A DNA stretch of 64,000 nucleotides. It comes from Cirrosporium novae-zelandiae (Eukaryota). The stretch lies in the NCBI GenBank assembly GCA_026023565.1, contig JAPETS010000013.1, positions 620,001 through 684,000 on the forward strand, read 5' to 3'. This document shows positions 1-64,000 of this stretch, piece by piece (the first letter of the stretch is position 1; each line of letters opens with the position of its first letter). The notes under the pieces are model-generated. The model made no database searches, had not been told where the DNA came from, and was given only the letters and a program-made list of their open reading frames with translations. A program made the translations under genes and the position numbers.

Positions 1-283
1 GAGGGAGTTGCAGGCGAGGGTGAAGAAGGATAGGACGAGGGTTGAGTTTGTTGGAGGGACGGCTGGGCTCAATGGGAATGGGAATGGGAATGGGAATGGG
101 AACGGGGATGGGAATGGGAACGGGGATGGGAGTGGGAGTGTGAGTGGTAAGGGAACGCCAGCATCGCTCGCGGAACGGTTGAGGGGGGGCGGGGAAGACG
201 GACTTGAGCTGGATAACCAAAAACCGATGTCCGATTGCGGCGAGTCATCCGAACCGCCGAAACGGAGGCGGAAGTGGGACTGA
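1..283 (+). CDS. 3' end of a gene running in from the left edge; unknown product with a Gly-Asn repeat and basic C-terminal KRRRKWD
   Basis: Open frame from the window edge to TGA at 281-283, followed by AT-rich 3' UTR-like sequence. Confidence 0.55.
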   Translation, partial: RELQARVKKDRTRVEFVGGTAGLNGNGNGNGNGNGDGNGNGDGSGSVSGKGTPASLAERLRGGGEDGLELDNQKPMSDCGESSEPPKRRRKWD

Positions 284-1210
284 TATGTTTAGGATGATGA
301 TGATTCATTCTCTTGTCCTTATATTACCTTTGGGCTATGACGGGATATTGATATATCTGGAAAACTACCCTAGGCCAAAGGCGAGATGTGAGGGTGCTAC
401 GATTTCTAAAAATTGAAAAAAAAAATTGAAAATTGAAATGGTATGGAAAGAGAAAGGAGAGAGGAGAGGGGGGGGTGGAGTTCATTATTTCCACCTATGG
501 ATAGGTACATACCATCAATACCATACCATTTATTACAAGAAATAAATGAAACCCCAAGGAAACAATACCAACCCCCCCCCCCATCAACCCTCAACTCCGT
601 ATCCCCCATTCCCCACTCACACCCTTCCCAATTACCTACCTCAAAGATCCGTCAGCTTGCATCTGCGCCGAGTGAAGTGCAGTCAAGCTTTCGAGATACT
701 TTTGCATCGGGGTCGAGAGTGCATCGTAGGCTACATATTGAGACGACTAGAGAGTGTTTCTACCTCCCCCACGAGGTGGTCCGGTCAACACCTTTAGTAA
801 GATATACCTACCTATTCATCTCACAAACACCTTACGCCCAACACCTGAAACAATCCTACGCACGCGCACACTCTCCCATGAGTCTCATCTCGCCATCCCG
901 GTAACCTAGTACTATCTTGCGAAGGAAGAAGAGAGAAATTTATGCAAAAAAGAAAAAAGAAGAAGAAGAAAAGAGAAGACAGAAGGCAGTTTCGAAGGGG
1001 TTTGAAGTCCATGTTGTCCAAGTCCCAAGTCCCAAATCCAAATCCCCCCCCCCCCCCTTTCCTTGTCCTGCCTTACCTTGGTTTTTGGTCCTACATTTTT
1101 TTTATTTTTAATTTTTTTCAAAAAAAACAAGAAGGAACCCCCCTTCCCCCTCATCTATCTAATTGACGTATATATAAGTATAATCAATAAATTACCACTG
1201 CTGCTGCTTA

Positions 1211-1238
1211 TTAGGGTTAGTAAATTGGTCACGTGACC
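1211..1238. promoter_or_regulatory. Telobox TTAGGGTTAG plus palindromic E-box GGTCACGTGACC (Cbf1-type bHLH site)
   Basis: Motifs at 1211-1220 and 1227-1238; TATATAAG at about 1171; target transcript not identified. Confidence 0.4.
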
Positions 1239-1895
1239 CCACTAATTATTTAGCTAACGATTCCCACACAAAGAATCTACAAAGTTTGTTCGTATTTTAT
1301 CTGCTCCAATACTTCTGCTGCTGCTGTTGCTGTTGCTCTTGCGATGTGTGTTTTTTATAATATGGTCATATGGGATTTTTTTCGTTTGGATTATCTAGAT
1401 ATATGAATACTATTCGTTTCCAGTGGTGATGGTTGCTACTAGAACATGAGTGTGTATATGTGTGTGTTTGGTATTGTACCGTATCGTATTCCTGAAATAG
1501 GGTGGTTTCCTAGATAAGGGAAGAAGGAAGAAGATAGGGGGATAGGAGATAGGCTAGGGGATATATTACTTCTTTTATTTTCATCTTATGGTTGGATAAT
1601 TGATGATAATGATGATGACGATGATGATGGGGGCTGAGCCTTTATATTGTAGGATGGATAGATGGATAGATAAGTTACAGGGTCCTAATGATCGCATATA
1701 TATATATTCGCCTGTACATCTAATATCTAATATTCACATAATAGAACTTCTCCTTTTCCTCCCCTCCACCCTCCAGGGACTACTTTTATATTTTTATATC
1801 AGGATGTCAAAGATCTCTGGCTGTTATCAAGCGTCAATCAAGTTTTGATATTCTCTTTCCCACGATTTATCATTGAAGCTTATCGTCGAATCCAT

Positions 1896-1902
<7 letters not shown>

Positions 1903-1927
<25 letters not shown>
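1903..1927. repeat. (AG)n microsatellite
   Basis: Read directly from the sequence. Confidence 0.9.
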
Positions 1928-1934
<7 letters not shown>

Positions 1935-3422
1935 AGAGAAAGGTGTAAACTAAACCAAACCAAGCTAGCATGTCCTCCCCACGCGATAGAAATTTAGAAA
2001 TGTAGAAAACGTGTTATCTGGGACTGGGAGGGACTGGGAGTTATTGAGAAGGAAAGACGATATAAGGGAATAAAGGACATGTTAGTTTGCGGAAATTTGG
2101 GAAATTCTTTTCTTTTCTTTTTTTATATCTATATCGTGATGGTAGTTTGTTTTCTATGCGGGCTAGCTATAGGAAAGAAATATGTCGGATTTAACTTATG
2201 AGAGGTCCTGGATCTAGCTAGATCAGCTCGCGGCAGTCGAGTCAGTTAGTCAGTTGGTCTATAGTCTACTAGTGTAGACTATAGACTGTGAACTCTAGAC
2301 CGAGACCGGCGTAGATGTAGATCAACTCCTAGAGGGACACTTCACCTCTTCTCCAGGTCCATAAATGTCAAGTCAAGTATATTCATTTCCCACTCCCACT
2401 TCTTCCACGCCATCGCAGACGGACGGACGGACTAATCAATTCCATTCCATGTCGAGAACAAGCATTCATTCGTTCGTTCATTGTCGCTTCGTTTCTGCAG
2501 TTAGTGTTGTGAGCCGTCGTCAATGAGCCGGAGATAGGAGAGAAGAAGAAGAGAAGAATTAACTCGTATAATTAGTACGCTAGTACCTAGTTTAACATGG
2601 ATTCAGTGAAATTGAGTGGAATGGAATGAATGGGTGATGGGGACCGAGACCTGCCGTAGGATTCTGTAGATTGAAAACGTGGTAATATGTTCGGAGAAAG
2701 AAAAGGAAAGAAAAGGAAAAGAGGAGGGGGGGGGCGGGCGAATAAACTTAAAGGCAACACAAAAAGGATTTTGTATATATATCCAGTTTCTATTATGTGT
2801 TTGCTGTCCCATCCTCCCAATCATCCTATTCGGGATAGTTCCATAGAGTAAAATGGGGCGAATGTTTTGTGGCTGGTTCACTAGAGACCGGAAAACTGCA
2901 GTTCCCAAGGCCTCGTGTGTACTATGTCTCTCCTGTTATGATGATTGGTAGGAAGTGTGAGCCGTCGAGGGGAGAGGGGGGTTTTAGGTGTCCAATTGTT
3001 GCAGTGACTAGCATGCATGCACATACAATGGTTACAGCTGCTCAGCAACCCATCCGTCCATCTGTCTTGATGGCGGTTGACCGAATTCCATGGTGGTTTG
3101 GTTCGAGTTTAGTGAAGGAGCCCTGTATGAAATACGATAAATATAAATAACTGATATGAAATTTATTCTGACTTGACTAGCAAACGCACGGGATAAGCGC
3201 ACCGGCCCATTACGGCAACCAACGCCGACCGAACCTATACCAGAGTGACACAACTACTATAAGAGAGACGACCGAAACCAATGCAAGCTTTCATGGGTGG
3301 AAAAGGGATGTGAGTGGCGAGCCTTTGATAGGGCAAGATGACGTGAAAAGGGATTTTATTGGTTCCAGAACGTCATGGGCAGATTGACCTAAAGTTTCTT
3401 GAGATTAATTAGTAAAGAACTG

Positions 3423-4247
3423 TTAAAACGGGAGAATTGAAAAATTACCTAGGGAGCGAGTCTCTTCCCTGATTTTCTGTCGCACATCATTCATACTGCC
3501 AAATTCACCATTCCAGCAACCTAACATAACGGCTCCTAGTAGAACATTTGTGACATCTGGGAAGGAGTCGAGCCCTTCATCTGATGTAGGAGGCTTAATT
3601 CCTGTAACCAGCTCATAGAGAAAAGAACCAAATGCGAAAATTTCTGTTTGTACTGTTGTAACCAAAGGACCTTCACTATTATCTGGACGCCGATGGGATG
3701 AATTGTAGTAGACCAGTGGTTCTTTTTGATCAATTGATGAGCCAGCAAAGTCGCAAAGTAACAAGTTAAGTGAATTGTTAATCAAAAAGTTCCGACAGCT
3801 GATATCCGCATGATGAATATTCCATGCATGACAGAATATTAGGGCTTCTGATGCTTCATCAGCCCATTAGCAAATACGCTCTTGTAGAAACTGTCCTCCG
3901 CTTGCACGATATTGTCGAATAGACCCGTGCGAAGCATAAGCCAACTCAATCCTGTATTTAGTATTGCCGTAATAGGTGAGAATGGATGATGGTCGAGTAG
4001 GTAGATTCTGTATTCGTTCGTAGACCTCCATTTCAACCTGACATGCACGACTTTCTTCCTCTGCAGTGAGTGGTATTTTGATGACTTTGTTGGTCCCTGG
4101 ATAGCGGAAACATATTCCACTGGTTCCAGCACCTATAAAATTGTCCGAGGAAATTCCAGGTGGCATTGAAAGAATGTTGCGACCCCCCATTGTGCAGGAA
4201 GAATGCCAGTAACAGGATGGACTTTGTTGTGAGATGTAAGGATCCAC
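3423..4247 (-). pseudogene. Intronless protein kinase-like gene with one in-frame TAA at 3867-3869
   Basis: ORFs 3867-4247 and 3423-3785 share a frame. Across the stop it reads IGAGTSG (Gly loop), VIK, ERIC*WADEASEAL, HADISCRN (catalytic loop), LCDFAGS and EIFAFGSFLYELVTG. Confidence 0.85.
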
Positions 4248-4885
4248 TCAATTGGCTACGCTATGAGGCGGAGGGATAGCGAGGCGGCAGGCTTGATTGA
4301 AGTAGAGGAAGTATTGAATCCATCAACTGCAAGGAGAGAAGAATATGGTCAGTCACGATCAGGTAGCTAAGAGTTGCCCCTGAGACAGACACTTTACGCG
4401 CAACCGTTACACAAGTTCAATGTGACGATACCCCGAGCCTCATCCACACGATGCTGCCTTACTGACGCCCCCGCACTTGTCTAAGAAAAGCTTTGGTAGT
4501 TTCATTGTCACGACTCCAGGAATCTAAAAGCTGTTGCGGCCAGTGATGTATAAACATATTTAAAATAATAAATACTTATATGATGTCAAGAGAAGCAATC
4601 GCTAGTGCGGTTGGGGGGGGGGGGGGCTCCACACGGAATTTAACGATTTTAAGAAACCTTTAGGTAATATTTGGTGTGGTTACTAATTGCCTTATTTATT
4701 ATTAGCCATCCATTCAATCAAGCCAGTCAGATAACTAAAATATTTATTTCCTAAATAGTTATACTGTCATTATAAATTGTTTTTTTTATTTAGTTACATT
4801 TTGCTAAGATTAAAGGAACAACAAGGTTATAGTTATACTACCGCATCAAAGAACGAGGGAGGGTCACATGTTTAATGATGTATTA

Positions 4886-5586
4886 TTATACCTCGATAAA
4901 AATGTAAATGAAAGACTGGACCCGGAAAAGTGACCTTGGGGAGGCCTTCAATAACCCACACCAACTAAACACCCCTTGGTCAACAGTCCTCGGCTCTGAG
5001 CCACTCGGATAACGCTAATACCTTGAGAGCGCCGCCCAGGCGGTTTGCCTGCTGCCTTGGGCTATGATCTCTGCGTTCTCTAGGTCTGATATTATGGTAT
5101 AAATCCAATACCGGCACCCTTCGAAGTTTTCTGTGCATGTATATTTTCCCCTTCTATTTCTGGAAATCAGATCCGTAATGGTTTCAGTGAAGGGAATAGA
5201 CCAGACCAGACCAGACCGGTCTGGTCTGGTCTGGTCTATTCCCTTCACTGAATGGTTTTGACCGTTGGTGCACCCAACGGGGTGAATGAAACCATTTTGA
5301 TGGCATTTTTAGTAGAGGGGTATGGCTTCGAGCAGATCTCAAGCTCCCCCCTTCGCCCATCCGAGCCATATCCAGCCGCCATATCAAGTCTGACAGATTC
5401 ACGGCCCGATAGTTCAAGGAAGGCAGTCCAATGGTTGGCTGGAGGCCGTCCAGTCTCATCTCCTTTATTCCATTGATTTGTATACCCACAAATGTGTACG
5501 GTAATAACGGATTTCCCGAGATCGGTAGTGTCGAACTTGCTGGAGTCCCAGTCGCTGTTCATTGCTAAAGATATACTGTTAGCCAT
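4886..5586 (-). pseudogene. Small fungal hypothetical protein (NHW...GCRYW motifs, DUF7770-like), broken by a 66-bp insertion and a TAG at 5015-5017
   Basis: Removing the insert and one TSD copy joins ...GAPTVKTI to TDLISRNRRGKY...EGCRYWIYTII. The frame continues past the TAG as Y*RYPSGSEPRTVDQGVF. Family name is from memory; true 3' end uncertain. Confidence 0.75.
5185..5250. mobile_element. 66-bp perfectly palindromic MITE, hAT-like
   Basis: CAGTG...CACTG termini, 33-bp arms with internal (CCAGA)n and no spacer; 8-bp direct repeat AATGGTTT at 5177-5184 and 5251-5258. Confidence 0.85.
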
Positions 5587-6054
5587 GATTTCAAAATATA
5601 TCGTGATTATTACCTTCTGTAGCTTGCTCTTTGTATAATCTGACTCAGGATAAGCTATTTGATATAAAGAGAGAGTAAGGTGAAAGTAAGGTGAGAACAA
5701 GGTGTTTGTGGAAATATATAATGTCAAATTCACTGCATTTTATACTTCTAGTCCTCTATAGTCCGACTGCCGAGGTTAGTTACTTTAGGTCTATGGTTAT
5801 TTGTAACATTCACTGGTAATGTTATTGTCTGATGTCTATCGAACGCCTTTTCTGCTCGAGAAAGTGGGTGGTAAGCATGAGCAAAAGATAATGCTACACC
5901 GCATGTAGCTAAGAAAAATTATGCAGCGTAGGCTAAGACATGCGGCATGAATTGTACTACGGGTGACTTGTACATATCAAAGCCTGCTGCCTGAAAAAAG
6001 TCAGAGGTGGTCCATGTCGCGAGTAAAGATGTAGGACGACATTCCTAGCCTCTA

Positions 6055-6954
6055 TTATGCGGGGCGTCTAGATGGTGCACCGTTGTGCAAAATTTCGTTC
6101 CTCCGTCCAGCTGAGAACCGTGTGAATCTCGTCCTTACTTGTTCTAGTATATCTCTCTCTCGACGAAAGATTCCGACTGAAATCCAGCTAAAAACCCTCC
6201 ATCGTAACCGAGCAATCTAACCCCAGTTCTGAGGGACATGGGAATTCTGCATAGAAGCATACTCAAAATAAATAGGATACCATCCTGAATACTCCCAATC
6301 CAAAAGCCAGAGATGCCCGCAATTATCAACGATAATATTTCGAGGGGCAAGGTCATGGTGAGTAAAAACAAGAGATGTAGGGGTCCTAGGTAGATATTGC
6401 TGACTGCAGGGTGCGACCTGTTTTGGGACTGGTCTTCGCATCATGGATGGGGAAAAACCAATCCAAAATTTGATGAAGGACATGATAACCTCAGGAGTCG
6501 AATGTAAAGGAAGGTTATAGCGATCATCCAACCAGAAAGACCTACATTCGCCACTTGACAGGGACCCTGCAGTCGAAGAAGTCACAGACCTTAACCTGCG
6601 GACAAATTGACGTAGTTGGATAGCCAATCTTATAGTCGCGATCCAGCCGATTTGTACCCAAGAATCTTCCAAGGTGACCCCATTAATTCGTTCCATAATG
6701 AAGTATACATTATTACCAATCTCAATAGTCCGTTTCATGCTGGGGACGCGAATGCCAAGTTGACGAGCCATATTCATGGCCCTAACGTCGTCTTCTGCGT
6801 TTTTTGGTAAAGACTGCTTTACCACAAAATTGGAAGACAAGAAAGATACCCTGTGAGACGAGGGAAGTGGAGGGGACTTGAGAATGTAGCGGACTAGGTC
6901 CGCGCTGAAATAGCTTAAAAGCTGCTCTTCATCGAAGTCGGAGTCCATGTCCAT
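6055..6954 (-). pseudogene. Aminoglycoside-phosphotransferase/choline-kinase-like (APH family) gene with a probable premature TAG at 6217-6219
   Basis: FTHHDLAPRNI and LLDWEYSGWYP motifs; the frame stays open for 53 more codons after the TAG (NWG*IARLRWRVFSW...) to TAA at 6055. Could still make a truncated protein. Confidence 0.7.
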
Positions 6955-7919
6955 CGCTGTCAGGAAAGATGGCTTCTAAAAACTGATAGGTGATAGCCCA
7001 ACTGAACAATAGAAGAGAATTGGGCAAATGAAAATATTCATACACGGCGTTAGGAGGTAGGCGTAAGAGGAAACTAGGCTAAAGGTAGAGCTCTTCATTT
7101 GTGAAGTAGTCTCTATAGTCTAAAGAAAGAAAGTTATATCCTAGTAGAGATATATTGATATCCCGGAATGTTCCGTGCCAAGCTTAGATTGATAGCTCAT
7201 TTTAGCATGCGGGGTAGTGTGGAGTTAATCCCCCTTAGGTTAGGCTGTAGGGCCAAAGCCACTAATTATCCTATTGTAACCAATCGAACCAATCGCCGTT
7301 TAAAAGCCTACAAATACTTTCGAAAGCTTTTAATTAGCCAGGCACGCCATATCTTTCCCAACGCCCTTTTAAGTGCCCGGTAAGTATGGTAAGCGCCCTA
7401 TCCCATCCCATCCCATCCCATCCCTTGTTATTGTTACAAACATCCCTAGGATTTGGGGCTCAATACTCGAGTATAGCATGACTCACATCTATCTACTTAG
7501 TACAGTATCTAGGTGCCAGGATTTTTATTTGCTTATTAAAAGTCTATAGAGTATAATCTAATAAGGTGCAAGCTCTGGATATAAAGTGGGTCATGTGGCG
7601 TCGCATTTATATAACTTTAGTTACGTTACACAGTTATCTAGGGGATAATTAGGAAAACGTTAAAGTTGGCGTAAGATATTTGGTTGTCTCTGTAAATAGG
7701 TATCTAGATATTAGAGATTTAATGGAGGGGAGGTGGTTTTAATTAGAGGATAAAGTAAGGAAAAGTGAGACGAGGCAAGGTAAGGCAGGATTAGGTAGCA
7801 ACACTCCCACCGACTTATGGCGGCGGCACCGTTGAGAAGTTTTCTACAAATCTACATCTACTACCAATGCATATCCCCCTTGAGTATGCTACTTCCCTTG
7901 AATCTAAGAATCTATGAAT

Positions 7920-9998
7920 TTATGTCGTAGGACCCATACCAAATCCCCTACCCATTTTCCTCGCCCTCCCTTCTCTCCGGTTATGATTCCCCCTAGCGCC
8001 TTTATTCTGCTCTTTCCTTTGCCTCGCCACCTGAGTGTCTCGATCGGAGCTCGGGCCGGCGACATTGGCCCCCCCTCTTCCCCCTCTTCCACCCCTGCGG
8101 CCTCTACCACCACCACGCCCACCACGATGCGAAGGAACATCCGATGATTCAGGGTTTGACTCTCCATCATTATCATCATCGATTTTGTTCCATCGTGTTC
8201 GGCCCAGCCCGTGCTGATGGCCCGAGAAGGTAGAGTACCTCGCCTCCATTCGTCTGAGCTGGGCTGGATTCCGGGAGAGCATTAACGCCCAGCCTTCGAT
8301 AGCTTCGTCGGTCATTCCCGTTTGCTGTTTTAGCTTCTCGCGCGCGGGGCTTCGGCGTGTGGATGAGTCACGGTCGAAGAGAGTTGGGGTGGCTTTGTAA
8401 GTTTGGAAAAGTAAGGTTTCGTTCTCATCGGGGGTAGCCGTGCTGGAATTTGGCGCTGATTGTTGGCCTATTTTGTTATTGTTGTTCTTGCGTTTAGTGT
8501 CGATATCTGGATCTCCTCCGGGGATAGATGAGTCGACGGTTCCCCCGACATCTTCTACGTCATATGTATCATCTCTTTCGTCATCATCGGGGTCAAACGC
8601 CGCAAGCGCAGCCAGGATCGAAGATTTCGAGGGAGCTGAGGTCCGGTCGGAGAGCAAGGCATCGGCTGTCGTGACCTTGCTACTATGGATGTTAGAACGG
8701 GGATTAGAGAACGAGTGTGTGCTCGCGGCGAAGTGTCGGATAGGGAGTGCTGTTTCAGTATGCTGTGGCTCTCTTGGAATAGAAGGCCGCCGGAAGGAAG
8801 CAGGAAGTGGCAGATTGGTCGAGCGATCAAGATGTTGTAGATGTTCAGGGATGTCATTGTCTAGAAGATGCGCTGTGACTTGTTCCACTGAGCCGTTGTA
8901 TGCAGCTAACAGATTCTTAATGAAAAGGGACCCAAGGTCCGGGAAAAGATCTTGAACTTGGCTAATCGATTCGACAGAATATATATCATCATCTGCATCA
9001 CTGGTATTGGTAATATCTATAGCTCGACCCTTGCCTTTGTCGGTGCGATGGCTTTTTCGCTGGGTACGCTTTTGGTGCAGAGGTGCTGATATATTATAAG
9101 CGTGGAGAGACTTTGCTAAAGATTCGGCACGCGTTTTCGAGGATGCGGGTATAGAGGTCTGGAGCATAGACAGCAATGGTGTGCTAGAAACGAGATCTGA
9201 TAATAAGCTATCTCGGAGTAATTGTTTGCTCTGCTTGTTTGCAGCTTGCGCCTTCAAGTCGAAGATATGGTCGAATAGCATAGAATAGTTAGGGGTTGTT
9301 CCCCTAGCTAGGGAGGTTAACGCTAGGTAGACATTCGCAACGATCATCTTGCGCAACTCAATCATAGTTGCTATATGATATTCAGGATTATAGAGGTCTG
9401 ATAGAGAATCCAGATAGTCGGACCCTGTCATCAATACCACGCCCACTCCCGGTACCACCTTCATGAAGAATGTCAAGCACCTTAATAATTCCTTCAATTC
9501 CATTGAGTTTGTAGGATTCTTTGAGGATGCCTGGCTAATAACCTGGGCTTTCATTTTCTCGAGACTAGGCTGAATTACTGCTCTTTCCCGCGTCCAAATC
9601 CCCTGTAGAAGGCGCTGCAAAGCGGCACTCTGTGGATACCCAATGCATATATCTGCCAAAACTCTCGCCTCCAGTAGTTCAGGGGGTGGTTTGTCAAGCT
9701 CTAAAAACATTTTCATCATTATAAAGACGACCTTTTTCAATTTCACTGCCTGTTCCCCCGCTAATAATACATCATCTGATACGGCTTGTGAAAGTTCATG
9801 AAAGTAAGATTTGAGGAAACGGATCTGTGAATCTGAGAATGAAGCACTGGGCGGCGGAGAATGTAATGTCATTTCTGCGAGGGTAATCCAGGCATCAAGA
9901 CAGGACGACCATTCAGGGACGACGAGGACTTTGCGGAGGCTTGAAGGTGGTATGGGGGCCATTGGGGGGAGAGTGCTTGCGGAGGTGGGAGGAGCCAT
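7920..9998 (-). CDS. CUE3: CUE-domain protein, ASCC2/Cue3 (Rqt3) of the ribosome quality control trigger complex
   Basis: CUE motif ISQVQDLFPDLG...VEQVTAHLLD, acidic DDDERDDTYD, MTDEAIEGWA, RGG tract, C-terminal NHNRREGRARKM; intronless. Confidence 0.88.
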   Translation of the reverse strand: MAPPTSASTLPPMAPIPPSSLRKVLVVPEWSSCLDAWITLAEMTLHSPPPSASFSDSQIRFLKSYFHELSQAVSDDVLLAGEQAVKLKKVVFIMMKMFLELDKPPPELLEARVLADICIGYPQSAALQRLLQGIWTRERAVIQPSLEKMKAQVISQASSKNPTNSMELKELLRCLTFFMKVVPGVGVVLMTGSDYLDSLSDLYNPEYHIATMIELRKMIVANVYLALTSLARGTTPNYSMLFDHIFDLKAQAANKQSKQLLRDSLLSDLVSSTPLLSMLQTSIPASSKTRAESLAKSLHAYNISAPLHQKRTQRKSHRTDKGKGRAIDITNTSDADDDIYSVESISQVQDLFPDLGSLFIKNLLAAYNGSVEQVTAHLLDNDIPEHLQHLDRSTNLPLPASFRRPSIPREPQHTETALPIRHFAASTHSFSNPRSNIHSSKVTTADALLSDRTSAPSKSSILAALAAFDPDDDERDDTYDVEDVGGTVDSSIPGGDPDIDTKRKNNNNKIGQQSAPNSSTATPDENETLLFQTYKATPTLFDRDSSTRRSPAREKLKQQTGMTDEAIEGWALMLSRNPAQLRRMEARYSTFSGHQHGLGRTRWNKIDDDNDGESNPESSDVPSHRGGRGGGRGRRGGRGGRGGANVAGPSSDRDTQVARQRKEQNKGARGNHNRREGRARKMGRGFGMGPTT

Positions 9999-10550
9999 GA
10001 CCAACTTTGGAAATGATGAGGGAGATATTTGGAATTGTAGATATATTATGGATAGAGAGGTTGAGCCCAATATGAAGTCAATAAGGGCCTCATAAACAAC
10101 AGCCGATTAGAAAACTAGAGGCTGTTGATTTCTGATAATTCCTCTACCTTTTGGTTCTGGTCCATGACGATTTTAATAAAAATAAGAAGCAAACCAAGCA
10201 AACACGGCCCTATGTCCCTTGTCCACCGTGCTCAATCTGATAGGGCAAGACTAGGATAATTAGGGAAGGTCGGCATGTCGGGCTCTAGCGAATGCCAAGA
10301 CTTTCAATCCCACAACGCCAAAATACCGACCAAAAATCTCCAGATCGCAAATCGCAAACAGTCCCCAAAACCTCAAGTCAAAACTCCACGACCCTCAGCC
10401 TTTCATCACCTTACCGAACCACCGCCGTTCAGGTCTTGATTGGCATTAGCATTTCAGAACAGGTACTTTACAACCTCCATTCCAGCTTTGGGCGCATTCA
10501 TCGCAATAGCATCCTAACTATAATCAATCACCTACAGCAAAAAAAAAACC

Positions 10551-10998
10551 ATGTCTTATAACAAGCCCTCCAAGGAGGACTATGGCGAGGGTCCCAAGAT
10601 CCATAAAATCCGGATCACCCTTACATCCCGAAAGGTTCAGTCGCTCGAGAAGGTCTGCACCGAGCTCATTGAACGTGCGAAGACAAAGGATCTCCGCGTC
10701 AAGGGCCCCGTCCGTCTGCCAACCAAGTGCTTGAAGATCTCAACAAGAAAGACCCCTTGTGGTGAGGGTAGCAAGACTTGGGATATGTATGAGATGAGAA
10801 TCCATAAGCGATTGATTGAGTGAGTGTTCCCCGGCTAGCCATGGTGGAGCTGTTGCAAAAATGTCGCAGACCTTCAACCTTGGATAGTATGCTAATCAGC
10901 GATGTGTATGTAGTCTCAATGCTCCCACCGAAGTCGTCAAACAGATCATTATCAATATCGAAGCTGGTGTCGAGGTCGAGGTTACTATCGCTACCTAA
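10551..10998 (+). CDS. RPS20: 40S ribosomal protein S20 (uS10); intron 10820-10913; probable 5' UTR intron 10463-10537
   Basis: KIRITLTS...KGPVRLPTK...[13 protein letters not shown]...IHKRLID; spliced C-terminus [27 protein letters not shown]. Confidence 0.97.
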
Positions 10999-11312
10999 GC
11001 GTAGTCACTAAGAAATGTATGCTGGACCTTTCAAGAGATCAAGGAGGTTTTACTTGACAGCAAAATAAAAATGCGTCATGGTATTATATAGAAGACAAAC
11101 CCCTCATCTATATTAGATGAACGGAGTAGTTGCAGCGTAGCTAGTATTATGATAAATGAAAAACGCTATTTCGATGCTTAAAGTAAATGGTCTATATCCA
11201 TTTGGTGTCTCCTAGAATCGTAAACACACATTAACAGTAACGCCTTCACCATCCGGTTTTGACTTCTATATATAAATCCCTTGACTGCATTGTTGCTGTC
11301 CATTCTACCTCA

Positions 11313-13345
11313 TCACATGTTCCAATTTGTCCATTCATGCAGGGGTGGCACTGCAGGCATCTTATCCCCCATAAAACTCCCGTGTTCCTTGAAATGTTCA
11401 TATGCCATCTCTGTCCCGTCATCATAATTATCCTTTGGCAGCTCCGAGTCCTGATCATGCGAGTCGCTTCTTCCGTCCCTTATATCTCGTAGCCAAATAC
11501 CAACTTTCTCCCCCTTAACATTGACATAGTAGGCAATCTCGTCGGCTCCGCTGGATGTCTTCGTCTGCTTGCCAGAGGCTGTGGAAGCTTTTTCCCACTG
11601 GACGGGACAGCCTTTGAAGCGGACAATCCTATTCTGGGCATCAAATTCACGGACGGCCGTGAATGAAGGGGCAGCAGGGGTACTTAGGGTATTTGCAGCA
11701 GAGAAGGGGTTGGTGGATAATTGGATTGGAGCGCCAGCATTTGCTGAGGTCTGGGCCTGGGAAAAGGGCGACTGAGATTGCACTCCAAACCCCGAAATTG
11801 GTGCCGTTGATGGGATCGGCTGTTGTTGAGCAAAGGAATTGCCACCAAAGGCAGGTGCTGATTTATTCGCAGACGATGGGCCCGTGAAGGCAGATGGGGT
11901 CTGTTGGCCGAATCCTGAGCCTGTACCAAATCCACCGCTTGCTGGTTGTTGATTCCCCCCAAATCCAGAAGCCTGCCCGAAACCTGTTTGGCCAAAAGAA
12001 GGAGTCTTGTTTGCAAAAGCCGAGAAGCCTGTAGTGGGAGCTGCACCTAGAGCTGCACCTGCGCCTATACCTGCGCTTATACCTGTGCCTATACCTGGGG
12101 ACGAAGTTTGCCCAAAGGCCGAGCCCCCGGATTGTCCCAGACTTGAAGCCTGGCCAAATCCCACCTTGCCAAAACCAGAGAGACCTGTGCCTAAGCCAGA
12201 AGTTTGACCAAAGGCAGAACCACCTGTTGGCCCAAGACTCGCGGTTTGACCGAAAGCGGAATTCTGGCCAAGACCCCCAAACCCCGTCGCTCCAAAGGCC
12301 GGCTGTGCGGGTTTTGCTGTACCGAATCCAGTTTGCCCAAATCCTGGTCTGGATGGTTGACCAAATGTGCTACTGGGTTGCTGAGCAGGTGTAGATGTTT
12401 GGCCAAATGTACTGTTGGGTTGTTGCGCAGAGGCAGATGGTTGGCCAAAGGCACTGTTCGGCTGACTATTAAAAGCTGAAGGTACTGACTGAGCGGTGGG
12501 TGTTGGGGTACCTCCGGCGGCGCCACAGATGTCAAACCTGTTTGGGTGTTGGTCCTTCCCTGCGATAACATATTGTAAAGCACCTTGCAGATTATTTGCG
12601 GCCATTTGTATCTGAGTCTCAGCCTGGTTATAGAGCTGCTGGGCTTCATTAATAGCTTGCTGGGGATTCCCCGCTGCCACTGCAAGGTAATGTCGCACTC
12701 GCATCTCTTCCGGGCTCAGCTCTCTCTCCAGACCCCCGAAGAGTTGAATTGGAGGGTTCCGGCCAGGACCGTAAGCGGAAAGAATCCATTGCGGACGCTC
12801 ACTAGTGAGGTCTTTCTTGAGAGTTTCCTCGTTCAAAGAATATCTTCCACGCTGTTAATAGGTTTTCTATCCGTAAGGGAGGAAGAATTGCTCACGGCAG
12901 TGGTTGCTGGGCATTTTGAGGGCCTCCAAACGTGCCGAAAATTGTCATGTTAGTTCAGTATTGATAAAATAGGTTGGAATTGAGAGGATGTGTTCAAATA
13001 AAAGATAGTTAGGGTTCCAAGGGGACGCAAACGCGGAGCTGAACGCGGCGGTGGGATACAACGCTGCTGGATACTCGCAGAATGTATGGGAAATACCTAC
13101 CACTACGAGATTACTTGGCTACAGGAATAAACAGAAAACTCACCAGAAGTATTCTTCCTGCCAGTCCCGTCGTTTTGCGATTGATTGTTTTGACCTGCAG
13201 TACTTGGATGTTCGAAACGACATCGGTCTATTTGCATGCAGGTATCCTGTTATCAGCCTCTCTTGATTTTCACCGTGTCTTTTCAGTAAGCAGACTCACC
13301 TCCAAATTTACATTCACCGCGTTGCCAGTATTTGCAGACAACCAT
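11313..13345 (-). CDS. amo1: CCCH zinc-finger FG-repeat nucleoporin (Amo1/Nup42 type); three 5' introns
   Basis: MVVCKYWQRGECKFG|DRCRFEHP zinc finger; ERPQWILSAYGPG; ELSPEEMR; many FGQ/GFG repeats; C-terminal MPAVPP. Confidence 0.85.
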
Positions 13346-13809
13346 GACGGCGGAAAAATGTTGTCAACCTACGAGGATTTTTGCCCTTTGATTAAGAATT
13401 AAGATTAAACAGATGACTTCGAAAAAGCGGTGCATGAAGAAAAGGACAGGGCAGTAATGTTATACAGAGGGACAAAGACATGTAAATAATAGACAGATGA
13501 TGTTTGTTGTTAGCGACTGGTTCGTTTGAAACATCGCAAGTCCATTGTGCTTTCGAGTTGTCGTTGTTTTTAATTTGTGGGTGCCTCAGGCTTCAAATAC
13601 ACTAACACGTCAACGTAAACCTCGCGATTTAACGCGTTTGAACTACAGTATTGTTGCCAAGTCTACTACTTATTTCTCTACTATCCCACACCAAACTACC
13701 ATGAAAGAATTTTCTCATTAATATACCGTAACTAGAAAATGCTTCAACTATTATCAACCACATGAAAGTCAAATAAACAAATAAACAACCCGGGGTCATG
13801 ATCATGGCA

Positions 13810-15398
13810 CTATAGCTTCCAGTCCTTATTTACATAGGCGCAGGTACCCATATCCATCTCCTTTGCCGGAGCCGATGGTGAAATATCAAAGTCAAACATA
13901 TCCATCGGAAGTCCTAGAGTTGTACAGGCATTCGGAATCTACCAACATCAGTACATATTCCCACAAGGGCAAATTTAGTAAAGGACCTACATCAACAATT
14001 CCAGCAATGTGCCCTTGGACCGGTGCACAACTGAGCATGAGATATATCTGGTAATCCGAGTACCCAAATCTCTTCAGATACTCGATGCACCTGAGAATGG
14101 TTTGTCGGTAGGCCACCGTGGCATCCATGTAGTGCTGCTTGCCATGCTCATCGACACTGAAGCCCTCAAAATAAATGTACCTCCCGGGCCCGAATTGGGG
14201 TTCAACTGGCCCAGGTTGGTAGATTGGGGACTTCATGCCAAGCTGGGCCATGCCGCCCTTCATGACGGTGAATTTGAGCGTTATAATGCCAGCCATTTCA
14301 ATGGCACCGCAGAAGGAGATTTCCCCGTCGCCCTCTAGATACGATTCAGCGCTGTCATTAAGAGAATATTCGAATGACGACATAACCTACGCGAAAAATG
14401 AAGATCCCCGACACTGAATTTAGCACCCTTGACATGAACAGGGAGGTATACCTTGCTCCCCCTGCTCAAATTTTTTATATCGCAGTTACCTCCATGCTCG
14501 GGACGTCCCTTGATGGCATTAGTCTCTAAGAGGCTTGTTCGATGACTACCTAGGTACTTACAGGAATTGTCCGCGCACCTTCTTTCCCAACCCTGGTTTT
14601 AATGTCATTCGGAGCACTCCCAGCGTGGACATTAGTTTCATTTGGGGGCTGTGCCACAATGCGATCCAGGTCGGTCGTCGAGATCAGCTCGCCTTCTCTT
14701 CTGTTCCATTCCGCGAGAATCTCGGCGGAGGGTGCACATCCTAGGATACCGGGGTGGATGAGACCGGCAAAGCGGACGTGGGGGATATGGCGAGAAGAGC
14801 AGAAAATGCCCTCGAAATCCCAGATGGCCTTTGCGCTAAATATAAGATACTATATAAGCCAGTTCTTATTCTAAATCCCGTATAACAAAGGTGCTTACGC
14901 TTCAGGATAAATCTCATCCAAAAAGCCACCTCCATTGTCCCTATGGAATACCCCAGTAAAACCCCACGGCTGATCCTCAAAGGGTTGGACATCTTGAATT
15001 TCCACAAGCAAGACATCTCCAGGTTCTGCGGTCTCGATCTCAAAGGGGCCAGATAAATAATGGATCTTGGTCAGGTCGACGTTCCTCACATCGGCAGCGC
15101 TATCGTCGTTTTTGATCTGGCCGCCAGTCCAATCCAGGCATTCGATTTTGACGACTTCGCCGTTCTTTATGGTGCCATTGAAGGGGACTAACGAAATTTA
15201 TGAGCGCCAGTGGAGAGTTGGGGGCCACCAGGTCTTACTGTCGGGGTGCCATCTATTCTATGGAAATAGTCAAGCGTCAACTATATGAAAAAAAGGATAA
15301 GGAAAACAAGGTATAAAACATACATGGAGCTGCGGTTGCTCGGCAGCAGGCTTATCGAGATCCACCTTGCAGGCAGTGCGAATTCCTTTCATACCCAT
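13810..15398 (-). CDS. fmdS: Formamidase (FmdA/AmdA family), about 6 introns
   Basis: Spliced motifs LHNRWHPD, ECLDWTGGQI, HYLSGP, HGGNCDIKNL, GDLHFSQGDGEISFCGAIEM, GIVDIPNAC. Confidence 0.93.
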
Positions 15399-15644
15399 GA
15401 TGGCAAGGTAGACTTGGTCAGGAAAGAATGGTGTTCAGAGACAAAGAATGGCCGTTGCGTACGTCTAGGTCGTTGGAGCTATCAAAGAAGCTGAACGACA
15501 TATCACATCTCAGGCGGGGGCCGAGGATATATGGGAGAGCCCCGCAGCAAATATACGAACGTTCAATTAGAGCCTGCATAATGAAGAGGATGATTTGCGT
15601 AGGTACTTTCGAAAGTAGAGGGTCGGTAGAAATGTAGCTCTCGA

Positions 15645-15701
15645 TGATAAGCTCCGCAAAGCCTTATCAGTTGCAAGACCAGCTTGGTCGCTAGCTGATA
15701 A
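15645..15701. promoter_or_regulatory. Cluster of three TGATAA (AreA/Nit2-type GATA) sites upstream of formamidase
   Basis: TGATAA 15645, TTATCA 15664, TGATAA 15696, about 250-300 bp upstream of the ATG; A. nidulans fmdS is AreA-regulated. Confidence 0.55.
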
Positions 15702-16252
15702 CGGGGGAAGCTACTAGCGCTTACTTTTTCGGCCATCACTGACGTCTGGTTTCCAACGGCTGTCAGTCAGGTCTAGACCTGCCGGTAGTTTGCCAGAGTG
15801 CAAACGAGCTCGATGTCTTAATCTTCAAAATATACTTTGTCACTGCTCGGGATATCATTCACTTGATAGTTTTTACTTTATTATAGTCTATTTAAATAAG
15901 GATGTCAATCTGTGCTAAGTAGCGTTGCTAATTGTGCTAATAAGAGCCCAAGGTATCAAGATAAGACCTTTAGCCTTTTAGCCCTCGATTAAGTTTTACT
16001 TAACAAGGACAACGCAATAATTACACCGGTACTATTTTGAGATTTTGGGACATCAAAAGGCTGGAACCAGATGTTGATTAGATTTAGAGATCAAAGTGTT
16101 ACTTCTGTTGGATCTGGCTATCCACCATAACCAAAAAAAGTCTATATAATATCTATGTACACATGAATTCATCCAATCGTCACTCTCTCAATTAACAAGG
16201 CGTAGAGTATCGTGTTCGATAATTGGCGATGGATATAGCACCCCCAGGATCC

Positions 16253-18158
16253 TCAAACATCATCAGCTTTGGGTTCCGAGGTAGGCTCGACGTGGGTTTC
16301 GACGACCTCGCCTTGTGGATCTGGTGCAAACACTTTCCTGAGTCGAAGATGTCCGATATCGCTCATGGTCTGCCCAACGCTGGCGAGATTCTCCCGGACA
16401 AGCTGTCCAGTTGGTTTCGAGAATATAAGGTCAATTTCTTCTAAGGTCTTGTTCTTGGTTTCTGGCATGAAAAGAAGCTGGTAGAACCATCCAAGCACGG
16501 CAATTCCACCATAGAAACCGAGTGTCAACCCTGTCTTGGTCATGGCGGTCTGCATTCTCGTGAAGTTGTACGTCACCAAGAAGGAGCAGAGGAAGAGGAG
16601 CGCATCAGAAGTCGTCATACCATAACTACGGAGGTAGGTTGGGTAGACTTCAGAGGGGATGACCCACGTAAGGCAGGAATAGGATCCGAAGAAGAGCGTG
16701 TACAGAATCAGTCCAGTCAAGTAGAGACCTTCAACCGCTGGCAAGTTAGATTGTGGGACCAAGTAGCTGACGCCGGAGAGGACCAATCCGACAAAGAAGC
16801 ATGGTAACATAGCATTAGCCCAGAATCTGCAGAGAACTGTTAATTATCATAGTTAAACTAATGATCTGGAACCAAAGGATCTTACCTGCGACCAAAACGT
16901 TCCATGTATAAAATAGCAGGGATGGTACCGAGCATGAGCGCACCACCACCAACAAGGGACATGAATACGGAATTTTCATCACTGAAACCAATTTGAGACA
17001 TCAACGTGGACATATAATCTGGAAAATCTGTTAGCTTAGATTCGAGACAAATTGCGAAGCAAAAGCTATCAATAGGCCTCCCTTGCTGGGAATGGGTGAT
17101 TTCTTACACATAATTGCATTAATACCAGTGAATTGACCAAGGAATATCATCATGTTGGCATAGATAAGTGCACGACGGGCTCGAGGAACGGTGAAGAAAT
17201 CCAACCACGCATGTGCACCCTTGCGAGAAGTTTCGTCCTGGGCTTCTGTCTCTGCGGCATACTTCATGACGAAAAACTCTTTCCTAGCTTCGGGCTCATT
17301 GATGTCACGAATACGCTTCCACACTTCATAAGCTTCTACTGGCCTGCCTTTGTGCATGAGATATCGAGGGCTTTCTGGCATAAAGATCATACCAATCATC
17401 ATGATGGTGGAGAAGACCAAGGAAGAGCCAAGCATGTATCGCCAATTACCTTCAACGTGGACAAAGATGGCAGCAACCACATAACCGAAGACTTCACCGA
17501 GAGCGATATTGAATTGGTAGAGCGAAACCAGGTTGCCTCGGTATTTTCTTGCGACACTTTCAGCGACGTAAACTGGGACTGTTCCTCCTTCCAGGCCTAC
17601 ACCAACACCCAAGATAAGACGTCCAGCAAGCATCATACCGTAGCTGGTAGCACCAGCCTCCAATGCCGCGCCGATGGTGTAGAAGACACATGATATCAGG
17701 ATAGCTTTGCGGCGACCGAAGATTTCATTCATGGGACTAAGCAAGAGAGCACCAGCAACAGCGCCCAGGGGCATTGAAGAATCAACCAAGCTGCTTTCTC
17801 CGCTATCCAGGTGAAGTGACTTTGGCATATATAAATTGGCTCCGCTGATTAAAGATTGATCGATACCGGAGAGGAAACCACCCATGGAAGCGAAGGCGGT
17901 TAACAGGTATGTGAAATATATGGGGTTCTTGAAGGAGATGGCGAATTTGGACAGGGGCGGCAATTCCTTGAGCTGTTCTTCCATCTGGGCGATCTCTGCA
18001 TCCAACTGCCAGCCATTGGATTCGGCGATTTGCATGGCAGCCTCTTCGCCATTGATGCCGGCGAGCTTCTTGAGTACATGAACCTCCTCATGTTCCACAG
18101 ATTGCTTCCGATGGGAGTCCTCGGTGTGACCCACCGGGGTGGTTTTTGAATCGGCCAT
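16253..18158 (-). CDS. MFS sugar porter, Frt1/Fsy1-like fructose:H+ symporter; 2 introns
   Basis: GIDQSLISGA, FGRRKAI, PVYVAE, PESPRYL, QFTGINAIM, PSEVYPTYLRS, PETKNKTLEEID; subfamily from memory. Confidence 0.85.
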
Positions 18159-21100
18159 TCTCACAGAACGATAAGGTGAAAGAAGAGAACTGGGAGAATG
18201 AATCGAGTAATAAGCTAGATGAACCGAAGATTAAAGGGATCTAGATGGGACAACGAGATTCGAGAATCTGAGGCATTCCAGTCAACCGGAGCTGGAGGGG
18301 GAGATGCAGGGGGTATTTATATGGGGGATGATATGGAGAACGGAGATGAGAGGGGGGAAAGAGATGGGAAGAGATGGGAGGAGATGCGGGCAAAGAATGT
18401 GGAGAGGTTGCATCGCATCCACAGTTGATCAACAGGGATCAACAGACAGCATGTGAGGAAGTAAAGAAGTGGTAAGGATCAAGGTCCATAGCCCATGGGA
18501 TACCAACTGGATACCAGTTTGTCAAGTTTGTCCAGTGGAACGGAGCGCAGCGTTTCATGTCAATACACGCGCAGTACAGTTACAGATGTACTGACTGTAC
18601 TGGATACATACAGTACATACATACATTTGGTACTTCCAAGGCTTCCAAGGAACTCACATTTACAAGATCCATTCGCATGGACTCCATGGGGTGGAAGAGA
18701 GGTAAAAAAAAAGGGTCCCCACTACTGTATATCCATAATATCCACCATTATGGGTAATACACTAAATAATTGAGGTGGTTGAGGTTGGTTGAAAGGTCGA
18801 GATTGATTACATATTTTTACTCTGTATAGGTTAGACCTTCCCAGAGACGGCAAAGGGCAGCAAAGGCAGCCAGTTAGACTTCCAGATGGCCCCTCCAAAA
18901 CAAAGCAAAAAAAGCGGCTCTTTTCTTTTTTGATAGTTATTTGGAGTTGATACCAAGCCTCGGGGAACCATAGTTGGTTAACTATCTGGGTAGATTAAAC
19001 AGATTAAGCACTCATGGGTTCCTAATGGTCCCTAATGGTCCCTCATCCTACAATTAAGCAACGGGCCAACCTCGGTGGCACATCCGCGCCAACATTGACC
19101 TTCTCAACCGCCTCGATCCAAATGGATCCAAACTCCATCCAAAATCAAAGGCAATAGCCGACTTATTTCGATAACCGAAATTCTTTGACAGTCATCTGCC
19201 CTACGCTCATGCAAACGACATGCAAACGCCTTAGTGATAAAATACTAACCTCGAATCCAGTAACTGGGATACCCTTTCCTGTATTGATGAACCTGATGTC
19301 AGCTTCATGGCTGGACAAGAACAAAGTAATCGAGATAGCCATTCCCTACTTCATCGCTTCATCAGGGTCTAGCTAATAATGTCCAACGGTTCACAAACTA
19401 ACTTTTCTCTTTCTTTTCTCTTTTTTTTTCACCCGAAATTTCCACCGAGATATTAATATCCAATTCCAAGCTTCTAGAAGCATGGCTGGTCTGATGTTTT
19501 TTATTTTGTTTTGTGTTTTTTTTTTCATATTCTTCTCTGTACTAGACTGTTAGTCAGCTCGGTAGCTACCGAGTTAGTTGTTTGAGGCAGACGGAATGCC
19601 TGATTGGGGTACCCGTAGAGTGAGGAGGATTATGTTAAATATTGGCTATGGCGAACGGCGATGACCTAGAAGTTGGAGCCGAATTAAAGCCGTTGGATCA
19701 AAGATTCGTCGTCAAACTGAGCTGGGGCCCCAAAATGGGGGCTCCAAAATTCCTCCAGTCCCTCCCACCCAGTCCATAAACTCTATTCGGTAAATACGGA
19801 GATTTGTGGGCTAGTTCTGGTTCTAGCCAATTCAACTAAATTCCCTAAATTCCAAGGCCGTATCATATCATTAGCATTTCCTGAACACAACTCCACTTCC
19901 ATGACTGTTCCAATGTTCACTGTCAAAAAAAAACCCATCCAGCCATCCCATGTCCACCTGACCTGCCAACCCATCCACCTTTGACATTCGTCCCTGACTT
20001 GCACCGAAACAACTGCATTCTAGAAGTCTTCTAGTCACCATTCATGGTTCGCCAATATCTGGTGCTCGAGTATACTGGATGGTGGGTGGTACTCGAGTAC
20101 AGTAGTCAATACAGTAGCTTCCCTTTCCGTCTACCGCCGTTTGCGATTAGTTCTATACACCACCAAAGCAATACCCCTGCACTGGTGTCGTGGCGTTGGC
20201 TTGGTAATGACGAAAAGTCTTCTTGAGAGTATAACTTTCAGTCTTCGTCCGCTGTCCAAGCCTTGTCGTCAATTATCCACCAGAGTAAGGTTGATGCCGA
20301 CGCCGTCCCTCGCCCGTTCTTTGCAAGCTTTCCAAATGTCTGCAACATACAGAAAAACTTGAGTAGCGTTGCAACCATAATGATAAGCCCAAAAGGCTTC
20401 AAACAACGACTACGTAATATGACCTAAAATCAAAAGAAGAACGCACATACTTCCTCTCTCCTTTGCCATTGACACTGGAGTCACGCCTTCACATACACAA
20501 TAAACATACGATTACCCTCAAGCTTCAAGATAGACATGATTCCTTCTTGCCGTTATTAGCTCATGTAGGCCTTTTTGCCTTGTCAAAGATGTTGTAGACT
20601 AGCAGCGCGATTTACCAGGCGTCGCCCACAATATCTCCGCTCGCCTGACAAAACTCACCCCTCAAAAGCATCTGACTGGGAGAATTCCATCAGTGGAGTC
20701 CCCAGAGCCATTTCCCCGTCTGTAATTGCTGGAGACATTGATTAACATAACCTAGTTCTCGCTGTTACCACTCACCAACATCTTGTTGAATATCCATCCC
20801 CCCGCAAGCTTCCAGGCCATGTCATTAGTGACTCGACAATTGAGTACCCTCTATCTTCGTTAGTTCCAATTATTATTGATCCATGGAAAATTTATCCTTC
20901 TAGGAATCTTCCAACAGGCCATCACTTGTTCCATGCATGTCAATGGTTCCACGTTCCACCATCACAGAGGCTGTGAACTGATGATCGACGAGCCTTATTT
21001 TCAAGTATCCGTTCAGTTGAGTGTAACCTTAATCACTCGATGAGGTTTGCAAGAAAATAAGCTGCCGCTTGTTCTAATTGTTACTGACTTTCCCAGGTGA

Positions 21101-21454
21101 TTCAAGACTATACGCTCAAGGCTAAAACCAAAAGCAACAGTAGGCTCGCTCTTTATACGAAAATACATCAGTCACCATTTTACCTGAGGGTCTCTGCAAA
21201 TTTGATGAACAAAACGGGGCTTCGTTAAAAAACAGATTTAAATCATAGCTCGGTCTTGTTGAAGGTCTCTCAACGTGCATTGGTGGATTTTGTTGGTTTT
21301 GAGATCTGAACTGTGTAAGATATATACTGTCGCGTCATTTTTAGTTCCACCCTTGGTCCTTCAACTTTATTGGTTTGACATGCCGCATGTGGTTTGTTTC
21401 CTTCAGACTATCTCAAAATGACGCTCTAGGACATATCACCATTCACTCTGTGCA

Positions 21455-22786
21455 TCAAGAAAATTTCTTGTCGGGCAGTTCTCGAGTATATGGAGGGGGC
21501 TCATCCGACGGTTTCGAAATGTTCATATTCTGCGAATCCAACTCTGCTATGGGGAGTTTCAAAAACTCGTGTTTATTCTTCCATTCAACCTGGCTCTCTT
21601 TGAACTGGTCTACTTCCGCTGGAGGTGGAGGAGGGTCTGTAATTTTCGTGACAAGGTAAGCCGTCGAAGCTTCTGCAATCCCATATATGAGAACACCAAG
21701 CAATGGAATCTTGACAAGCACGTAAAACCCAACACCAAAGCCAAACAAGACACCTTCTCGATCACGGAACCATCGCCGTTTCTGCACCTGGTTAAAGCGT
21801 ATCCGTGCAAAATATGGCTCAAGCTGATAGAAGTTTGTTATGTTAGTTGAGTGTTGGCTAAACATACACAGGGAACACTTACCAACTCTCGCATGAGGCT
21901 TCTTGACGCAAAATAACTTTGTAGAAACCGGACGAGGTACCGCCTCGGCAAGAAAAGACCAGTTCCAAAGATTGCAACCGCTGGAGAGTCCCCGACGGCG
22001 CTTCTGAAAGTATAGAAACTTGCTGCTGGGAGAACAAAGCGACCCACTACAGGAACGAAAGATAAGAGATACACTGCCAGGGAGATGCCAGCTCTCTTTG
22101 CAAATCGATATAAAAATACCTTTGATGATGCCATTACCAACTCCATGGGTGATTTGTGGTCTTTTGAAGGCGGTGCATGTGTTGGATACATCTTCAAGTT
22201 GTCATAGTACTTAGCACGTAGAGTGTTAGAGTCTTCAGACTCGTGCTTTTGATAATAGGTGCGATCAACCCATGCCAAAGAGTCCATGAACCTATCCATC
22301 TTTAGTAAAGACATTATCAAGAATAGGGCCGCACCTACATTTGATCTAGGGTAGGCGTGACATATCGCATCAGAGTCATCAAGAAAAAAGGGACCTGTAA
22401 GACCTGATATGCAATGAAATCCAATCCATTGAGGATATTGTCATCCCAGGTTGCATCCTCTAGGCTAAGGACTAGGCCTATAATTTTTAGGATTACTTTC
22501 ACACAGCCGAGCTGAGAAACGTTAGGCAGCTGTTATATTCTGATGATTAAATCTTAGAGGGCAATACCGGGATAGCGATGATCAATCTGATGGCAATCCC
22601 AACGCATACTGCAATAGCCGCTTGTCTGTAGTGCTGGGAGGTAAATAAATCAGGGTTCTGAAGGGCCCTAAAAGCTTCTCTAGGTTAGTTATAGTTCAAG
22701 GAAATCTGGAGGAATTTCATCGTCTTACCTCCAACCAATGTGAGCTGTGCTCCACGGAGCATGGCATTATGGTCGAAATTGGCCAT
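21455..22786 (-). CDS. usgS: Transmembrane protein UsgS; about 4 introns
   Basis: MANFDHNAMLRGAQLTLVG|AFRALQNPDLF, FMDSLAWVD, VGRFVLPAASFYTF, WFRDREGVLFGF, AEASTAYLVTKITDPPP. Confidence 0.82.
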
Positions 22787-23432
22787 TATTTGCTTCTTAG
22801 TTCTCCCCAGAACAGACCTCACAGAAAAGAAATGGAGAAAAGGTAGAAAAGGTATAAATGATATAAGAAGGAGTACAGAGTACTCTGCACTCTGTGCTTT
22901 TTGCTAAAGTAGAGTGGGGAGGATGGAATTCCGACGAAGAGACAGACAGGGTACGTGGGTACTGAATGATGTGGACATGCGGCAAAATTACGTAGGCGGT
23001 AAGAGAGAGGAAAGATTTCGACAATACCTGTCCATTGTGAATAATAACTGGAAGATGGTTGGATATTCCTGTACAGAAATATCTTTCATGGTTATACTCT
23101 GTATTATGATATTATTTTTTGGTAGTTCTTGTGGGCATAGATGATTCTCTTGTCAGACTATCGATTGACCCCAAATTCTAACACTCATTTTGTCTCAGAG
23201 GGGACAGCGCTAATAATTGGATCACCCCTCGACTACTTGAACTCGGCGCTTGACGCGCATTAATGAGTTCAGAACTACCAGCCACCAGTGTGAACAATAA
23301 CATACACAGTAAACAAAACAACCAAGCGCTTTTCGCTGCTTTGCAGCTACATGCTCCAGCAACTTTTCCCAGATAATTCATGTGTAGAAGTACATCAATA
23401 TATCCTTGCATCTTCGAAATGCCATCGCTATC

Positions 23433-25142
23433 ATGAATTCTACCCCCTCAACACCAGAAACTCGTCCCCAAACTTCCCTCCGCCGTTCTTTTACTCTCCC
23501 TTCCAGATTCGCCGCCCCTTCTCCTCCTAGTGGTTACAATCCAAGCGATTCCGAAAATGTCGAGACATTGTACACCCATCCATCTGCACGGATCGTCTCC
23601 TTCAGTCCCATGTTCTCCTTGAGTCGGCCAATGTCCTATCCGCAGACGGCGAACAAGGCATCCACAAACGAAGAAATGGGCACCCTTCCATGGGCTTCTT
23701 TGACTGAACGGACAATTGCAGCCGGAGCGCTGAAATTCTATCGAGTCTCCGGTTCTGCAACCTCCAAAGTATCCTTCCTAAACTCGGGCAAAGTTCTTCA
23801 ACCCATTCTAGCGAAATCACAATGTTGGTGTGTCGATGGGGAAACGAAATTCGTCCTCCGAATAAGGGAAAATGCATTCTATAGAATTGAGCTTCCAAAC
23901 AATGGCCAGGAAGATAAAGACAAAGCCGAAGAATTGAAACAAGTGCTTCCCAAGATGCTTCTCTACGAGCTCACCCCATGTCCGTTCAAGCGGGGGTTTA
24001 CCGTTGACTTACCTGAACCACCAAAGGATATTAGAAAGAGGCCCTGGAGGCCACCGGAGCGGACTAAGATAAGGGAAGAGCTAAAAATCGAAGAGGAGAG
24101 AACCGAAGACAGTGCCGACGAATACGCCACGGCAGCTTCTGAGACAGAATCTGATATTGACAGTGATGCTACCAATGGCCCTATTGAAACAACTAGAGCA
24201 TCAGTTGAGGTTCCGGCGCATGCCTCTGTAGCATCGAGAGCCAAAATATTCTCTGCCGCTAGACCTGTATCCCTGCCGCTACCACCTGAGATGAATTATA
24301 AGCTGGCGGCTCACCCAGAATCTGCTCAACCACCCCACCCGTTTAACTTACCAGACGAGCCTTCTAGTATGGCTTCAAGTGTGGACTCCTTCCGATCCTT
24401 CCAAAGCCCTCAGTCATCATTACCTCCTTCACCCCCTTGTTCGGATACAACATCAGTTGCCAATCAGGTTAAAATTTCCCACCAAGAACAGCAGCAGCAG
24501 CAGCAGCAACAACAACAGTATCAACAGCATCAACGGAAAGATGTATCAGAGCTTACGATCACACCTCATTCAATTGGCACGATTGATAATGAACAAGAAG
24601 CAACACCGACTATGCCGCACGTCATACCGTTATCACCAGTACCTCCATCACCAATACCTCCCAAGACCCCAACTCTAGTCCAAGATTCGGATTCACACAG
24701 CGAGATAGAGCTGTCTGAAGCAATTACACCCTCTCCTCCCACCCAGCTGCGCCGTCGCCGTCGACGAGCCGCGTCTTCACGACGCTCCCTCTCACCACTG
24801 CCTCTCCCCGCGAATATCTTCTCCCCTAACCGGGGATCCGGCAACCACCTCACCACCGCAATCCTCCAAAAAACCATTTCACTTGTCCTTGGCCCCCCAG
24901 TCCAACTAGTCGCACTAATGATTAGAATCGCATGCAAAATCGCCGGAGGCACGATGAGAGGATTCGTACTAGGACGTAACGAGCACGGAGAACATGTCCC
25001 TTGCCACTGGGACTACGCAGACGAACCAGACGACCTAGACGAGGATGACTTTGGGGTTTCCCTCCGTTCCTCGTCAGAAGACAGGGCGGCACACGAACAC
25101 GAACGACATGACGGAGTTACTGGATCATGGGATCTAGACTGA
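23433..25142 (+). CDS. INP1: Inheritance of peroxisomes protein Inp1
   Basis: LYTHPSARIVSF, TLPWAS, FLNSG...PILAKSQCWCVD...FVLRI...YRIELP, LVLGPPVQLVALM; poly-Q tract at about 24488-24532. Confidence 0.82.
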   Translation: MNSTPSTPETRPQTSLRRSFTLPSRFAAPSPPSGYNPSDSENVETLYTHPSARIVSFSPMFSLSRPMSYPQTANKASTNEEMGTLPWASLTERTIAAGALKFYRVSGSATSKVSFLNSGKVLQPILAKSQCWCVDGETKFVLRIRENAFYRIELPNNGQEDKDKAEELKQVLPKMLLYELTPCPFKRGFTVDLPEPPKDIRKRPWRPPERTKIREELKIEEERTEDSADEYATAASETESDIDSDATNGPIETTRASVEVPAHASVASRAKIFSAARPVSLPLPPEMNYKLAAHPESAQPPHPFNLPDEPSSMASSVDSFRSFQSPQSSLPPSPPCSDTTSVANQVKISHQEQQQQQQQQQQYQQHQRKDVSELTITPHSIGTIDNEQEATPTMPHVIPLSPVPPSPIPPKTPTLVQDSDSHSEIELSEAITPSPPTQLRRRRRRAASSRRSLSPLPLPANIFSPNRGSGNHLTTAILQKTISLVLGPPVQLVALMIRIACKIAGGTMRGFVLGRNEHGEHVPCHWDYADEPDDLDEDDFGVSLRSSSEDRAAHEHERHDGVTGSWDLD

Positions 25143-26255
25143 ATATAATGATGAAAAAAAAACCCTTCCCCCCGGAAACGTTATGGACCGATAATTTAAA
25201 CACATCAATTAGACATATCTTTGCATGGATGGGGCAAACATAGCCTCGGTGAATATGGTTGGATATCTCGGAAATTGTATGAGGCCTTTTTTTTTCTTTC
25301 ACTCTAGACCTCGTGATCGCTCTGTTCTTTTTTTTTTTGGTGTCATTTGAACGTATTCCAGGAAACTCGGGAGGTATACGGGGAATTGTTTTACCGATAG
25401 GGGAGGAGGAGGGGGATATGGATATCTAGATGTATCAAGCAAGCCACACTACACGATGGTTTATTATGCCGACCCGATCCACACTGGCGTTATTTTTTTT
25501 TGGTCTTTGTTTAAGGGTTTCATGTGTGTGTGTGTGTGTGTTAATACCCCCTTCTTTGTGATCCTAATGAATGAATTTTTTTTTAAAAAAAATATGAAAT
25601 CAGTTGTCATGGGGTTGATAGTGGATTTTTTTTGGGGGGGGAGAGGTGTTTGAGATAAGACTTATATATATCATACATATTTACGGACGCTATTATCTAT
25701 CAAAGGCACTTAGGTAGGTAGGTAGGTAGGTAGTGTACCTATTTATGGAATGGAATGAAATACAAACTTATGGTTATTTATTTCTTAGTGTCTGCTGTCC
25801 TCTCTCACTTACGTGTATGAGAATGTTATCACTTTATACAGTAGTGGTAAGATAATGATAAGCTTAGTTTCCTTCTTTCCAGGTGTTGTTTTTTTATCAT
25901 TTTAAAAGGGGCTTTTACCTACATATATCTATGCGTGGTTGATGGGATGGTATAATAGATATTGCAAAACCCGGGGGGTATATATATTTGATTTGAATGC
26001 TTTATCCTAGTATTCTTCTTGTATCCCCATCAAGGATTTCTAGCTTCATGGTGACCATTTTCGGGTGGTCACTTCCGCTGGGCTGAATCGAGATGGTTGG
26101 TTAGGCTTCGCTCGAATATAATTTGCTAATTAGAATGTTGAGGAAATAAATCATATATCGATATCAGGAGGCCTCCAGAAAGATCCTGGACTCATTTCGC
26201 GTAGCTGTGGCCAAAAGACCGGTATCGCAGAGAGAACGCAACTCTAATATGCAAT

Positions 26256-27139
26256 TTAAATAAGATGCTTCGACCTAAAGCAAAGACTGATTAGCATATC
26301 GTCTCTCTCCCGAAGTTGAATGAAATCATACCTGAAGTAAGCTCTCAAATAAACAACCTGCCAGGCACCTAATCCGACCAGCATACCCATAGTGCCAAAA
26401 GCAAACCATTTAACTCGTTCATTCGTGCTTTCATTGGTATCTCGTAACTTTTGCTCCCTACCTCGGAGGTATTCCATCTCGCCCACAATCTCGCTAACGA
26501 GTTCCTCGACCCGTCGTAGCTCAATCTCGACAGGCTTCAGCTTCTCTGCTGCTTGGATGGCTGACCAATCTCGAGCATCGGCTCCGATATCAATATCAAG
26601 CTCAACATTACGGGTAGGGTTTATGACAGAGTCTAAAGCAAATTAGCACATATTACGGCTCGGTATTGAAGATAAGGGTCGTACGCTTGGCATTCAGGAT
26701 ATTCTCAAAGCAGACATCAAATGCGGAGTCAGCAATAGAGGTAAATGCCATTCTCTTCTCTCCGACAACATCTTTTGGATTTCCGTATTCATTTCCTACG
26801 GCATCTTTGATCTAAGTTGGGACATGCATTGTCAGCTATGTCTTCCATGTAGATGATACGATCCATATCCATGAGTTTTGGAACAGCTCTTGCGACAAGG
26901 ACACGGTTACTGACGTGCATATTAACAATCTGACCATCACCCTTCGAACCGCTTATAATCGCTGTCACAACGACCAACGTGTCCCTAGCGACAAAATTCC
27001 GAATGCATCGTTCATATTGTGAGCTGTGGCCCGTATGTGCGACAAGATCGAACTTTAGAGCAAAGACGGAAGGGAGGATGGCAAGAAAGAAAAACACATT
27101 TAATAAAATCTCGACTGGTCTGAAGGTGCGTGCCATCAT
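26256..27139 (-). CDS. ERV25: p24 family ER-Golgi cargo receptor (Erv25/TMP21); 3 introns
   Basis: Signal peptide, GOLD domain ERCIRNFV...[22 protein letters not shown]-terminal YLRAYFRSKHLI. Confidence 0.93.
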
Positions 27140-27397
27140 GAAGAGAAATACGGGGTTGATAGCAGCAGAGGTGGGTTTTTGAAGATTTGAGACTGAGACA
27201 ACTTGACAAAGGCCAAAGGCCAAAGTTCAACTTGGCCGAAATTGAGTTTGGGGAAATGTTTGTCCAACCAGAGATAAGAACACCAACTACTTCCTCCCTA
27301 TTTGATTTTTACCTACAATTAAGTATACAAAATATGCAATACAGAGCTCATTCTCCCATGTTTTAATTTTCCCACGGCATTTTGATCTTCCTCCTTG

Positions 27398-28270
27398 CTA
27401 GATTTTATTATTCCTCCCAAGGAACTCGAGCATCAACCCCGCAATCTCCTTCGTTTTTGTTTCCCCGACAAAATGTCCCGCGTCCAACAAATGTATCTCT
27501 GCATCCTTCACATCTCTCTTAAAACTTTCTGCTCCTTCTGGAATAAAAAATAAATCATTCTTTCCCCATACAGCCAATACTTGAGTCTGGCTGTCCACCA
27601 ACCATTTCTGAAACTGTGGGTACATCTCCACGTTGTTTTGATAATCCTTGAACAAGTCCAACTGTACCTCGACATTCCCCGGCCTATTTAGCAATGCCCA
27701 GTCGAGAGTGTATGTTTCCGGAGGGATGGACTCGGGATCAGATTCGCCGTGAGTATATTGCCACTTGGTGGTTTCGAGAGTCAGAACGTTCTGGCGGATA
27801 GTATTACGGTCTGAGTCAAGACCAGTCTTCCAGTATTGCTGGATGGGTGCCCATGCTGGACCTAGGCCCTCGACATACGCATTTCCATTTTGGGATATAA
27901 GAGCTGTTACGGCATGGGGCCGTTCCAATGCGAGTCTCAGCCCTGTCGGAGCACCATAGTCGAATATATACATGGCAAACTTTTCGATACTAAGCTTGTC
28001 TAGAAAGGCGCCAATGGTGTGTGCAATATTCCCGAAGGTATATTTATATCCCTCTGGAACATCCGTGAAGCCAAATCCAGGGAGATCTGGGGCAACAACC
28101 CTGTAGCGATTGGTGCTAGTAAGGAGGGGAATCAAGTTCCGAAATTGATGTGAGGAGGTAGGAAACCCGTGGAGAAGAAGAATTACAGGAGCGTCGATGG
28201 GCCCTGCTGAGCGGTAGAAGATATTGCTTCCATCGTCGACGGAGATGCGGGAGATCTTGATGGTGGACAT
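27398..28270 (-). CDS. Alpha/beta hydrolase of the epoxide hydrolase/dehalogenase type (Asp nucleophile); intronless
   Basis: LLHGFPTSSH, APDLPGFG, FDYGAP, VWGKND, DAGHF. Confidence 0.9.
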   Translation of the reverse strand: MSTIKISRISVDDGSNIFYRSAGPIDAPVILLLHGFPTSSHQFRNLIPLLTSTNRYRVVAPDLPGFGFTDVPEGYKYTFGNIAHTIGAFLDKLSIEKFAMYIFDYGAPTGLRLALERPHAVTALISQNGNAYVEGLGPAWAPIQQYWKTGLDSDRNTIRQNVLTLETTKWQYTHGESDPESIPPETYTLDWALLNRPGNVEVQLDLFKDYQNNVEMYPQFQKWLVDSQTQVLAVWGKNDLFFIPEGAESFKRDVKDAEIHLLDAGHFVGETKTKEIAGLMLEFLGRNNKI

Positions 28271-28684
28271 GCTGTCTTGATGATGGTCTCTTCTAGATTT
28301 CTCAAAGTGGGAGTATGAGGGCTGAGGTTTACATTCGATGACTAGGTATTCTGGTTTACCACGACCAACGGCAGAACAGTAGCGGACAACAACTGATTTT
28401 ATAACCAGATCTCTCCTTTTTTCCCTCGGAAATGCATTTCTCTGTCAGATTATAAACCCATCTAACAATCATCACTAATCTAGTCATTTCCAACCAACGT
28501 CTGGAAATCCATACTTTGTATTACCTAATTAATTATACGAGATACCTCTTCCAAAAGGGAAGTTCCAACCTTGATGACGTTTAAGTCAACTTCAAGGCCT
28601 AATAATAAAAAATAACCAAAGAGAGGAAGAGAATTATATGAAAGTGCCTTATCACAGCCCATCGGAGAAACAAAAGAAAATTCA

Positions 28685-28847
28685 CGGTCCGCATCAGGCT
28701 TGAACTATGATTATCTATGTCATTCAAACGTCTCTGGTGAATCTTTCGTTTTAATTACCTGATGACTTTTGCATTTTCCAAATTTTTTTACTTGTACTGT
28801 ACATAGGAATATTAGTACAACACTCTAACCAACTGAGTTAACGGACC
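28685..28847 (-). tRNA. tRNA-Ile(AAT) with a canonical 35-nt intron (28775-28809) and a 54-nt GT-AG intron in the T arm (28705-28758)
   Basis: Spliced 74-mer GGTCCGT TA ACTC AGTTGGTTA GAGT G TTGTA CT AAT AA TGCAA AAGTC ATCAG TTCAAGC CTGAT GCGGACC G, in which all four stems pair. A box, B box and a downstream TTTTCTTTT terminator are present. Functional status unknown. Confidence 0.8.
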
Positions 28848-29361
28848 TGTTTGGTTGAAATTCAACGGCCGGAATGGATCCATATATTACATGTAAAAAA
28901 AAAAGGAATTTTCATCATTCGATGATTTGTCAATTGAAGTTTTAAAAATCTTTGTTGGGTGCTGGACTACTGTGGGTCCCTTCACAACCACTCCAAGTCT
29001 TTTTTTTGCCCTAAAATACTTTTTACTATTAGCATCAAAGTGAACACCTCTTGTGTATTTTATTTAAGCAATGAGAAAGGAAAGCATTCGAGGATAATTA
29101 ATCGAATATCGGTTTTCGGTTGTTGTGGTTGCCCATGACAATTAGTGTCGAATAAGTAACTGGCTGAACCCAATTTCGAGCTTCAGCTTCCATCCTTGCC
29201 CATACTCGAGTAGTATGCCAGCACACACCAACAGCCATTGAATTAATCCCCGGCCAAAGGCCATTGACGTTGACACCCGATCTTTTCTTCCTTACTTTAC
29301 ATTTATACACCCTCTTTTAATTTTTTTTACACGTCTCTCTTTTTTTTTCTCCCTGTCCGCC

Positions 29362-31897
29362 ATGACCTCTTCGCAACACTCCGCATCGCCAATGGCGACG
29401 GTGCGTGTGATTGCACGAGTGCGGCCTCTCCTACCTCATGAAAATGATCGAGATATTATCCTTCGAGCTGATACCGATACAGCCGAAATAAAGATTCCCA
29501 ACCCTAAGAATGTGAATGAGGAGTACAAGTTCAAGTTCCAGGCCGTGTTTGACGCCGAGGCTGGGCAGGGAGATCTTTTTGACGGTGAAGGTAAGATTAA
29601 AGACCGTAGAATTAATCGTTGGGCCAGTCTCTTTGTCTAATTGATTAGTTGCCGCTACAATTCCACATCTATTCAAAGGTCACGACGTTACACTCTTCGC
29701 GTACGGGGTCACTGGGACCGGTAAGACACACACAATGCGAGGCGGAAGGTCTTTAGCAGACCGCGGCATGATTCCTCGACTGCTCTCCGCCGTGTTTCGA
29801 CGCGCCAAGAAACTTGAAAAGGCTTCAGAACATACATCCAAACAGACCACCATTGAGGTTCGCATATCCTATTACGAAATATATAATGATAAGGTCTTTG
29901 ATCTCTTGGAGGCTCCTGAGAAACGAACACCTTCTGGATTGCCAATGCGAGAAGCTGGTGGAGGAAAGGTCGTTTTGGTCGGCTTGACGGAGAAAGTGTG
30001 TAGTAACGTGAAAGAGTTTGAGAGTTTATATGATAAGGGTAACGGAAACCGTTCAACGGCTGGAACAAAATTAAATGCAGTCAGCAGTCGTTCCCACGCA
30101 ATTCTATCTGTCAAGGTTATGGTGACGACAGCCGAAGAGGGTGAAGAGCCTTCCACCCGCGTCAGTACAGCTAGCGCTATTGATCTTGCGGGATCGGAAG
30201 ATAATAGGCGTACAGAGAATGTTGGGGGTAGAATGATTGAATCAGCAAGCATCAACAGGAGCTTGTTCGTGTTGGCCCAATGTGTCGAAGCTATTTCTAA
30301 GAAGCAGCATCGAATACCCTACCGAGAATCTAAAATGACGCGTATCTTATCTTTAGGCCAGAACAATGGCCTCACAGTTATGATATTGAATCTTGCACCA
30401 GTCAAGGCCTTTCACCTGGATACCCTGAGTTCTTTGAATTTTGCAAACCGGACGAAAAAGATTGAGAACCGCGATATCGAGAACGAACCACTTTTCAAGG
30501 GGCCTCCAAGGGCAGTTAAATGTACCGGTACAAGCTCAGGCGAAAGTATTGCTTCAAGGCAACCATTGAGACCGTTGGCATCCGTTGCGAATAAAGACCT
30601 GTTGGCCGACAAAAAGGACAAAGATAAGAATAAGCCAAAGAAAGAGTTTAATGTATATTTAGATCGAGGTCGAACTGCGAAGGTTGAACATACGGATGGA
30701 ATCTTAGGACAAGCAAAAAGAATGCACGAGCCTCCTAAACGATCATCCCCATTGAAGCGAAACTCGTCAACAGATCCTTTCGTTTCTTCTAGCGGTATTG
30801 CAAGGCCTACGAAAGCAATTAAAGCTACCCAATCGCATATCGGCCGCCCCGCACCAACAAGCCAATTCATCAGTAAAGAGATAATTGAATCGCTCGTTCA
30901 ACAAAAGGTTGAAGAAATCCTTGCCGCCCGCAAGGAGGAAGAACGCAATGAGAAACAATCGCAGAGCGGCCCTGAAATTAGTGAGGAGGTACAACGTCGG
31001 CTAGACGAGCTGGAGAAGAAGATATCAAAAAAGGAGGCAGATGACGATGGAAGAGCCGAAGGACTTACATATTTATTAATGGGGAAACAACATCAAATAA
31101 AAGGGGAATACAAAGATGCACTGGAGATGTATGAAATGGCTAAGAAATGGTTCCCGGAAAACAAGAAATTAGATGGGAAGATTAAAGCTATGAGGGGGAA
31201 GCTTATAGACGAAGACGAAATGGCAATGGTGTTGCTTGAGCAAGAGACGGAAGAGCCTGTGATGATAAAAATGCCATTAAAGCACCGTGATATGACTTGG
31301 CAGGGAGAGGAGCCGTCCGAGAAGGTTGAAGAAAATGGTGAACTCGAGTATGATGAGGAGGAATGTGATGATCCACCATTCCCGGAGGATATATATGAAG
31401 AAGAGGCCGGTTCGGACTATGATTCTGATGACGGATTCCGGTTCAAGTCAAAGTCGAAATCACTGAAATCCAAGCCACGGCGTAAACAAAAGGCAAACAC
31501 TAAAGTAAAGGCGGCTCCGATGATGTCAAGGCCTAAATCCCTCGTCTCGATTGGTCTTTCTGCCTCCTCATCAGCGTCTTCCTTGGATGCCATCTCCGTT
31601 CCTTCAACCACGACTAGCAATATCTCGTCGTCTTCCTCGCTTACATCCGCGCCGATCAATGAAGACTGTCCAACTCCCCGTACAATCAAACTACTTCAAA
31701 TTGTCAACTCCCGCGACGTAACGAAAATCCGCCTCCTCAGGGGTGTGGGTGCCAAGAAGGCGGAGGCAATACTGGAGGGGTTGAATGGATGTGAATGGAA
31801 GACCATTCGGAGTTTAGAGGAGTTAGAGAGTCTAAAGGGGGTCGGTGTCAGAAGTGTCGATGGAATGCGAGCAGGGCTATCGGTTGAGGAAGAATGA
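29362..31897 (+). CDS. Kinesin-10 (Kid/KIF22-like) with C-terminal helix-hairpin-helix; intron 29591-29648
   Basis: VRVIARVRP, FAYGVTGTGKTHTM, SSRSHA, IDLAGSED, IPYRESK, HhH LRGVGAKKA...LKGVG. Confidence 0.92.
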
Positions 31898-32340
31898 TGG
31901 CTGAGAGAGCGCGTTTTGCATGGTGTCTAGGTCTTGAGCATTTTCTTCGGTATGCATTTGGTCTTGAGCAAGGCGTTGGATGGAGTTATTGGGATAGGCT
32001 GCCCCCTCAATATAGACAAGGCCGTAGGCAGTCAGTATCAGAATGTTTGGATTGACTATCAAAGTCATACTGGAAGATATTATAATAGATATTGAAGTGA
32101 TCGTCTCTCCTAGTTTGACCGTAATAGTGCTTTGGGGATGCTTCCTCTTTGATGCTTGAATAAAAATGATTAATTTTAGAACCAACAGTACAGTCCTTGG
32201 TTTTTATACTTGCATTATCTAATGATTACTTTGAGTATGCTTAGGCTGATGTCAAAGGGGATTCTGCCAGTCGAATACCTACCGCTTTTGTCCCCAGCTT
32301 TATGTCCCTCTTCTCCGTCATTCCTAAGTCTGTTTCAACA

Positions 32341-33648
32341 ATGCCCCCAGTGGTGAGTCGAAAAACTAAACTTGCTATCTTCAGCATATGTAATGGCTAA
32401 TAAAAACATAAATTGTTGTTTCAGACGCCATCACCTTTTCGCTTCCGCACCCCTTCCAGACCTAAAGCTCAAAATGACCGTCCTTTACCATCATCTCTCT
32501 TTACGCGAACGCCCCATGTACCACCCTCGTCTAATTCCTCTCACCAATTTGCGCCCACACCGAGGTTTCTAATTCCTTCTCAGAGCCAGAAGGAAGATAT
32601 TGGATCTGATAGGGAAGCGACGCCACTGGCAACGCGATCACGAGAATATGGTCATAGTTGGAAGGGTATAGAGGAAGAGGACATTGTCGATGTGACCGAG
32701 GATGGGTACTCGGCTGAAGAGGACGAGGAAATGCTACTGGGCGATGAGAGGGAATCTTTGGTATACGTCCGCAGCACTAAACGCAGAAGGGTAGAATCAA
32801 GCATCGAAAGCGGAAGCCCTGATCTAGGCGACTTTTTAGGAGGTGATAATGTGCATGAAGATAAACATACAAATAAGAGCATGAAAGATGTTCACGATAC
32901 TACAGACCACGAAGCTGGCACCCACTATCGTGATATCGATAAAAATGATTTCACCTCATCGGATGATGATAATCTTCCTTCTATGCCCACTCCTCGTGAG
33001 AAGGGGATACCCAAGTCTCCATCTCTACAGCACAATCCACCTACAATACCGCGAACACCTCGTTTCCTTCTCCCCAGCAGTAAAGCCTTTCCCTCTCCTG
33101 CAATTGATACCACGCCCTCACAGGCCCGTCCCTCCTTTTCCTTCCATCCCCACTCGACATCAGTATCAACTCCAAGGGTACCAGCACAGACGCCTCCACG
33201 TCCTTCTTTCATATTACCTCCAGCTACCCCGGCAGACACCGGTGGAGACGAGCGAACGTTATCAGCTGCTTTTTCACCGTCCAGAAAGGCGGGATACATG
33301 CCGTCCGGTCTAGCAAGTCAGATGTTGAGCATTATCCTCTCAACAGCACAGACGGGAATAAATATGTCAACATATAGGAGACGAGGGCCTGAAGGTGGAG
33401 GTATGGTAGAGGAAATGGTAACTTTGAAGGTTGGGGAAGCGAGGACTGGGAATGGGATTGCTTTTATTTTGGATGAGGAGAACAGGCGAACTGTATTAAT
33501 AGGGCAAGGAAGCAAAGATGGAAAAGTAGTAAGTCAAGGGGAGAGGGTGGGGTTGAGGGCACCACTTTGGGATGTGCAATTGGGGGATAAAGGAAGGTGG
33601 GTTGTAGGTGTTGACTGGGAAATCCTTAAAGAGGATAGGACAGCATAG
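32341..33648 (+). CDS. Hypothetical protein, mostly disordered with a short beta-rich C-terminal domain; intron 32353-32424
   Basis: ATG CCC CCA GTG|GTGAGT...GCTAAT...TTTCAG splices in frame into the 411-aa ORF. Confidence 0.75.
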
Positions 33649-33953
33649 AGGAACTAGATATATTTTTCGATAATCAGTAGTCCTCGTCCCTACAAGTAGG
33701 GGAGGAAGTTGGTCTACCCAGCAATTAATTGGCTGAAAGTTGGTATGAGCTTCTTGAGCAAACAAAGCAAACTTATTGGACTGCAGAAAGAATGACATCA
33801 ATCATACGCAGATTGTTTCAATGCATACCAACACTACTTTCGAAAGTACCAAGTAGCTATAGTAGTCACCATCTTTTACTTGAGAGATTCCTAGTTCATT
33901 CAAAAAAAATCATATTCATCTCCTCTCAATTGAGTCGAATTGCCAATTTCAAG

Positions 33954-35000
33954 ATGCCCCCAACCCGACTACTCCTCCGGACATTCCGCCCCTCCCCCTC
34001 CACCACCACCACCTTGATCCGTCCATTTTCACTCTCCACGATCCATTTCCTCCCCAAGGGACCAGAACCCCACAGCAATTCCCAAGAATGGCAAGAATCC
34101 CAAAAATCCCGACCCCTGAACCCTCATATCACCAACACCACCTCCACAATCAACAACGACATTCCCAAAGTCGGCTCGGACAATGCCCCTCCAGAGCTGC
34201 TAAGTAGTGTCGACGGGAAATATCAGCCGAGGGATAACGTTCCGGGGAATACGGAACACATGACTGGGGGCACACAGTCCGGACACGGCCGAGCGGGAGA
34301 AGGAGGAGGACACGAGTTGAAGGTTGGAGAGCTAGAGGGAGCAAGCTTCAGGATCGAGCCGTTGCGACGAACGGGGGAAGATGAGAACACGTTACGGGCG
34401 AGATTAATATGTATGCCCCTTATACCATCATTATCATTATCATCATCATCATCATCATCATCATTATTATTTCCAATTCTAAGTCCCCCTTTCCTCCCCA
34501 CCCCTCCTTAAACCGATTAATAACCTATACGAAATAAAAAAAAAGACCAATCCCGCAAACGCGGAACCCTAGAATCCGACCTCCTCCTCTCCACCTTCGC
34601 TTCAGCCCACCTCTCCCACATGACCCCAACCCAACTCCACCAATACGACCTCTTCCTCGACGAAAACGACTGGGACATTTACTACTGGTGCACACAACCC
34701 CCCTCTGACCCCACTCCCTCTGACACCACCAACACAACCCACCTCCCCAGCAACCCCAAAAACGGCGAATGGGCCCAAACAGTGGGAACCTTTCGCCCAG
34801 CATACAGACCCGTTCCCCAGCGGTGGAGGGACAGCGAGATTTTGGATATGTTGAGGAAACATGTTGAGGAGAAGTCGGCAGATGGATTGTTTCATTTTGA
34901 CAAGAGGGGGAAGAGGGTTGAGGGGGAAGGGTTGAAGAGGGGGGTGGGGAATGGGAGGGGCTTGGGGAGGATGCCTGAGGTAGGGGTTTTGGATCGTTGA
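33954..35000 (+). CDS. SDH5: Succinate dehydrogenase assembly factor 2 (Sdh5/Emi5); intron 34411-34545
   Basis: Mitochondrial presequence-like N-terminus; [39 protein letters not shown]. Confidence 0.92.
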
Positions 35001-35217
35001 GGGGTGGTTGGGGGGTGGGTAGGTAAGAGGTGTCTCCCCCCTCCCCCTTAACCTACCCCTGAAGTTATATGTATGTTTTTTTGTACAGTACAGGCATGTA
35101 CTATTACCACTACTACTATGAGTATATCCATTTCCCTTTACACATCTATATCCCACTCCCCTATCCCCACTAAATTATACGTTCATGTTACACAATACAC
35201 GATACACAATCATAAAA

Positions 35218-35247
35218 GAAGAAGAAGAAGAAGAAGAAGAAGAAGAA
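35218..35247. repeat. (GAA)10 microsatellite
   Basis: Read directly from the sequence. Confidence 0.9.
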
Positions 35248-35920
35248 GGAGAGGAGTTGTTCACGACTAGTATATCTCGATAAAAAACTCATTTTTTACA
35301 TTTTTTTACATACCTCTTTTTTTTTACATGGCGTGAGGCGCCGCCACTTGTGGTATGCTACTACGTGTGCGCGTGTAACACGTGTGTATGTTTATGCAAC
35401 CCCAAGTTGATTAACTGCTCAGGTGATTAACTTCACATCTATTATCTATCTATATCTATATCTATAATATCCAGACCTTCCCCCATTCCACCGTTTTCGG
35501 TTTCTAATTTCTCATCTCATCACCCTTCATCCCTTAACAACCCCCCCCAAAACTCTCTCTCTCTTCCTCAAAAACCAAAAAAAAACTATTCCATTTCTTT
35601 TTTTATTATTTATTACTTAGTAAGTAACCCAAAGCTTTTTTTCTTCTTTCGTATCAGAAAAATCAGAAAAATCAGAAAAAGGATATATATGAAAAAACGC
35701 TATGAGTCGTTATACATATACATACATACACATGATGTTTTGATGTTTGTTGGGGGAAAGAAAGAAGGGGGTATATTATTTTTTTGTATATACCGATGGG
35801 TTCTTTTTTTCACCCTTCCTCTATCCCCCCCGGTGGAGCTGTCCCTGTCCTGTCCGGTCTAGTTCAAGTTGAGTTTTTTTTGTCTTGATGTTTTCGATAG
35901 TCTTTCTCTCTCTCTCCAAT

Positions 35921-37693
35921 TTATATTTTCTTCAGCGCAAATCCAGCGGTGGCGATTCTGGATAAGCAGAAAAATACACTCCCTGCCATCATCATGACAC
36001 CGGAGAAGATCTGCAAACCCTTGAAGCTTCCGTTCTGGCTGGACTGGATGGCACCCCCGATGGGTGACCCCACCAATGCAGCTACGGACACGATGGCGAA
36101 GAGCGAGCCGTTGCGGGTGCCGATTTCACGAATGTCTGAAATCTGTGCGATGCAGGCCGGGGTGAGGGAGACGAAGGCGCCGGAAGCGAAGCCGAATAGT
36201 GCCGCGAAGACGATGACGGGGGCGTTGCCGGTGGCTGGGAGCCAGAGGGCTAGGACCAAAATCCCCGCAAAGGCGTTGCAGATGATGGCAACGTTGAAGC
36301 GGCCGAATCTGTCGCCGAGGTAGCCGGGAATCGTACGGCCGAAGATGCTAACGGCGTTGAGGATTGAGACCAGGTAGCCCGCGAGGTTGGCTGACATGCC
36401 GTGGGCGATGGCGTCCAGGATGATGTAGTTGAAGGGGAGGAACATGCCGAAGAAAAAGAAGAAACTTCCGATGACCAGGAGGAGGAAGGGGAGTTCGGAG
36501 AGTGGGCGGATGAAATCCATGATTTTGATTGTCTTGGGGTGGGGTGGGATTCTTGATTTTACGGTTAGGTTGGCGATGATAAGGAGGAATAGGAACAGGA
36601 ATCCTGAAATCCTCATTGACCATGCAAATCCGAGCTCCGTAATGAGATGGTTGACCATAATCGGCATGACAACACCCCCCATGCTGGAGCCGCTGGCTAC
36701 AATTCCGAGAGCTAGCGCACGTCTGTGGAAGAACCACGTCATTGCCGAGGACATTCCTGGGTAAAATATCATACTTGCACCAAGCGGACTGCAAATCCCC
36801 TGCGCAAGGATGAATTGGTAGTACTTGGTTGAGAGCGATGTCATCATCAGACCAAAGACGTGAAGGAAGCTCCCCGTGAGCAGGAGGTACCGCGGACCAT
36901 AGTTATCGAAGATTTTGCCAACAATTGGCCCCTTTTGAAAGTTAGCATTTTTCTTTTCTGGGATAGGGCATATTCTGGAGAACCTACTCCAGAGAACATC
37001 ATGAATGTTTCCAAGGAAGGGATCCATGCGATGGTACTGGACGAATAGTTGCTCAACATATGAGTCTGGTAGTACTCTTGAAATATACCAATGCCTATTA
37101 TCGAAGTTAGTACCACAGTTTCCATGTCCAGACTTGGATTCCCACTCACAATTGATCCATCCAAAGCTGCAGAACAAACAACACCATCCACCCACGATGA
37201 CCAGCCAAGCCTCCAATCCACCATCTGGAAAAGACCTTGGGTCCATCATGGATATTTTAGTTTCCTGCCTCTCCAACTCCTTCTCCCTCGCTTCCTGTTC
37301 AAGCTCCTGTTCATATTCATCCGTTTGATCTGCCGTGACCGGGAAAATATTGGCTTCTGTTTGTGATCGGGTACGGCTAAGAGACCGTTGGAGGAGAGAC
37401 CGAGGACGACTGTGAGGGTTAGAATCATGTGGACTAGAAGTTGGATTGAGAGCTCTTGTGGAAGCTTTCATGGAACCTTACGTTGGGATATCATATTGTT
37501 TCTCAAACTGGATTGGATCCTTTTCCTCGTCCCCAACACTATTCCGTGCTGAATTATCCATTGTATTTCTGGATCCGCTAGACGTGTCAGTCAAGTCCCG
37601 TTTAAAAGATGGCGATGTTATAGGGGCGAGAGAATTGGTGAGAGGATGACTGTCATTATATTGATCGGTGCCAGGGGGGTAGAGTTGAGACAT
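35921..37693 (-). CDS. MFS monocarboxylate transporter (MCT/Mch family); 3 introns
   Basis: FPDGGLEAWL, FDNYGPR, WFFHRRALALGIVASGSSMGG, GDRFGRFN, IGTRNG. Confidence 0.9.
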
Positions 37694-38431
37694 GTTGGAA
37701 TTCCAAAGTTGCAAAGCGGGGAACTGAAGTCGTGAAATTGAAAGTAAGGACAAAGTAAACAAATTGCTAACATACCTCTAGAGATTATAAGATTATAAAC
37801 AAATTCAACTGTTTAAGGCGTGACGGTCAAGGTGGTACAGTGAAGGGAGGCCTAAATGCGGTAAGAAAAGCACGGAATTAAGACACAAGGTAAGCAAAAA
37901 CCAATCTTTTGGATGAGCTTTTCTTGACAGAGCTTCTCATGTTCCACGGTAGAGGCTGGATTAAGTATTGCCATGGCATCGTTGGAGGAGGATTACATCT
38001 GGAGGGGAGACTAAAAAGTAATGCTCGGCCTAACGCCTACTGATTGTCCGAAGGACCGAAGCCCGAGGATATTTTAAAATTATGAGAAATTACCTTCGGG
38101 ACCACTGGGGGGGGGCTAAGGAGAAATTTAGAAAAGGCTTAACAATCAACCCCCCCTCGGATTTAATTCGAGATGCTCGGCCATAGCTTTTTGTTTATCT
38201 GATCGGCCTTATGGGTTCTTTTATCGCTTGCTATCCGATCAAATTACTCAGTACTAAACCACCCCCACCTTACACCCCCCCATCAGACTTAGAACTCTAT
38301 TACTTAACTTCGTCACATATCAGATCGGGATCTACTCAGCAGATATCTGCTACTTTTTTTAACCCGAACATGTGTCATTAATTTAGTGCTTATAGCTAAA
38401 ATATATACTATGGTAAGCATGCCACCTGTCA

Positions 38432-40019
38432 TTATGTAAAATACCGCCAATGAGCATCTTTTTCTCCTCCCACTAGAATACTGGTGTCAATATCTTCAGC
38501 CTTGATACTTACTCCTTGTTCCTTATTGCGTTTTCGATTCTCGCTCTTCATCCAAATTCCCATGATGAGAACGGAAATAATACAGACAGCATTACAACAA
38601 CTAGTCGCAATCAAGGTGGGAATATAGCTTGGTGCGTACTCGGTTCGAAAGGTAGCCGTACTAAGGATCCCCCCTAGGTTTCCCAGCCCTACAAGAAGGC
38701 CCGTCCAGGCTGCCCGAGAGCTTTCGTTGAGATTGTTGTTATTGTGCCAACTGTGCACCAGACATGAGGGGATGTATGCTCCAGCAGCCATCATAAAGCA
38801 TGCAAAGTACGCAACACTTTTGTGGGCAAGCACGTTGATAGCGCAGAGGATGATCATTCCAATGAGGGAGATAATTAGTGATAGAACAATATGAAACGTT
38901 CGTTCGCGTAATTTGTCGGAGCTAAAGCAGACGCAGACGAGAACCACAAACCCCACACAATTCGGGGCTACCGTCCAAAGATTTGTTTTTACTGTTGAAT
39001 AACCGAGACGTCCAACAATTTGAGGTAGAAAGTTGGCAGTTGTCGAGAAAGCAATAGGATAGGTAAAAGCAATGAGACACCATAACCCAAACCTGGGCGT
39101 ATTCCAGCCTTGAAATGATTCTCGAAAGCTAAACTCGGTGCCAACTTTGGAGGTGCCATCTCGTAGCATTCGAACATGAGCCGCCTTTTTCTCATGGGGT
39201 TGTAGAAACCAAGCTGTTTCGGGACTTGCTGGCAGCCAGAAGAAAGCCCCGGCCCCGAAAAAGACGGTCAATGCTCCTTCGATGATGAATAACCATTTCC
39301 AGCCTTCTATGCGTGGATTGTCGATCTGGAAAACGCCGTATGAAATCAAGCCGCTAAAGGCCGAAGCGACAAGGGCCGAGCCGAAAAAGAGGGAAATTCT
39401 GAAACCTAATTCGCCGCGTGTGTAGAAAAGTGTAAGGTAGAAGACCACGCCGGCAAAGAAGCCAGCTTCTAAGGCTCTACATACAAGTTAGCAGGACATT
39501 TTGCCTCCCTATATATTTCGCCATACCCCATTATCAGTCGAAGTACAAGCATTCCAGCAAAGTTGGTTGCAGCACATTGCAATAGAGCAATTGATCCCCA
39601 CGCTGTCATTAGGGTAGGAAGTACAATACGCCCCGAGAAACTTTTCGTCAACATGTTCAAAGGTAAATCGCATAGGCCATTTGGGATATAGAAGAGCAGG
39701 AGAAGCAGCGAGTATTCGTTTCCAGTAAAGCCAAGGTCGGTATCCATTCCATCTGTTTTTGCATTGCCTAGGTTGCTTCGGTCCACAGAATTGAAGAAAT
39801 ACATAATAGACAAGTAGGGGAGTAGATATAGGTCTAATTTCCGTACTATGAATTGGTTAGTCGAACTTCTATGTAGGGGTTTGCACAAGACCGACAATAT
39901 GATCGATCAATACTCTCGTCCATGTCGCAAATAACTTCTCCAGACTCAACCTGAACCGTAGGATTGAGAGGAGGGTTTTTTTCGAGATCATTGGAACTTG
40001 ATTTCTTAGATGAAGCCAT
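38432..40019 (-). CDS. MFS transporter, allantoate/nicotinate permease (Dal5/Tna1) family; 2 introns
   Basis: RKLDLYLLP, DRSNLGNAKTDG, EAGFFAG, FYTRGELGFR, GWKWLFIIEG. Confidence 0.9.
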
Positions 40020-40081
40020 TGTGAAAATAAGTATATTATGAAGCCGAAGAGAGACGACAACGTTAGTAAGGAAGGCACCTT

Positions 40082-40538
40082 TTATCAGGGTACTCTAGGT
40101 CGATGAGGGAGCTTCTATACAAGCCTTGGACCCTCGGCGTTTCTAAATTAATAGAATGGGCCTGGAATGGAAGCTATAATGTATTCATTATTTATAATAT
40201 TCTGAATCAACAAGATACCAGCATTGGACAGCCACCCACTTCTGGAGATGTACCTTGTACATAACATAGGATATCCGCGATATCTGCGGATCTGTTGATA
40301 AGGAAAGATTCTACGTTAAGAAGATTCCTGTGGATTGTTGAATCATAAAATCTCCGGTCAATTGACTTTAGTCAAATATCTTGCTTCAACTCTACATACG
40401 GAGAGTGTAATGTTGTTGTCAAATCTAACTCTCTCCGTAGGTCTCGAGGATCTAACAACACAGTGTACTATACAGTACAAGCCGAGAGAATCAACTGACA
40501 ACATTATCAAGATAAGATAGGCAATGTCTAAAAGATAA
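40082..40538. promoter_or_regulatory. Multiple GATA (HGATAR) sites upstream of the Dal5-family transporter
   Basis: TTATCA 40082, TGATAA 40296, TTATCA 40504, AGATAA 40510, AGATAG 40515, AGATAA 40533. Confidence 0.45.
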
Positions 40539-41501
40539 GTGCAGAGAATGCCAAAATCAAAAAGATGCTGATGTAGAAAGTAAAGACATGGCTTCTTTTT
40601 CCGGCCAATATAGCGTTAGTGTTTTTTGGTTAGCCGATATCCCCACTCTTGATTTGATATGTTTCTGCGTCTTCACACAATGGGTTGTTATTCTAATCCA
40701 GCGTGAATGTGAACTGCCTGGATTAGTCTGACACAGGGAATGGAAGTAATGAAACGGCCCAGCATTTCCTAAAAAACGAGTTTGAGTAATAGCAGGTAGG
40801 GCCGAATCAGCCGGTGATCGGCGCTGTCAGCAAGTGATTCTTGAAATGCACAAAATATCGTTAGGTTTTGCTTATTCTGAGGGATGACGTCGACAGAGCC
40901 TCTCATGGTTCTCAAATGATTCAGTCGAAATTACTTCTGTAGGTATCTAATTATCAGGCTATTGTCCCTTCTCCTTAAAGATAGTGAAAACGATCGAGAT
41001 TCATCGTTCCATGTCTACGTCATACCTTGAAATACAAAGCAAATTGTGATTTATCTAACAAAACTTTACTGCTCCTGCTAGGATATCGGAGGTAAGAAAG
41101 AATAAAGTATTGGGCTAAACAAGGACAACAATCTCCATAACTGTCAACGTGAAAGACCAAAGGCCCTGAAAAGTAAAAAAGAAAGGAAAAAAATGGGGTA
41201 AGATGGTTATACTTCATGAGCCAATTTTGGATGGACCCGTGAGGACTAAGGGATAGTAATAATACCACACCACAGTAATGAATAATGAGTGAATAAATAA
41301 AAATAAATAAACAAATAAATAAATAATAGAAGTGTGAGAAAAATAGTAAGATTATTCCAATTGAGCTTATGGTGTTGTGGTAGTGGTGATTAGTAGATGA
41401 TGATGGTAATGATGATGTTGGTGATGATGGTGATGATGGTAATTATTTTTGAATTTTGTCGATGTTTGTAGGGAAGTTCGATGGACACGACTTGTTGTTG
41501 G

Positions 41502-41577
41502 TGTGGGTTGTGGGTTGTGGGCTGTGGGCTGTGGGCTGTGGGCTGTGGGCTGTGGGCTGTGGGCTGTGGGTTGTGAG
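41502..41577. repeat. (TGTGGGY)n 7-bp tandem repeat upstream of frq
   Basis: Read directly from the sequence; about 11 copies. Confidence 0.9.
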
Positions 41578-42640
41578 TTGTGGATTTTGTGGATTTTGTG
41601 GATTGTTGTAATTTGTGTGTGGACTGGTCTTATGGACTGTTCGAGGCGTTTCCTTCAAGACGGTTTCACCCGTCACGCCGTCACGGACCACCGATCCCAC
41701 AGTCCCTTCTCTCGATCTCCAAAAGGGTCTCCAAGAGGTTGTTGTCCCTTTCCCTCATCGACCAATCATCGACCTTTTTATTTATCCCCCCAGTTTGACA
41801 GCTTGTGGTCAAAGTGGGTCATCCCACACCTTCCCTAATCAGGTTATTATCAAATACCCCCAATTACCTTTCAATACTGCTTAAGATTACCTCATATGGC
41901 CTAATACCCCACGTGATACCAGCCAATCCCTCTCGATCTCCGGTAATCCCTTACGTCATATTACCATCCAAATACCGCTCCCTCATCCTTTTGGGTCTCA
42001 GGGTCCCCTCCAAGACTCCAAAGACTTGGCGATCTGAGTGCTCCTTGCTGGAGACGTGAATCGACAAAGTTCAAAATCATCTACGATTCTCTATCAAGAT
42101 GCTTTTCAGGGCCCATGCCCGGCCTTTCAAGAGTTCAAAAGCTGAGAAAATGGAAACGCCACCATGCGCTTTTTCTTCCTCTTCAATTCAATCGTTCGCC
42201 CATCTGAGTCTCATATCCCCGACTCAATCTGGGATCTTGTCAGACCAAAATATCCTTCTAGCCATTTACGTGGTGACAAAAAAAAGATATTACTCTTTCA
42301 CCTACCTGCAAGCTCCTTTGGCTCACATTCCAATCTCGATCGCCCTCCAATTCATCCTGAGATGATATTAAAAAGAAACACTTAGTACTTGCAAACCGCA
42401 TCAATCACAAGGGACCTCTACCGTTGACTTGGTATTCTTGGTAAAAAAGAACTTGCAGGCAGAACATCCTACAGGAAGAGTGCTTGTATATCGACTTGAT
42501 ATATTGGGGGCACATCAAACAGACACATGCCTGTCTTCCAGTTCTAGACCGCTTGTGTTTGTGCCTTTGCTACGGCTGCACTATCAAAACTCCCAGATAT
42601 GGCCAGTCCTACTATGACAATCAGAGCTCTCACATAGATC

Positions 42641-45600
42641 ATGTCTCTTCCCGACCCTCCCGGTGCCTCTACCTCCTCTTCTTCTGACCAGGGGTTCGAA
42701 ACGAACGCCCGCGGTAATCCTAGACGATGTCCTGCACATCTCTCGGTATCCCTTAGGCCATCACCTTCGGGTTCCAGTGCCTTAAGAGGACTTCCCCCCA
42801 ACTCTTTCTTTGCAAGAAATAACCGTACAACTCGTCATCATCGGACTTCTAAATTAGCTATTTCCCATAGCAGTCGACGGGCTCCAAGCTCACTTGGAAA
42901 GACCACCATGGACGGCTGGTTTGACGATGCGAACAGGAATGCCCAACATCCCAGAGATGTTCCTTACAATAATGGTAGGCTGATGGCTACACCATGCTTT
43001 TAACTAGCTAATGCTTTCCCAGATGATTCTCCTTTCTACATGGGACAAACGTCGGATGAAGATACCCCAGCTCAAAGTGGACCGTGCTCTCAAGATGATA
43101 GTGCAAGGGCTAGCCTCTCTCAGTTGAACCTTGGCGGTACAAGCGATGATGGCGATTTTCGTAGTGTCATTGACGACTTGACTATCGAAAACCAACGCTT
43201 GAAGAAACGGCTGAGAAAATACGAAGCTACTCGAAGGACAGACATGGAAAAAGAAAAGCTTTTCGAAGTACGTATGTCAGGACTACCGCCACACAAAAAG
43301 AGGGAGTTGGAAGAAACATTGAGGAAGTTTGCCTTGAGCTTGGACAATGTAAGCGAAGGGACGCTTGTCAATTCCGACGTACCGATGTCGGGGCAAGGAG
43401 CAGGACATGATCCAATACGTATGAAACCAGAGTCTCCAATCTCCTCGGCCTCTAATTTTCGTCCAGTTGATTCGGGATATGGGTCCGCTTCACTATTTAA
43501 CACTAGTTCTGGGGTCTCTCACGGTGGGAACCCAGCAATCATGTCGAGGGAGCGCAACGTGAAAAATTATTTAGAGGAGATCCCCGAGCACTTATTGCCG
43601 AAGCACTCTCTCGTAATGACAGAGAGAGTTAAGATGAAGCTTATCGTTAGACGATTAGAGAATATATTCACTGGCCAGAAAGCAACCAAAGGCGGTCATA
43701 GCCAACCTCTCCAGCAACAAGAAGTTTCACATTCAGCAGCATTGGCCGACAGAAATGCCATCACGGCTCGTGGTGATAGACTTCGTGCGGAGGGCAAACG
43801 AGAAGCGCGCATCATGCCATTGTACGCCCCTAGATCAACTACTCCAAGTCAAGGACACACTCCAGCAACACTTAAAAAGTCTAGAAGTTCGGGGGATTCG
43901 GCTGCATCGAGCGATAATACCACTATACCAAGTGGATCGGGCTCACCCACTCAACGACCTACTCGACCTCTGGATCTTGACCCGAATCGAGCACAAATAC
44001 CTTCGGATAATTTAGACTATATTCGACATCTTGGTCTTTCCGCACCGACTGATATCCTACATGTTCCCTCCACGGACGAAGAAGGATGGGTCTACTTAAA
44101 CCTTATTTCAAGCATGGCACAACTTCACACACTGAACGTCACCCCGGGGCTTGTACGGAAGACGGTCTCGGAGATGAGTTCAAAGCTTGAGATATCTGAA
44201 GATGGTCATAAAATTCGATGGCAAGGCGGTACTGAGGGCACCCATCTGAGTAGTGATAGTGGTAGTACTGGTGACCAAGATGTTGACAATTACCAGACTT
44301 CTAATTCCAGGCCGAGCAAGAGTCGGAGCGTCGAGAGCTCACGCAACAAGCATAGTTTTGAACTTTCAGCAACAGGGAGACAATCATCTAATGGTCCTCA
44401 AAGGTCAAAAAACCAGCCAACTTTCGATAGTGAGTCATCCGATGAGAAATTGTCTAGGGAAAATAAATTTGCCTATAAACCGCTGGTCTTTCATCGGATG
44501 GCTTCTGATGACGATGAATTCCTCAACTCTTCTGATAGTGCTGGTGGGTCTTCAGAGCTATCTAGTTATCACTTAAGATTCCCGTCAACATCAAATTTTG
44601 ATACTAGTTCTAGAGGGGTGACATCTATCTCTGGATGCAAACTAGATGATGGTCCCATTATTTTCTTTAAGAAGTCACATTTCTTTACTGATCTTAGTGG
44701 CGATCTTGAACACCACTCTATATACTACGGAGCCCGTGATACCAAACGCGACGAGCATCAAATCCTAGGACTTTCCCATAATAGGCAACTAGGTAAGAAA
44801 TCAGAAAGACATGACTACCAAAGACCCTTTTCACAATGCAGTCCTGTGATTAATTTGCAAGAAGACGACGATGAGGAAGGGAGGGGGGAAGAGGAAGAGG
44901 AAGGCCATTTTGACTTGGAGCCACTGAGATGTACATCCCCGAGTGCTGTTAGACAGCCTAAAGAATTCGAAGCATCCGGAATAGGGGGGGTATATCCGGC
45001 GGACAACTTTATGGTGAATGTTCGAGTTCACCACGCCAATGTCAAAACTCAGCGATCTTTCCCTAAAACCCCTACGTCTAGTGTAGAAAATGTACAAAAG
45101 AACCCAAAGTTGAATCACCAAGGGAAATCCTTTACTGGATACCACATGCATTCCACTCACATCATCTCCGCAGAGACGAAAGATCTTCTTCCATCTACTT
45201 TACCCCCTCCCAACTATTTCTTCATGCCCTTTACTTCCTCCGAGGACGAAGATGACGAAGATGACGAAGATGAAACTATGTATTCTGATAGTGATGACGA
45301 CACGTCTGTATATTCCCTGAAAAATCGCCAATTAGCACCTCCATCGTTCTTGAATATGTTTCGGACCGAGGATTATGACAAAGCCATCTCGATCGATGAT
45401 GATGGCGAAGACGAGGACGAAGATGAAGATGAAGAGTCCAATACCAATGATTCGGTCGACATGTCGGATCCGGTACGAACCCTCCTAGACCCAAGCAGCA
45501 TCGCAGTAGAAGAACATCAGCTTCAGTGTGACAGAGGAAGGGAATTTGCTGAAGAATTGCCGGCAGGGAGTTCGGCAGCAACAGCAGGGGGTGGTAGTGG

Positions 45601-45742
45601 ATATGTTAGCGATGCTAGAAGTTTATTGAATATGAAGGCGGCGGTAGTGGGATCGAAATCCAGTCAAAAGAGGGGAAGAAGGTCCATCAACAGTAGCGCG
45701 GGCGCTCCGAACAACAAGATAGTCAAGATGGAAGTTGATTGA
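42641..45742 (+). CDS. frq: Circadian clock protein FREQUENCY; intron 42975-43022
   Basis: PRRCPAHLSVSLR, coiled coil FRSVIDDLTIENQRLK, LIVRRLENIFTG, QRPTRPLDLDP, GWVYLNLISSMAQLH, ASGIGGVYPADNF, acidic PEST regions, SSAATAGGGSG. Confidence 0.95.
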
Positions 45743-47016
45743 TGATGTGTGAGGGAATGAATAGATACACGCATGGATATATGATCGTTTTGGACTGCGC
45801 AATTTTAGCAGGAGGCGCATTGTTCAAAAGAAATGGGTTTTAGCAGATGGATTTGGGTGGATTTTTGACCTGGACGCAAGCTTGTTTGTTATTGGCATTA
45901 CCATTACCATGTCAAGCTGATGGATGGATGCAATGGATTAGCGGGCAGCATTTTCCAGGCGTTTTTTTTTTTCTTCCTCTTTTTCTTTTCCCTCCAACCT
46001 TCCAATAAATATTAATGATAACGGCTGAATGAAGAAAGATGGCGATGAACGATTTCTTTCTTTTTCGGGTACTTTATATTTGTTGTTATGATTCGGGCCA
46101 GGCAGCAAGAAAGAAAGAAAGACGAAGATATATATACCCCCATCTTCTAGAAGTTATGTTTGCATTTACGTTTGCGCTTGCGCTTGTTATTGCTATTTTT
46201 TTTTAAAAAACACGCAAGGACAGGAAGCGAATCTTAACGAAGAGATGGATTTGTATGTATATGTATATGTCATGTATATGTCATGTATATGTAGTTGGTT
46301 GGTTGGTTATAGTTGGCCAACATGAACAAACAAATGAAACAAACAAATAAAATATAAAGCCGAAAAAGTAAAAACCCCCAACCGGAATTCGAAGTCCCCC
46401 AGTCTTTCCCCACATCCCCCACATAATTACATCCAAACCCCCTCCATCCACATCCACCATCCACCCATAATAACCCGAATCCAATGCCGAACTCAATTCA
46501 AAACCCCGACTTCCCGTCCCCGTTTCCCGTTCCCGAGTTTATGTAGTCTATGTTAAAGTACAGTACCCAGGTAGAGACTTAATGGACTGTATTGCAGAGT
46601 ACTTGTACCGTGTAAGAGGGAGGGGGATATAACATTAGCCGAACTTCTTATCCGCAATTCATGTCAAGGCACTTTATATAACATACTCCTAGGAACTCCT
46701 CACTCGCTCACTGACCAACTTTCTCTGTTATGAATCTCGAATCTCGACCTTTGAATATATGACGAGTATTGGATCCGTCAACTAATGAATCAATCAATCA
46801 ATCAATAACAAACCAAAAATCCATTCACAAATCTCTACTCCATCTATTCATAACCTGAGGGTTCTCTCATCTCCCATCTCATATCACATCTTCCATCTCT
46901 CAAACGCAAGGAATTAAAGAATTAAGAAAATAAGGGAAGAAAACAAACTTAAGTCTCACAAAATAAGTCTGCATGACTGTTTTCCTATTCGAATTATACC
47001 CATAACTACATCCACC

Positions 47017-48870
47017 ATGACATCCACCACTACGATATTCCTCCGAACGGGGACGAGACAATATGGGATTCGAACATCAACTTCATCATGCAAGGTACGT
47101 GAAATATAAACCATCTATCTACTCCTACACCCTACATCATACACCTCCCTACCCTACCCCTACTCCTCTCCGCGATTCAATTGAATTAATACATAACTCA
47201 ACCCCCCCTCCAAAAAACACTCACTAACACATCAAATCATCAGCACACCCAATTCCTCACACGCACCCGCACACGAACCTTCACCTCCTCCCCCCACCGA
47301 CTAGAAATAAACAAAGTTCTCCCCAGCGCCGCCACGGCAATTGAAGATATGAAATCGCACACGACGCTCCTAGCAGGCGGCTTCGGACTATGCGGAGTCC
47401 CCGACACGCTGATAAACACGCTACACTCCACACCAAGCATCACGCACCTGACGGCGGTATCCAACAACGCGGGGGTGGATGGGTCGGGCCTGGGCCTGCT
47501 GCTGGCGAGTGGGCAGATCCGGAAAATGATAGCGAGTTATGTTGGGGAGAATAAGACGTTTGAGAGGATGTATTTGGGGGGGGAGTTGGAGCTGGAGTTG
47601 ACACCGCAGGGGACCCTGGCGGAGCGGTGCCGTGCGGGCGGGGCGGGGATCCCCGCGTTTTATACCCCCGCGGCTTTCGGAACTGTGGTGCAGACTGGGG
47701 AGTTGCCGTTGAGGCATAATACGGATGGCACGGTTCAATCGTACAGCCAACCTAGAGACGTGAAAGTATTTGACGGCAAATCCTACGTCATGGAGGAAGC
47801 CATAAAGGGAGATTATGCATTTGTAAAAGCATGGAAAGCAGATAAGCTAGGAAACTGCCAGTTCCGATACGCAGCCGCCAACTTCAACGGAGCCATGGGC
47901 CGCAACGCCAAAATGACCATTGTGGAAGCCGAAAATATCGTTGAAGTCGGGGAGATCGACCCGGCCGCGGTGCACCTGCCAGGAATCTATGTCAAGAGGG
48001 TCATCCAGAGCACAACCCCCAAGAAAATCGAAAAGTACACTTTCGCGAAAGAAAAGGACGACGATAACAGCATGGCTGCCCTAGGCAAGGGCGACACAGC
48101 TAGCAAGCGCGAGCGCATCGTCCGAAGAGCTGCTAAAGAATTCAAAAACGGCATGTATGCGAACCTAGGAATCGGAATGCCAATGCTAGCACCCAACTTC
48201 GTAGACCCATCCGTCGAAGTACAGCTACAATCCGAAAACGGGATCCTAGGCCTAGGCCCCTACCCCAAAAAAGGAAACGAAGATCCCGACCTCATCAACG
48301 CCGGCAAAGAAACCATCACCCTACTGCCCGGAGCCGCATGTTTCGGTTCCGACGAGTCCTTCGGCATGATCAGGGCGGGGCGGATCAACCTCACCATCCT
48401 CGGCGCCATGCAGGTGAGCGCGCGCGGGGATCTAGCAAACTGGATGCTCCCCGGGAAAATAAAGGGCTTCGGTGGCGCCATGGATCTGGTTTCGAACCCC
48501 GCTGCGACGAAGGTGGTCGTGACCATGGAACATACGGATAAAAAGGGCAGGCCAAAGATTTTAAAACAGTGTGAATTCCCCCTGACGGGCAAGGCCTGCG
48601 TGAGTAGGATCATCACCGAACTGGTAAGAACGAAAGCCCCCCCCCCCTTCCCTAATCCCGGCACCTCCTTGTGGAAATATGCCAAAGACATTCCTTTGTT
48701 TTTTTTTCGAGCTGACAAAAACGAATCCTATTCATTAGTGTGTTTTCGATGTCGATTTCACCGACGGCCTGACCCTCATCGAACTGGCAGATGGCATCAC
48801 CGTAGACGAGATCAAAGCCAAGACAGAGGCCCCCTTCAAAGTAGCAGACAATATCCAACCAATGCTTTAA
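47017..48870 (+). CDS. Mitochondrial succinyl-CoA:3-ketoacid CoA transferase (SCOT); introns 47095-47243 and 48624-48738
   Basis: [38 protein letters not shown] (catalytic Glu), GGAMDLV. Confidence 0.95.
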
Positions 48871-49220
48871 GCCAAAAAAAAAAACACCAGCAAAAATCCA
48901 AAAATCCAAATAAATGATTTTTATGTATATATATATTCCAAAATGTCGCTGCTGTTGCGTGACGTCATTTCCCTTCTAGATGGATATGCACCTGGCCTTT
49001 TTTTTGAGGAAACATTTTCGGCATGCCTGATATTGTGAATGTGTTTGTTCCATCGCATGTCATGCATGGATGGAGCCTTTGTTTAAGAATAGAATGTGAT
49101 AAGACCGAATACAGAACAGCTCAAACCACCATGCAACTTTATTAACACCCACCACCTTTTGGTTCCATTTGAACTTGTAACTGAGAAAAAGAAAAGCAAA
49201 TAGTCTTGGTATTTGTAGCA

Positions 49221-50666
49221 TTACCGGTCGTCTGAGGAGCTATGACTGTGGCTACGACTTTCTTTGCTTGACTCAGTCCAACCCCCTTTTGCCGACTCGT
49301 TCCAATCAACCTCTCTGCGGACCCTGATCCTGTTCAGCGGTATCTCATCCCCCGACACGCTTTCACGTTCAGCCTCGCCCGCATGTGCTTCATTCGATGC
49401 CGTTCCTCCGTACGTTGGTTGAAGGCTTGTGTCGTCAAGCCGCTGAAAAGGCCTGGTATTCAATCGGCTGCCCTGGCTGTTCATCTTCCCCGACTTCAGT
49501 TCCAACTCGGTTGATAGAGTCGGCGTCTTCGCCGCTGTCGATCGGCCGGTACTCGCAAATTTACTCGACACTACTCGCATCAGGGGACGGAGGGTTGGGA
49601 GACAGGCGCTAATGACTCCAGTCGCAGTTTCGATGACACACCAGGTGCAGGCCGTGGCCAGAGTCCCTTTGGAATTGATCAGCGGTATTCATAATAGGAT
49701 CAGACAGCGACGCTAGCTGTCGTTGTCCTGGAGTCGCCAGTTCTTACATGTCATGTCACTTGACTCAAATTGGAAGATTGTCGTGAACCGGTAAATACTT
49801 GCAAACACCACGCTGTACGGTAAGGAGCCATTAGCTTCAGCAGTAGCAGTAGCAAACGCTGATAAGGATACGTACAAGCTACCCGTCAAGAAGATTAATA
49901 TTAGAGAAATACGGCGAATTTTGCTCGTCTGAATTTGCCATAGATAAGGCCCGGGAAGGCATAAGATAACGATATCTGTACCAAAATTCGGCACACCGTT
50001 CCCAATAAACGAAGCCTTGAGATTAATGCAAGTACCAGGCACGGAGGTATTCCAAGCCCTTCGGATGGGGGTGCACTGAAAGATGCTCACGAAGTTGATG
50101 GCTACTGTCCAACCAACGACGCAGAACCCGATGATATACATGGCTATCTTCATGGTGTGATACGGGAAGATGCGGTAATACATCAGGAGAAGAGAAAATT
50201 TGATCAAGCCAACGGTGGTGCAGTAAACGCATTCAAAAGCCACCAACAGCTATAACACGAGTTAATGATTGAAAATATAAAGTTGCTGTGGTGAGGCACA
50301 CCTTGGCTACCGTGATCAAATCCGCTACTTCCAGATCAGCAGCATGCCTGCCTAGCCCATAGTGAATCACTGCATCGGATTAGTATGGCAGAAGATATCT
50401 TCCGTATTCTTTCAAAAGTCATACTTGCTATATTTACAGACATGGTTCCCAGGAGAAAAGTCTAATTTTATATCTTAGTAACTTGACCAATCGATTACGG
50501 GCTAATTCATCCTTACCATAGATACTAGCAGCAGATAATCATCCCTTCCGTATGATACGCGTCCCTTCCATCTGGCCAGAAAGCGCAGGCCGATAAAGAT
50601 CAGAGCAAGCATAGGAAGCGCAACAGTGGCGGAAAGCAGCTCGCGCTGGCGGCTCTCGAGGGCCAT
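49221..50666 (-). CDS. PTH11-like seven-transmembrane (fungal rhodopsin-domain) protein lacking CFEM; about 5 introns
   Basis: LRFLAR, DDYLL, GLGRH, IKFSLLLMYYRIF, FQCTPI, TDIVILCLP, WCVIE...ISACLPTLRPL. Confidence 0.87.
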
Positions 50667-51146
50667 TGTGTTAGGTGAGGGGTGGGATGCCGATATTCCT
50701 TCCCGGGTAGAATAGGTAAAATGAGTAAAAACGAAGGAGTGAGTAATTAATGAAAGACTTTTAGTATAAAAAGAGGAATGGTTGGAGAATAACAACTTTT
50801 AGGTGTCTCGCAAACACCAAAATGACGGCAAACGCCAGAGCTTAGAGCGCACGACATTTCGTGCTTCAGAGATATATAATTGGAATTGGTGGACGATCGA
50901 CAAAACGGTTACTATCACTAATAGATAGTGGAGCGGTGGAAGACATGTTTGGCAGGCGATCGCGGATGAATAGTCTTAACGATCCTGGTACCTGGGAAAC
51001 TATGATTAACTAGCTCGACAAGTCGTGTCTCATAACTCCCTTGTTTAGTGCGTTGCTTGGTAGGAAGAGGAGAGTTTTTGATTGACTGGATGATACATGA
51101 TATCATGTATGAAAAGAGGTACTATGGTAGACTAGGTTTTCTAGCG

Positions 51147-51220
51147 AGGGAGAGACAGGGACAGACAGGGAGAGACAGGGACAGACAGGGACAGATAGAC
51201 AGGGACAGATAGACAGGGAC
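51147..51220. repeat. Degenerate 10-14 bp tandem repeat (AGACAGGGAC-type)
   Basis: Read directly from the sequence. Confidence 0.85.
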
Positions 51221-52483
51221 AAACAAGAACTAAAAGAGAAGGGGTAGAGTGATACTACGTGTAGTTAGATTAGATTTGAAGAATTGGGAGGTGAGTTGAG
51301 TGAGTTGGGTGAGTTGGATGAGGGGATCTTCCTTGATTTTCGTTGACATAACCTGGTCGGGCGTAGAAGTAGAACCTTTGGTGCCTTTGCTGGTGCCTTT
51401 TAGCTTCCGAAAGGTTGACTAGTCCAACTCTTCCGTTCTCCGAACGAATCAAAAGAAAGTCTTGAAGGAAAATCTTTAGAAAATCTTTATAAAACCTCCC
51501 AATCACGTGTTTTGTCCATTAACATTAATCTTATCAAGGAATAATAATAATATCTTTTCCCAATCTTCCCACTTGCTCACGCTACACGCTCTACACACTC
51601 TACACACTCTACACGCATACACACTTACTTTTCTATTCTTTCTTTCTTTTCTTTCCCTTTCTTTTTTCCAAAAAAAAACCCACACGATAGACCCTAGAGT
51701 AACTAAACTACCCTTAAATCACCTCAACTTGGTTGCCAATATTGCTAAAACCAAAACTAGTAGACTTTTCGAACACGTCTACCATGGACGTCCTAAAATC
51801 ATGGAGTAGTTTCTCTCTGACTCTTTAACGCCTCATGGCCGCTTTAATATTCCACATGCGAATAAATTCATCGTTGGTTTCCACCGTCTTTGTGCACCAC
51901 AACTCCAGCGTCTCAAGCTTCATCATCGCTCCAAGCCCCTCCCCTTGAAGATCATTACTACCCTGAGTCCAGGTCTCAAGCCAAACAAAAAAAAAAAAAA
52001 AATATTTGAACTAAAATCCAGGCCCGTCGCCCGTTCTTTTTTGAATCTTAAAAAAGCTGGTGAAACCCTAATTGAACTCAAACAAACCAAACCTATCCCA
52101 TCGATGGCATCTCCTCCGTTCCTGTAAAAGGGATTTTTTTTTCTCTTCCCTTTTAACTCATCGGCAGTTAACCGGCGTGGGTCCATAATTCATACCACTT
52201 CACCGTATACACACCGTTCCTCTACCCTAATGTTCCCACTATCTCTCCCATCTGCTTTTGGAGACTGTGATACCTGTGACCTTGATTAGCCTCGTTTTGG
52301 TTTCCATTGCCTTATCCACAAGTCATTTCTGCAGTAATTAAATAATTAGCTAATAGTAGACGCAATTCTCTCTTTCCAATTCTATCCTTTCAAATCTGCA
52401 CAAACAATATCCTACTCCGCCCTTCTCCAATCCCCCAATATTCCCTCTCCATTCACGGGAATAGCCACAAATTGCTTTCCAAC

Positions 52484-52523
52484 CCAATCCAATCCAATCC
52501 AATCCAATCCAATCCAATCCAAT
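52484..52523. repeat. (CCAAT)8 repeat immediately upstream of the hydrolase ATG
   Basis: Read directly from the sequence. Confidence 0.9.
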
Positions 52524-52528
52524 CAATC

Positions 52529-53305
52529 ATGTCATCAGCCCCAGAAAAGCCTACCGTGGTCTTTGTCCCAGGTGCCTGGCACCTTCCGGAAGGGTTCGAC
52601 CAGGCTCGAACCATATTGACCAAGAACAATTATCCATCCGTTGCCCCAGCTCTTCCTTCGGTCGATGCCGAACCTCCAACCAAAACCCTCAACGATGACA
52701 TTGACTACTTCCACAAGGTCCTAGCTGACCTTGCCGACCAAGGCAAGCAACTCATCGTCATCCCGCATTCTTACGGTGGCCTTGTGGGAGCCGGAGCCGT
52801 CAAAGGTCTTGGCTACGCTGAGCGCGCTAAGGCAGGAAAGAAAGGTGGCGTTATAATGTTGATGTACATGTCTGCATTCGTGGTGCCCAAGGGAAAATCC
52901 CTGAAGGACATGCTCGGAGGCCAGTTCCTCCCGTGGATGAAGTTTGACGGAAACTACTGCCACTCTTCCGACCAGCATAATATCTTCTACCACGATCTTC
53001 CTAAGGAGGAGCAGGAGAAGTGGATTTCGAAACTCAAACACACGTCTGCGTCCGTGTTCTCGGATGCTGCAACCAACGAGCCGTGGAACGATGGCCTTCC
53101 CTGCATGTTCTTGTTCTGCGATCAGGACCATGCCATACCTCCACCCGTGCAGGATGGGATGTCAAAGCTGCTGGGCGAGGGTGCGCCAGGGTATCATGCC
53201 GATGCGAGCCATTCGGTATTTTTGAGCAAGCCGGAGTGTGTTAAGGAGGCGTGTGATGTGGCGACAAAGGCTGGACGGGAGAAAAGTGGCATTCTCCTGA
53301 ATTAA
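52529..53305 (+). CDS. Alpha/beta hydrolase, methylesterase-like; intronless
   Basis: VFVPGAWH, PHSYGG nucleophile elbow, CDQDHAI, ASHSVFLS. Confidence 0.9.
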   Translation: MSSAPEKPTVVFVPGAWHLPEGFDQARTILTKNNYPSVAPALPSVDAEPPTKTLNDDIDYFHKVLADLADQGKQLIVIPHSYGGLVGAGAVKGLGYAERAKAGKKGGVIMLMYMSAFVVPKGKSLKDMLGGQFLPWMKFDGNYCHSSDQHNIFYHDLPKEEQEKWISKLKHTSASVFSDAATNEPWNDGLPCMFLFCDQDHAIPPPVQDGMSKLLGEGAPGYHADASHSVFLSKPECVKEACDVATKAGREKSGILLN

Positions 53306-53989
53306 ATATCAAGGAGTTGTTGATAGATGATCAAATAATAAATGATGAGTTTGTGAATATAGATAAGAATGTGGTCTGATGACAGGATGAATGATTATGG
53401 AGGATGATGAAAAGGCTTGTTCTACTGCATAGTAACCCTAACGGGACTATTTCTAGATTAGCGAAACCTGAGGGCGCGAAGCCCAGTAAATTAGATAATC
53501 AACTCCAATCAATCAATTATCATTTGAGTGGCTTAAAACAGACACATGTTCAAATCACCAAAGAAATTTGTTAAAGTGCTGACACAAAGTCAGTCGTTTC
53601 CCTAATAACACGCCGGGAAGATAAATCAAAGTTATTATATATTCGGGTGTTCTCGTGAACTTAACAACTTCGCTAAGGAACTTAGCGAAGGGATAAATCC
53701 ATTTAACCTCTGGAAACATGTGCAGGTTTTGCAAAGAAAGCCTAGCTAGAAGGAACACATGAGGTTTTTATAATATTTATCTAGGCCTGGCCTGGCTGGT
53801 TGGCACGTGGCTGACTCCTTGGGATTAGGAACCAGTGACCATTAATGGTAGTTTCCATTCTCAATGACCTCCTCTTGCTGCGTTAACTCTATTTAACCGA
53901 AGTTGGTTTGAACCTTTCTGATCCTGAACTTCCCGGACATCGAATGCTTCCATTTCCCGATCCATGTCATTTTTCTTCCTTTGAAAAGT

Positions 53990-55943
53990 TTATGGAAGCT
54001 CTGATAATCCTAGCTTAGTCATGGCACTCTGGTACTTTTCGTAAATGTCAAGCCGCAACGAGTCGTCCATCATCGTGAGTGTCTCGTTTCCTTGGTCTTG
54101 CAGGTACATGACTCTCCTGCTGTTCGTCTCAAACTGGTCCCATGTGGGATAGCCGGATAGGCCGTGCTTGTTGGGGGTTTGGTGGTTAGCAAAAGATATC
54201 CATCTGCAAATATTCGTTAGCTTTCGTCAGGTCCTGAAAAATCGAGAGAAATATAGACGTACGCCGACATCATATAGATTGCAACGTTCGCATCACCTTG
54301 GGTCCATCCTTCGACACTCATCACGTCTCCGAAGACGTATGCAATCTCGGTCATGTGGTGAACGCCTGCTCTTTCAGCATAAGCTGTCGTGTGTGGGCCA
54401 TATTGATATGTAAAGTTTAGGATCGCTGCAGGAGGACGTTGGAAAAAGTGATAGCCCCATGTTGGCGCTTTGGTGCAGTGGGTGCGAAGGACAACACGAC
54501 GAGAAATCTCCATATAGAGGTCACCTAATGCAGCTTCTGCGATGTAATAGCTGGCATTGGCCGTAAGGTCTGCATGGTACCCCAGTCCGTTTTCGAACCA
54601 AGTATGGTTTTCGTAGGTATCTAAAATGGAGTTGATAATAGTTGAATCGTTCGTTCCAAGGTAACCTGGGCAGTAGATAATGAGCACTCAAATAATCCCC
54701 AGACGCAAGGATACAAAAAAGTCATACTGTAAATTGTCGAATACAAGTCCGAGCGGCTAGGGGGGTCGAACATGGACGACATGAATTCAGAGCCCTCGTT
54801 TAGATTCGAGCCATGCATCTGTCCACCGGATTAGGTTGTGAGCAACATGATTAAGACTGCTTTACACTGACCATTGGGATAGGCGCAAAGCTGCCGCTGG
54901 TCGCAAGAGAGACAAGATCAGTATCGAACCAGTCATCGTCAATAGTAAGACTAGAGTATTCATAATAGGTCGATCCGTATTCCTCCAAAAGGGGATTCAA
55001 TGTTGAATAAGGCACCTTTCGGAGGCATGCTAGCTGGTCCGTTGTGTTAGAACAGCTAGGAACTAATCAGCAAGTTGTCATTTTCGGATCTGGCAATACA
55101 CACCTAACGGTTTCTAGAAGCCCATTGAATTTTGTATCCCCAGTTGATGCATTGACAACTACAAATATTAGCGGTGATTTATAATTTAGTGTTTTTATGC
55201 TTACCTGTGCCTGCAACCCCCCCAGGTCCACCGGATTCGGTTATTACACCTTTGAAGAGTTTTCCACTCTCGTTCTTGACGGCAGCATAATGCATCTGAG
55301 ACCAGCAATCCCATGCGCCCAAGCTTTCCCCGAATAGGGTCACCTTGTCCGGGTTCCCGCCAAATGCCCTGATATTGTTATGAACCCAGCTCAATGCCAG
55401 ATACTGGTCCTTCAACCCTAGATTCAGAACATTTGCATCTTTCAGCACTGAGCTATACATGAACCCAAAACCATTTAATCGATAATTTATCCCCACATAT
55501 ATGACCGGCTGACCAATAGAAACGGAATGCTGCACCAATGCCGTCCCATTGTAGAATGTGCCTTGACCGTTGACATTGCCTCCGCCATGGACCCAAAACA
55601 TGACCGGGAGATCAGTAACATTGCTTGAGCTGCTAGCGGGCCGTACAATATTCAAGAATAGGCAATCTTCCGATAAACCGTTGGCGATTCCGTAGGACGC
55701 ATTCTGTGAGCAGCCAGGACCATACGAAGTAGCATTGATCTGTTGGGTACTCGAGCCATTGTAGGCTACAGGGTTCGCAAGGCGAAGGTCACCAACTGGA
55801 GCTTGAGCATAACGGATACCAAGGAATTGATCAAGGTCAGCAATAGCCGCGCTAGCGAAGTAGGTTCCTTGGGAAAGGGATACTCCGGAAGTGGAGCAGC
55901 TGATGCCTTGGGCAAACAGAGCAAGGACGAGAAGATTAAACAT
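53990..55943 (-). CDS. Secreted type-B carboxylesterase/lipase; about 5 introns
   Basis: Signal peptide, FLGIRYAQAP, SEDCLFLN, WVHGGG, FGGNPDKVTLFGESLG, NLNEG, GVHHMTEI (Ser-Glu-His triad). Confidence 0.9.
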
Positions 55944-56986
55944 TGCGATGGGTGCTCAATGGGCTTCGAGCTTCGGACTCTTCTCCTTGACAGCAGCTAT
56001 GCATCTCTATATCTGCACGACCCCGCAAGAAAGGGGGAATCCGACAACTCTGGAAGATCCATCATGCAGTAAACAAGGATATACTTCAAAGTTAATTAAA
56101 GCATCTGGTAAGCAAGTGCGCTAAAGGACGTATTGAGTATGTCGCATTGTTCTTTATAGCTCGTTCCTCGGTCAAAGTGTTCAATCTCATTTTGGCGGAA
56201 GTATATCAATGGAAGTAGATCAATGGCCGAATAACCCCAGGGTAGTACTACTCTAGTCCTCTGGTTTGGATGGGGCCTGTCGTTAGACGGAAAGGCCACT
56301 GGGGAGCGTTGGGGCGTTGAAACGTTGGGGCCGTTGGAGCTATGTCGTAATAAATATTCTCCTGAAGCCGCGCTACCGCTTAAACTGCGGCAAACCAACT
56401 CTTCGTTGATCGGCTTCTTCCTTCCTTGATATGATGTTATAATCACATAATAATAATATCAACTCTTGAAAATTATCAACTCATATTCAACAACCCAAAC
56501 AACGCCGGCCTCTCGCGGATATTTAATCTAGTTACAGTATCAATAACCATACACCTTTTCTGATGCATAGTCCAGGCTCTTGTCATCTTGTATGAAAAAA
56601 CTTCTCTTCCGAGGCTGCAATCGGCCACGTACCTCATCATGAGCATCAATCAATCAAGAAAAACGGTAGTAATAAACAAAATACACTTTCTATTCATTCA
56701 GTAGCGTAAAGAGTAATCCATTAATCCCGAAACCAACCGTCAATCGTAGGAAAAAGGTCGACGTTGACTATCCCCTTCTCCAAACGCCGTACCCATCCCG
56801 TCCACCCCGCTCAAACGCAGCATTACCATCCGACCAACACCAAAGGCATCGGAAATCTGAATTCGAGAGCCATTCCACTTTCCCTGGTCCAAATAGCCCG
56901 ATAATCCAAAAAAGTTGAAGATGGAGAGGGAGCGTTATCCCTATCAACCCACCAAGCAGTCACATCCTACAGGTTGCAACAAATCC

Positions 56987-59900
56987 TCAAACACCTACTC
57001 CAACCCCAAACCTCGGAGTTCTCGCAAACGCTGCCATTATTCCCTTCTGTGCCGCCTCTTCCTGCTGCCGGCTCACCATCATGGCTTCGTGCGCCTCAGC
57101 CTCACTAATTCGACGACCGATGTCGAGGTCGCTGCCGTCGTCAACAAATGTCCAACTTTCTTCTTCCTCGTCCCCTCCTTCTACCATATCGGGGGTGGAG
57201 GAGCCACCGTCGGCACCGGAAGTTGCTGAAGCATTTAAGGCCGAAACGTTGGTATCGCGTTTTTTGATTAGTGATCGTGCATATTCTAGATCTCGATAGA
57301 TTGCTTGGATGGCGGTTTCGACACCATTTTCCTGTTGTTCAAGTAATTAGGTGAGTTTTCTATAGCAGAAGAGATGATGGGAGGAGTTGCGACTAACCTT
57401 TCGAATCTGGTCCCCTAAGACTTTTGCTTTTACAATAATTCGCTCGTTATGTGTAGCCTCCCATAACGCCCTCGAAAATGTGCTGACATTCAATTTTCTC
57501 ACGTAGACTCCCACTCCCAAATCCTCAATCCTTGAACCATAGAAAAACTGATCTCCGAAAAATGGATATATAATCGTTGGAAGACCAGCCCGTAAACTTG
57601 CACCGGTTGTCCCAGATCCGCCATGGTGAGCAGCAGCATCTATTATCTTGAAGAGCCAATCATGCGGTATGGATTTAATTTGGTGGATTTCGGGGGGAAG
57701 AGGAATTTCAGGTTTGTCGGCATCCTTTTTACCTAGACGATCAGACCAGCCCTTGGAGAGGATGCAGCGGACATCTGCCTTGAGGACAGATTCGACGACA
57801 ACGCGAGTTATGGCAGCCGGATCGGAGACGACGATGGAGCCAAAGCCGATATAGACAATTTTCTTTTTGTCAGTTCGCGCTCTGCGGATGAAGTCAAGGA
57901 GTTCTTGCGGGGGAGTAAAGTTCGCAGCTTCATCCAGGAACCAGTAACCTGTGACACGGATCCAGTCGCTCCAATCAAGTGGAGGAGGGACAACCGAGGG
58001 ACTGAAGTTATAAAGGAAAGGAACTTTATTGGGCTGGAGTTTGTCGAGGCTCGTACTTCCTAGACCGAGCTCCTTCTTTCGCCAACGGTTGACTTGTCCA
58101 GCAATGGCTTTCCAGAAAACATTGTCAAACATGACATAAGTGATATAGTTGTATCCTCCACCCATCTTGTGGTCTGGAACAGCAAAGGCGTGAGGGTAAG
58201 CGCGTGTTCGTGTCCATGGCATTGTGAATGCTCTAAAGTATGGTATCTCAAGAGCTTCAGCGATATGAATGCCCGCCATAGCACTGGGGCTTTCGATTAA
58301 GATATCACTATCTTTGCAGGCGGCCCAGGAAGAGCTCATGAGACCATCAAGCCATCCTCGAAAAGTAGATGTAGCTTCTTTTAGAAAAGAATAAGTGAAC
58401 ATCCCATTCTCAACACAAATCCTCATAAGCTCAGCAGGATCACCAGCTACAGGTGCGAAATCGATTCCATGCGACTTTACCCAAGGACCAAACTCGGCAT
58501 GGGTAGCTATTTTGGGTCGATGGCCCTCAGCAATTAATCCTTTGCAAAAGGCAATATAAGGTTGAACATCGCCACGAGAGCCGATAGTTAAGCACGTTAT
58601 TCTGAAAGACTCTTTTGGTTTGAAATTCAGTACCGATACCTGAGGATCGTCGAAAAGAATGGTTTGCGCTTCGGAGGTAGTGGGCGACTCCGCCAAATCT
58701 GTTGGGAGTGGAAAATCATGTGTATCTTGTATGATCTTCCTCGCATCTTGCAGTAGTTTGTGTTCAGCCTTAGCCACTTCTGCTTCGTCCTCTTCTTCTC
58801 TACTTAGCAACCCTGATTCCTTCATGTACCGGACCGTCTCTAGTTGCCCAAGCAAAGTCACGGCACAGTCATCTCTGTTTTCAACGTTGCTGAATTCGAA
58901 GAAAAGTTCTTCATGTCCTCGAATTACAATAACCAAACCCGAATAGCCGAACCGAAAGCCCTTTTCCTTATCAATGGTTTCAATATCTTTCAAAGGCAAG
59001 ATCATTTTCGTACGGGTTCCAGGTAGCAGACTGCGGAAGCATAGTTTTCTATTACTGATGTATATCTTGCCATACAAAGGTAGCACTCGTTGGAGATATG
59101 CAAAATAAGTGGCCTGGAGTTTTTCGGTTGAGGGTAGTGCAAAGTGGGCTCGGAATCGGTCTCCATGTCCGGCAGCTTCTTCCTCATCTTCAAGATCTTC
59201 TAGTCGGTCTTCTGGCATGACACCTTCCGCATCGCCATAGTGTTTGCGCGCTCCGGTCCACATTCCGGATACCTTTTCAATGTAACCCATCGATTCTGTA
59301 GCCAAAAGATTACTCATTCGTTTCGAGCGGGACTTGAGATAACCAGCTAGATACGAAGCTCTTTGTAGAGGATATCTGCCAGCTCTGACAAGTTCTTGAA
59401 GAGCAGGCGTTGAATTTGAATGGGGAAGTTGATCGCTTTCAGAAATCGTATCTTCGTCAATGTCGTAGCTTATATTTCCGGGATTCTGTTTGGTCTTGTG
59501 GACGTCCGACTGCGTATTGGTTCTTGATGGAGGAATAACTCTTATTCCAGTTGGTTCAGACTCTGTCCTAGGGCTCTCCTCGGAATAGCCTCGCATGTGA
59601 TCCTTATAGATGGCTGATCTTGGCTTTCCTTGGATTGTAGGAGAGTCAAACACGTCGCTTCGTTTGAGGATTTGACTTGCCGATTCTTGTGTGTCAGTTG
59701 CCGATTGAATAGCAGCGGATGATTCAGTTTTCTGTTCTACTGAATTTACATACGAATCGGACGAGCCATGCTTTCGTGTGAATGGTGACCATGGAGAATG
59801 TTCCGTTCGGCCGCGGGGGCTGTGTATTATACGACTGGTACTTTCACTACGGCGACCCCTCCCGGAGCTTGTGTGAGGTTCTCGGGATACGTCGAAACTC

Positions 59901-61527
59901 CGGCGACTTGCTTCCATGCTCGCCGATCGGCCGAGATCACCACTTTTCCGGGGGTTTGTCATGGAGCTTCTATCAGATGAAACTGGAGATAGAGTTGCTT
60001 TTACGCTGTCGTGAAGGATAGAGGTAGTTAAAACCTGGGACTTTGGTGAGTGCATGTCTGAGTATGTCCCCGACTCTCCAGAAGGGCGTGGAATGCCATC
60101 CGGCCGATTTTTCTGTCCAGTAGCTCGCAAATCCTCTTCCTGAAGCTTCTGAGCAGGATTATTATCAATGAGGATTTTTAACGTATTATATACTTCTTGT
60201 CCAAAACCAAAGAAAGAAAAAAAGTACTGAGAGCGAATTAGTCACATGAATCTATTAATTAAAATATGAAATGAAAGCTCACCTCATCAATAGCATAAGA
60301 TTCCTCGCTTTCAATAACTCTGATTTTGAAGGTCTCAGCGAAATCTATCATCGGACTCTTTTCGATATCTATAATATTTCCGATGGGCAAAGTTATTTTG
60401 ACACTGTCGCCTTCGTTTCGAGTTCTGAATATCACTTTTTGTAGCACTTTTACCCATTCTTTGGCACTAGAATAGCTATCTGCCCTGAAGTTATATGTCC
60501 GATGGTCCGTTGCAACAATGAAGCCGGTGCAGTCCTTGTTCTTCTGGTCGGAGAGTGATGCGGATATACCATATCGGAGATCAATATTTCCAGCAGGGAA
60601 ATAAAGATTAGAAGGATCGGCATAGTATGATAGGACATCGCCTTTTAGGACAAACCAGTAGCGATTATATTTTGGATTTTGTCGCCCTCGTTTGGAGATA
60701 TATCCGGACTTGGCAACGACATGAGACTTTTTGGGAAGGTAGGCGTAAAAGCATACATGCATCTGTGTAATATACATATATCCCTGAAGGAGCACGCTTT
60801 GCATGAGCCAACAGGGATATTCTGAGACGACATTCTCAGGATGATCAAAGCCAAAGATCTCCATTAGACGTTTTGAAAGTGTTGTGGGTGTTGTTTCGGT
60901 AGTTGTGCTGTCAGAAAGATTTTCATGTTTGACAGTCTTTGAACCCAGGGAGATGGAATGAAACTGTGCCTGAGCCTCTAGCATCCTGCTCATCACGGGC
61001 GCATCACGGGGCAGGGGTCCAGAGGTGGGGGAAATAGGTGACAAAGGCTCTATAGCAAGATTGTCACCAGGGAGAGAGCCATCCGCTATTTCAGTCACTT
61101 TCCCTTCAGATGTTTTCACACGCAGCTTTGAAAATGGCAGTCTCATCTTTGATCCTGAGATTTTCCGTATATGCTTGCTCTTTTCTCCAAAAGACGATCT
61201 AGTACCCCCCTGTTTTCCTTTCGCTTCTTGTGTCCCAAACATGCTTTTGTCATTTCTTGTGGGTGTTTTAATTTCACTTTCAGATTCACTGGTTTCTTCG
61301 TCGAATCTTGAATGAAAATCCGCTTTTGAACCGGCTGCAGCGACCATTGAAAATATTGACTGGTTTAAGTATCGAGCGTCTTTCCCCCTGGGAGCGGCAA
61401 CATCTACATCTGCATCATCTCCATCATTAAATCGTTCGGGCACATGGGTCGAAGGGGATCTAGTAGGGTTTCTGGCTTTGAACAATTTTCGCGGGACCCT
61501 CCTCGGGAGGTCATCATTGTCGTCCAT
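56987..61527 (-). CDS. ATG26: Sterol 3-beta-glucosyltransferase with GRAM/PH domains; 2 introns
   Basis: [18 protein letters not shown] domain, second [34 protein letters not shown]. Confidence 0.95.
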
Positions 61528-62208
61528 GGCTTATTTCTAAAGGTTGAGATTTCGAATGGGCCAAGGTGTGACAATCAAAGTCCAAATCAGAATTGTTGGG
61601 AGGTTGAGACTAGGCAGATTTACAGAGTGAAGCGATAGTGCAGACCTCGACCCAGGATGTGTCCAGCTGACTGAAGAGGATAAGAAGGTGGATGGCACAT
61701 GGTTCAGGGACAGCTCGAGGGAGGTAATTGCTCTTGGGTTCGGTCATTCATGGTAGACAACCCTTGGATGTAGGACGGAAGAGAAGGTTGAATGCGAAAG
61801 TGTAGGTGATAGAAGGTGCCAACAAAGTTGATAGAATCCAAACCCTGAACAATAACAATAATCCGGGATCTTCCTCTTCCCGAGAAGCCTGAGCGTTTCG
61901 AGGGTACTTTTGCAACTTGCCTGCCTTAAGGCCACCAAGGGCGGCTCTGAACAAGGCTATCCGCGTGAGACCATGGGACGTTGTTTTCCTTACCGATACT
62001 TACTGATAACAAAGATTCTAATTCGCCACTTGACTTGCACATACATCCACATTACCCCCCACTAGTACCAAGATCTTCGGCCTCAAGAATTACCGGACTG
62101 TCCAAGCTCTAAAGTGCGGAGGTTTAGACGCTTTCAGGCTCTAGAGACAGGCAACCTTAGTTGAACTTCCAGTCAGCTCTTTGCAGTCACCTCCAATCCC
62201 CATTCACC

Positions 62209-62552
62209 ATGGTTAGGGCTGTCAAGGGTAAGTTATGAATTCTTCTTTGGTACTAAGCTGCAGGTTCTAATTGGGATGACATTTCCAGGTGTGCTGGTCG
62301 AGTGCGACCCCTCTATCAAAGCCATTATCCTGAAAATCGACCAGGAACGCCATGAATACATCGTCGAGGATTTGGATGAACAGACTCTAGTTATCAAGGA
62401 CAACAAACTACAGGAACTGAAAGAGAAGTTGGACGAGGTATTATATATTCCACCCTGCACGCCAGCACCTTTCGCAGGATGCTAAACTTTACAACTTGTA
62501 GGCCCTTGCCGATACACAAATGATGCCTGAAGATTCTGAGTCGGATGCATGA
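62209..62552 (+). CDS. TFB5: TFIIH subunit Tfb5/TTDA; 2 introns
   Basis: MVRAVKG|VLVECDPSIKAIILKID...IVEDLDEQTLVI. Confidence 0.92.
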
Positions 62553-62643
62553 TCCCTACAATAATTATTTGTTCTTTAGTATGATAATTGGTTTTGGGCG
62601 TCTAGGATAGATTTGAGGCAACCGCCAAGAAAAACCAGGGACC

Positions 62644-62688
<45 letters not shown>
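62644..62688. repeat. (CTA)15 microsatellite
   Basis: Read directly from the sequence. Confidence 0.9.
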
Positions 62689-63029
62689 AGGCAAAGTGGA
62701 GTTTAATACGAGTATGTCATTGTGGAACTATTGAATACCCTCAGAAAAGAAAGGAACACTTCTTTGGAATATGTATACCGGAAATAGCCTCAGAACGCTT
62801 GCCATATTGTCATATCCAGGTGAACTCAAATGGTACCTCCCCCCGAAATGAAATCATTCGCTAGGAGACATTACTCTGGGGAGGGCAACAGGCAGGCCTG
62901 CAGGTAAAGGATGGTAAATCGTTCAGCCATCATTGTAAAGACTTGTCATGTCATAACTAATCATAAGACGTCGTTGAGAGAGCTTTGTACACAACGGGAC
63001 AGAAATGAGAAACATGACTGTCTTCGGTC

Positions 63030-64000
63030 TTATGAACTGCTTGTTCCAAATATTCCCCAGTGCTGTTCGACGTTGAATGGGCCAGGCTGCTTCCAGAGGT
63101 CATTATAGGCGGTGAAGAGGAAGATATTTGACGCAAAGGCACTTTTCAAAGAGGAAATGGCCGTTTTTTGGTTGGCTTCTGATGGAACAGCAAGGCCATT
63201 AGGGGATCCTGCAGATGGCCAGCCCGATTCTGTGATGACTGTTTCCTTACCCCCCGCGGCATCCGATACCTGCTGGGCTTGTTGAAGAACATAGTCACCT
63301 GCCCCAGATGCCTCAACGCTAGAATCGAAGAAAGCATGGCAATTTGCGGCACAATAGTCGGATGCTCCGCAAAGCTGGGGGTTCTGAATGAGTATGTCAA
63401 AAGTGTCAACCGTCACAACAGGGCCAGTGAATCTAGCTGTGCGAAGTTCCGAGCGCACAGAATTGACAGCATTAACAACGTCACCAACAGAATGAAGGCC
63501 TTGGTTGACGCATTCATTGCACACAGATATGGTATCGACAGGTGACCAGTTGCCATTAACGGCACTAATAATTGTCTGGACATCGCTACTAAGGTTGGTA
63601 AGGTCAAAAATGCCAAGCATCACTTTCAGGCCCTTGGAACTAGCTGCCTGGAGAACCATAGGAACTTGGCCGCAATCAGTACCATAGATGCGGACCATTT
63701 GATACCCATTTATTCCATTGAAATCAGTGTTGATCTGATTCTGGGTCTTGCAGCTTCCAGATGCACTGTATGGAGAATAGGTCAAGCCGAGGCCACCGCC
63801 TGATAGAACTGCATTTTGTCCCGCCGATGATGCCACTGCTACAAAAGTCGCAGCTCCTTCACTCAACGTGGGTGTCACCGAAGAGGCTACATATGAAGGG
63901 ACTTCGTATGACGAGGCTGATGCCAGTGAAGCTGAGATGGATGACACTTTAACAGAGATAGCAGCTGATGCTGACGAAGCTGACCAGACTGCGGAGGCAG
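63030..64000 (-). CDS. GH17 cell-wall glucanase/transglucosylase (Scw4/10/11 type); 5' end lies outside the window
   Basis: Ser/Ala-rich linker, LTYSPY, VRIYGTDC, ISVCNE, ANCHAFFD, ITESGWPS, EQHWGIF. Confidence 0.92.
   Translation of the reverse strand, partial: ASAVWSASSASAAISVKVSSISASLASASSYEVPSYVASSVTPTLSEGAATFVAVASSAGQNAVLSGGGLGLTYSPYSASGSCKTQNQINTDFNGINGYQMVRIYGTDCGQVPMVLQAASSKGLKVMLGIFDLTNLSSDVQTIISAVNGNWSPVDTISVCNECVNQGLHSVGDVVNAVNSVRSELRTARFTGPVVTVDTFDILIQNPQLCGASDYCAANCHAFFDSSVEASGAGDYVLQQAQQVSDAAGGKETVITESGWPSAGSPNGLAVPSEANQKTAISSLKSAFASNIFLFTAYNDLWKQPGPFNVEQHWGIFGTSSS

Follow-up and report, generated by a model that had tools for sequence, protein, structure and literature searches.

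A tRNA-Ile(AAT) locus of Cirrosporium novae-zelandiae split by two inserts, one of them with GT...AG ends in the T arm

A tRNA-Ile(AAT) locus was found at positions 28685-28847 on the minus strand of the window, which is the whole 64-kb stretch of DNA analysed. Slicing by coordinates divides it into three exons and two inserts (Table 1). Removal of both inserts is required for a cloverleaf. Insert 1 lies in the anticodon loop, and insert 2 separates the two halves of the T arm. The locus was read as a recent insertion-disabled copy of a tRNA-Ile(AAT) gene with intact exons, with a probability of about 0.5. Weighed together, the features of the sequence point both ways and lean, far from decisively, against insert 2 being an intron removed by the spliceosome. 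The host, Cirrosporium novae-zelandiae, belongs to the class Xylobotryomycetes in the Pezizomycotina.

The tRNA obtained on excision

The earlier note had described a tRNA-Ile(AAT) gene with a canonical intron at 37/38 and a further insert in the T arm. This description was supported by ARAGORN runs on edited constructs and by an excision scan. With both inserts removed ARAGORN called a tRNA-Ile(AAT) of 74 nt with a score of 110.2, this being the spliced 74-mer that had been put forward for scoring. ARAGORN found no tRNA in the intact locus and none in the construct from which insert 1 alone had been removed. When insert 2 alone was removed and the intron was fixed at 37/38 (-if option), ARAGORN again read Ile(AAT). 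Left free to place the intron, the program gave a poorer Cys(ACA) with an 18-nt intron. This model was discarded, as it requires an anticodon stem with a mismatch and leaves a long variable region unpaired.

Scanners had been expected to miss the gene, and this was the case. No tRNA was found in the unedited window by ARAGORN, with or without intron search, or by Rfam. At the locus itself Rfam returned no tRNA or other credible family at E values up to 10, and four weak matches (E 0.6-4.4) were taken as chance. In the excision scan each GT...AG segment of 40-120 nt was cut out on both strands of the window and ARAGORN was run on each construct. A tRNA call was obtained from one of the 33,981 constructs, which was the present locus, and this single call indicates that the split tRNA is real. 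The scan gave no second GT...AG-split tRNA in the 64-kb window, and neither ARAGORN nor the scan found other tRNA genes there. An A-box-like match at 43930 was considered as a further split tRNA and rejected, as it lies within coding sequence with no surrounding tRNA.

Table 1. Features of the tRNA-Ile(AAT) locus and its surroundings (window coordinates).
Feature	Position	Strand	Description
Exon 1	28810..28847	-	38 nt; acceptor 5' strand, D arm, anticodon-stem 5' strand, loop through A37
Insert 1	28775..28809	-	35 nt after position 37; canonical 37/38 site
Exon 2	28759..28774	-	16 nt; A38, anticodon-stem 3' strand, variable loop AAGTC, T-stem 5' strand ATCAG
Insert 2	28705..28758	-	54 nt at T-arm 53/54; GTAATT...CATAG
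Exon 3	28685..28704	-	20 nt; T loop TTCAAGC, T-stem 3' strand CTGAT, acceptor 3' strand GCGGACC, discriminator G
Two T4 runs	28672..28680	-	4-13 nt past the discriminator; candidate, weak Pol III terminator (putative function)
TAATATAT	28882..28889	-	35-42 nt upstream of tRNA position 1; in AT-rich spacer
Alpha/beta-hydrolase CDS	27401-28270	-	Same strand as the tRNA, which lies upstream; ATG 415 nt downstream of the tRNA
Kinesin gene	motor domain in 29645-31894	+	Other flank of the spacer

The spliced product is a cloverleaf with stems of 7, 4, 5 and 5 bp and a 7-nt anticodon loop. The exons are undecayed. Each of the 21 stem pairs is either standard or G-T, which bears out the earlier description of a 74-nt cloverleaf with its stems paired after excision at GT and AG. 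The invariant and semi-invariant bases are all there (T8, A14, G18 G19, T33, G53, T54 T55 C56, A58 and C61). The discriminator at position 73 is G and not A, a caveat already raised, and the 10-25 pair is A-T. Isoleucine tRNAs typically have A73 and G10-C25, and both G73 and A10-T25 are therefore atypical.

The promoter and terminator elements are mixed. The B box was said to be kept in the DNA, and the B-box-like GTTCAAGCC is present and whole because the last G of insert 2 completes it. In the A-box region, position 10 is an A. A T-rich terminator had also been proposed. Two T4 runs do occur within 13 nt after the gene, but they would make a weak Pol III terminator, with no T run after the gene longer than T4. 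The upstream TAATATAT is possibly a TATA-like element, or a chance match.

The spacer that contains the tRNA is 1.1 kb long and has an alpha/beta-hydrolase gene on one side and a kinesin gene on the other. A contig from run X1 showed no differences over 26200-31200 at a depth of 346, which argues against an artefact of a single assembler, although X1 probably consists of the reads from which the window was built and is not independent support. For 28450-29150 the only run listed was X1, which is a DNA run, and no RNA run was among the entries.

The two inserts and their splice signals

Insert 1 was taken to be an ordinary endonuclease-type tRNA intron, judged on its sequence. Its length falls within the range of 6-133 nt for eukaryotic tRNA introns that is given in the available text of PMC4090602. 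A cut at 36/37 yields the same product as one at 37/38. The insert contains GTACAA, a perfect complement of the 5' strand of the anticodon stem plus C32. This complementarity allows it to compete with the true 3' strand, which accounts for the alternative 18-nt intron model of ARAGORN. For insert 1 the outer helix is paired at four of four positions and the central helix at two of four, so it is not an archaeal-type bulge-helix-bulge.

Insert 2 reads as the earlier note had it, with the same ends and coordinates and an exonic AG before the GT. The TGAC branch-like motif was also recovered, its A lying 15 nt from the end of the insert. The G+C content is 31% and no T run is longer than 3. The full exonic triplet before the insert is CAG, and the donor fits the usual consensus from -3 through +4 and again at +6. 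Cuts at 51/52, 52/53 and 53/54 give an identical product, because insert 2 and exon 2 both end in AG, and GT...AG ends are obtained at 53/54 only.

Sixteen mRNA introns were inferred in the window for comparison. They range in size from 47 to 89 nt with a median of 57.5 and have G+C contents of 0.30-0.49. The length and G+C content of insert 2 are inside these ranges, and its claimed match in size to the mRNA introns of the window holds. Several of the 16 have support from other sources, in some cases from Pfam coordinates that are contiguous over the splice junction (fungal rhodopsin, MFS, formamidase and sugar transporter). The intron in the FRQ gene is backed by a public protein model, against which tblastn leaves a gap of 16 residues, equal to 48 nt.

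The individual signals of insert 2 are poorer than those of these introns. The donor GTAATT has T at +5 compared to G in all 16, and its score is -0.18 bits. CTRAY was sought 8-25 nt from the 3' AG and the best match was ATGAC. At the branch position insert 2 has A compared to C in 12 of the introns and T in three. The donor and branch had been acknowledged as non-consensus. The donors GTATTA and GTACTT, which had been cited in mitigation from other introns of the window, could not be tied to any supported intron.

A composite position-weight score was calculated from donor positions +3 to +6, the best branch 5-mer and acceptor position -3. Insert 2 scored 2.4 bits compared to 5.3-12.6 bits for the 16 window introns (leave-one-out). 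This contrast is somewhat inflated by the choice of training introns, as 10 of the 16 were picked by a consensus-based score and the remaining six were selected from 2-36 frame-compatible options. A composite of at least 2.4 bits was reached by 15% of random GT...AG segments of 45-70 nt from the window (n = 11,034). In the same segments the donor alone was equalled or beaten in 15% and the branch alone in 60%. That the inserts contain no T4 run was considered as a sign of Pol III read-through and set aside as uninformative, since T4 runs are also absent from 46% of 1,742 AT-rich 89-nt windows and from 81% of shuffles of the inserts.

Readings of insert 2

The reading given the most weight starts from a nuclear tRNA-Ile(AAT) gene of a filamentous ascomycete with an ordinary intron at 37/38. 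A 54-bp insertion, bordered by a 2-nt AG repeat, would later have interrupted the T arm. It would have parted G53 from T54, and a transcript could then not form the T loop. The copy would probably be non-functional, with insert 2 presumably retained, and other, presumed Ile(AAT) copies would provide the tRNA. The exons would still be intact because the insertion was recent. The GT start and the intron-like length would be coincidence.

Three observations favour such a disabled copy. The signals of insert 2 beyond GT and AG are poor. Its terminal AG equals the last two bases of exon 2, which is expected of a 2-nt target duplication or of a microhomology-mediated insertion. The atypical G73 and A10-T25 were also counted for it. 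A setting for this reading is provided by PMC4090602. According to the available text of that source, a eukaryotic tRNA gene with an insertion in its D or T arm is usually one among many synonymous copies and is regarded as a pseudogene. In those pseudogenes too, as far as that text describes them, a T-arm insertion blocks the cloverleaf and scanners miss the gene. The present insert differs from theirs in that it is 54 nt and not short, has exact GT...AG ends and interrupts undecayed exons.

Several observations count against a disabled copy. The undecayed exons are one. The B-box-like GTTCAAGCC, kept by the final G of the insert, is another. The joint occurrence by chance of exact GT...AG ends, an exonic CAG and a 54-nt, intron-like length was put at roughly 1 in 16 to 1 in 250, a figure not corrected for the number of windows scanned, and with the undecayed exons added the coincidence is an uncommon one. 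It also counts against a disabled copy that the 54-mer is not repeated in the 64-kb window, where no other match exceeded 14 nt, and that no source for it was found there. Introner-like elements of Dothideomycetes are multi-copy spliceosomal introns. Insert 2 resembles them as a short intron-like insert that was possibly gained recently, and differs from them in having no second copy in 64 kb.

Searches beyond the window were also made. Runs X2 and X3, from the same study and from distant organisms, gave no match in the spacer, and their matches were limited to short coding pieces of less than 90% likeness. A 24-nt 5' part of the tRNA had no matches in prokaryote genomes. In a metagenome scan the 21-nt 3' part of the tRNA had one exact match, at 601-621 of contig L001. 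This was dismissed as chance because the contig is G+C-rich and offers no tRNA context.

Insert 2 may instead be a true U2-type spliceosomal intron in a tRNA gene transcribed by Pol III, with the spliceosome joining G53 to T54. The 37/38 intron would be taken out by the tRNA endonuclease and ligase, and a working tRNA-Ile would result. This was judged a minority possibility, well behind the disabled copy. Such an intron could have reverse-spliced into an abundant RNA that was then reverse-transcribed and recombined, or it could have inserted directly after an AG. A working intron, with one tRNA-Ile that would need both the spliceosome at 53/54 and the tRNA splicing endonuclease at 37/38 to mature, was considered slightly less probable still. 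Consistent with splicing are the GT...AG ends, with the GT preceded by an exonic CAG, the TGAC whose A lies 15 nt from the 3' AG, and a size within 47-89 nt. Excision gives a flawless cloverleaf, and this outcome was unique among the trial excisions. The B-box-like sequence and the T-run terminator are retained, and there is no internal T4.

Precedents for a spliceosomal intron outside mRNA are given in the available parts of two sources. Introns of this type occur in U6, U2, U5 and U1 snRNA genes and in rRNA genes, and U6 is an example of splicing in a transcript made by Pol III (PMC5855946). In yeast, the spliceosome excised a 57-bp intron of lichen rDNA from transcripts of Pol I (PMC8527467). 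As far as these cases are described there, the U6 introns (Schizosaccharomyces and Rhodotorula; Pol III) and the ascomycete rDNA introns (Pol I) share with insert 2 a short GT...AG insert, a structural RNA gene and a fungal host. Here the host gene is a tRNA gene, the donor and branch are weak and removal of the insert is putative. The Pezizomycotina, to which the host belongs, are a group with reported rDNA spliceosomal introns.

Against splicing stand the composite score, below that of all 16 window introns in a contrast somewhat overstated by the training choice, together with the missing G at +5 and the A at the branch position. There is also no second example within the window. The earlier note knew of no spliceosomal intron in a tRNA, and no report of one was found in the literature covered, which lies mostly outside subscription journals.

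The same GT...AG ends and intron-like length could belong to an intron of a minus-strand Pol II transcript running across the spacer, for example in a long 5' UTR of the hydrolase gene. The tRNA gene would then be a dead passenger of that transcript or would be released from it. The tRNA does lie upstream of the hydrolase CDS on the same strand. The weak splice signals of insert 2 count here too, and the exact restoration of the tRNA is unexplained unless the intron was gained inside the tRNA sequence. A Pol II intron was regarded as improbable.

Least probable of the named readings is removal of insert 2 by a non-spliceosomal route, either by the tRNA splicing endonuclease at a non-canonical site or by another activity. 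The intact exons are consistent with removal of this kind. The available text of PMC4090602 lists 53/54 as a non-canonical site in archaea and describes T-arm introns that are excised in the Guillardia nucleomorph. It reports no fungal cases in the part available. The non-canonical introns of archaea, nucleomorphs and Cyanidioschyzon merolae covered in that text likewise include a second intron at 53/54 beside a canonical one. They depend on a bulge-helix-bulge or are just 3-24 nt long, whereas the motif cannot be fitted to the present, fungal insert. A bulge-helix-bulge was defined as two 3-nt bulges with the cut sites and a 4-bp helix between them. At the three equivalent cuts of insert 2 the central helix has 0/4, 3/4 and 1/4 pairs, and it never occurs with both flanking helices. 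This lack of fit makes the tRNA endonuclease an unlikely agent for insert 2. In the predicted precursor fold (-35.0 kcal/mol, z = -2.36) the 3' junction would be buried in a helix and not lie in a bulge. The probability left over from the disabled copy and the three other readings falls to other causes.

Implications and neighbouring genes

Should insert 2 be spliced, spliceosomal introns can colonise tRNA genes and this would be the first one known in a tRNA. The short list of non-mRNA hosts, which holds snRNAs and rRNA, would grow. Standard scanners would undercount the tRNA genes of some fungi, and the locus would show two unrelated splicing systems at work in nature on a single small RNA. 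Should insert 2 not be spliced, the locus would be an ordinary tRNA copy that was disabled not long ago, and would illustrate that GT...AG ends alone are weak evidence of an intron.

A number of other genes were recorded in the window. The alpha/beta-hydrolase gene next to the tRNA is intronless. Its best non-self matches have 66-68% identity. Mycena (Basidiomycota) supplies most of them and Leotiomycetes a few, and some others are unnamed metagenome proteins. For an ascomycete gene such a distribution is patchy, and on these matches a transfer between fungi is possible. The FRQ (frequency clock) gene at 42641-45739 on the plus strand is interrupted once, by a 48-nt intron (42975-43022). A public protein named from a Cirrosporium novae-zelandiae MAG matches its ORF with 100% identity. 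After this protein the best relatives share 38-40% identity, which indicates that close relatives are scarce.

At 51480-52124 on the plus strand a single TAG divides one reading frame into ORFs of 109 and 105 codons, which may or may not form one gene. Frame-keeping GT...AG options were available there only with the non-consensus donors GTAACT or GTTGCC, and neither ORF had a Pfam match. The formamidase/acetamidase gene at 13895-15197 on the minus strand has three short introns of 49, 65 and 56 nt, and its Pfam positions are continuous across the exons.
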